47,711 nucleotides of DNA from positions 1 to 47,711 of the IMG/VR virus record IMGVR_UViG_3300036888_000141; one strand, 5' to 3'. The position numbers and the translations under genes are program-made. Positions 1 through 47,711 of the stretch are shown here, piece by piece. The stretch is from a virus. The notes below the pieces were generated by a model. That model saw nothing but the letters and a program-made list of their open reading frames with translations. It was not told where the DNA came from and ran no database searches. Numbering within the stretch: the stretch's first letter is position 1; each line of letters starts with the position of its first letter.

Positions 1-186
1 CAATTTTTGCTCAAAATCATATCCAGAAACTTCTTTATATTTAGTTTTAAGAAGATTAATTACTTCTTTATCGTTTATATATTCAGATTTAAGTCCATAT
101 ATTCCTAAATTATTTTTTGCTATTTGGAATAAATCAATTCTTTCTTCAAGATTTAATCCACATATTAAATCATTTTCAGGATCCAC
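1..186 (-). CDS. Hypothetical protein, partial (runs off window start); not in ORF track
   Basis: GTG at 186 preceded by GAGTGA RBS; open frame MDPENDLICGLNLEERIDLFQIAK... to base 1. Confidence 0.55.
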   Translation of the reverse strand, partial: MDPENDLICGLNLEERIDLFQIAKNNLGIYGLKSEYINDKEVINLLKTKYKEVSGYDFEQKL

Positions 187-192
187 AATAAA

Positions 193-336
193 TCACTCAT
201 TTAAATATTTAGACACGGCTTCACGTAAGATAAATGACCGTGAACGCTGTTTACTTTCTGCAATTTTATCTATTTTTTCTAGTTCTTCTTCTTCTATATC
301 AAAACAAGCTTTAGTTTTCATGATGTTCACGTTCAT
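193..336 (-). CDS. Ribbon-helix-helix (CopG-like) regulator, 47 aa; not in ORF track
   Basis: RBS GAGGTGA 4 nt before ATG; MNVNIMKTKACFDIEEEELEKIDKIAESKQRSRSFILREAVSKYLNE fits the RHH pattern. Confidence 0.8.
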   Translation of the reverse strand: MNVNIMKTKACFDIEEEELEKIDKIAESKQRSRSFILREAVSKYLNE

Positions 337-554
337 AGTATCACCTCTCTACTTTTATTATTTTCTATATATCCTTAGTTTAGTATCTATTTTTATATTA
401 AATATACTTTTCTATTCTATTCTATTAGAAACTATTATATACTATTATAATAATATAGTAACTTGCAAGAGAAAAACTAATTTTTCTTCATTCTCTTGCC
501 ATTCCCTCCAAATGGATGGAATGAACTTCAAAAAGAAAAGGGGATGAGAAGAAA
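337..554. promoter_or_regulatory. Divergent AT-rich promoter region (putative genetic switch)
   Basis: Lies between the minus-strand RHH gene and the plus-strand early operon; very AT-rich with TATA-like tracts. Confidence 0.55.
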
Positions 555-902
555 ATGAATAAAACAGAAATAAGGAAAATAATTCAAAAAGAAGCTAAAG
601 AAGGCGACTACTGGATATTTGAACATGGTGTAAGGATAAGTAAAGCTGTTATAGACTACTTAGCAGATTATAAAGGTGCACATGCCCTGAATGAGATAAT
701 CCATAGAACAGTATTTGTAACATTTCACAGTGGTATGAAAACTGTTAAAGAATTTCACGTTAAATACGCAGTTCAAGAATTGGATCGGGAAGGAATGGAA
801 GCAGAATCTGAAGCTTTAGATGCTATGGAACGTGGAATCGTTGAATGTGAAACCGCCTATGAAGAAGATTCTGACTATTTTTTAAGTGTGAGGGGGTTCT
901 AA
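555..902 (+). CDS. Divergent histone-fold protein with acidic C-terminal tail
   Basis: VRISKAVIDYLADY...HSGMKTVKEFHVKYAVQEL aligns by eye with HMf ERVSDDARITLAKI...HAGRKTIKAEDIELAVRRF. Confidence 0.6.
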   Translation: MNKTEIRKIIQKEAKEGDYWIFEHGVRISKAVIDYLADYKGAHALNEIIHRTVFVTFHSGMKTVKEFHVKYAVQELDREGMEAESEALDAMERGIVECETAYEEDSDYFLSVRGF

Positions 903-903
903 G

Positions 904-1179
904 ATGAATGAATGCCTTACCTGCAAACATCGAGGATCTGTACCAAATAGTAGACATAGCAGCTGCAAACATCCGATCGTAGAACAATACATTGGTAATC
1001 ATGAGGATTTAATGCTAATTTTTGATGGAATTGTAAATAAACACAAGATTCCCTGGATTCATGAAAACCTGAAAGTTGTATTAGATGAAGATGCTTTCGC
1101 GGAAGGATGGGCTTCCTGGCCTTTCAACTTCGATCCAATCTGGTTAAAAAGTTGCACTGGATATGAAGGTGATGAATAA
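904..1179 (+). CDS. Hypothetical phage-type protein (CxxCxH ... WPFNFDP..C)
   Basis: ORF coupled to neighbours; Cys/His motif. Confidence 0.7.
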   Translation: MNECLTCKHRGSVPNSRHSSCKHPIVEQYIGNHEDLMLIFDGIVNKHKIPWIHENLKVVLDEDAFAEGWASWPFNFDPIWLKSCTGYEGDE

Positions 1180-1349
1180 TGACTCGGAGCATGAGAAACG
1201 ATAGAAGACATTTCGTTAATGCAATCTGTAAAAAAACAACTACTGATTGCCCTAATTGTGAAGAAGATGTTTTATGGGAATGTCCTAGAGGTTTTATTTG
1301 TGTTAAATGTGGTTATGAATCAAATTTAGTTAAAATGGGGGCTAAGTAA
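1179..1349 (+). CDS. Small Zn-ribbon protein, 56 aa; not in ORF track
   Basis: MTRSMRNDRRHFVNAICKKTTTDCPNCEEDVLWECPRGFICVKCGYES...; TAATG overlap with the upstream stop. Confidence 0.65.
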   Translation: MTRSMRNDRRHFVNAICKKTTTDCPNCEEDVLWECPRGFICVKCGYESNLVKMGAK

Positions 1350-1350
1350 G

Positions 1351-1557
1351 ATGCTAATTATCCAAATAAGCACTTTAGGAATTGAAGATGACATCAGAGA
1401 AGCCATCGAAGGAACATTACCTGATGATGTCATGCAAAGATTAGACAGTTACGGTGTTTCTGATGGAGTAGTCCAGGCTGTGAAAAAAGCAGTTTTGGAT
1501 AGGGAAGTCCTATGCAACTGTGATATGGATAAATCAATGCAGAGGGTGATTGGATGA
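1351..1557 (+). CDS. Hypothetical protein
   Basis: Tightly packed operon ORF. Confidence 0.65.
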   Translation: MLIIQISTLGIEDDIREAIEGTLPDDVMQRLDSYGVSDGVVQAVKKAVLDREVLCNCDMDKSMQRVIG

Positions 1558-1682
1558 TGGAAACTAAAAAGAAACTCTTAGATGCAGCTGGTAAATATTT
1601 CTTCCAAAAAGCATTAGAACGAGAGGGCATACAAATCGGAGCACATTGGGAAAGAAAAGGAAATAGGAGTTATAACAAGTAG
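1554..1682 (+). CDS. Hypothetical protein, 42 aa; not in ORF track
   Basis: ATGA overlap, GAGGGTGA RBS; MMETKKKLLDAAGKYFFQKALEREG... Confidence 0.5.
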   Translation: MMETKKKLLDAAGKYFFQKALEREGIQIGAHWERKGNRSYNK

Positions 1683-1692
1683 GTGATTTCTG

Positions 1693-1941
1693 ATGACAAA
1701 AAAAGGAATTAACAGAGTTACCATTAGCATTCCTGAGAAGTTAGATCTGAAATTCAGACAAAAAGCATGCACCAAATTCAAGTTTAAAAGAGGATGGTAT
1801 GGTTTAGCATTTATGGAAGGGATGAGGCTTTGGTTGAACAAAGAAATCCAATTAAAGCAAATAAAAGAATCTAAACGGGATTTCAGTCTTTTAAGCAGCA
1901 TTCCATTAACTAATGAAAATGAAATTGAACAGGTGATTTAA
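1693..1941 (+). CDS. RHH-type DNA-binding protein
   Basis: RVTISIPEKLDLKFRQKA...AFMEGMRLWL; AGGTGA RBS. Confidence 0.7.
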   Translation: MTKKGINRVTISIPEKLDLKFRQKACTKFKFKRGWYGLAFMEGMRLWLNKEIQLKQIKESKRDFSLLSSIPLTNENEIEQVI

Positions 1942-2094
1942 ATGATGGATCATATTGCAGAAGAAGAAGCCAGTAACATGGCAGCATGCATTCATACCAT
2001 GCATGAATGTGGAATAAACCAGGATGAACCGGATAAAGACTGCGAGCTTATGGAATGCAGATTCTGCTGCAGTTTAAGGAAGGATAAAATATGA
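1942..2094 (+). CDS. Small Cys/His-rich protein, 50 aa; not in ORF track
   Basis: MMDHIAEEEASNMAACIHTMHECG...CELMECRFCC; AGGTGA RBS; stop overlaps the next ATG. Confidence 0.5.
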   Translation: MMDHIAEEEASNMAACIHTMHECGINQDEPDKDCELMECRFCCSLRKDKI

Positions 2095-2807
2095 AAAATG
2101 TTACATATTTTTTTCCTTTGAGTAACGGCCTAGACTTCACTTTAATCGATGCAGAAGATTATGAAAAAATTAAAAACCAGAAATGGCATTTACACCATGA
2201 CCGTAAACGACCTGATAATTTAAAATATGCCCGTAAAAGGTATGGAAATGGGCATATTCTGTTACATAGACTTATTTTAAATCCGCATAAATTGAAACAA
2301 GTCGATCATATTAATGGAAATGGGTTGGATAATCGAAGGGAAAATCTTAGAATTGTTACGGGTAATGAAAATGGTCAAAATAGGCACCATCCACGAAGCA
2401 GTCAATATCCTGGTGTTTGTTTTTGTAAACAAACAGGAAAGTGGATTTCTCAAGTTCAATATGATAATAAGAAATATTGGTTAGGACGTTTTAACACATC
2501 GAAAGAAGCCCAAGCAGAATATCAAAATGCATATAATGCCCTTATAAATGGGGAAAAGGTTATTATTAAAAAACCCAATTTCACAAGTCGATTTAAGGGG
2601 GTTAGTTGGAATAAGAATGTTCAAAAATGGCAGGTTCATATCACGATTAATAAAAAAAGTAAAAATCTGGGTTATTTTAAGTCAGAAGAAGCTGCTTCAT
2701 TAGCTTATATTAAAAAAGCTGTGAAAATTAGTGAAATAATTCAAGAAAGGTATATTGGAATTTTAGATTCTGATGTAATTAAATCTATGAGGAGATGTTT
2801 GAAATGA
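2091..2807 (+). CDS. HNH endonuclease with two AP2-like domains
   Basis: VDHINGNGLDNRRENLR HNH motif; SQYPGVCF..W...LGRF and SRFKGVSW..W...LGYF AP2 repeats. Confidence 0.9.
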   Translation: MKNVTYFFPLSNGLDFTLIDAEDYEKIKNQKWHLHHDRKRPDNLKYARKRYGNGHILLHRLILNPHKLKQVDHINGNGLDNRRENLRIVTGNENGQNRHHPRSSQYPGVCFCKQTGKWISQVQYDNKKYWLGRFNTSKEAQAEYQNAYNALINGEKVIIKKPNFTSRFKGVSWNKNVQKWQVHITINKKSKNLGYFKSEEAASLAYIKKAVKISEIIQERYIGILDSDVIKSMRRCLK

Positions 2808-2992
2808 GTGAACGAACACGAAGACGAGCAGATTTACTCAGACCACGCCAGAAAGATCCTTACATCCAAGCTTATGATTATTTCACAGCCAGACCTGCAA
2901 TTATCATTTTAGCATTATTAATTGTTATGTGGGCTGCGATCATAATCTGGAGCTTTGAATTAATGACACTCGCAAGTATTGGAGGTGGTTAA
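2804..2992 (+). CDS. Small membrane protein
   Basis: One hydrophobic helix; start at ATG 2804 preferred (overlaps the HNH stop; track start 2795). Confidence 0.6.
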   Translation: MSERTRRRADLLRPRQKDPYIQAYDYFTARPAIIILALLIVMWAAIIIWSFELMTLASIGGG

Positions 2993-2994
2993 GG

Positions 2995-3207
2995 ATGGAA
3001 TGTCCTGTATGTGAAAATCAAATGAAAGAACACATATCCCACTTTAAATGTGGTAAATGTGGAACTGTGATGAATAAGACCACACCCGCACCAAGAGATT
3101 TACGGAAACAAGAAGTCCAAAGCCTTTATAATGAAACTTTCCATTTCTTATTTCTCTTATGGCGATTTGTGGTGTTTAGAATTGCTTATAAAATTGTGGG
3201 GGATTAA
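2995..3207 (+). CDS. Zn-ribbon protein
   Basis: CPVC...CGKC; GGAGGTG RBS. Confidence 0.65.
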   Translation: MECPVCENQMKEHISHFKCGKCGTVMNKTTPAPRDLRKQEVQSLYNETFHFLFLLWRFVVFRIAYKIVGD

Positions 3208-3219
3208 AGATTTTCATTT

Positions 3220-3309
3220 GGCTGCCAGTTGAAGGAAATTTCATAATTAAACCCCCAAACTTTTATTAAAAAAAATCCTTCTCTTCGTCTTACTACAAGA
3301 CTGGCAGCC
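3220..3309 (+). ncRNA. Stem-loop upstream of the tRNA-like element
   Basis: Perfect 10-bp inverted repeat GGCTGCCAGT (3220-3229)/ACTGGCAGCC (3300-3309), plus inner GAAGGA/TCCTTC. Confidence 0.35.
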
Positions 3310-3322
3310 TCCTAAATTCATT

Positions 3323-3393
3323 GCCTGTATAACATAGTTTGGTGATGTGCTCGGCCTGTAACCGAGAAACGGGGGTTCGATTCCCTACTGGCT
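3323..3393 (+). tRNA. Degenerate tRNA-Thr(UGU)-like element
   Basis: Acceptor GCCTGTA/TACTGGC (one U-U), D stem ACAT/ATGT with GG loop, anticodon stem CTCGG/CCGAG with loop CC-TGT-AA, TTCGATT T-loop, U73; T-stem 3' strand is 2 nt short and position 33 is C. Confidence 0.55.
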
Positions 3394-3468
3394 TATATTT
3401 TAATTAAAAATTAAGGAGGTATTGAAACGGGACGGAAAAAAACAAGACAAAATAGTAAAGGAATTCAC

Positions 3469-3903
3469 ATGAACATTGATTTTGACCTTTATAAGAAATC
3501 TAAAACGTTAATTCCTGACCGTACTAAGGACTATGAAGATTATCTTAGAAGAAAAATAGCAACCAGTAATCGAGCAGAAATTATCAAAATGGAAATTGAT
3601 GAACTAGATATGAAAAAACAGGAATTAATGAAAGAATATGACCGAGAAATAGGTTTAATGTCTGTTGAAGATGAATTGAAGGGTGAAGATATAAACAAAT
3701 TAACATTTGCATTAAACACTGTTTTAAAAATTATAGATAATGATGGTAGTATTGGTTTGGATAGAATTGAAGAAATAGCTACAGTTCAAGATATTAGTTT
3801 CTCGGAGTTAAAAAGTGCTATTCCTGATTCTATGGGTGATAAAATTCTTAAACATCATTTACACACTGTTCAAGGGAGGAGTAAATATGATAGCCTCATT
3901 TAA
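3469..3903 (+). CDS. Hypothetical protein (RHH-like N-terminus, coiled coil); start may be ACG at 3427
   Basis: Frame is open upstream to the AGGAGGT RBS (3414-3420), which would give MGRKKTRQNSKGIHMNIDFDLY. Confidence 0.7.
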   Translation: MNIDFDLYKKSKTLIPDRTKDYEDYLRRKIATSNRAEIIKMEIDELDMKKQELMKEYDREIGLMSVEDELKGEDINKLTFALNTVLKIIDNDGSIGLDRIEEIATVQDISFSELKSAIPDSMGDKILKHHLHTVQGRSKYDSLI

Positions 3904-4053
3904 ATTTGAACTTAATTTTTTATGTATTTCATGTACACGAAATACATTGAATACACGAAATCCGGATCTACCTTCGTATCTATTATTATATATTATATTA
4001 TTAATTATTATATTTTTATTATTAATTTATTTATTATTTATTAAGGTGATTTA

Positions 4054-4344
4054 ATGAGTTCTCCTATGGCTAAACCGATTTTTAAATCATGTCCCCACTG
4101 TAATGATGGTGTGATAAGTCAGTGGTATTGGACTTATGAAGAAAACGAATCTGAAAGAGGACTTAAAGCGGTTGAGTGTAGTTGTGAATTGGATCCTTTG
4201 GAGTTAGGTTTGGGTTATTATGCTGATTGGAAAGCTGATCCTAATAATTTTTATCCTCAGAGACCTTTGAAAAAGGTTGCATCGAAAACTGAAGAGGAGT
4301 TATTATCTACGGTTCCGCCTAGTAAACGGGTTGCACGCTCATAG
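4054..4344 (+). CDS. Hypothetical Zn-binding protein
   Basis: CPHC...CSC; AGGTGA RBS. Confidence 0.65.
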   Translation: MSSPMAKPIFKSCPHCNDGVISQWYWTYEENESERGLKAVECSCELDPLELGLGYYADWKADPNNFYPQRPLKKVASKTEEELLSTVPPSKRVARS

Positions 4345-4379
4345 AAATTTTTATGAGAGAAAAAAAGCAGGTGATTTAG

Positions 4380-4733
4380 TTGAATAATGAAGAAATTAAA
4401 AAAGAATTAGATGGCAGTGGCTTATCCTTAGTAGCTGTTTTAGGGAAAGCTAAGAGGACTTGGGGTGATAGTAAAAAAGTTATAGAGTACACTGATAAGC
4501 TCTCCAGGGATGAGCAGAAAATATTTGCAGAGGATACTTACCTTGCAGGTTTGGTTTTAGAGAAAATTCGGATCGATAGTGAGATTGTGGAGCATATTGA
4601 TAAAACTGTCCAAAACTACCGGCTGCAAATGATTAAGAATGATATTGAGGAAAAAAAGGAAGCTGAAGAGATGGCTATTAAAAATGAAGATAAAGGATGG
4701 AAATCTCCAAAAGAGTTAGGGCTGGTGGAATAA
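4380..4733 (+). CDS. Hypothetical protein
   Basis: AGGTGA RBS, TTG start. Confidence 0.7.
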   Translation: MNNEEIKKELDGSGLSLVAVLGKAKRTWGDSKKVIEYTDKLSRDEQKIFAEDTYLAGLVLEKIRIDSEIVEHIDKTVQNYRLQMIKNDIEEKKEAEEMAIKNEDKGWKSPKELGLVE

Positions 4734-5363
4734 ATGACTGAAGCAAAAACTGAGAAAAAAGAATGGGTTAAAGTTCCGAGCAAATCTGGTGTTTGGAAAG
4801 GTGAATCTATAGGTGATCAGTTAGAAGGAATCTATTTAAGAAGAGTTTTAAGTCCGTTCCGTGGAAGGGATAACTGGAAGTATTGTATTGAATGTGATCA
4901 CCCTATAGCTGTTGATGGAGTTGTTACTGTTTTCGGTACTACCGGTTTGAACAGTGCTATGGATGACATACCAACTGGTTATAAGATTAAAATTATTTAC
5001 CAGGGTGAGAAACCTGCCAGCGACCCTATGCATAAAGCGTTCAAAAAATATGATGTTTATGCGGAAATCAGTAAAAAGGATCCATTATATTTGAAATTAT
5101 ATCCTGTAGAGTTTAATGAGAATAATAAACCTCATAATTCAGAAATGAAAACAGCTGAAGACAGAGAGGCACGTAACACAATAGATCATTATATTGAAGT
5201 CATGAAAGACCAGCATTTGGTGATTACCTGCGAAGCTGTTATTGTGTATATTAAATCTGATCCTGATTTTGATGAGAATAGTGAGGATATGACCAGGGTT
5301 AAATTCGAGTTAATGAGGATGCATAAAGCCGGTGAAATTAAACGAGCTAAGGAGATTGATTAA
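4734..5363 (+). CDS. Putative OB-fold ssDNA-binding protein
   Basis: VWKGESIGDQLEGIY...VFGTTGLNSAM...KIKIIYQGEK pattern resembles phage SSB-like proteins. Confidence 0.55.
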   Translation: MTEAKTEKKEWVKVPSKSGVWKGESIGDQLEGIYLRRVLSPFRGRDNWKYCIECDHPIAVDGVVTVFGTTGLNSAMDDIPTGYKIKIIYQGEKPASDPMHKAFKKYDVYAEISKKDPLYLKLYPVEFNENNKPHNSEMKTAEDREARNTIDHYIEVMKDQHLVITCEAVIVYIKSDPDFDENSEDMTRVKFELMRMHKAGEIKRAKEID

Positions 5364-5714
5364 ATGGTTTATAAGAATATGGCTGAAGTTTTAGTAGGTG
5401 TTTATCAGAAACTTCAAAAGAAACGAGATAATTTACAAAGTAAAAAATCTGAATTAGGTTTTCGTTTAACATTGTTGGAACATTCAAAGTATGCAGGTTC
5501 TCCAATGTGTGAAGATGTTGAAAAAGAGCTTAATAAAACTGAATGTAGCCTAGCAGATGTGAATGCTGAACTGGAATTAATCGAAGAAAAAATCAATGGT
5601 GGAGCTTCTTTAGACCGTTTTATACTCAATGATGAGGATTTAAAGAAGGTGGAAGATAAGCTGAATGAAGAAAATGATGATCTTGAAGTTGGAATATCTA
5701 GAGTTGAAGACTAA
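5364..5714 (+). CDS. Coiled-coil hypothetical protein
   Basis: Heptad-rich acidic sequence; abuts neighbours. Confidence 0.7.
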   Translation: MVYKNMAEVLVGVYQKLQKKRDNLQSKKSELGFRLTLLEHSKYAGSPMCEDVEKELNKTECSLADVNAELELIEEKINGGASLDRFILNDEDLKKVEDKLNEENDDLEVGISRVED

Positions 5715-5716
5715 GA

Positions 5717-6004
5717 ATGAGTTATCCTAAGAATACAAGAATCAAAGCTGGTTATGATCTGTACCAACGGAAAGGTACAGTTACTATTCTCTTTTTTGAT
5801 GATACAATGGTCCAGGCTGAAGTTAAAAATAGTAAGGGAGATACTGAATTTGTCACTTGTATAACTGCTTATTGGAGATGCACGTGTGATGACTGGGTTA
5901 ACCGTTGGAAGCTCATTGAAGGAGCTTTTTTCTGTAAACATTGTTTAGATGTGTTGCTGGAAATATCATATAGGTTGAATGAGGATTTAGAGATGGTGGG
6001 TTAA
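5717..6004 (+). CDS. SWIM Zn-finger protein
   Basis: WRCTCDDW...FCKHCL (CxC-xn-CxH). Confidence 0.8.
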   Translation: MSYPKNTRIKAGYDLYQRKGTVTILFFDDTMVQAEVKNSKGDTEFVTCITAYWRCTCDDWVNRWKLIEGAFFCKHCLDVLLEISYRLNEDLEMVG

Positions 6005-6118
6005 ATGATTGAATCAAAAGATTGCAATGACTTATTTAATTTTGAAGAGTTTTACACGTATATGAGTTTTTATGATCCTAATCTATTGCATGATTCCGGT
6101 TTAGAGAGGTTGGTTTAA

Positions 6119-6322
6119 ATGAATATTATGGATAAGGGAACTGTTTTAACAGGTACACGAACTCGTAATGGTGAAGTGGAGTTTTTTTATACAGTTCAAT
6201 TAACTAAAAAGCAGTATAAGGAATTTAAGCATGATTGGAGTTTTACAGGAGCTACTAATAAATGGGAAAATGTTTTAAAAAAATTTGATAATGCAGGAAT
6301 TAAAATTGAGGTTGTTGAATGA
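6119..6322 (+). CDS. Hypothetical protein
   Basis: GAGGT RBS; overlaps the next start. Confidence 0.6.
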   Translation: MNIMDKGTVLTGTRTRNGEVEFFYTVQLTKKQYKEFKHDWSFTGATNKWENVLKKFDNAGIKIEVVE

Positions 6323-6576
6323 TTAATTTTAGTTTATTTTTATTTTGGTTTGCGTCTTTTTTATCTCTTTTAGGTGCTTATTGGATAGCTGAAGGTAATA
6401 AAGCAGGTTTTTTAGTGTGGTGTTGCAGCAATCCATTAATTATATTGCAGACTTATTTATCAAATTCATGGAATCTTGTTTTTTTATATATTATATTCTG
6501 GATTTTAGCTGTAAGGGGTTATACTAAGGGAAGTGTTAATATTGGCGCGAGATGGACTTCATTTTTTGGAAAGTAA
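6319..6576 (+). CDS. Small 3-TM membrane protein (PnuC-like half-transporter type seen in phages)
   Basis: WFASFLSLLGAYW...GFLVWCCSN...LYIIFWILAVRGY. Confidence 0.55.
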   Translation: MINFSLFLFWFASFLSLLGAYWIAEGNKAGFLVWCCSNPLIILQTYLSNSWNLVFLYIIFWILAVRGYTKGSVNIGARWTSFFGK

Positions 6577-6601
6577 AAAGAATAGGAATATAATCAAGTC
6601 A

Positions 6602-7282
6602 ATGGTTAATAAAAAAGAAGTAAATAATTCAGAGGTGGAAAATGTGGGAAAAGAATTAAATCCTCAGGAATGTCCGATTTGTGGTGGAGTTAAAAAATCT
6701 AATTGGGAAACGTGTATGGAGTGTAAGGAAAGGGAATTCAGGAATTTATTTGATGTTAAATTAAAACCTTTATTCGGTGAATATGATGAAATAATTACAA
6801 GCTTGATTAAAAGCCAGATTGACAAGCCAGTAGGTTATATTCAAAAGTTAACAGCGTTTCTAATTGATAATAAACTTTTAAATGTCCGTAGAGATGGTAA
6901 TAAAAATTATTATACTTTACCTGGAAAAACTGTCGCGGAAGAAATTTCAAAACCAGTTGAAGAAATTAAGTCTAAAAATAGACCTATTGAATCACCAAAA
7001 ACAGTTGCAAATACACCAGACCATAGAACTTATGCAGATCCTGAAAATACTCCTAAGACTACTACTCAAATTCTCCTTATCACTGAATTATTACCAAGTC
7101 TTATCAATGCTGCCTTGATAACGATAGATCCTGAGGATAATATCTTAAAAGCTGATTTTCCTCAGCAAAAATCATTATTGGACTTATATGAAACATTGCC
7201 GAATCATTTGAAAAGCTTAGTTAAACTCCATATCGATCAGGAAAGTACAGTTCAAAAAATTACTATTCCATTAGAAGGTTAA
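6602..7282 (+). CDS. Zn-finger / wHTH-like hypothetical protein (track start 6533)
   Basis: CPICG...CMEC; LLNVRRDGNKNYY wing-like motif. Confidence 0.65.
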   Translation: MVNKKEVNNSEVENVGKELNPQECPICGGVKKSNWETCMECKEREFRNLFDVKLKPLFGEYDEIITSLIKSQIDKPVGYIQKLTAFLIDNKLLNVRRDGNKNYYTLPGKTVAEEISKPVEEIKSKNRPIESPKTVANTPDHRTYADPENTPKTTTQILLITELLPSLINAALITIDPEDNILKADFPQQKSLLDLYETLPNHLKSLVKLHIDQESTVQKITIPLEG

Positions 7283-7303
7283 AATCTAATTTCTTTAGGG
7301 GCG

Positions 7304-7774
7304 GTGATTATGATAGATTGTAATACAGATCCGGGAAGACCTGTAGGTATGTTATTAAATTTATATAAAAATCCACAAAAAGGGGAATCTAAAAAACTTC
7401 AAGAAGATGCGAAACAGCAGCAGAGGTTATATGAACGGTTGAATTATGTTAATTATGTCGCTGAGGAGTTGAATATAAAGAATCACAGAAAAAGGATTAG
7501 ACATATCATTAAAAATTTGGATAGTTTGAATGATTTATGTAAGCGTTGTAAATGGCAGACAATTGTAATTGCTATTGCTTTTTATGTGAAATGTTATTAT
7601 CATAATTGCAAAACTAGCCAGATACATAGATATAAAGTATGTAGGGAGAATGATTTAACCCTTTCCACTTATTCTATGATTGTTACACGCTTGGCTGCTC
7701 AATTCCAGACCAATATATACTTATCCCCACTGTGTCCTACAGAGAAAGTAAAGAACAGTTCAATGTTGATGTAG
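7304..7774 (+). CDS. TFIIB/TFB cyclin-fold-like protein
   Basis: Helical repeat with RLNYVNYVAEELNI...LCKRCKWQTIVIAIAFYVK...VCRENDLTLSTY, resembling a TFB core repeat. Confidence 0.5.
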   Translation: MIMIDCNTDPGRPVGMLLNLYKNPQKGESKKLQEDAKQQQRLYERLNYVNYVAEELNIKNHRKRIRHIIKNLDSLNDLCKRCKWQTIVIAIAFYVKCYYHNCKTSQIHRYKVCRENDLTLSTYSMIVTRLAAQFQTNIYLSPLCPTEKVKNSSMLM

Positions 7775-7781
7775 TTTTCTC

Positions 7782-8240
7782 ATGATAAGCTTATCAAAAT
7801 TAAAGGGGGACATTACACCCCTTGGACATGGTGGAATGCAAACAGTTGGAAACAAACCTAAACATCACTTTAAATATAACCATGAATGGTTAAAAAAAGT
7901 GTTAAATAAGGAATGCCCCGATTGTGAAGAACAGATGACTAAAAAGGGCATTATAAGAAGCTGTACTAATTGCACATTGAAAATATATGGAAGCCCCATG
8001 CTGGTAGCTTATGATAAAATAACCATAATAAATCCTTATTACCTCGTAACTAAAGACCACTGCCCAGATTGTAATGGAACAGAATTTGAAGAAATATATA
8101 AACATGGCAACACTGTTTGTAAAAGCTGTGGATTGGTACTCGCAGGACCTGCTGACAATGATATTATATATCCTTGGCATTTGAATTTCTATGACACTGA
8201 ACCCAAAAATCAGAAGAAAGTATTTATACAAAAGAATTGA
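7782..8240 (+). CDS. Double Zn-ribbon protein with a TFIIB-type ribbon
   Basis: CPDCNGTEFEEIYKHGNTVCKSCGLVL matches the TFB ribbon CPxCGS.......GE.VC..CG.V; a second CPDC/CTNC pair precedes it. Confidence 0.7.
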   Translation: MISLSKLKGDITPLGHGGMQTVGNKPKHHFKYNHEWLKKVLNKECPDCEEQMTKKGIIRSCTNCTLKIYGSPMLVAYDKITIINPYYLVTKDHCPDCNGTEFEEIYKHGNTVCKSCGLVLAGPADNDIIYPWHLNFYDTEPKNQKKVFIQKN

Positions 8241-8285
8241 CTTTGACGGAACTTACGAGTTTCTTCAATTGAATCACCATATAAG

Positions 8286-8335
8286 GGGGATAGGTTTTTT
8301 TTTACTACTCGCTCAACATCTTTTTTCCTATCCCC
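8286..8335 (+). terminator. Stem-loop with T-tracts after the TFB-like pair
   Basis: GGGGATAGG/CCTATCCCC 9-bp inverted repeat enclosing poly-T. Confidence 0.45.
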
Positions 8336-8401
8336 TAAACTTTTAAAAGTTTTAATCAAAAATTCACGGTTAGGAAACTGTTTTATTTAGGAGGCGGTAA
8401 A

Positions 8402-8884
8402 ATAGTTAAAGAAATTTCATTAACACAGGATAAAATTGCTTTAGTCGATGATGAAGACTTTAATTTTTTAAACCAATATAAATGGTTTGCTAAAAAAGAT
8501 TCTAATAATGTATATTATGCATGTAGAAATGGAAGTCGTTCTAAAAAACCTAGACCATATTATAGGATGCATAGATGCATTTCTAATGCTACAGATGGTC
8601 AAGAATGTGATCATATTAATGGAGATGGACTTGACAACCGTCGCTGTAATTTAAGAATCGTAACGAGAAGACAGAATACTCAGAATAGACATGATGAAAG
8701 GTTTAGTAAATATCCTGGGGTAGTTAACAGTAAGAATGGATTTCGTGCTGTTATTAATATTAAGGGCAAAAATAAATATTTAGGTAGTTTTAAAAAAACC
8801 CCAAAAGGTGAAAAGAAAGCATTTGAAGCTTATAAAAATGCCGTCCATAAATTAACAGGTGAGAAGTTGATTTGTGAATTATAG
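8402..8884 (+). CDS. HNH endonuclease with AP2-like domain (track start 8567; extended upstream)
   Basis: IALVDDEDFNFLNQYKW N-terminus is in frame upstream; CDHINGDGLDNRRCNLR; SKYPGV; probable ATA start after AGGAGGCGG. Confidence 0.85.
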   Translation: MVKEISLTQDKIALVDDEDFNFLNQYKWFAKKDSNNVYYACRNGSRSKKPRPYYRMHRCISNATDGQECDHINGDGLDNRRCNLRIVTRRQNTQNRHDERFSKYPGVVNSKNGFRAVINIKGKNKYLGSFKKTPKGEKKAFEAYKNAVHKLTGEKLICEL

Positions 8885-9080
8885 ATATCATAAATTCATG
8901 GTCGGAAAACTGTTTTATTTGGAGACGGTTTTAATACATCACTTTTTAAAAAAGGGTGCATCCAAATTATTAATTCACAGAATTTACTGGCATTTGTATA
9001 ATCAAATGACTAAAAAACCCTGTTTTACATTAAAAATAGGTAATTGTGTAAATTTTTCCTTCCCTTCGGGGAAGGTTTAA
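8874..9080 (+). CDS. Hypothetical protein
   Basis: Overlaps the HNH stop; no motif. Confidence 0.4.
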   Translation: MNYRYHKFMVGKLFYLETVLIHHFLKKGASKLLIHRIYWHLYNQMTKKPCFTLKIGNCVNFSFPSGKV

Positions 9081-9345
9081 ACTCATCAATTCATTGATGA
9101 GATAGCTTTTTCTGCAATAAAAAGCCGATCTTAGATCACTTTGTGAGTGCTCTTTACTGCCATTTAGAGCACCTCCTCATTTTTAAAACCCTGTATGAGA
9201 GATTAATCACCTCTGTTTACATGCCATTATGGGGTTTTAATATTTAGTCTTACATCTGATAAATCCCCAAACCACCTACTATTTTACCTTACTCCAGATG
9301 TAGATATGGGTTTTAAGGACTTTCTCACCCTTAAAAACCTTTTTT
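9058..9345 (+). ncRNA. Candidate structured RNA (tandem hairpin array)
   Basis: CCTTCCC-TTCG-GGGAAGG tetraloop hairpin plus five further 7-10 bp inverted repeats, ending in a T-tract. Confidence 0.45.
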
Positions 9346-9429
9346 TTTAATTCTCATTAAATTATCAAAACAACTTCATCAATTGATGAAAAATTTTTGC
9401 AAAAATATAAAACCTTTGGAGGTATAAAA

Positions 9430-9999
9430 ATGACAAAATTTGAAAATAACACTGTACAAGTGATAGGAATAGGTGGAATAGCTGCCATAGGAATTGTAGC
9501 TTTGATCACCGGAAATAGTAATATAGGTTTAGTTGTAGTTTCCGGTATTATAGGATACTTAACAGCTCCAGCAGTTGGGAAAGCAGCCCCAGTGCTAGCA
9601 GCAGCGCTGCCGATTACACCAGTAGTTGATGAAACACCGGTAACTGATGGGGATGCATCAGATGATAATGTGGTAGTTCCAGATGCAGATTCTACTGTTA
9701 TAACAGATCCAACTCTAGGTTCAACAACTGGTAATGGTGATGCAGCACAAGTTCAAACTCCAGTTGTTATAAACCCAAATGATGTAATTACACAGGCAAT
9801 AAACCTTGTACAAAACAACCCAACATTACTTAATGATATAATAAATGTAGTAGGTGTCGTTTCAGGTGACCAGAACTTATTAGGTCAAGTGCAAACTGTC
9901 CTGAATAATAGTAATGGTGATTTGAATCTGATAAGTAATGGAATTGCAGCTGTTAAAAATTTAATTCCAAATGATAATACCGTTCCAGTTGGGGCCTGA
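9430..9999 (+). CDS. Membrane-anchored protein (2 N-terminal TM, holin-like), paralogous C-terminus with the next ORF (track start 9397)
   Basis: GGAGGT RBS before ATG 9430; hydrophobic N-terminus; acidic Pro/Thr linker. Confidence 0.7.
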   Translation: MTKFENNTVQVIGIGGIAAIGIVALITGNSNIGLVVVSGIIGYLTAPAVGKAAPVLAAALPITPVVDETPVTDGDASDDNVVVPDADSTVITDPTLGSTTGNGDAAQVQTPVVINPNDVITQAINLVQNNPTLLNDIINVVGVVSGDQNLLGQVQTVLNNSNGDLNLISNGIAAVKNLIPNDNTVPVGA

Positions 10000-10116
10000 T
10001 TAGTTGGTAGTTATTAACTCCACTTATAAATCAAATCCTTTTAAGGAATATGAAGATGATTTTAATGAATTCGTGAATGATGCATATATAAGTGATATAA
10101 AACGGAGAATGGAGGA

Positions 10117-10740
10117 ATGATATTTATGGTTTTAACTCAAACACAAATAGATGGATTACAAACACAATACACTGCTATGAGTGCAGCAGCTAAAGCTAAT
10201 TTTGTAACCGCAATCTCAGCAGCTGCATCACCGAATGATGTAGTTGTAGCGGTGAAAGCAGTGGAAGATGAATTGGATGCTTTAGATTATTTAAATGATG
10301 TGATTAATAGGGAACAAGAATTAGTAGATGCGTCAGGTAATAGTGATGATGATTCGGATAGTACAACTGCAACAACTGATCCAACAGTAGCAGTAGACCT
10401 TAATGCTGCACCTGCAGATGCAAATTCAACCCCACCTGAAACACAAGCAACCACAGCTCCAGCAGAAACAAGTACACCAGTGGCTGAAACCGCCGCCCCT
10501 GCAGCTGCCACTATACAGGCCCCAGCAGCCCAGGATATAATAAACCAGGCCACTGCAGTAGTCCAAAATAACCCAGCACTATTACAGGATATAGTTAATG
10601 TTGCAAATACTGTAAAGGAAAACCCAGATTTATTAACCAAACTTGCATCAGTACTATCCAATGCACCTAATGGTGATCAGAATATAATCACTCAAGGTAT
10701 TGTTGAAGTTAAAAATTTATTGACAGCTAGCCCTAAATAA
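10117..10740 (+). CDS. Ala/Thr-rich protein with a C-terminal domain paralogous to 9430..9999
   Basis: DIINQATAVVQNNPALLQDIVNV vs DVITQAINLVQNNPTLLNDIINV. Confidence 0.75.
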   Translation: MIFMVLTQTQIDGLQTQYTAMSAAAKANFVTAISAAASPNDVVVAVKAVEDELDALDYLNDVINREQELVDASGNSDDDSDSTTATTDPTVAVDLNAAPADANSTPPETQATTAPAETSTPVAETAAPAAATIQAPAAQDIINQATAVVQNNPALLQDIVNVANTVKENPDLLTKLASVLSNAPNGDQNIITQGIVEVKNLLTASPK

Positions 10741-10777
10741 TCTCTTTTCTTATTTTTTTTTAGGAGGTTGGACGGCT

Positions 10778-11146
10778 ATGGAAGATGAAATCGAAAAACA
10801 ATTACTCAAAGATATGGATGGTAAACTACCAGAAAAAGTATGTCCAGCCCATAATGTTCTTATTCTCTATTTAATTAATACTAATAAAGAATTAAAAGGT
10901 ATTAAGACAATTGTAGACGATATTAATAAGTATATCACAGGACATGAGGCAGTAGAAGAATATGTGGATAAAGCAACTGAAAAAACAAGAGATAATGCTG
11001 CTGAAAAAAGGCAGGAAAAACAACTACAAAATGAAGAAATAGCACTTGAATCTGGTTTTTGGAATAATACACGAACTGAAATTAGTATAATAGTAGGTGT
11101 AGGTGCATTTTGTTTTTGTTTAGGTTTAGCAGTACATTTATGGTGA
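10778..11146 (+). CDS. Coiled-coil protein with C-terminal TM helix
   Basis: AGGAGGT RBS; terminal ISIIVGVGAFCFCLGLAVHLW. Confidence 0.75.
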   Translation: MEDEIEKQLLKDMDGKLPEKVCPAHNVLILYLINTNKELKGIKTIVDDINKYITGHEAVEEYVDKATEKTRDNAAEKRQEKQLQNEEIALESGFWNNTRTEISIIVGVGAFCFCLGLAVHLW

Positions 11147-11152
11147 TTAACT

Positions 11153-11527
11153 ATGAGTGAATTGCAAGAGCTTACAAAAGCTATTAAGGAGAATACCCAA
11201 CTCCAAAAGGAAGAAGCTGAAAAGTGGGATGAATGGCGGACTTGTCAAATTCAAGAAGAACCACAAGAGAAATTTTATAAAACATGGGAATTCCGTATAG
11301 ATTTAGCTCAATTCATTGCATTATTCTTTGTTGCTTATACAAACGCTTATTCAATGAATAGGGTTGTAGTGCCGACAGCATTGGCTAATTTTTTAAATAA
11401 TATTCCCTTTCCAGCCACCCAAATTGCACAAGGATTTGAAATTCTTTTAATTATTTTATTAATTTATACTATTTATAAAATTTATCTAATTATACATAAT
11501 TTTTATATTCATAAAGGTCGGATTTAA
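11153..11527 (+). CDS. Two-TM membrane protein
   Basis: Two hydrophobic segments. Confidence 0.7.
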   Translation: MSELQELTKAIKENTQLQKEEAEKWDEWRTCQIQEEPQEKFYKTWEFRIDLAQFIALFFVAYTNAYSMNRVVVPTALANFLNNIPFPATQIAQGFEILLIILLIYTIYKIYLIIHNFYIHKGRI

Positions 11528-11564
11528 TGAAAGATGGTATTAGTGTTTTCTGAGCTGATTAGTT

Positions 11565-11807
11565 ATGGATGATGAAGTTGTTAAAATACTCAGAGAGCAG
11601 GATAATAAAATCTGTAAAGTTTCAGAGAGAGTAGGGACATTAGAGGAGAAAGATAAACAGGAATCTATAGATATTGGTAAATATACCGAACAGAAACAGT
11701 GGCATTGGACTAAAACTGTTGGAGTATTCACGATTATAGGTGTTATTTTTGGTGCAATTGTTTGGGTAATAGTTTATTCATTAGTAAATGTTTTCCATAT
11801 TCTATAA
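11565..11807 (+). CDS. XhlA/holin-like small membrane protein
   Basis: Short coiled coil (ERVGTLEEKD) followed by one C-terminal TM helix. Confidence 0.5.
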   Translation: MDDEVVKILREQDNKICKVSERVGTLEEKDKQESIDIGKYTEQKQWHWTKTVGVFTIIGVIFGAIVWVIVYSLVNVFHIL

Positions 11808-11825
11808 AAAGAAGGAATTGAAATT

Positions 11826-12047
11826 ATGGTAATTTTAACTCTGAAATGTGATAATCCAGACTGCGGATTAACAGTAATAGTTGGATCCAAGGATAGGAAG
11901 GCAGCTGAAGCTATATTTGATTATGGTAAAATTAATCCAGTCACCGGTAAGGTAAGGGAATTTAATTGTTTAATGTGTGGTCATCCTATGGTTAAAGCAG
12001 GTATTAAACCTTCAAAAATATTATCAGATTCAAGGACAATTTGGTAA
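11826..12047 (+). CDS. Small Zn-finger protein
   Basis: CDNPDC...CLMCG. Confidence 0.7.
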   Translation: MVILTLKCDNPDCGLTVIVGSKDRKAAEAIFDYGKINPVTGKVREFNCLMCGHPMVKAGIKPSKILSDSRTIW

Positions 12048-12172
12048 TCCAAATGAATGAAAGAAATAATGAATTTCCAACAGCTCAAGATCACCTAAAT
12101 TTTCTAAAATATTTAAAAAATAGAACAAAAAATATTCACCGAGCAACCGAGCAAAAAAACGAGTGATTTAAT

Positions 12173-12739
12173 ATGGCCAAATATAGATGGGAAACAATCA
12201 AAAAACAATATATACAAGGTATAAAAGAAGAAGATGGTACAAAAAGATTCCCAAGCCAAAAACAACTATGTAAAATTCATGGATGTAGTCCTGGAACATT
12301 AGGTGAAAGAGCATCTAATGAAAATTGGAAAGGAGAACGAGCAAAGTTCCGAGCAAGGACCGAGCAAAAATCATTAGAAAAAAAGTCAGATTTACTTGCA
12401 GATGATATAGTTGAAGATGATTTATTATGTGAAAAGTTCGGACGTAAAGCTTTAGAAGTAGCTCAAAAACAATTAGACATAATCAATAGAAAATTAGATG
12501 CTGAGGCATTTATCCCAGTGACATTATTGAAGTTCACAGTTGAAAGTGGTAAAATTGCCCAGGACATGATTAAAACAGCTCAAGGAGAAGATATAACTAA
12601 GATTGAGTTGGACGCTGAAGTCAGATCAGAACATAGGTTTAAGCATACATTAGAATTATTAGGCACTGATGAGTTTAGGGAACAGGAATTAGGTGTCTTG
12701 CGTGTCCTCAGTGAAAAAGAAGAAAAAATTGAATCGTAA
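12173..12739 (+). CDS. terS: Terminase small subunit
   Basis: Position before terL; N-terminal HTH-like SQKQLCKIHG...ENWK. Confidence 0.75.
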   Translation: MAKYRWETIKKQYIQGIKEEDGTKRFPSQKQLCKIHGCSPGTLGERASNENWKGERAKFRARTEQKSLEKKSDLLADDIVEDDLLCEKFGRKALEVAQKQLDIINRKLDAEAFIPVTLLKFTVESGKIAQDMIKTAQGEDITKIELDAEVRSEHRFKHTLELLGTDEFREQELGVLRVLSEKEEKIES

Positions 12740-12740
12740 G

Positions 12741-14231
12741 ATGCCCTATGGTGTGGGTACTTATGCAATTGAGGCATCTAAGAAACGTTGGAAACCTCTT
12801 AAACATTTAATTATAGTTATTGAATTTTTATTATTTTTAATTCAAGGTAAGTTAAATCGATTAATGATTTTCATGCCTCCAAGGCATGGTAAAAGTGAAT
12901 TAATAAGTAAATATTTTTTATCTTGGTATCTTGGAACATTCTTAGAAAAAAGAGCTATACTCACCAGTTATGGTGCAGGTTTTGCAGCTAAATGGGGACG
13001 TGAAACAAGAGATCTATTACATTATTATGGAACTGATATGTTCCTATCTGATGTTCTTATAAAAGATGATAGTAAAGCTTCCCATAAATGGGATATAAAA
13101 GGACATAAAGGTGGATTGGTCACCGGAGGTTCTGGTGGTCCTATTATGGGTGAAGGTGCAAACCTTTTCATTATCGATGATCCTCATAAAAACATTGAAG
13201 AAGCCCGATCACCCACATATCAAGAGAGAACATGGGAATGGTATCTTAACATCGGATTGCAACGAGTAGAAAAGGATATAACAGACGGTATGCCTGGAGC
13301 AATGGTTTATATTGCTCAAAGATTGGATATTTGTGATCTTGCAGGTCAAATATTAGATGCAGAACCGTACATATTAGCTAAAGATGCTATAAAACTCCTT
13401 AGAAATGGAGAAAGTATACCTGAAGATACCTGGGTGGTTTTAAATTTACCATTACTAGCTGAAGAAAATGATATATTAGGACGTGAACCTGGAGAACCAA
13501 TATGGCATGAACGAGTTGATAAAGCAAAAGCAGAACGTCTTAAAAATACAATGGGTGAACATAGGTTTAATGCGATTCACCAAGGAAACCCAAAAGAACG
13601 TGAAGGTAAATTTTACAGACAACAAGATTTTGAAATTGTTGATTACTTACCAGATAATATTATTCAAGAGGTACAATGGTCCGACCTTGCAGCTACATCA
13701 TATCCCCCACAAGTGCCAATAAAACAGAGAGGAGCTGCAACTGCAACGGTTCGATTAGCTTTAACACAAGATATGCGTTTATTTATCACATATTTAGAGG
13801 AAATGTGGGAAGAAGAGGATACTGTAACTAAGAATATAATTCAAAGCGTCAAACTCGGCGGTAAAAAACCAAAATATTGTATACCTCAAGATCCTGGCCA
13901 AGCTTCCAAAGGTCAAGTTAAAAAATATTCTTTGATGATGCCAGGTTATAATTTTGAAGGAATTATAGAATCTGGTGATAAAGAATATAGGGCTGAAGCG
14001 CCTGGTAGTTGGGCGAAAATAAATAAAATTTATATTTATAGGAATGCACCTGGAGAAATCATCACTAATTTTCATGGAAGTAAAGAAGAAGCGATTAAAC
14101 GTTTTATCACAGTTGTCACTGATTTCCCCAATAATAAACATAAAGATTTCGTTGATGCTCTTTCAGGTTCTTTTAGTGAGTTAGATATTCCAGAGGAACC
14201 AAATGAATATGTTGAAATAGGAACGTGGTAG
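12741..14231 (+). CDS. terL: Terminase large subunit (track start 12693; ATG 12741 preferred)
   Basis: Walker A MPPRHGKSE, Walker B LFIIDDPHK, nuclease WSDLA...HKDFVDALS. Confidence 0.95.
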   Translation: MPYGVGTYAIEASKKRWKPLKHLIIVIEFLLFLIQGKLNRLMIFMPPRHGKSELISKYFLSWYLGTFLEKRAILTSYGAGFAAKWGRETRDLLHYYGTDMFLSDVLIKDDSKASHKWDIKGHKGGLVTGGSGGPIMGEGANLFIIDDPHKNIEEARSPTYQERTWEWYLNIGLQRVEKDITDGMPGAMVYIAQRLDICDLAGQILDAEPYILAKDAIKLLRNGESIPEDTWVVLNLPLLAEENDILGREPGEPIWHERVDKAKAERLKNTMGEHRFNAIHQGNPKEREGKFYRQQDFEIVDYLPDNIIQEVQWSDLAATSYPPQVPIKQRGAATATVRLALTQDMRLFITYLEEMWEEEDTVTKNIIQSVKLGGKKPKYCIPQDPGQASKGQVKKYSLMMPGYNFEGIIESGDKEYRAEAPGSWAKINKIYIYRNAPGEIITNFHGSKEEAIKRFITVVTDFPNNKHKDFVDALSGSFSELDIPEEPNEYVEIGTW

Positions 14232-14233
14232 TA

Positions 14234-14377
14234 ATGGTTAATTTAAGTTTACAGGAAGCTATGAGCTTTGTAAGAGAGGAGAATCCTAACTTATCTGATG
14301 AAGAGGTTAGGGTTAAAGCATTGAGAATGGTTGAACTTAGTAATCAGACTATGAATGATGCTATGTTGAAAGAATAA
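14234..14377 (+). CDS. Hypothetical protein, 47 aa; not in ORF track
   Basis: MVNLSLQEAMSFVREENPNLSDEEVRVKALRMVELS... starts 2 nt after the terL stop. Confidence 0.5.
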   Translation: MVNLSLQEAMSFVREENPNLSDEEVRVKALRMVELSNQTMNDAMLKE

Positions 14378-14663
14378 TTATTAATTTTTACCATATTTGT
14401 ATATTTAGAGATTATATTTCCACATAATTTTATAATATATTGTGGATCATGAGGGAGTGGGGTGTATGTTTAAATAAGCTTATATTAGCCCTCCGTTAAT
14501 TAATATATTATATATATTACCATTTAAAAAAGCGTATAAAATTTCAGAAATAACTATTTTAACTGAATGAAATAATGAAAAGAAAAATAATAGATAATAT
14601 AGTTGAATACTATCTTTTTCCCTTAATTTTGTGTTATTAAATAGGTCTCTTAATTTTATCTAT

Positions 14664-15881
14664 TTACTCGTAGTTTAAAGCTAGAGTTACAGGATCATGG
14701 AAAATAATCGAAGGGTTTTCGCTTCCATCTTCTGATGGGCCGTCTTTACTATAAAATTTGACTTCCATGGTTTTTTCAGCTATATCTGCTACATAGGTGT
14801 ACATAGTTCTTTCTGTGAATGGGAAAGATCCTCCAGCTGCTATGGAATCCTTGTAATGGGAATAAACTAAGCTCATGGCTTCGAACATATCTTCATTGGT
14901 GAAAACACCTTCATGTTTTTTAATGTATTCATCTAGGCGATTCCAGCGATTGAATGTGTTGTATCCTTCCTTTGGATCATATTCAGGGAATTTGGAAGGT
15001 TCTGGATACATGTGCATAGAGTGATTGGTTACTATAAATGGTTGCTCAGGGATTCCATCTATAAAGTAGTATAAACCAGATTTCCCATCAATTTCAAAAA
15101 GTGTTACATTACCGTCCTTATCTCCGATAAGGAAATGCATAGCCCTAGATGGGATATAAACTCTTTGTTGCAGGATCTCAAATTTGGCTTCTTCTACAGT
15201 TGCGCACTTATTAAGGATCATGGTTGTAAGTTGTGAAAAAGACATTCCTGTATCTATGGCTCCTCCAAATGGCATTGGAGTTGTTGATCCTTGTAAATCT
15301 ATGAGAATGGTTACAAAAAGTCCTTTTTCATTAATTCCATCCAAGGGAGGGTTAAGTAGATCATGCGATCCAAATTGTACAGTATTATACCCATTTTCGG
15401 GATAAAATTCCACAGATGTTATTCTAGAAAGTGATTTTCTGGATGGTTTACCTTCTATAACCATCAAAGCTGATCCCAATTCAGTAACACTTTCCTCATA
15501 CCAGTCCAAGTTTCGGCAAACACAAGGATGATTATTTTCTGTTAAAGAAGCAGGGAAATAAATAGCAGAACATGCCATATCACCCAAATCGAAAGGTAAA
15601 ATAGTAGTATCATAATTGGTTTCATTTAGATCCAGTTTAAATGCATCAGCCACTCCACGAGCCCTTTCGGCTAGAGCTGGAAAATTTCTTTTCATATAAT
15701 TCTGTCTAGCTTTACCGTAAACAGGAGTTTTGTATTTATCCAATTGTATCTCATACTCTTTAATTCCTACTTCTGCCAAGTCTTTTCCAATATCAAAATC
15801 AGAGCCCTTAACAGCTATTCCACGAACTTCTAAATACTCTTTTTCCCCTCTAGGAATTACAATTTCATTTTTTAAAATCAT
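14664..15881 (-). CDS. Ntn-hydrolase, peptidase C45 / acyltransferase-like (cargo); strand is minus, not plus as in the track
   Basis: Plus strand reads TTTAAAATCAT at 15871-15881, i.e. ATG ATT TTA AAA (MILK) on minus; about 100-aa propeptide then DMA|CSAIYF...RNLDW; GINEKGL. Confidence 0.85.
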
Positions 15882-15972
15882 TAGTTACCATCCCCATGTT
15901 ATTACAGGAGTAGTTAATTATATTATTTAAAACTTTCATAAACTGATGAACTATTTAATTCATATTTTTTTA

Positions 15973-16012
15973 TCATTTTGGATCTAAAATATTCATTCGA
16001 AATGTGCTTAGT
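15973..16012 (+). promoter_or_regulatory. Degenerate copy of the putative late-promoter motif, upstream of portal
   Basis: TCATTTTG-N5-AAAAT-N17-TTAGT, same spacing as in the 49-bp repeat. Confidence 0.4.
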
Positions 16013-16074
16013 TTTATTAAATTATTCTGCTATTGAAATTACTTTCAATAAAAAATAATGGGAGATATCAATTG

Positions 16075-17556
16075 ATGAAAATAACACAAGGCATTGGAAA
16101 TGCATTAAACAGCATCACCAACGCCGGAAAAAGGATATTTCCATCTCAACACTCTGATACATTCGACCCCACACACTTACTTGACACATTATCTGAATTT
16201 TCGGGCATGCGTTTCCAGAATATAGGAGATTTCATCAGTTATTACAAAAACAGCTACTTTAAAACAGCTTACTTAAACTTAAATCCATTCACATGCGCAC
16301 AATTAGCCACCAGTAATGTATGGATATCCAGCGCCATAAATGCAATAGCAGATCCAATAAGCAATGCTGATATTATAGGGATTGCGAAGGATCTTCAACA
16401 TCCTAATGAACTTGAAATAGAATATTTAGAGAACTTAATCAACCACCCCAACCCATTGCAACCCGAGAATGTGTTTGCTAAGATGATTGCAACCGATTAT
16501 AAACAGTGTGGATCTGCCTATGTTGAAGTGACTTATAATATGTTTGGATGGCCTGCAAGGTTGGATAGGATTGCACCTTCACATATTAAAGCTAAAAAAG
16601 TGAATAATAAAATCTTTTTCATAAATCAGAATGGCTATGTATTCCCAGACAATGGCATAATACCAATATTTGACCCGAATCCTTTTGATGATTCTAAAGG
16701 ATTAACACCATTGGTTGGTTTATTCAATCATTTAATGCTTGATGAGGCGGTTGTAGAGCATAACCTCCGATATTTCACTAGTGACATGCTCAAGGGAGTT
16801 CTTAGTTTTGATAAAACAATTCCTTATGAGATAGCGAAGAAAGAAGTAGATAGGGTAGGTAGACAGATAAAATCATTAGAGGAAGAGGGAAAGAACGGGA
16901 ATATAGCTATTTTCGGTGCTACTTATGAATTGTTAAGCAGCACTAACAGTGATATGCTTACACCATCTATCACCCAAAACATCATAGACGCGGTTAAAGC
17001 AGCTTACCATGTTCCTCAAAGTAAAATAGGATTTGGAAATGGAGGATCTATTGGTAATGGTGAGGGTGAGAATCAAGATGACATGATGAATGACACCCTT
17101 AACAATAATATGAATATGATTCTTTCTCACTTGAATTTCCGTTTACTTGAATTTGCAGGTATTGAGGATACAATTCTTGGATTTAGAAATTTAACTAAAA
17201 CTGATCAAGTCAGACAAGGGGAATTAGATACTCAGGCTTGGGAGAATGGTAGTAGGACATGGAATGAAATTAGGACTGCAAGAGGTGATGACCCTTATCC
17301 AGAAGATTTTGAAGGTCTCGGTGTTGGTGATCAACCCTGGTTATTAGATAAGATGTCACCTGCGAATTTACTTACAAGTCCTTCACAGCCCGCTACACCA
17401 ATTAAACAGTCAATTAATGATGCGATGAAAAATGAATTATGTAGAGAGGGAGTTCAGCAGGCTAGTTTAACTCCTCGAAAGAAGCAGAAACAGAGTTTAT
17501 TGGAGCAGAATGTTCAGAAACTACTTGAAGAGAATGGGCTAATTGAAGTTTTATAA
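16075..17556 (+). CDS. Portal protein (HK97-like; track start 16033)
   Basis: AINAIADPIS, LINHPNPLQ, DYKQCGSAYVEV, LDRIAPSHI, TWNEIRTARG..P motifs; follows terL. Confidence 0.92.
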   Translation: MKITQGIGNALNSITNAGKRIFPSQHSDTFDPTHLLDTLSEFSGMRFQNIGDFISYYKNSYFKTAYLNLNPFTCAQLATSNVWISSAINAIADPISNADIIGIAKDLQHPNELEIEYLENLINHPNPLQPENVFAKMIATDYKQCGSAYVEVTYNMFGWPARLDRIAPSHIKAKKVNNKIFFINQNGYVFPDNGIIPIFDPNPFDDSKGLTPLVGLFNHLMLDEAVVEHNLRYFTSDMLKGVLSFDKTIPYEIAKKEVDRVGRQIKSLEEEGKNGNIAIFGATYELLSSTNSDMLTPSITQNIIDAVKAAYHVPQSKIGFGNGGSIGNGEGENQDDMMNDTLNNNMNMILSHLNFRLLEFAGIEDTILGFRNLTKTDQVRQGELDTQAWENGSRTWNEIRTARGDDPYPEDFEGLGVGDQPWLLDKMSPANLLTSPSQPATPIKQSINDAMKNELCREGVQQASLTPRKKQKQSLLEQNVQKLLEENGLIEVL

Positions 17557-17560
17557 TGGT

Positions 17561-17587
17561 ACTTCGTAATAGTTAGTTTAACGAAGT
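17561..17587. repeat. dif/lox-like site A
   Basis: ACTTCGTAATA-GTTAG-TTTAACGAAGT, 4 nt after the portal stop. Confidence 0.75.
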
Positions 17588-17651
17588 AGATTTAATAATC
17601 TTAAATTAAATTATTTTACCAAAGAAATTTTGTAATTATTTTAAAAATGTT

Positions 17652-18398
17652 TTATTGGGATAGTGAAGGAGAATGTTGAGCAGCTCGATGGAACAAAACA
17701 CTCAATAACAACCCATTAACTATCAATACTATCCAATTTATAGTGAGAATAGCTACTTCAAACGCTACAATATCATATTTCAACAAAGAAAGAATTGTAA
17801 AAAAGATGATTGCAATCAGGAAACCTGAAATGAAAATCCATCTTATTGCACGCTCGAGTCGTCCACCATTAAAAACAGCAGCCATGAAGAGGAAAGCCAC
17901 ACTCATCATTAAATATCCGAGGCCTTCAAGGGCAATGAATATTCCATGCGGATTATATTGCGTAAGCAATGATAAACCGGCTGTTTCACCATTTATGATG
18001 CTGGGAACGATCACAGTTAACTGAATAAAATAATCTATGAGTATCACCGTAGCGTAAATTAAAGCGAATGACAAACCAATCTGACTAAAAACTTTCTTAT
18101 CATCAGAGGAGTAATAATGAATACACACCATTAGCACTATGAATATCAGTGCTAATAGAATTCCCGGATAAATCCATAAGTAATCACCAGGAATAAAAGC
18201 AGCCACATTCGTATAGGGATAGTGAATAGCGTTAACAGCAGAGGTGGCGAAAGGTCCTGATCTCGCAGGGGTCAAGATACCAGCCAGGAGAAACACAACC
18301 GTAATTAAAACCGTCAGAACCGCTGAGAAGAATCCAAGCCGGCTCAATAACTGGTTAAAATTCGAATTATAGTCATCTTTAGAAGTAATTTTACTCAT
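17652..18398 (-). CDS. Multi-pass (about 7 TM) membrane protein, cargo
   Basis: Hydrophobic helices; opposite strand to core genes; AGGTGA RBS. Confidence 0.85.
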   Translation of the reverse strand: MSKITSKDDYNSNFNQLLSRLGFFSAVLTVLITVVFLLAGILTPARSGPFATSAVNAIHYPYTNVAAFIPGDYLWIYPGILLALIFIVLMVCIHYYSSDDKKVFSQIGLSFALIYATVILIDYFIQLTVIVPSIINGETAGLSLLTQYNPHGIFIALEGLGYLMMSVAFLFMAAVFNGGRLERAIRWIFISGFLIAIIFFTILSLLKYDIVAFEVAILTINWIVLIVNGLLLSVLFHRAAQHSPSLSQ

Positions 18399-18501
18399 TA
18401 AATCACCTATTCAAATATATTTTTAATGTTTTGGAAGTTATAGGTACGTATTTTTTGAATAAGTTAAGAATTATTGAATAAATATAATTTATGTAATACT
18501 T

Positions 18502-18933
18502 TTATTTTTGTTTACTAAGCCAAAAATCCTCTACAGATTTCACTATATTTTTGTATTCATTTATGCTATTTGGTTCGTTTAAAGAATGAATGGGACAGCT
18601 AAAATGTTTCTCAGCTTCTTCTTTAATGCCTAAATCCTTGGTTAAAAATAACACTGGTATACATTTTATACCCGCTTCTTTGGCAATCTCTTGTAATAAA
18701 TTCCAATCTTCCTTTCTAAAAGAATGAATATCAAATATTACAACATCTGGCCGTGGAATATCACTAAATACATTCATTTGAAACAGCATTTCTAATGCTT
18801 CATCTCCATTGCCTACAAAACGGAAATTATTGGGAATAGATGATTCTTTAAACAATAAACTGAACTCTTGCAAATCACCGGGATTGTTTTCAACCAACAA
18901 AATCTCAACAGGCTTAATCGTTTTCATTACCAT
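18502..18933 (-). CDS. Stand-alone response regulator receiver domain, cargo
   Basis: ILLVENNPGD...GDEALEML...PDVVIFDI...IPVLFLT. Confidence 0.85.
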   Translation of the reverse strand: MVMKTIKPVEILLVENNPGDLQEFSLLFKESSIPNNFRFVGNGDEALEMLFQMNVFSDIPRPDVVIFDIHSFRKEDWNLLQEIAKEAGIKCIPVLFLTKDLGIKEEAEKHFSCPIHSLNEPNSINEYKNIVKSVEDFWLSKQK

Positions 18934-19025
18934 CTTTTAACATCCATTCAATAGCGAAAATAAAAACCAGAAAATTTACCCCTATATGTATTATTCACTA
19001 TTTTCATAAATGATATCTAAATAAA

Positions 19026-19036
19026 ACTTCGTTAAT
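19026..19036. repeat. dif/lox-like half-site B
   Basis: ACTTCGTTAAT at the right edge of the cargo island; partner arm not recognisable. Confidence 0.45.
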
Positions 19037-19168
19037 ATTAATTATTTCATAAGATTTATAGATTATGGTACATTTAAAAAGGATAAATGAATTGTTTATA
19101 ATTATTTTTGATGATAGAATTTATTCTTATTTTTTCTACAATTATTTTAAATAAAAAGTTGATCAACC

Positions 19169-20179
19169 ATGCAACCCACAGTTCTTATGAAAAAAGAACT
19201 GTTAGACGCTACAGGCCTCAATGAATTTCCAACAAGTCAAGAATTCCTTAACCAAGTCACGAAGGAATTAATAATAAAAGCAAATAACAAGTCCATTATT
19301 TTGAATCAATCAGCACCCACATTCGATGTAGATGAACAAAAAGGCGAAACAAAACCCACACAAGAACAGGTTGATTACCGTCAAAAATTATTAGATTCAC
19401 TGCACGATCTTTATGATGATGCTAAAAAAACTATTTATAATAATGCGTTAACAGCAGACGATAAAATATCTGAGATAGATAATTCTGTTCAAACATTTAT
19501 CAACGATACACAAGGATTAGTTAAAAATACAGTTCAAACCCGCTACCAAGATGGCTATGACTCAATGAACGGATATTTAACTAAAGCAAAAGTCAATCCA
19601 CCAATTCAAGCAAATGAACAGCCACGGCTTCAAAGTATTCTTAGACAGCAATTACAAAATTTAGAGGATATCGGACTTATAATAAGGGGTCGTTTAAGAC
19701 AGAAAGTGGATATGAATGATATTCAAAGTTATTATCATTTCAAAGCCCCTAAAAAACTGAAACAAGCACAGTCTGATTATACACCGTGCATGAAACAGCA
19801 GCACCAATTACATCCAGATTGGACTGAAGCAGAATTAGAAAGCTACTGCGAAGAAGATGACAGCAGTACAGATAATGTATTTAATAATGCTCAGGATAAT
19901 TTAGACCAACTGGGAATGTTCGGATGGCTTGAAAGTTTCATGGCTGGTTATTTAGTCGCAGGACTTCTTGCAACGGCTTTAATATCAAATTTAACAATTT
20001 TACTACCATGGTTAACTTGCCAAGATAATGGAAACTGTACCCGTAACGGTCCTTGTGAAGATTGTGAGGATATGGCTGCTGGTGGACCTTACCCTATAGA
20101 TAATTTCCCACCATCAACTTTACATGATTTATGTCAATGTAATGATCCGCCTGGAGCTCCGATTATAACTTTTGGATAA
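19169..20179 (+). CDS. MuF/SPP1 gp7-like minor head protein
   Basis: C-terminal W..CQD...C..C...GPY.....P...HDLCQC motif; follows portal. Confidence 0.75.
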   Translation: MQPTVLMKKELLDATGLNEFPTSQEFLNQVTKELIIKANNKSIILNQSAPTFDVDEQKGETKPTQEQVDYRQKLLDSLHDLYDDAKKTIYNNALTADDKISEIDNSVQTFINDTQGLVKNTVQTRYQDGYDSMNGYLTKAKVNPPIQANEQPRLQSILRQQLQNLEDIGLIIRGRLRQKVDMNDIQSYYHFKAPKKLKQAQSDYTPCMKQQHQLHPDWTEAELESYCEEDDSSTDNVFNNAQDNLDQLGMFGWLESFMAGYLVAGLLATALISNLTILLPWLTCQDNGNCTRNGPCEDCEDMAAGGPYPIDNFPPSTLHDLCQCNDPPGAPIITFG

Positions 20180-20183
20180 ATGA

Positions 20184-20202
20184 ACTTCGTACATGACGAA
20201 TT
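20184..20202. repeat. Collapsed dif/lox-like site C
   Basis: ACTTCGT-ACATG-ACGAATT, 4 nt after the MuF stop; central part shortened. Confidence 0.55.
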
Positions 20203-20386
20203 TATTTATAATAAAAAAATTAAATGACTTTTTTTAAGTTATAAGATTTAAACCGACATTAACCCAATGAATGCTTATATTAAATTTTTATTATTATAAG
20301 AATATTTATGTATATTTATCATAAAATATTTATCTTGATGAATACTACATTATTTATGATGTTATATGATCAAGGGGGGTCGAAAA

Positions 20387-21394
20387 ATGAAAATATGCAA
20401 ATTAGATATTAAGAAATTAATGCTATTTCTGCTATTTCTCAGTGTGATTATGTTTGCTGCAGGTTCATCCAGTGCAGCAACAGTTAATAACACAAATAAC
20501 ATTAGTACTAATACTCATTTAGCTACTGCAAATATCGTTAACAGTAAAATTATTTATGTGGCAACCAATGGCAGTAATGAGAACAATGGTACAACACCTG
20601 AAACCGCATTGAAAACCATACAAAAAGGAATAGACACCGTGGCAAAAAGTGGAATAGTGTATGTAGAACCAGGCACATACAATGAAAACCTGAATATCAA
20701 TAAAGATGTTACTCTCAAAGCCACCAAAAACACTATTATAAATGGAGAAAATAAAGGCAGCGTAATAAAAATTCAGCCTAACATTGTTGCTGATATAAGT
20801 GGATTCACCATCACACATGGAGATGCAACTGATGGTGGAGGAATCTACAACGAGGGTAAGTTAACATTACAGTCTTCCATTATCACCGACAACAAAGCAA
20901 CTAATGGTGGAGGAATCTACAACGCGAGGAAGGCTACTGTAACCATACGGTCTTCCGATATCACCGACAACAAAGCATATAATGGTGGAGGAATCATAAA
21001 CTATGGAACTCTAAATATATACTCTACCAATATCACCGCCAACAAAGCCTATTATGGTGGAGGAATCTACAACTGTGGGTATGGTACTTTAAATATATAC
21101 TCTTCCATTATCAACTCCAACACCGCTGACAATTGGGGTGGAGGAATCCTAAACAATGGCGGTATGGTGATTTTACAACAATCAACTATCACGTCAAACA
21201 CCGCTGTCAAGTGGGGTGGAGGAATCTACAACGGGCGTAGTAGTGTTGTAACTATAAGTGAGTCCAGTATCACCGACAACAAAGCAGAACGTGGTGGAGG
21301 AATCGACAACGATAGAGGTCAGGTTTATTACGATATAAATACAAAAATAAGTGGAAACACACCAGAATTTTATGGTAGTATTGAACGTATTTAA
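20387..21394 (+). CDS. Secreted adhesin-like beta-helix protein (GGGIYN/Pmp repeats), cargo (track start 20366)
   Basis: Signal peptide; IYVATNGSNENNGT.P..ALKTIQ.GI (DUF1565-like); repeated ITxNKAxxGGGIYN. Confidence 0.88.
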   Translation: MKICKLDIKKLMLFLLFLSVIMFAAGSSSAATVNNTNNISTNTHLATANIVNSKIIYVATNGSNENNGTTPETALKTIQKGIDTVAKSGIVYVEPGTYNENLNINKDVTLKATKNTIINGENKGSVIKIQPNIVADISGFTITHGDATDGGGIYNEGKLTLQSSIITDNKATNGGGIYNARKATVTIRSSDITDNKAYNGGGIINYGTLNIYSTNITANKAYYGGGIYNCGYGTLNIYSSIINSNTADNWGGGILNNGGMVILQQSTITSNTAVKWGGGIYNGRSSVVTISESSITDNKAERGGGIDNDRGQVYYDINTKISGNTPEFYGSIERI

Positions 21395-21410
21395 GCACGT
21401 AACTGAATAG

Positions 21411-21432
21411 TCCAGATTTTTATCTGGATTTT
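21411..21432 (+). terminator. Hairpin plus T-tract after the adhesin
   Basis: TCCAGAT-TTTT-ATCTGGA-TTTT. Confidence 0.5.
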
Positions 21433-21585
21433 AGGTTTACTCAGCACAAACAAAAAGAACAAGCCCGCACTAGCTATTGTGAATCATAATATATTCACTT
21501 TCTCATATTTCTTTTTTTAAATCCATGTTAGTGTAAAATGCTAGGGTGTTGAAGATGGAATAAGTTATTAGCAAATATATATTTT

Positions 21586-21613
21586 ACTTCGTAATATGGC
21601 AATATAACGAAGA
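21586..21613. repeat. dif/lox-like site D
   Basis: ACTTCGTAATA-TGGCAA-TATAACGAAGA (11+6+11). Confidence 0.75.
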
Positions 21614-21875
21614 GGATGAAATGAGTAATAAATTTGTTTTAAAAATCGAAATATTGGTACCATGTTTTTATATGTTACATATAAAAGACCTCTAAAATAG
21701 TAATACTAATTCTATTCCAAGAATTTTTAGTTTGTTTTAAATTAAAATACGTAATTTGAACCCTATTTATCAGTAAAAGAAAGATGTAAATTAATTTTTA
21801 GGTGATATTTTTATAAATCCTATTAAATCCCTTTGAATGTGATTTTTTTAAGAAATAGTTAATTTTAATATTTAC

Positions 21876-21924
21876 TGATCTTTTCATTTTGAATTCAAAA
21901 TTTAAATTAAACAAATATTTAGTC
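21876..21924 (+). repeat. 49-bp direct repeat copy 1 (putative late promoter), upstream of protease/MCP operon
   Basis: 48/49 identical to 32592-32640; flanking TGAATGTGATTT..TTAAGAAA and AGTGTAAAAAA also shared. Confidence 0.85.
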
Positions 21925-22031
21925 TTGCACTTCAAGTGTAAAAAAGAACATGAAAAGTGATGTATCTATTTAATATTCTAAATTCTTTTTTTTAAATTTT
22001 ATTTAAAAAGTTCTTTAATTCACCAAAGGAG

Positions 22032-24407
22032 GTGATTACTATAGACAAATATAATCCGCAATGGGTTCGACAAGCAATTAAGGATGGTAAAAAACCCTTC
22101 TTTGTCCATATACCAGCCACACTTCACCAGGATAGCACCGGCAGAATAAAAATTGAAGGATTGGGATCTAAATTTGAAAGATCACGAACCGGTCACAGAC
22201 TAAGCCAAGCCCTTATAACCAAACTCAAAGGAACTAGTAAAGGTAAAATCAGTTTATGGCACCATGACCCTAGCCAAATCGTTGGAAAAGTACTCGGAGT
22301 AGAACAAAGTGCAAATGATGAAATAAAACCAGTAATTCAGGTCAGGAAAAAAACAGGAAACCAGATAGTTGATAAACCCATGGTGGAGGTTGAAAGCTGT
22401 CTTGAAGAGGATATACCATTAGGTTTGAGTATTGGAGGTATCACAGAGAAATTTGAATTAAGTAAAGCACCGGAAACCGCGCAAGGATTTACAATTGAAG
22501 TTGAAGATGCTGAACTAGTTGAGTGGACAGTAACACCATTGAACGCAGTTAAATCCAGTGACGGTTCAGTAGCTGTAAGTGAAGCTGTGTGTAGTGATGG
22601 TGTATGTGGCCAGATAGCACAGCAAATAATCTCAGGAATACCAAACCTACCAGATGCTGAGGGTCTATCTGAAGGAATTAAATTAAACACAGCTGGATTA
22701 AATGCTCTTGAAAAACTGAAACAATTGAAACAGGATTTTGATAATGTTGAATTCGCATCTACCAATAATGCGGATGTTGATGATGGTGCTGTTGGAAGTG
22801 CTTTACAGGATTTCCAAAGTGCCTATGATGCCCTTATAGATGCCATTATTGCAGATGAATCTTCCGATGAAGAGGGTGAGGAAGATGATGAAACAATAAC
22901 ATGTTCATGTGGAGCAACTAACACACCTGAAGCTACAACATGTGCAGTTTGCGGAGCAGGCCTTACAACTAGTACGCCGAATGAAGCTCAGGCTGCTTTT
23001 GGAAATAATCAGTATTCTATCGCAGATTCAATGCAAGGTAAAATGTTCACACAGGCAAAGAAAAGTGATTACACTGTTAACCAGACCTGTTATGATAATG
23101 CGGTTAAGCAGATTAAAGCGGGTGAAATTAATAATGGAACATGGAAAAAACCAACATTCGCAGACTTTGACAGTGATATCGATGAATACAAGAAATACGC
23201 CTTAGCAGTACATCCAGATGGTGATGCTACACTTTCCGGTTCTTATGGTTTTGAGATTGGTAAGAATGGTAAAATATATCGTCAAGGAGTTATTGCAGCG
23301 AAAACAGCCGCCGCTGGTGGGAGAAGTAAAGCAGGTAAAAATAATGCGATATATCAGGCTGCTGATAAGCTTTTACAATTAATAGATGCAGATGATGAGG
23401 AAGTTAATCAATCAATTAATTTAGGAGGTGGAAACATCACAAAATTAGAGAAAAATAAGAATAACAAGCTGGAACAATCTACTGGGGTGGCTTTAAACCA
23501 GCCATGTTATGATTTCGCAGTAAAAGCAATTGAGAATGGTGATATTGATTTTACTACACCCTGGAATCGTGGATCATATGAATGGAATGGTGAATTACCA
23601 GACCTGGTAAACTACTGTCTCGGGATAGATCCCACCGGTCAAAGCACATTTGACCAATACATGTACAGAATAGGAATGAATGGTTTAATTTTTAAAAGCG
23701 CAGTTCTCGCAGTTGCAGCCAATGCACCTGCAGGTTCAGATATCTATGAAGCAGCTGATGAATTATTACAAGCCATTTACGAGGCGGAGAATGCTGCAGA
23801 GGAATCTGATGAAGGAAATGAAGGAGAAAATGATGTTACTCAAAGTATAAAAGGAGATGATATTATGGGAGAAAATAAAGAAATAACAGATTTAAAACAG
23901 ATGGTAACAGATCAACAAAAAACAATTGGAGATTTAAACACCATAGTTCAATCTTTCGCAGACGAAAGAGCTGCTGAAAAAGCAGCACTCGAAGCCCAAA
24001 AAGCTGAAGATGCTAGAAAAGCTGAAATCGAAACTATAGTTAAACAAAACCAGGAAGAAACATTAAATGCTGTAACTGAGGTAATGGCTGATGTATTAAA
24101 ACAGGTCATGAACAACAAGGATAACCTTGCTCAACAGAGTTTATCCCCAGTGGAAAACCCGAATACCCAGGCATTTAAAGCAGGCGGTGGTAACCCTTTT
24201 GGGGTAGCTAATGAAATCAAACAAAACATGGATGGTGGAATAAACACCCAACCAAACACTACAAATGAACCAATAGTTCTAACTGGAAGACCTGGCGAAG
24301 CTGTACCTTTACATCAAGCTTTAACTGACAGCGTGAATTATCCTGCTGTGGTTAATGGTAAAGCTGTTCAGGGTGTTACACCAAATCAGATGTTTGGAGT
24401 AAACTAA
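22032..24407 (+). CDS. Prohead protease fused to Zn-ribbon, duplicated domain and scaffold
   Basis: LWHHD, GLSIGG, ELVEWTVT HK97-type protease motifs; CSCG..CAVCG; C-terminal coiled coil. Confidence 0.85.
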   Translation: MITIDKYNPQWVRQAIKDGKKPFFVHIPATLHQDSTGRIKIEGLGSKFERSRTGHRLSQALITKLKGTSKGKISLWHHDPSQIVGKVLGVEQSANDEIKPVIQVRKKTGNQIVDKPMVEVESCLEEDIPLGLSIGGITEKFELSKAPETAQGFTIEVEDAELVEWTVTPLNAVKSSDGSVAVSEAVCSDGVCGQIAQQIISGIPNLPDAEGLSEGIKLNTAGLNALEKLKQLKQDFDNVEFASTNNADVDDGAVGSALQDFQSAYDALIDAIIADESSDEEGEEDDETITCSCGATNTPEATTCAVCGAGLTTSTPNEAQAAFGNNQYSIADSMQGKMFTQAKKSDYTVNQTCYDNAVKQIKAGEINNGTWKKPTFADFDSDIDEYKKYALAVHPDGDATLSGSYGFEIGKNGKIYRQGVIAAKTAAAGGRSKAGKNNAIYQAADKLLQLIDADDEEVNQSINLGGGNITKLEKNKNNKLEQSTGVALNQPCYDFAVKAIENGDIDFTTPWNRGSYEWNGELPDLVNYCLGIDPTGQSTFDQYMYRIGMNGLIFKSAVLAVAANAPAGSDIYEAADELLQAIYEAENAAEESDEGNEGENDVTQSIKGDDIMGENKEITDLKQMVTDQQKTIGDLNTIVQSFADERAAEKAALEAQKAEDARKAEIETIVKQNQEETLNAVTEVMADVLKQVMNNKDNLAQQSLSPVENPNTQAFKAGGGNPFGVANEIKQNMDGGINTQPNTTNEPIVLTGRPGEAVPLHQALTDSVNYPAVVNGKAVQGVTPNQMFGVN
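23865..24407 (+). CDS. Putative nested scaffold protein (internal start, 180 aa)
   Basis: AAGGAGATGA RBS before an in-frame ATG (MGENKEITDLK...); coiled coil. Confidence 0.55.
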   Translation: MGENKEITDLKQMVTDQQKTIGDLNTIVQSFADERAAEKAALEAQKAEDARKAEIETIVKQNQEETLNAVTEVMADVLKQVMNNKDNLAQQSLSPVENPNTQAFKAGGGNPFGVANEIKQNMDGGINTQPNTTNEPIVLTGRPGEAVPLHQALTDSVNYPAVVNGKAVQGVTPNQMFGVN

Positions 24408-24413
24408 GGAGGA

Positions 24414-25550
24414 ATGGTAAATATGGCAGCAGCACAAACTCAAGTACAGCAGGATATTAAAGCCCAATTCATGGGCATGATTGAAAAGAAATTAGGTAAA
24501 CCATTAAATCAAGCAATGCACACAGAAACCGTTCCATTAACTGTTAAAGGAATGAAAAAGGAAGGAGCAACCGAACCCGACGACTATATTAGAAGTTTAC
24601 AGCAGGACCTACTTGGTGGGATATTACATCAGACCATCAGCTCTACTAATTTCATGCCTATGAAATTAGATCCTAATGTATACGATCAGTCCACATTATT
24701 CATGACTTCACCAGCTTTGACCTTCCTTGAAGGAAGAAACAGAAGGGCACCAGCCGATACTACTAAAATCAACTTCATAGAATTAACTGAAGGATTCCAG
24801 GATGAATGGATAGCAGAGACTGACGGAACCCAAGGTGACGGAACTGCGCAAACTCAACTTGGACTTGCAACTATGTGTGTCCAGGCTTTACCTATCAGTT
24901 TATCTGACCTTTTAGGCAGCGGACAGTCAGCTCAATCAAGAGCACAGTTAATGCAGTATGCACAGGAAGCTCTCAGAGAAGGATTCGATAATGTACTGAT
25001 TAACGGGACCACAACAACTGGAAGTCCAGCAGTTTCAACCAACAAATTCTCAGGATTAATGACCATAGCTCAGGCCCAGGGATATTCAGAGGATTCTCAG
25101 GGTAATGCGTTACTTCTGAAAAATGTCAGGAACCTTGAAGCACAATTAACCCAACAGAGAAAAGGATGGGCGGATTTCATACTCACCAACGTCGATGTCC
25201 ACAATCAATTGGTTGAGGATATGACAGCAACAGTCAAAAACGTGAACACTGTAAACATAACTGCAAACACCCCAGTTAATGCTTTCCAATCCAGCCGTGG
25301 ACCATTACCAATCATAACCGACCCATACGTACCATTCACCTTGCCTGGAGCAGCAACCAACAGTGGTGTATTTGGTATGTTTAACAGTAACCGGATATTC
25401 ATATCTGACTTTGTCCACAACAGTTGGGTTGAGAAAGGTAAAACTAAACCTGTAGCCACCGATGGTTGGTTGGTTCAGGTTTCAGTCATGTACAATGCAG
25501 AACCACTTAAAACTGCTATAAGATACAATTTACCTTCAGCAGAAGCCTAA
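24414..25550 (+). CDS. Major capsid protein (HK97 fold)
   Basis: Follows protease; AGGAGG RBS; EALREGFDNVLINGT...NKFSGL; LPIITDPYVP. Confidence 0.85.
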   Translation: MVNMAAAQTQVQQDIKAQFMGMIEKKLGKPLNQAMHTETVPLTVKGMKKEGATEPDDYIRSLQQDLLGGILHQTISSTNFMPMKLDPNVYDQSTLFMTSPALTFLEGRNRRAPADTTKINFIELTEGFQDEWIAETDGTQGDGTAQTQLGLATMCVQALPISLSDLLGSGQSAQSRAQLMQYAQEALREGFDNVLINGTTTTGSPAVSTNKFSGLMTIAQAQGYSEDSQGNALLLKNVRNLEAQLTQQRKGWADFILTNVDVHNQLVEDMTATVKNVNTVNITANTPVNAFQSSRGPLPIITDPYVPFTLPGAATNSGVFGMFNSNRIFISDFVHNSWVEKGKTKPVATDGWLVQVSVMYNAEPLKTAIRYNLPSAEA

Positions 25551-25587
25551 GCAACTTTTAAAAAAGTTGCATCAAAACTTTTTTTTT
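25551..25587. repeat. Palindrome plus ATCAAAA element (REP/terminator-like) copy 1
   Basis: GCAACTTTT-AA-AAAAGTTGC-ATCAAAAC-T-tract. Confidence 0.5.
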
Positions 25588-25606
25588 AAATTATGGAGGT
25601 AAAATT

Positions 25607-25915
25607 ATGGCAAAAATACAAGTCAAATTAACCCACCGGGAGAAACCATCAGCAGTACACCTTGATAAATATGGTTTAACAACTCTTAATAAAGGAATTG
25701 CTGAGATAGAAATAGAAAAAGGTGATTTGAAGGCTTTACAGAAACAGGGCAAACGTGATGATAAATTCACATTGGAAGAAATTGTTCCAACTAAAACAAC
25801 TGAAACAGCACCTGAAACAGTTGAAGAATCTAAAGAACCGGTAACTGCTGAAAAAGCTGCTGAAGCACCTGTTGAACCAAAAGAAGCACCTGTTGAACCA
25901 AAAAAGGGAGGATAA
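25607..25915 (+). CDS. Small head-associated hypothetical protein
   Basis: GGAGGT RBS; Glu/Pro/Ala-rich tail with a duplicated APVEPK. Confidence 0.75.
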   Translation: MAKIQVKLTHREKPSAVHLDKYGLTTLNKGIAEIEIEKGDLKALQKQGKRDDKFTLEEIVPTKTTETAPETVEESKEPVTAEKAAEAPVEPKEAPVEPKKGG

Positions 25916-25918
25916 AGT

Positions 25919-26458
25919 ATGACTTTAACTGAAACACAAATAGATGAATTAAATCATATGATCCCCGGTTTGGAATTAGGAACAATATTAGCAGGTTTAC
26001 AATCAGCCCCGGGAGTTAGTGCGGGTAGTATAGTAGACTCCCAAATATCACCTACCGCAGCTATAGAGCTCAGTAAATTGGCACATGGAACAGATGGACA
26101 GATAATTATAGTCGCTTCTAACGGAGCATTAAGTTTTGTAACTCCAACCGGTGATGTAATACCAACAGATGCGGGATTATTCACTATTGGTGCAAATACA
26201 GTAACCGCACCTAAAGCTAAGTATGTAACTAGAACTTTAACCATAGCAATAGGTGCTAAAACCGCAACTGTGACCAACGCTGCAGATATAAATGGAATAC
26301 CATCCACTCCTTATTTCAATTCAGCAACATTAGATGCAACTGGAAACGAGATTGTATCATTCCAATTTATTCCATCAACTGGACAAATAATCGCTACATT
26401 AAACGCAAATGCTACCGCTACAGTTACTGTTAATGTTCCGATTTTACAGGCAGCCTAA
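25919..26458 (+). CDS. Putative capsid decoration/fibre-like protein
   Basis: beta-rich; IELSKLA...QIIIVASNG; last gene of the head operon before a T-tract. Confidence 0.6.
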   Translation: MTLTETQIDELNHMIPGLELGTILAGLQSAPGVSAGSIVDSQISPTAAIELSKLAHGTDGQIIIVASNGALSFVTPTGDVIPTDAGLFTIGANTVTAPKAKYVTRTLTIAIGAKTATVTNAADINGIPSTPYFNSATLDATGNEIVSFQFIPSTGQIIATLNANATATVTVNVPILQAA

Positions 26459-26553
26459 AACTTTTTCTTTAATTTTTTTTTATTTTTATTTAAAATTTAA
26501 TTTTAGAAGTGATCGAGTCCAAACTAACTGTTTTATCATTTCTTTTAGATTGA

Positions 26554-26581
26554 ACTTCGTTATAGTATGATTTAACTAAGC
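26554..26581. repeat. dif/lox-like site E
   Basis: ACTTCGTTATA-GTATGA-TTTAACTAAGC (11+6+11). Confidence 0.75.
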
Positions 26582-26825
26582 AGAAATTATTATTAAGGTT
26601 TATTCTCATGACAAACATTAGCAGATCAAAGAATAAGAAATAAAGTCCAACGAGTAATTTATAACTACACTTTAAGGCTATTTTTGATATAATTTTATCA
26701 TATAAAGTATTATTTTATTTAAATTCGTTATTCCATTAGTAAAAAAATTTTTTAGAAAAATTTATATGGTATTACTCACGGACATAATAGTATAAAAATA
26801 TTTGTAATTATAAACCTTATGGGGA

Positions 26826-27143
26826 ATGGAAATATTTATAGAACAGAATAATGCGTCTATAAATGAAAATAAAAATTCATATAAATTAACTAAGATTATT
26901 CTATTTTTAGGATTAATTCGATTAGCTTCATTGATTCTTTCTGGAGCAGTTTCTGCTGCTGGTCTAGCAAACAGTTCTCAGCCAAAATATATGATTGATA
27001 ACCAGAATACCGGTCAATTACAATATAATGGACCTACAACCAACGCCACTGAATGGAATTACACTGCTGAAATGTCAAGGGTATCAGCTTCCTCTGTGAT
27101 TGGAACTGGACGGAAGCATTATCTTCGGATACTGGTGATTTAA
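26826..27143 (+). pseudogene. Truncated N-terminus of a secreted PQQ-propeller-type surface protein
   Basis: Signal peptide plus SAAGLANSSQPKYMIDNQNTGQLQYNGP..N.TEWNYT, which normally opens long beta-propeller proteins; stops after 105 aa. Confidence 0.5.
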
Positions 27144-27144
27144 T

Positions 27145-27846
27145 ATGTATTGTAACAATTGCGGAGTCAAGTTAAAAGATAAAAAAACATGTTCAAACTG
27201 TGGAGAAACCATTTCAGATGAATTAATAAACTACGATAGTAAATCATGGATATCTGGCTTAATGATAATTATTCTAATAATATTGGGAGTTGGATCATTA
27301 ATAGGCTTCGGGATTTATGCAAAAAATACAAATTTGGGAGTGTTTATCCTTGCATTATGTATTGGTGGATGTATCTATTTGGCAAGTAGAAAAAATTTCT
27401 CCGGGGAAATGAGGCCTTGTCCCGAATGTGACGTGGATAGGCCGGCTACAGATTTTTGTATAGAATGCGGCCATAACCTTAAAGCTATATTAGGATATTT
27501 TGTGACCCTAGGATGGAATAGACTAGAATTATCTCAAAATGGTTTGACAGCCTATCAAAAGAAGCATAAAAGGATTGGTGAAAATTATGCCGCGGTTAGA
27601 GTTAAAAAATTTTATGAACTTAACCAGATTAAAAACCTGCAAATCGCTGATTGTGTGAAATCTTCCAAAGATAAGGGTTATCCTTGCATCGACTTTGATT
27701 ATTCTAATGAACATATAAATTATCACATTCCTAAAAAAAAAATAAACGAACTGGATGAAATACTTTCTACTGACACTTTACAACCATACTTGAAAGAATC
27801 ATATAATGGATATTACAAAGATGGATCCTTTAATAAAAAAAAATAA
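27145..27846 (+). CDS. Zn-ribbon membrane protein, cargo
   Basis: MYCNNCG...CSNCG; two TM; CPEC..CIECG. Confidence 0.8.
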   Translation: MYCNNCGVKLKDKKTCSNCGETISDELINYDSKSWISGLMIIILIILGVGSLIGFGIYAKNTNLGVFILALCIGGCIYLASRKNFSGEMRPCPECDVDRPATDFCIECGHNLKAILGYFVTLGWNRLELSQNGLTAYQKKHKRIGENYAAVRVKKFYELNQIKNLQIADCVKSSKDKGYPCIDFDYSNEHINYHIPKKKINELDEILSTDTLQPYLKESYNGYYKDGSFNKKK

Positions 27847-35831: not shown

Positions 35832-38800
35832 TTGGGTATAGAAGTTACAGCGGATATTCAGGACGCTTTAGATGCTTTAGGAAATTTAAAGGGCGCTTTA
35901 GATAGTTTACCTGAAACAGTTAACCCTGAAGTTGATCTCGAAGATGATGATGCTCAAACAAAAATAGATGATTTTAACTCTGATTTACAAGATATTGATG
36001 GTGAGGATGTTGAGCCTGAAATCGATATTGGTGGTGATGGACTTGACCAAATCCAGACAATCCAAACCACATTAGATGAAGTTAACGGTGAATCAGTAGA
36101 ACCGGATCTTGAATTAGGTGGAGATGGACAGAATGAAATTCAGACTATTCAAACTACATTAGATAGTATCAATGGTGAGGAAGTAGAACCTGATATAACC
36201 TTAAATGATGATGCTGAAACTCAAATTGACAGTATTAAGACTGATTTGGAGGATATTAATGGTGAAACGGTTACTCCGGAGGTTAATGTTGATGGCGATG
36301 CTATAACAAACTTACCAGCTATAAGGGATGATATAGAAAGTTTACCAGCCACTCAAGAAATTGAATTAGATCTTACAGGAGATGTTGAAACTCAATTACC
36401 AGCAATAAGAGATGATGTAGAGAGTTTACCAGCCACACAGAGTATTGAGATTGAAGAAACCGGAAATGCAGATTCTCAAATTGAAACAATTAAAGACGAT
36501 GCCGAATCCATACCTACTACTATAGATATTGATGTTGAAACTGATGCTGGTGATGCTGATAGCCAACTAGAAAATACTAAAAATGATGCTGATGATTTAA
36601 GTAATTCTGAAGGCGATGCTGGTCAAGCGGGTGAACAGGCTGGAAGTGATATTAGCGATGGTATGGGTGTAGCAGCTACTGGAATAACAGCGGTTAGTGC
36701 AGAAGCGGAAAATTTGACACAGCAATTATATGAAGATCAAACCGCTATGCAACAATTAGCAATATTCACCGGTGAAACCAATCAGCAGATGACTACATTA
36801 GTTAATAATGTTACAAGTGCTTCCGTTTCTCAGCAATATGCTGAACAATATATTCAAACACTCATGCAGTTAGGAGTTCCTAATGATTTACTTCAGAAAA
36901 ATGCGGAGGAATTAGCTAAAATCGGAGAAGCCACAGGCAATGACGCTGAAACTACCTCAGCTTTCGCTCAGACTGTGGTGGCGTTGGGTGGTGATGCTCA
37001 GGATATGGGTGATTATCTTGGAATGGCTGGGTATGAGCAGCAGAACTTCGTAGGAGGTCTTCAAAACTTCTCGCAGATGGCACCGATGTTCGCTGTTCAA
37101 ATGAGTGCGATGGGATTTAGTACGCAACAATCAGCGGTGATAATGGCTGATATGAGTCAGAAAACCGGTGGAACTAGAAAAGGAATGATGGCGTTAATGA
37201 CCGCTGCGAATGGAAGCGGAGCTGCTTTATTAAACGAATTGAATACTACTACTCCAGCAGTTAATACTCAAGCGGATTCTTTCGGTAACTATACGAATAA
37301 AGTTAATGAAGCATCATCTGCAGATGAGAACAATCAATCATGGGTAGCTCAACTACAAACAGAGTATACTAAACTAATGCTTACTTTAGGAGATATCGGA
37401 CCAGAGATTCTCACAATAGCTGGAGCTATTGGTACGTTGGTTGCAGGACCATCAGCGGCTGCATGGCTTGCTGATAAACTATTCCAAACGGATTTCCAAA
37501 CTGCTTATAATGATTGGTTAAAAACTAAATTAGAGCCAGTTACAGATTTGATGAAAAGTGCTTTGCAGAAAGCAGGAGTAGATATAGGCGATTCCGCAGA
37601 AGATGCAGGTAAAACAGTAGATAATGATGTAGGAAAAGCAACAGAGGATATGGGGAATAGTTTTAAAAGCGGTTTTAATTATGTGAATGAAACTATTGAG
37701 AATGCTGGAGATGAATTAAATTTCAGCGATATAGGTGAAAGATTTGATACTGACTTTGTCGATGTTGGAAATGGTATAAAGAGTGGAATTAGTGATATTG
37801 GTAGTACAATTAAATCAGGATTAGGAAATGTTGGGAATACAGTTACAGACGGTGCAAATTCGCTTAAATCTGATTTTGATTATATTGGCAGCTCAATTAA
37901 AACATCAATTGGTGACTGGAAAGACGGTTTTTCAGGTGCTGATGATGGCGTTATCGACATGTTCAAGAATTTAGATGGAACATGGGAAGCTCAATCTCCA
38001 AATTTCTTAGAGAAAATTGTAACTTTCGGTAAGAATATTACCGGAGATTTAACAGATGGAATTAATCTTCCAGATTTATCCAGTTTAGGAGGTAAAATTC
38101 CGGATAGTTTAACGGAAGGAATAGGTTCTAAAGTTGGAGATTTAATTCCCGGTGTTGGTGAAATATTAGCTGTGGTTACTACCGGTATTCAGGGAGTTTA
38201 TGGTTATACTCAGAATACGAAGGAAGGACCAATAGGGGTTATGTTAGGTCTGTGGGGATTATCATTACCAGCTCCTTTAGAGAAGATTGAAAGTTTATTA
38301 AGTTCGGATAGTATTTTGTCAGGTCTTTTAGGACCAGGTCAGGGGGAGAAAATAACTAGTCAGCTTAATCAAACTTTCAATGTTCCTATAATGAATGCTT
38401 TAAATCCGATTCCAGGAGAGGTTGAAAAAGATTTAAGTGGAATACCATCAGCAATAACTAATGCTTTCAAAGGAAGTGGTGGTAATCCGTTAGCTGGTTT
38501 ACAAACTGATTTCGATAACGGACTTAACGGTATTAAATCAGATGTAACCGGTTTTGTTAGTTGGATTAGCGGAGAACCTATGAAGATGACTTCATGGAAA
38601 TGGAGTAATGTAACTGGAAATATAGGGGATATAATAGGTGGAATAGAGAAGGATTTAGGTGGATTACAGAGTTGGGTAACTAGTTTTAAATTACCGTCCA
38701 GTTATCAGTTAGGACAGGATTTAGTAGTAGGATTAACTGATGCTGTTTGGGGAATAGTAGATGCGGTTAAAGATATTGAAGGCGGATATAATGATTTAAA

Positions 38801-40235
38801 ATCTTTCTTAGGAAAACTGCCTAGTGAAATATCAGCCGATGCGAATAATATTTGGAAAAGCATAACCGGTGGATTAAGTGAAGCCGAGAAAGATATAACC
38901 GGCGGTATTAAAACAGTTGAAGCCGATTTTACAAACTTTGAGAGTGATATTAAGAAAATACCTAGTGAAATAGAAGCTGATGCTAAAAATATTTGGAATG
39001 GACTGGTAGCTGGATATAATGATGTTAAAGCAGATATTTTAGGTGGAATAAATGATGTTAAGAAAGATTTCACAGATTTTGAAAGTTGGATTACTAGTAT
39101 TCCTAGTCAAATTGAATCCGATGCTCGGAATGTTTGGAATGGATTAGTAACTGGATATAATGATGTTAAAGCAGATATATTTAATATACCTAATGAGATT
39201 AAAAAGGATATAACCGATTTTGAAAGTTGGCTTACCGGTATTCCGGGGCAGATTGAAACTGATGCAGAAAATATTTGGAAAGGATTTGTTACTGGAATAA
39301 AAAATGAAGAATCAGCCATAGAAACTGAAATAAGTAATTTAGAAACGGATTTCTGGAATGATGTTAAATGGATTGAAGATTTACCAGATGAAATGTTAAA
39401 ATATGGAGAAGGGGTTATAACTGGTTTTATTCAGGGAATGGAAAACAAAGTTCCCGGATTAAATCAAGCATTAGCAGCTTTATCCGCATTATTTCCACAT
39501 AGTCCTCCAGAAACAGGACCATTAACTGATGTAAATTCAGATAATATGACAAATTATGCAGATACATTGATGAATGGATTCATAACCGGCGTAACGAATA
39601 ATATAACTGGAGTTTTAAATGCTTTAAAAACTATTGCTAGCTTATTCCCTCACAGTCCAGTAGAATCCGGACCACTGGCGGATGTTACTCCTGCGAATAT
39701 GACTTCTCTCGGTATAGATTTAATGGGTGGATTAGCATCTGGAATAACCAGCGGATCGAGCCAGGTTACTTCTGCCCTTCAAACGGTGCAATCCACTGTT
39801 AATAATAATTTAAATAGTAGCTCCGGTGGTTCCAGCAGTAATTCCACATTAATTAGTGATGCAACCACGGCTTCTAGTGCGGTCAGCCAATTAGCCACCG
39901 CAGCCCAAACCGCCAGCGGAGCATTAATTCAAACAGCAACCACCAGCACATCTGTGGCAAGCAGTTTAAATCAGTTAATAACGAATACTGCAACTCCGAT
40001 TTTATCCGCAATTGAACAAGCGAATGTAGCTGCGAATGCGGGAGCTACTACTCAACAAGTAACAGTGAATTTCCATCCTAATAGTATTCAATTACCGGAG
40101 GGAGTTACACCTGATTCAGCGAGAGCTATTGCAGGAGCTTTCGGAGATGAAGTAGCGAAAAGAATAAACAGAGGAGCAATCAGCAACGGTTTGAAACCTT
40201 ATAGTATTTATAATAATCCTAATTTGCATAAATAA
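35832..40235 (+). CDS. Tape measure protein
   Basis: 1467 aa, helical, periodic W/F repeats; ALSALFPHSPPETGPL motif twice; acidic repetitive N-terminus. Confidence 0.9.
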   Translation: MGIEVTADIQDALDALGNLKGALDSLPETVNPEVDLEDDDAQTKIDDFNSDLQDIDGEDVEPEIDIGGDGLDQIQTIQTTLDEVNGESVEPDLELGGDGQNEIQTIQTTLDSINGEEVEPDITLNDDAETQIDSIKTDLEDINGETVTPEVNVDGDAITNLPAIRDDIESLPATQEIELDLTGDVETQLPAIRDDVESLPATQSIEIEETGNADSQIETIKDDAESIPTTIDIDVETDAGDADSQLENTKNDADDLSNSEGDAGQAGEQAGSDISDGMGVAATGITAVSAEAENLTQQLYEDQTAMQQLAIFTGETNQQMTTLVNNVTSASVSQQYAEQYIQTLMQLGVPNDLLQKNAEELAKIGEATGNDAETTSAFAQTVVALGGDAQDMGDYLGMAGYEQQNFVGGLQNFSQMAPMFAVQMSAMGFSTQQSAVIMADMSQKTGGTRKGMMALMTAANGSGAALLNELNTTTPAVNTQADSFGNYTNKVNEASSADENNQSWVAQLQTEYTKLMLTLGDIGPEILTIAGAIGTLVAGPSAAAWLADKLFQTDFQTAYNDWLKTKLEPVTDLMKSALQKAGVDIGDSAEDAGKTVDNDVGKATEDMGNSFKSGFNYVNETIENAGDELNFSDIGERFDTDFVDVGNGIKSGISDIGSTIKSGLGNVGNTVTDGANSLKSDFDYIGSSIKTSIGDWKDGFSGADDGVIDMFKNLDGTWEAQSPNFLEKIVTFGKNITGDLTDGINLPDLSSLGGKIPDSLTEGIGSKVGDLIPGVGEILAVVTTGIQGVYGYTQNTKEGPIGVMLGLWGLSLPAPLEKIESLLSSDSILSGLLGPGQGEKITSQLNQTFNVPIMNALNPIPGEVEKDLSGIPSAITNAFKGSGGNPLAGLQTDFDNGLNGIKSDVTGFVSWISGEPMKMTSWKWSNVTGNIGDIIGGIEKDLGGLQSWVTSFKLPSSYQLGQDLVVGLTDAVWGIVDAVKDIEGGYNDLKSFLGKLPSEISADANNIWKSITGGLSEAEKDITGGIKTVEADFTNFESDIKKIPSEIEADAKNIWNGLVAGYNDVKADILGGINDVKKDFTDFESWITSIPSQIESDARNVWNGLVTGYNDVKADIFNIPNEIKKDITDFESWLTGIPGQIETDAENIWKGFVTGIKNEESAIETEISNLETDFWNDVKWIEDLPDEMLKYGEGVITGFIQGMENKVPGLNQALAALSALFPHSPPETGPLTDVNSDNMTNYADTLMNGFITGVTNNITGVLNALKTIASLFPHSPVESGPLADVTPANMTSLGIDLMGGLASGITSGSSQVTSALQTVQSTVNNNLNSSSGGSSSNSTLISDATTASSAVSQLATAAQTASGALIQTATTSTSVASSLNQLITNTATPILSAIEQANVAANAGATTQQVTVNFHPNSIQLPEGVTPDSARAIAGAFGDEVAKRINRGAISNGLKPYSIYNNPNLHK

Positions 40236-40260
40236 ATAAACTTTTTGGAGGAAGAAAATT

Positions 40261-40674
40261 ATGGGAAGTTACAGTATATATTTAGATAACAAAATTTTAG
40301 GACATATTGTCGGTAAAGCAGCATATACTATGCCAGAAGCGTTTTTAGCAGTCAGTACAGCTAATCCTACCAACAGTGGTTCAGGATTAGCTGAACCGGT
40401 GGGTAATAGTTATGCTAGAATAGCTACTGCTGCGGGTGATTGGAATACTCCTACTAGTGGAGCGATAAGTAATGCGAATGCTTTTAATTTTCCCGCTGCA
40501 ACCGGAGCATGGGGTACAATAGCTTACTTTGCTTTAATGGATGCTTTAACTGCTGGAAATGTTTTAGCTTATGGTCAATGCCTAGATGCATCGGGAAATG
40601 TAACTACTAAAGTAATTGGAAACGGAGATATTCTAAGTATAGGAGCGGGAAGTTTAGTTATAACTCAGGTTTAA
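40261..40674 (+). CDS. Phage tail-fibre-associated structural protein
   Basis: YARIA.....W......ISNANAFNFPAATGAWGTIAYFALMDALTAGNVLAYG pattern. Confidence 0.75.
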   Translation: MGSYSIYLDNKILGHIVGKAAYTMPEAFLAVSTANPTNSGSGLAEPVGNSYARIATAAGDWNTPTSGAISNANAFNFPAATGAWGTIAYFALMDALTAGNVLAYGQCLDASGNVTTKVIGNGDILSIGAGSLVITQV

Positions 40675-40726
40675 AAAATTTAATCATTCTTTTTTGTTAT
40701 TATAAATCTTTTTGAGTGAATAAAAT

Positions 40727-43700
40727 ATGCCAATATCAATCTCAACAATCCAACCTTATAATCAGGTTAGTGGAGGAGCAGTAGGTTATGATTCTACAAC
40801 TAGTTTAAGTGCTTTATATATTCAAGCAGTTTTAAATAATTTTGAGGGAAGAGTTAATAGACCTATAACTCAATCAGTGGGTAGATGGGATATTAATTTC
40901 AGATTGGATAATTCCGGTTCTAATTTTTTTGAATATATATTTTTATCAAGTTCAAGTAATTCTCCAGTCAGCGGTTATGCATTACGAGCTATTGTAGGTT
41001 CACCTAATACAGCAGCTTTGATTTCAATTGATGGAAGTTATAATGAAACCGTTTTATTAACAACTACATTGAGCAATCCGAATGCTGCTCATACAATGAG
41101 CGTTAGTCGTGATGTTGATGGTAATTTCCAGTTCTGGCTTGACGGTGTAAGTGTTGGAACAGTTCAAGACACAACTTATACAAGTTTCACATACGATTGG
41201 ATGCGACTTTGGAGTGGTTCAGGAACGAGTACAGCTTATATCTTCAGTTTAAAATTTAATGGAGTTTATGTTAATGATTGGGATGGTGTTGAATTACTTC
41301 CTTATGTTGGTGTTTGGGGTAATTATGGAGTAAGCGTTGATCCAGTTACTAGTGAAGATGTTTTATGGTTAGGTGCAGTTCAAAGTAGTTCTCAAGGTTA
41401 TTTATCAAGAGCTATCACCGAGTTTACTGGAGAGTGGACTGTAAATTTCAGGATGGATAGTAGTTTTAATAATTCGTTTTATTATGAGTTTTTAGCTGGT
41501 ACTAGTGGGGTAGGGCAGAGTATAGATTCAAGTTATGCTATTAGAGCAAATGTAGGTGGAGATGGACTTGCAGCATTAGTAAAAACAGACTCCGCAGGTA
41601 CTGAAACAACTTTACTTTCCACTTTATTTAGTAATCCAAATGCTATCCATATGATGAGCGTTAGTCGTGATGTTGATGGTAATTTCCAGTTCTGGCTTGA
41701 CGGTGTAAGTGTTGGAACAGTTCAAGACACAACTTATACAAGTTTCACATACGATTGGCTTAGAGAATGGAGTATAAGTGGTGGTGGAAGTCCTAATGTT
41801 TATATTAATGGAGTTCAGAAAGATGGAATTAATATTATAGGTTCTATACCTACAAATTGTGATTTTAATGTATCAAATCAAAGTAATGTATCTTGTGAAT
41901 TTCAGGCACAAACTAATATTCATGCAAATATTTTTAATTATAGTGCCATAGATTGGTATCCTCTAATCCATTTAAATATTCTTAAACAAAGTGGAAATCC
42001 AATCGTATCGTGTACTACTGTTCCCGGAAACAATGTAGAGGGAAATATAGGCTGTCCTAGATTAATTAATATCAATGGACAATTACGGATGTACCTACTT
42101 GAAGGGTATGTTTCAGGAGTTTGTGAAATAGGATATGTGGTAGGAGATTCAACACTACAAAATTGGGAAAATGACTCCGGACCATTATATAATTTCACAT
42201 CAGGCAGCGTTGGAGAAAGAATTGGTAATATTATAAAGATAGGTGATCTTTATTATATGTATCAAGGAACTGAACCTGCTACCAATATATATGTATCAAC
42301 ATCTCCTAATGGAATTAACTGGACACCCATATCAAGTCCTGTGCTTTCTGCTGACAGCGGTATTGGTGAACCCTGCATAAACCTTCCTTATGTAATAGAA
42401 TTTAACGGTACATATTATATGTACTATACTAATTACAATGGTTCATATTTACATCCTTATCAACATAAAGTTGCTACTAGTCCAGATGGACTTAACTGGA
42501 CTAAAGTAGGTTTTGTAAATCAAATCGGTGGAAGTGAAGATTGGGATAGTACATTTATTGAAGATAAAAGCGTCTATTATGATGGAAATAATTATCTTCT
42601 TGTATATGAAGGGTATAATGGAACTCAATGGTGCGTAGGTCTTAGCATAAGCAGCAGTCCAACAGGACCATTCACTAAATCTTCTATTAACCCTATTTTA
42701 AGACCTAGCGGAGTTCCCGGAACTTTTGATCAATATCATGTAGCTACACCGTTATTATATGAATCTGGAGGAACACTTTATTTATTTTATCAGGGATGTA
42801 ATTATCCTACTTATAATAGTAATAGTGCTGTGTGGGATATAGGATTAGCAATAGTAAAATCATTATCTCCTGTTGAGATGACACTAGGTTTTGATATAGA
42901 GAATGAGAGCGATGTATCTTGTGAATTTACATCTCAAAATTTATATCCGGTTATTGGGGGAAGTTTATTAAATCAAAGTGGAATAACTGGAGAATTTTAC
43001 ACTAAAGCATTTATTAAAGGAGATATAAGTAATGATAGTGTATTGAGTTACCAGATGGTTTCCGGTATCGTGCATATAAAAGCATTGATAGCGAATACGA
43101 GTATTTTACAATCAAGGTTTACTCAGAATTATAATTTTAATTTAATAATAAGTAATGTAGGTGCTATGTATCCTCTGCTTTTAGGAGATATGGTTTATTT
43201 CTGCGGAGAAGTATATAATGTGAGTAATTTCAATCCTATACTTCCATCAACTACTTATTATTTAATTGAGAATGTTTCTGGAACTGAAATTTCGGGATTA
43301 ACTTTTGAACCAGCGTATCAGGGAAGTAATAGTGCTGTTCAAACTATAATATTGCAGAGTATTGAAGGAAGTCCTGATTTAACTGTGAATATATCAGCTT
43401 CTAGCGGTTTAGTTCCTACGGAACTTCAGAATGCAAGTGAGAATAGTTATGAATATGTTAATTTAAGTAGCACTGGAGATACTGGTGATTGGCATGATAC
43501 TTTAGAAGTAACCATTCCATCGGGAGGATCTGTTAAATTTTATATTCAAGCAGATATACCAGCGAATGCGGTTGCTGGAGGGTGGATGTGCAGTTTGAAC
43601 ACGACTGCAACGGTGAATAGTGGTACTTATTCTCAAAATTTAATTTTAGGTGGAACTACTTTAACCGGTAATCCAGTTATAGCTACCGGTGGAACTCCAA

Positions 43701-44953
43701 ATGTACCTGTTATCGCTGAAATGGGGAATGTTAATTATAATGCTATTACGAAGTTTACTATTACGGATAAGATTAATGTAGCTGCGAAAACTTTTGAAAT
43801 AGATTACAGCACAGCTTTAACGCCGGAAGAGTTTGAAAGTGGTACGCAGGTTATTCTAGCTCAGGAGGATACTACTATGCTTAATGGAAGTATTCAGGAT
43901 GCTGAGGAAGATGGTAATCCGGGAAACCATACATTTGTTTTGACTGGAAGAGATCAAGCTCAGGCATTGGTGAATCAAAGTTTTACTGCGGCGATTAACT
44001 GTCCGGTAGCTCCATCTGCTTCGGGTGGTGCGGTGTTAGTAGGTTTTTATACTTATCCTCAACTTTTGAACATGATATTAGCAGGTACACCTATTCAAGT
44101 CGGTTCAAGTGTTAATATTTCAGATCAATGGAATAGTAGTCTTTCTTTTTGTGGAACTTGGAGTACGAAGAAAATTGCATTAGATTATTTATTTTATCTA
44201 ATAGCTCAAAATACAGGACAAGAATTAGAATGGTTTATTGATAATGATGGTTTTCTGCAAACTTTCGATGTAAGTAATCCGGGAGCGGTAGCTTTATATT
44301 TACACATGGATGATCCAGCTATTCGCACTCTTAAATTCGTTGATAATAGTGAGAATGTGGTTAATAGGATTACAGCTTATGGAAGTACGAATAATAGTAT
44401 TTCGGTTACGGTTAATGATCTGGCTAGTCAGGCGATTTATGGAATTATAGAAGGTCCAGATTTGCAGGATTGTAGTTTAACAACGGAAACGGAGGTTCAG
44501 GCAGCAGCAGAAGCTCAACTAGCTTTAAATTGTAATCCTGTTTATACTGCGACAATAGTTTTACCTCAATTTCCGGGAGCGGTGGCTGGTCAGCCGGTTA
44601 TGTTTCCGGGGCATCCTAAGTATGGGAATACTGTTTTTATAATTAGTGAGGTGTTAAGAACAGGTGTTCAAGCGAATTATACTACTACAATTACTGCTAC
44701 GACTGATCCTAATGTTATAAGTCCTATGGAGAGTTTTGATATGGTTCAGATTGTAGCTCAGAATGCGGTAGCTCAGAATCTTCCTCAAGTTGGAGTAGTA
44801 TCAGCGGTGGGTGATGGTGTGGCTACAGTTAATACGGTAGGTGGAGTTGTTTCTGCTAATACTTTGGATCAAACTGTTTCGGATTCGGATTCATCCAGTT
44901 CTAGTTCTAGTTCAAGCAGTTCTGGTGGTTCATCGTTAAATGCATTAGATTGA
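40727..44953 (+). CDS. Multidomain tail-tip protein: 2x lectin/LamG-like + five-bladed GH-like propeller + baseplate hub-like C-terminus
   Basis: Duplicated HTMSVSRDVDGNFQFWLDG domain; five P.v....g.yyMyy.g blades; C-terminal VVNRITAYG, IYGIIEG, FIISEV. Confidence 0.7.
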   Translation: MPISISTIQPYNQVSGGAVGYDSTTSLSALYIQAVLNNFEGRVNRPITQSVGRWDINFRLDNSGSNFFEYIFLSSSSNSPVSGYALRAIVGSPNTAALISIDGSYNETVLLTTTLSNPNAAHTMSVSRDVDGNFQFWLDGVSVGTVQDTTYTSFTYDWMRLWSGSGTSTAYIFSLKFNGVYVNDWDGVELLPYVGVWGNYGVSVDPVTSEDVLWLGAVQSSSQGYLSRAITEFTGEWTVNFRMDSSFNNSFYYEFLAGTSGVGQSIDSSYAIRANVGGDGLAALVKTDSAGTETTLLSTLFSNPNAIHMMSVSRDVDGNFQFWLDGVSVGTVQDTTYTSFTYDWLREWSISGGGSPNVYINGVQKDGINIIGSIPTNCDFNVSNQSNVSCEFQAQTNIHANIFNYSAIDWYPLIHLNILKQSGNPIVSCTTVPGNNVEGNIGCPRLININGQLRMYLLEGYVSGVCEIGYVVGDSTLQNWENDSGPLYNFTSGSVGERIGNIIKIGDLYYMYQGTEPATNIYVSTSPNGINWTPISSPVLSADSGIGEPCINLPYVIEFNGTYYMYYTNYNGSYLHPYQHKVATSPDGLNWTKVGFVNQIGGSEDWDSTFIEDKSVYYDGNNYLLVYEGYNGTQWCVGLSISSSPTGPFTKSSINPILRPSGVPGTFDQYHVATPLLYESGGTLYLFYQGCNYPTYNSNSAVWDIGLAIVKSLSPVEMTLGFDIENESDVSCEFTSQNLYPVIGGSLLNQSGITGEFYTKAFIKGDISNDSVLSYQMVSGIVHIKALIANTSILQSRFTQNYNFNLIISNVGAMYPLLLGDMVYFCGEVYNVSNFNPILPSTTYYLIENVSGTEISGLTFEPAYQGSNSAVQTIILQSIEGSPDLTVNISASSGLVPTELQNASENSYEYVNLSSTGDTGDWHDTLEVTIPSGGSVKFYIQADIPANAVAGGWMCSLNTTATVNSGTYSQNLILGGTTLTGNPVIATGGTPNVPVIAEMGNVNYNAITKFTITDKINVAAKTFEIDYSTALTPEEFESGTQVILAQEDTTMLNGSIQDAEEDGNPGNHTFVLTGRDQAQALVNQSFTAAINCPVAPSASGGAVLVGFYTYPQLLNMILAGTPIQVGSSVNISDQWNSSLSFCGTWSTKKIALDYLFYLIAQNTGQELEWFIDNDGFLQTFDVSNPGAVALYLHMDDPAIRTLKFVDNSENVVNRITAYGSTNNSISVTVNDLASQAIYGIIEGPDLQDCSLTTETEVQAAAEAQLALNCNPVYTATIVLPQFPGAVAGQPVMFPGHPKYGNTVFIISEVLRTGVQANYTTTITATTDPNVISPMESFDMVQIVAQNAVAQNLPQVGVVSAVGDGVATVNTVGGVVSANTLDQTVSDSDSSSSSSSSSSSGGSSLNALD
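41096..41200 (+). repeat. 105-bp perfect direct repeat copy 1
   Basis: Identical to 41654-41758; offset 558 nt keeps the frame. Confidence 0.95.
41654..41758 (+). repeat. 105-bp perfect direct repeat copy 2
   Basis: Identical to 41096-41200. Confidence 0.95.
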
Positions 44954-44966
44954 GGGGTAATTTTAG

Positions 44967-45848
44967 ATGGTTAATAATAATGCGGATACGATATTAGTGA
45001 ATACTCCCGGAGGGGTGATAGCTGTTCAAAGTGCTAATTTAGTTCAGGGAAATAAGGTTTTATTATTTAATACTCCGGGTGGTCAGATTGCTTATGATGG
45101 AGGGAATTTGAGTGTTGGAGATAATGCTTTAGTTGTAAATACTCCTTGCGGTCAGATTGCGGTGGGTGATGGAGCTGAATCTGCTTCAACTACTCCTCCA
45201 ACTACTCCTCCAACTACACCTCCAACCACGCCTCCTACTACTCCCCCTACTCCACCTTCTCCTCCATTTCTTCCTCCTTTTAATCCTCCCGGTGGTGGAG
45301 GCGGAGGTTCTGGCGGTGGTGGCTCTGGCGGCGGAGGTGGAGGTGGCTCTGGTGGAGGTGGCTCTGGTGGCGGAGGTGGAGGCGGCTCTGGCAATCCGGG
45401 ATTAAAACTGCCTAATGGTCAGGAAGTTTGGTGTATAAATCTTTCTATGGGTTTTGACCAGCCGGTTGTGCCTGAAGGTTCTTATGGTGAAGATAAAATT
45501 CAGTTAGGGAATGTTATTTTCTTCTGGCAGGGAAATGGTCATATTTGTATTCAATCCACCTGTCCTTTAATGTTCCCTTCGGAAGCAGATATGACTCCTG
45601 ATATATGGGTAGATGATGCGTTAGTTGTATCTAATAATAATTTATTAGTTGAAGGGAACGATGCATATTTAACAGCGGGTACTAGTGAGCGTGGTCCTCA
45701 GTTTGGTCCTTCAGACGTTGATCCAGAAATTCCTTTATATATTACTTCCATTTGTCAGGTAGGACTTAATAGTCTTAATTTTGTAATTTTGGATTACTGG
45801 GGTGATCGGATAGGTTGTAGTCCTCTTTATGTTGTTCTTAATGATTGA
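44967..45848 (+). CDS. Tail fibre/receptor-binding-like protein with PT and GGGGS linkers
   Basis: N-terminal NTPGG repeats, (TTPP)n, (GGGGS)n, C-terminal beta domain shared with the next ORF. Confidence 0.75.
   Translation: MVNNNADTILVNTPGGVIAVQSANLVQGNKVLLFNTPGGQIAYDGGNLSVGDNALVVNTPCGQIAVGDGAESASTTPPTTPPTTPPTTPPTTPPTPPSPPFLPPFNPPGGGGGGSGGGGSGGGGGGGSGGGGSGGGGGGGSGNPGLKLPNGQEVWCINLSMGFDQPVVPEGSYGEDKIQLGNVIFFWQGNGHICIQSTCPLMFPSEADMTPDIWVDDALVVSNNNLLVEGNDAYLTAGTSERGPQFGPSDVDPEIPLYITSICQVGLNSLNFVILDYWGDRIGCSPLYVVLND
45167..45395 (+). repeat. Low-complexity coding repeats (TTPP and Gly-Ser)
   Basis: ACTACTCCTCCA and GGTGGAGGCGGCTCT units. Confidence 0.8.
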
Positions 45849-45881
45849 AAAAATAGAAATTTAATATAGGAGAAAAATTTC

Positions 45882-47150
45882 ATGGTTGGAACTTATCTTG
45901 ATTGGAGTATTGGCGGTTTAGTACCTACTTGGATTGTTGATGTGAAATGGGGTTTCGGAGGAGCTTCTAGTAGTTCAGGTTCTAGTGCGGGAAGAGCAGA
46001 TAGTACGGTTACGCTTCATTGTGCTACTAAGACAAGAGATGAAATTGAAACATTTAAAACTTTAATGACACCGGTTTTTACTAATACTAATCTATTGAAT
46101 GGTGGAACAGATTTACAGGTTACTCCAGATGGTCAAATATTAACTATTGTGAATGGTTCTTATACATGGAATGGAATCATCTCAAGTGTTCAATTCGATG
46201 AAGATGAATACGCTACCATTGATGGGGATGCTGCGATTGAATTTGATATTATATTAGAATTGCAGAGAGGAGCGGGTGCTATTAGTGAAAATGTTGCTTG
46301 TGTTCCTGCTCAGATGACGGATAATGCTATTCAAATCAGTGCTGGATTCGATCAGCCGGATCAGATGATAGGTGAAAAGATTGATTTGGGAAGTACGCCG
46401 GGTGGAGTTACGATTAATGGAGATTTTAATACAGGGTGTGTTTGTTTTAATTGGGATGGAACTGGTAGAGTATTTATAGTTTCTGATCCAACTGCTGATC
46501 CGACTACTAATACTATTTTTACTGATGATGCGATGACTGTTACTAATAAAACTAATAGTCAAAGTTTGTATGCAACTAGTGGAAATGTAGGGAATGGTCA
46601 AGCTCAATATCCTGCTCCGGAGATAACTTCAATTCTTCAAGCGGGAAATAATTGTGTAAATGTTGTAATTCAGGATTTATATGGTGATTTAATCGGTTGC
46701 AGTGCATTATATATTGTGCAATATGAAGGTACTGGAAGTGGTTTATCAAGTGGAACTGGAACAGGAAGCGGTTCAGGTTCTGGAGGTTCGGGTTCAGGGA
46801 GTAATTTGGTTAAAGTGCAGATTACAGCAGGATTTGCTAGTACTACAGAAGTTCAGGGGAATGATTGGAATGTAGGAAAGTTTACTTTTAATTGGAATGG
46901 TCAGGGAAAGATTTATTTAGCCAGTCAGCAGGAAGTTTCGAATCCCACCTTGGATTTTATTCAGTTCTTCGAAAGTGCTACCATAGCAGGTAATTTAGGT
47001 GCTATTGCCACCGGTAATAATGTTATTCCTGATTTTGACATTACTAGTATTTGTCAAACAGGTAATAACACTATTGATATTACAATTCACAGTTCAGGTA
47101 ATGCTACTATTGGTTCGGGTCCTTTGTGGATTATTCAGATAAATTCTTAA
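45882..47150 (+). CDS. Tail-tip/adhesion protein with two copies of the same beta domain
   Basis: I..GF....F.W.G.G.....ITSI.Q.G.N.......IG...L.I motif twice, joined by a GS linker. Confidence 0.7.
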   Translation: MVGTYLDWSIGGLVPTWIVDVKWGFGGASSSSGSSAGRADSTVTLHCATKTRDEIETFKTLMTPVFTNTNLLNGGTDLQVTPDGQILTIVNGSYTWNGIISSVQFDEDEYATIDGDAAIEFDIILELQRGAGAISENVACVPAQMTDNAIQISAGFDQPDQMIGEKIDLGSTPGGVTINGDFNTGCVCFNWDGTGRVFIVSDPTADPTTNTIFTDDAMTVTNKTNSQSLYATSGNVGNGQAQYPAPEITSILQAGNNCVNVVIQDLYGDLIGCSALYIVQYEGTGSGLSSGTGTGSGSGSGGSGSGSNLVKVQITAGFASTTEVQGNDWNVGKFTFNWNGQGKIYLASQQEVSNPTLDFIQFFESATIAGNLGAIATGNNVIPDFDITSICQTGNNTIDITIHSSGNATIGSGPLWIIQINS

Positions 47151-47226
47151 AGGTTTTTTTATATTCTTTTTTTGAAGTTAATAAGGTAGATATGAAAACA
47201 ACATTTTTAAATTAGTTAATCCATGT

Positions 47227-47523
47227 TTAATCCTCTAAAGTTAATCCTATTGTATCTTGAAGTCTTAAGAAGTCTTCCCAATCCAAAAAAATATAATATT
47301 CCATCTCCTCATAATTACTAGATTCAAATTTAAAACTTGTCCCTTCTTCCATTATCTTATCAACAGTTTCTTTTAATTCATCATAATCCTTAAAAATTAA
47401 TTTAATCGTGTCTTGTGTCGGATAATCATGTTCCATCCCCAAATCACCCCTATTTTTACCCTTTTTTAATCTGGACATTCTCCTTCTATTAATCGTCTTC
47501 CCATAAAATTTTCCCTTTTCCAT
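47227..47523 (-). CDS. Hypothetical protein, convergent with the late operon
   Basis: ORF track; convergent T-rich terminator region at 47151-47226. Confidence 0.6.
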   Translation of the reverse strand: MEKGKFYGKTINRRRMSRLKKGKNRGDLGMEHDYPTQDTIKLIFKDYDELKETVDKIMEEGTSFKFESSNYEEMEYYIFLDWEDFLRLQDTIGLTLED

Positions 47524-47711
47524 GAAAATAACTCGTTAAAACTAATCAATTCTTTAATCATAAATTCAAATTCTTACCCTAAATCACATTTGCGTTTGTT
47601 TATCTTTAAATCTAGGGTATAGAATTCAATTTTATGATTTATTTTCTTTTTAAGATGATTTAATTCTTCAGAAGTTAATGAATCATCTACATCAAAACAT
47701 AACTTGCCCAT

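What the first reader, a model, noticed from the sequence alone, without database searches (positions are those of the whole stretch)
555..902. First early gene is a divergent histone-fold protein with an acidic tail
By-eye alignment to HMfB: alpha1 NKTEIRKIIQKEA; an extended L1 loop; RIS (vs RVS); alpha2; HSGMKTVK (vs HAGRKTIK); EFHVKYAVQEL (vs AEDIELAVRRF). The Arg-Asp salt-bridge pair is replaced (M/H), and about 40 acidic residues follow. As the first gene of the lytic direction it may be a histone mimic that heterodimerises with host histones to open or disrupt chromatin (inference).
Basis: partly seen in the sequence, partly recalled or inferred. Interest (0 to 1): 0.72.

Follow-up and report, generated by a model that had tools for sequence, protein, structure and literature searches.

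The report
Histone-derived early protein of methanogen provirus
The first gene on the lytic side of a tailed provirus of a methanogen encodes a small acidic protein whose core is a real but very divergent relative of archaeal histones, with a probable hinge in its long helix and an invariant end-peptide; its job in infection is still unknown.

Summary
The ORF at 555-902 (+) is a real gene of 115 aa. It has a Shine-Dalgarno site and is under purifying selection. It opens the long + strand operon of a Methanobacteriaceae tailed provirus, divergent from an RHH gene.

The histone likeness holds, but only with profiles. Pfam PF00808 alone is sub-threshold (12 bits against a 21.4 cut-off). A four-sequence family profile hits archaeal histone HPhA at E 2.5e-5. 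hhalign against Methanobacterium-type histones gives 91.5% (score 36; 200 column shuffles reach at most 16). In whole host-type genomes the profile finds only canonical histones. Against AAA lids of the same hosts hhalign gives 0.4%.

The AlphaFold2 model (pLDDT 69) breaks helix alpha2 at a conserved Tyr-x-Gly hinge. It folds as a closed helix-strand-helix bundle that matches AAA+ lid domains (Z 5-7.1), roughly half of a histone dimer. Whether it is an open dimer or a closed monomer remains undecided.

The tail is 38 residues with 12 acidic ones, not 40 acidic residues. Its last 25 residues are identical in three viruses whose cores are 32-63% identical.

Heterodimerisation with host histones is untested. 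The family has four known sequences. It is a new variant of viral histone-fold proteins.

The parts
555..902 (+). Gene for the 115-aa histone-derived early protein (stop codon 900-902)
   Evidence: ORF. The same protein is found on 34 blocks of public assemblies. About 50% of identical codons differ synonymously from homologues, which shows purifying selection.
555..785 (+). Core domain, residues 1-77: alpha1 (3-14), extended L1 with a conserved aromatic hairpin (15-26), R27-I-S29, alpha2 (30-58), L2 K62-T63-V64, alpha3 (66-77)
   Evidence: hhalign 91.5% to archaeal histones over residues 26-77. HPhA at E 2.5e-5. Secondary structure from AlphaFold2. Invariant columns R27, I28, S29, K30, Y39, G41, T63 and A72.
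666..686 (+). Probable hinge in alpha2 (residues 38-44, conserved Tyr39-x-Gly41)
   Evidence: Non-helical in the AlphaFold2 model at pLDDT about 82. It lies at the family's only indel relative to histones. P0003 has Gly-Pro plus a 1-residue deletion here.
786..824 (+). Acidic linker, residues 78-90; P0003 carries about 80 extra residues just upstream of it, after the core
   Evidence: Alignment A1. Composition.
825..899 (+). Invariant C-terminal peptide, residues 91-115 (7 acidic, aromatic and hydrophobic end)
   Evidence: 25/25 residues are identical in P0001, P0002 and P0003. All 8 nucleotide differences are synonymous. Only 12-21% of codons differ, against about 50% in the core, and the first 33 nt are unchanged in all three. 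Homology ends exactly at the stop codon. The peptide is absent from P0004.
337..554 (.). AT-rich divergent control region between the RHH gene and this gene, with direct and inverted repeats; the leader can pair 487-507 with 539-559 (SD + ATG)
   Evidence: Sequence, repeats. The regulatory role is inferred.
193..336 (-). Divergent 47-aa ribbon-helix-helix gene (candidate lysogeny repressor)
   Evidence: PF01402 RHH_1 at E 1.8e-7, above the cut-off. The same arrangement is seen in L011, L012 and L014.

Best explanation
The gene encodes a virus-specific offshoot of archaeal histones, built from two modules.

Module 1 (residues 1-77) is a double helix-strand-helix domain descended from a Methanobacteriaceae-type histone. 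It keeps the loop residues that contact DNA in histones (R27-I-S29 in L1, K62-T63 in L2) and the His of the tetramer face (H58). It has gained a longer L1 and a Tyr-x-Gly hinge in the middle of alpha2. I think it slightly more likely than not that the hinge lets the chain fold back on itself into a closed monomer equivalent to half a histone dimer, the topology of AAA+ lid domains, rather than form the interleaved dimer.

Module 2 is an acidic linker plus an invariant 25-residue C-terminal peptide. I read the peptide as a docking motif for a conserved host component.

The gene is the first of the early operon beside the RHH switch, so it is made at the start of lytic growth. The proposed mechanism is inference. 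The protein is an early host-takeover adaptor. Its histone-like face engages DNA or the ends of host histone assemblies without being able to extend them. Its tail recruits or blocks a host factor, or shields the DNA-binding face.

Shown: gene, homology, modular conservation, position. Inferred: closed fold, timing, all of the function.
For: Homology to histones:
- The family profile hits HPhA at E 2.5e-5, and all 60 listed PDB hits are histones.
- hhalign gives 91.5%, score 36.2, against shuffles that reach at most 16.1.
- NCBIfam archaea_histone is hit by 2 of 4 members, best E 4.4e-4.
- Scanned against a whole host-type genome, the profile's next four hits after itself are that genome's four histone genes.
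- In 300 Methanobacteriaceae genomes, every hit checked by translation was a canonical or variant histone, apart from one repeat-protein false positive; the other hits were small frames matching the same profile span.
- AAA lids of the same hosts score 0.4%.

Hinge and closed fold:
- AlphaFold2 with the 4-sequence alignment shows H30-37, a loop at 38-44 and H45-58, with pLDDT above 80 across residues 30-90.
- Best structural matches are the lids of RuvBL, MCM, ORC/Cdc6, Clp, Rpt and DnaA at Z 5-7.1. ESM Atlas rows are Cdc6_lid, TIP49_C and DnaA at TM 0.5-0.67.
- The M. kandleri histone doublet aligns across both of its folds (Z 4.7), as expected for a half-dimer.
- P0003 has Gly-Pro and an indel at the hinge.
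- Alva et al. 2007 (PMC1847821) state that lids and histones differ chiefly by this hinge.

Modularity:
- The tail is 25/25 identical with only synonymous changes, while the cores are 32-63% identical.
- The tail is separated from the core by an insert in P0003 and is missing in P0004.
- No viral gene is comparably conserved across the three proviruses.

Position: the order integrase, divergent small genes, this gene, long + operon is seen. A portal gene and other tailed-virus genes lie downstream.
Against: - The single protein fails every curated family threshold.
- The structural model rests on four sequences, with mean pLDDT 69 and lid matches at Z below 8. The tool's own notes say such Z values can reflect a common helical arrangement. 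AlphaFold2 in monomer mode may collapse an obligate-dimer helix.
- Canonical Methanobacteriaceae histones also carry a Gly near the middle of alpha2 and stay helical, so the Gly alone proves nothing (sequences).
- The excess synonymous conservation of the tail could reflect a nucleic-acid-level constraint or recent exchange at a mosaic junction, rather than an exceptionally constrained peptide.
- No expression, binding or phenotype data exist. The overall pI of 5.1 is atypical for a DNA-binding protein.
Confidence: 0.45

Rival explanations
1. One reading: a true open histone fold that forms interleaved dimers, in particular heterodimers with host HMf-type histones (or with the provirus's own canonical histone at 30300-30509). 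This would poison or cap hypernucleosomes, with the acidic tail repelling DNA.
For: The closest sequence relatives are the host-type histones themselves. Alpha2 from the R-I-S motif to the H-S-G motif is only one residue longer than in histones. H58 aligns with the conserved His of the histone tetramer interface, and P0002 keeps the R-x-T-x-x-x-x-D signature. The same provirus carries a canonical histone of 63 bits to PF00808.
Against: The AlphaFold2 model breaks alpha2 at residues 38-44. The middle of alpha2, which is the buried crossing point in histone dimers, is polar or small here (K40, G41, A42, H43, N46) and holds Gly-Pro in P0003. No interaction has been shown.
Confidence: 0.2
2. A Cro-like switch or early-transcription regulator. 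The histone-like loops bind operator DNA in the divergent 337-554 region, or early promoters, and the tail contacts the transcription machinery.
For: It occupies the 'cro position', the first gene opposite a ribbon-helix-helix repressor candidate. The control region holds direct and inverted repeats. The L1 and L2 residues are invariant. Histone-fold proteins act as transcription factors elsewhere (NF-Y, TAFs; Pfam hits to TAF and CBFD_NFYB_HMF).
Against: No HTH, RHH or other sequence-specific DNA-reading element is present. Histone loops read the backbone, not bases (established knowledge). The tail is identical while the cores and the neighbouring repressor genes differ between viruses. That fits a host target better than co-evolving operators. 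In L005 a GIY-YIG-like gene sits between the switch and this gene.
Confidence: 0.2
3. An anti-defence or DNA-mimic protein. As with the acidic first-expressed proteins of some phages (T7 Ocr; established knowledge), the acidic tail would mimic DNA and block a host nuclease or restriction system, with the core serving only as a scaffold.
For: First early gene. The tail has pI 4.05 and the whole protein pI 5.1. The family is very small and restricted to a few related viruses, a pattern often seen for counter-defence genes.
Against: The tail carries only 12 acidic residues and is conserved in exact sequence, not just in charge. The conserved histone DNA-contact residues in the core are not explained. 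No match to any anti-defence family was found, although no dedicated anti-defence library was available.
Confidence: 0.1
4. Not histone-derived. It is either a free-standing remnant of an AAA+ ATPase lid domain or a chance helical resemblance.
For: The best structural matches are all AAA+ lids. One member gives a weak holA hit (E 0.018).
Against: hhalign to classical AAA lids of the same host lineage gives 0.4%, against 91.4% to histones. Genome-wide profile scans return histones and no lids. Shuffle controls exclude chance. No P-loop domain is attached, because the ORF starts at 555 with its own ribosome-binding site.
Confidence: 0.05

Closest known systems
Archaeal nucleosomal histones (HMfA/B, HPhA; Pfam PF00808, NCBIfam archaea_histone)
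   Same: Significant profile similarity over L1-alpha2-L2-alpha3. The R-[IV]-S and [KR]-T loop motifs, the His before L2, the Ala in alpha3 and the length of alpha2 (plus one residue) are shared. One family member keeps the R-x-T-x-x-x-x-D motif.
   Different: It falls below all curated thresholds. L1 is about 9 residues longer and carries a conserved aromatic hairpin. The R-D pair is lost in 3 of 4 members. Alpha2 has a probable hinge. A 38-residue acidic C-terminal extension ends in an invariant peptide. The whole protein is acidic. The gene sits in a viral early operon.
C-domain (lid) of AAA+ ATPases, proposed ancestor of the histone fold (Alva et al. 2007, PMC1847821)
   Same: The predicted topology is a closed four-helix bundle of two helix-strand-helix motifs joined by a hinge. 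RuvBL, MCM, ORC/Cdc6, Clp and Rpt lids match at Z 5-7.1.
   Different: There is no ATPase core and no detectable sequence similarity to classical AAA lids (0.4%). By sequence it sits with histones.
Histone-fold proteins of Caudoviricetes: 'phage histones' (Schwab et al. 2024, PMC11390915) and the viral HFP clusters, including Hmf-like MFVHFP (PMC13681535)
   Same: It is a histone-related protein encoded by a tailed prokaryotic virus. Archaeal-like viral histones with Methanobacteriota hosts are already reported. The canonical histone at 30300-30509 of this window belongs to that known kind.
   Different: Those surveys used HMM hits at E below 1e-5, which this protein does not reach. The described phage and VTTHFP types have a truncated alpha3 and a C-terminal tetramerising helix. 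This protein has a full-length alpha3, an extended L1, a hinge and an acidic docking-type peptide. I did not find this architecture among the clusters described in the section read.
Free-standing lid-like N-terminal domains of the polymerase B subunits (Pol epsilon subunit B, PMC2528186; archaeal PolD small subunit)
   Same: These are small independent domains with the AAA+ C-domain topology. They appear among the structural matches (2keb at Z 5.1; PolD small-subunit row at TM 0.66). This shows that the closed fold can exist as a stand-alone module.
   Different: There is no sequence relationship. The family profile did not hit the PolD subunit in host-type genomes.

Membership tests
Archaeal histone / CBFD_NFYB_HMF (PF00808) | Scores above the curated family threshold | tested here: not met
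   12 bits against a cut-off of 21.4, E 0.27. Other members give only weak TAF and Histone hits. NCBIfam archaea_histone best E is 4.4e-4, for 2 of 4 members.
Archaeal histone / CBFD_NFYB_HMF (PF00808) | Detectable homology to bona fide histones by profile methods | tested here: met
   hmmsearch against the PDB gives HPhA at E 2.5e-5. hhalign gives 91.5%, E 8.7e-7. Shuffle control gives z of about 14. Host-genome scans return only histones.
Archaeal histone / CBFD_NFYB_HMF (PF00808) | L1 R-x-S and L2 [RK]-T DNA-contact motifs | tested here: met
   R27, S29 and T63 are invariant, and position 62 is K or R in all four members. They are aligned to R19/S21 and K53/T54-type positions by HMMER.
Archaeal histone / CBFD_NFYB_HMF (PF00808) | Intramolecular Arg-Asp pair (R-x-T-x-x-x-x-D) | tested here: not met
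   M61 and H68 in this protein. The pair is kept only in P0002.
Archaeal histone / CBFD_NFYB_HMF (PF00808) | One continuous long alpha2 helix (about 28-30 residues) | tested here: inconclusive
   The total length fits (30-58), but AlphaFold2 places a loop at 38-44. Mean pLDDT is 69 from a 4-sequence alignment. Gly-Pro in P0003 supports a break.
Archaeal histone / CBFD_NFYB_HMF (PF00808) | Obligate interleaved (handshake) dimer | not testable with these tools
   No result usable for or against (see Tried and rejected). It needs SEC-MALS, NMR or a crystal structure.
Archaeal histone / CBFD_NFYB_HMF (PF00808) | Binds or wraps DNA | not testable with these tools
   It needs EMSA or MNase assays.
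AAA+ ATPase C-domain (lid) | Closed four-helix bundle of two helix-strand-helix motifs with a hinge | tested here: inconclusive
   The model matches many lids at Z 5-7.1 and TM 0.5-0.67. These scores lie in the range the tool calls common for helical models.
AAA+ ATPase C-domain (lid) | Follows a P-loop ATPase core in the same chain | tested here: not met
   It is a free-standing 115-aa ORF with its own ribosome-binding site. No ATPase domain lies upstream.
AAA+ ATPase C-domain (lid) | Sequence similarity to lid families | tested here: not met
   hhalign against 16 Cdc48/PAN lids of related hosts gives 0.4%, E 0.15. No lid family appears in the Pfam scans. Only the classical AAA clade was tested.
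Cro/CI-type switch regulators | First gene opposite the repressor across a divergent control region | tested here: met
   Synteny. The RHH neighbour is shown.
Cro/CI-type switch regulators | HTH or RHH sequence-specific DNA-binding fold | tested here: not met
   No such domain appears in Pfam or in the model.

The most novel reading that the evidence does not exclude
This would be a natural 'un-swapped' histone. The sequence clearly descends from an archaeal histone, but a hinge insertion in alpha2 has returned it to the closed monomeric helix-strand-helix bundle. [quoted passage not shown] The virus would use this half-dimer, with its intact four-helix-bundle face and an acidic tail, as the first early protein to cap or dismantle host hypernucleosomes, or to keep histones off its own DNA.
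Probability: 0.15. Interest if true: 0.85.

Novelty: new variant of a known kind. Interest (0 to 1): 0.55.

Why it matters
Histones encoded by tailed viruses of archaea have only just been catalogued, and only those similar enough to pass standard HMM thresholds. This family shows that much more divergent histone derivatives sit in viral early operons, where they could act on host chromatin at the start of infection. No mechanism for how archaeal viruses deal with histone-packaged hosts turned up in the papers read here.

If the predicted hinge is real, the protein is also a rare natural test case for the proposed domain-swap link between AAA+ lids and histones. The invariant 25-residue end-peptide is a ready-made bait for finding the host target.

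Tried and rejected
- Homodimer prediction of the core (2 copies, alignment A2): verdict 'no answer' (score 0.00). This is not evidence either way.
- Single-sequence AlphaFold2: pLDDT 41, unusable.
- Searches for more relatives all failed:
  - blastn of 8 kb against the phage collection found nothing.
  - Viral-contig scans by peptide pattern and by the conserved 29-nt block found nothing.
  - The metagenome scan found only the same virus (L010).
  - The genome-contig scan found only the P0002 locus.
  - The 32-nt block with up to 3 mismatches in 200 Methanobacteriaceae genomes found only G001.
  - A profile search of 5.8 billion proteins found no new member.
- PHROGs gave nothing meaningful.
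- ESM Atlas by features, and by its own low-confidence model, was uninformative. BFVD gave only non-significant AAA and histone rows.
- RNA element as an explanation for the conserved 3' block: RNAalifold gave -11 kcal/mol with no compensatory pair, and Rfam found nothing there. Rejected as unsupported.
- -1 frameshift at the in-frame T-TTT-TTA heptamer (873-879): the -1 frame stops after 7 codons, and the next gene is in the +1 frame (sequence). Rejected.
- Tail as a copy of a host motif: the peptide finds only itself in a host-type genome. By eye it is not a PIP box (no Gln, acidic residue at the hydrophobic position) and not an HbYX end. The host ribosomal stalk protein's C-terminus shares only the general acidic-then-hydrophobic pattern. 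All rejected as unsupported.
- By-eye likeness of the Tyr-x-Gly-Ala hinge to the G-[YF]-x-G-A-D hinge of classical AAA lids: hhalign did not support it.

Full report
**The gene**

Window 555-902 (+) is an ATG-initiated ORF of 115 codons. A GGGGATGA Shine-Dalgarno-like site lies 8-15 nt upstream. The identical protein occurs on contigs from 34 blocks of public assemblies, including a 325-kb host contig. Against its three homologues, about half of the codons that encode identical residues differ synonymously. The frame is therefore under purifying selection and the gene is real.

**Setting**

The window is an IMG/VR provirus record. It carries a portal gene and other tailed-virus genes on the + strand. 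On the long host contig the order is as follows:
- host genes;
- tyrosine integrase;
- a few small genes;
- a 47-aa ribbon-helix-helix gene on the minus strand;
- a 218-bp AT-rich spacer;
- this gene;
- an unbroken run of + strand genes.

Two other, mosaic proviruses carrying homologues have the same layout. In one of them a GIY-YIG-like gene is inserted just upstream. 'First gene of the lytic direction' is thus a fair reading of the map, though timing has not been measured. The host lineage is Methanobacteriaceae. This follows from the record title of the P0002 locus and from the nearest relatives of the provirus's own canonical histone.

**Is it histone-like beyond chance?**

Alone, the protein only grazes the histone families. 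PF00808 gives 12 bits against a 21.4 cut-off, and HPhA gives E 0.21.

The family is tiny. Exhaustive phmmer over 1.8 billion representatives, plus two indexed searches, found three other sequences:
- P0002, 70% identical;
- P0004, 52% identical, with no tail;
- P0003, whose core is 32% identical and which has an 80-residue insert.

A profile of the four cores (A2) changes the picture.
- Against all PDB sequences the best hit is the archaeal histone HPhA (E 2.5e-5). Every one of the 60 listed hits is an archaeal histone or H4.
- hhalign against 27 Methanobacterium-type histones gives 91.5% probability, E 8.7e-7, over 51 columns from the L1 Arg to the end of alpha3.
- 200 column shuffles of A2 score 9.8 +/- 1.9 (max 16.1) against the real 36.2. 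The reversed alignment scores 10.9.
- Run in six frames over a whole 2.8-Mb host-type genome, the profile's four best hits after itself are exactly that genome's four histone genes.
- Over 300 Methanobacteriaceae genomes, every hit I checked by translation was a canonical or variant histone, apart from one repeat-protein false positive. The rest were small frames matching the same profile span.
- Two members hit NCBIfam archaea_histone, best E 4.4e-4.

R27-I-S29 and T63 are invariant in the family and position 62 is always Lys or Arg. These are the histone loop residues that contact DNA. H58 aligns with the conserved His at the tetramer face.

The loss of the Arg-Asp pair (M61, H68) is real in this protein. 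P0002, however, keeps R-x-T-x-x-x-x-D with canonical spacing.

**The fold**

AlphaFold2 with the four-sequence alignment gives mean pLDDT 69, with values above 80 across residues 30-90. The elements are:
- helix 3-14;
- a small hairpin in the long L1;
- strand 27-29;
- helix 30-37;
- a loop at 38-44;
- helix 45-58;
- strand 63-64;
- a long helix from 66.

Alpha2 is thus interrupted at the conserved Tyr39-x-Gly41. This spot also holds the family's one-residue length difference from histones and a Gly-Pro plus a deletion in P0003.

The structural matches are as follows.
- Foldseek puts RuvBL lids first, at E about 0.02.
- The Foldseek-independent search lists AAA+ lids almost exclusively (RuvBL, MCM, ORC/Cdc6, Clp, Rpt, FtsH, DnaA) at Z 5-7.1. 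The M. kandleri histone doublet aligns across both of its folds at Z 4.7.
- The ESM Atlas returns Cdc6_lid, DnaA, TIP49_C and the PolD small-subunit N-domain at TM 0.5-0.67.

This is what Alva et al. (PMC1847821) describe. Lids and histones are homologous double helix-strand-helix domains. A lid superimposes on half a histone dimer, and the main difference is a hinge where histones have a continuous alpha2.

To see which side the sequence falls on, I built an alignment of 16 Cdc48/PAN lids from related host genomes. The results were:
- family against lids, 0.4%;
- family against histones, 91.4%;
- histones against lids, 11.7%.

By descent this is a histone relative. By predicted topology it is lid-like. 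The model is shallow and the Z values are modest. Canonical Methanobacteriaceae histones also carry a mid-alpha2 Gly. I therefore put closed monomer against open dimer at roughly 55:35.

**The tail**

It is not 'about 40 acidic residues'. It has 38 residues, 12 of them acidic, with pI 4.05. The core has pI 8.0 and the whole protein pI 5.1.

Its notable feature is the last 25 residues (window 825-899).
- They are identical in three viruses whose cores are 32-63% identical.
- All eight nucleotide differences are synonymous.
- Only 12-21% of codons differ, against about 50% in the core.
- The first 33 nt are unchanged in all three.
- Homology between the viruses stops exactly at the stop codon, and the downstream genes are unrelated.
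- P0003 separates the peptide from the core by an extra segment, and P0004 lacks it.

The peptide is thus an independent, strongly constrained module. The simplest reading is a docking motif for something the three viruses share. No viral gene is comparably conserved among them, so that is probably a host component. This is inference.

The extra synonymous conservation is unexplained. No conserved RNA structure was found. The last 15 nt overlap the next gene's ribosome-binding site, which covers only part of the block.

**Function**

Nothing measured bears on function. I favour an early host-takeover adaptor. A histone-derived face would still address DNA or the ends of host histone assemblies, and the invariant peptide would engage a host factor.

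The rivals are:
- a Cro-like regulator of the adjacent switch;
- an acidic anti-defence mimic;
- a non-histone origin, which the sequence tests make unlikely.

The single complex-prediction job (core homodimer) returned no verdict and is recorded only under attempts.

**Known or new?**

Archaeal-like histones in Caudoviricetes with Methanobacteriota hosts, and several viral histone-fold architectures, were reported in 2024-2025 (PMC11390915, PMC13681535). The canonical 69-aa histone at 30300-30509 of this same provirus belongs to that known kind.

The early gene would not have passed those surveys' thresholds. Its architecture combines an extended L1, a hinge, a full alpha3 and an invariant acidic end-peptide. 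That combination is not among the clusters described in the section I read. I class it as a new variant of a known kind, of moderate interest. Interest would be high if the closed 'un-swapped histone' form or an action on host chromatin were confirmed.

Noticed in passing
window 30300-30509 (-): A canonical 69-aa archaeal histone lies on the minus strand inside the structural-gene region of the provirus. It scores 63 bits to PF00808 and has the full R-K-T...D motif. Its nearest relatives are Methanobacterium histones (up to 81% identity to distinct sequences; a 99% near-duplicate also exists). It fits the recently reported Hmf-like viral histones (PMC13681535). The provirus therefore carries both a canonical and a divergent histone relative.
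   Followed up: partly
window 29781-30077 (+): A ParE/RelE-like toxin gene (PF05016 at E 2e-5) lies next to the canonical histone. Together they look like an accessory (moron) island that interrupts the late genes.
   Followed up: no
window 825-857 (+): 33 consecutive nucleotides at the start of the conserved tail block show no change, synonymous or otherwise, in three viruses whose upstream codons differ synonymously about half the time. A nucleic-acid-level constraint or recent exchange at a mosaic junction is possible, but neither is shown.
   Followed up: partly
window 465-559 (+): The leader of the gene has a perfect 9-bp stem (465-473 / 491-499). It also has a 21-nt inverted repeat (487-507 / 539-559, 81% complementary) that could pair with the Shine-Dalgarno site and start codon. 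This is a possible translational control.
   Followed up: no
window 3323-3393 (+): A tRNA gene (Rfam RF00005, 41 bits) lies within the early region.
   Followed up: no
window 2091-2807 (+) and 7782-8240 (+): The early operon also encodes an HNH endonuclease fused to AP2 DNA-binding domains (PF13392 + PF00847) and a protein with a TFIIB-type zinc ribbon (PF08271).
   Followed up: no
L040, L042, L043, L045 (Methanobacteriaceae genomes G149, G034, G004, G122): The histones that score best against the family profile are a variant subtype. They carry R-I-S-K in L1, H-S-G-R-K-T-V in L2 and an aromatic C-terminal extension of about 10 residues. They are candidates for the histone lineage from which the viral family arose.
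   Followed up: no
window 14664-15881 (-): A minus-strand 405-aa gene inside the provirus matches Ntn-hydrolase families (PF03417 AAT at E 8e-9; weak CBAH).
   Followed up: no
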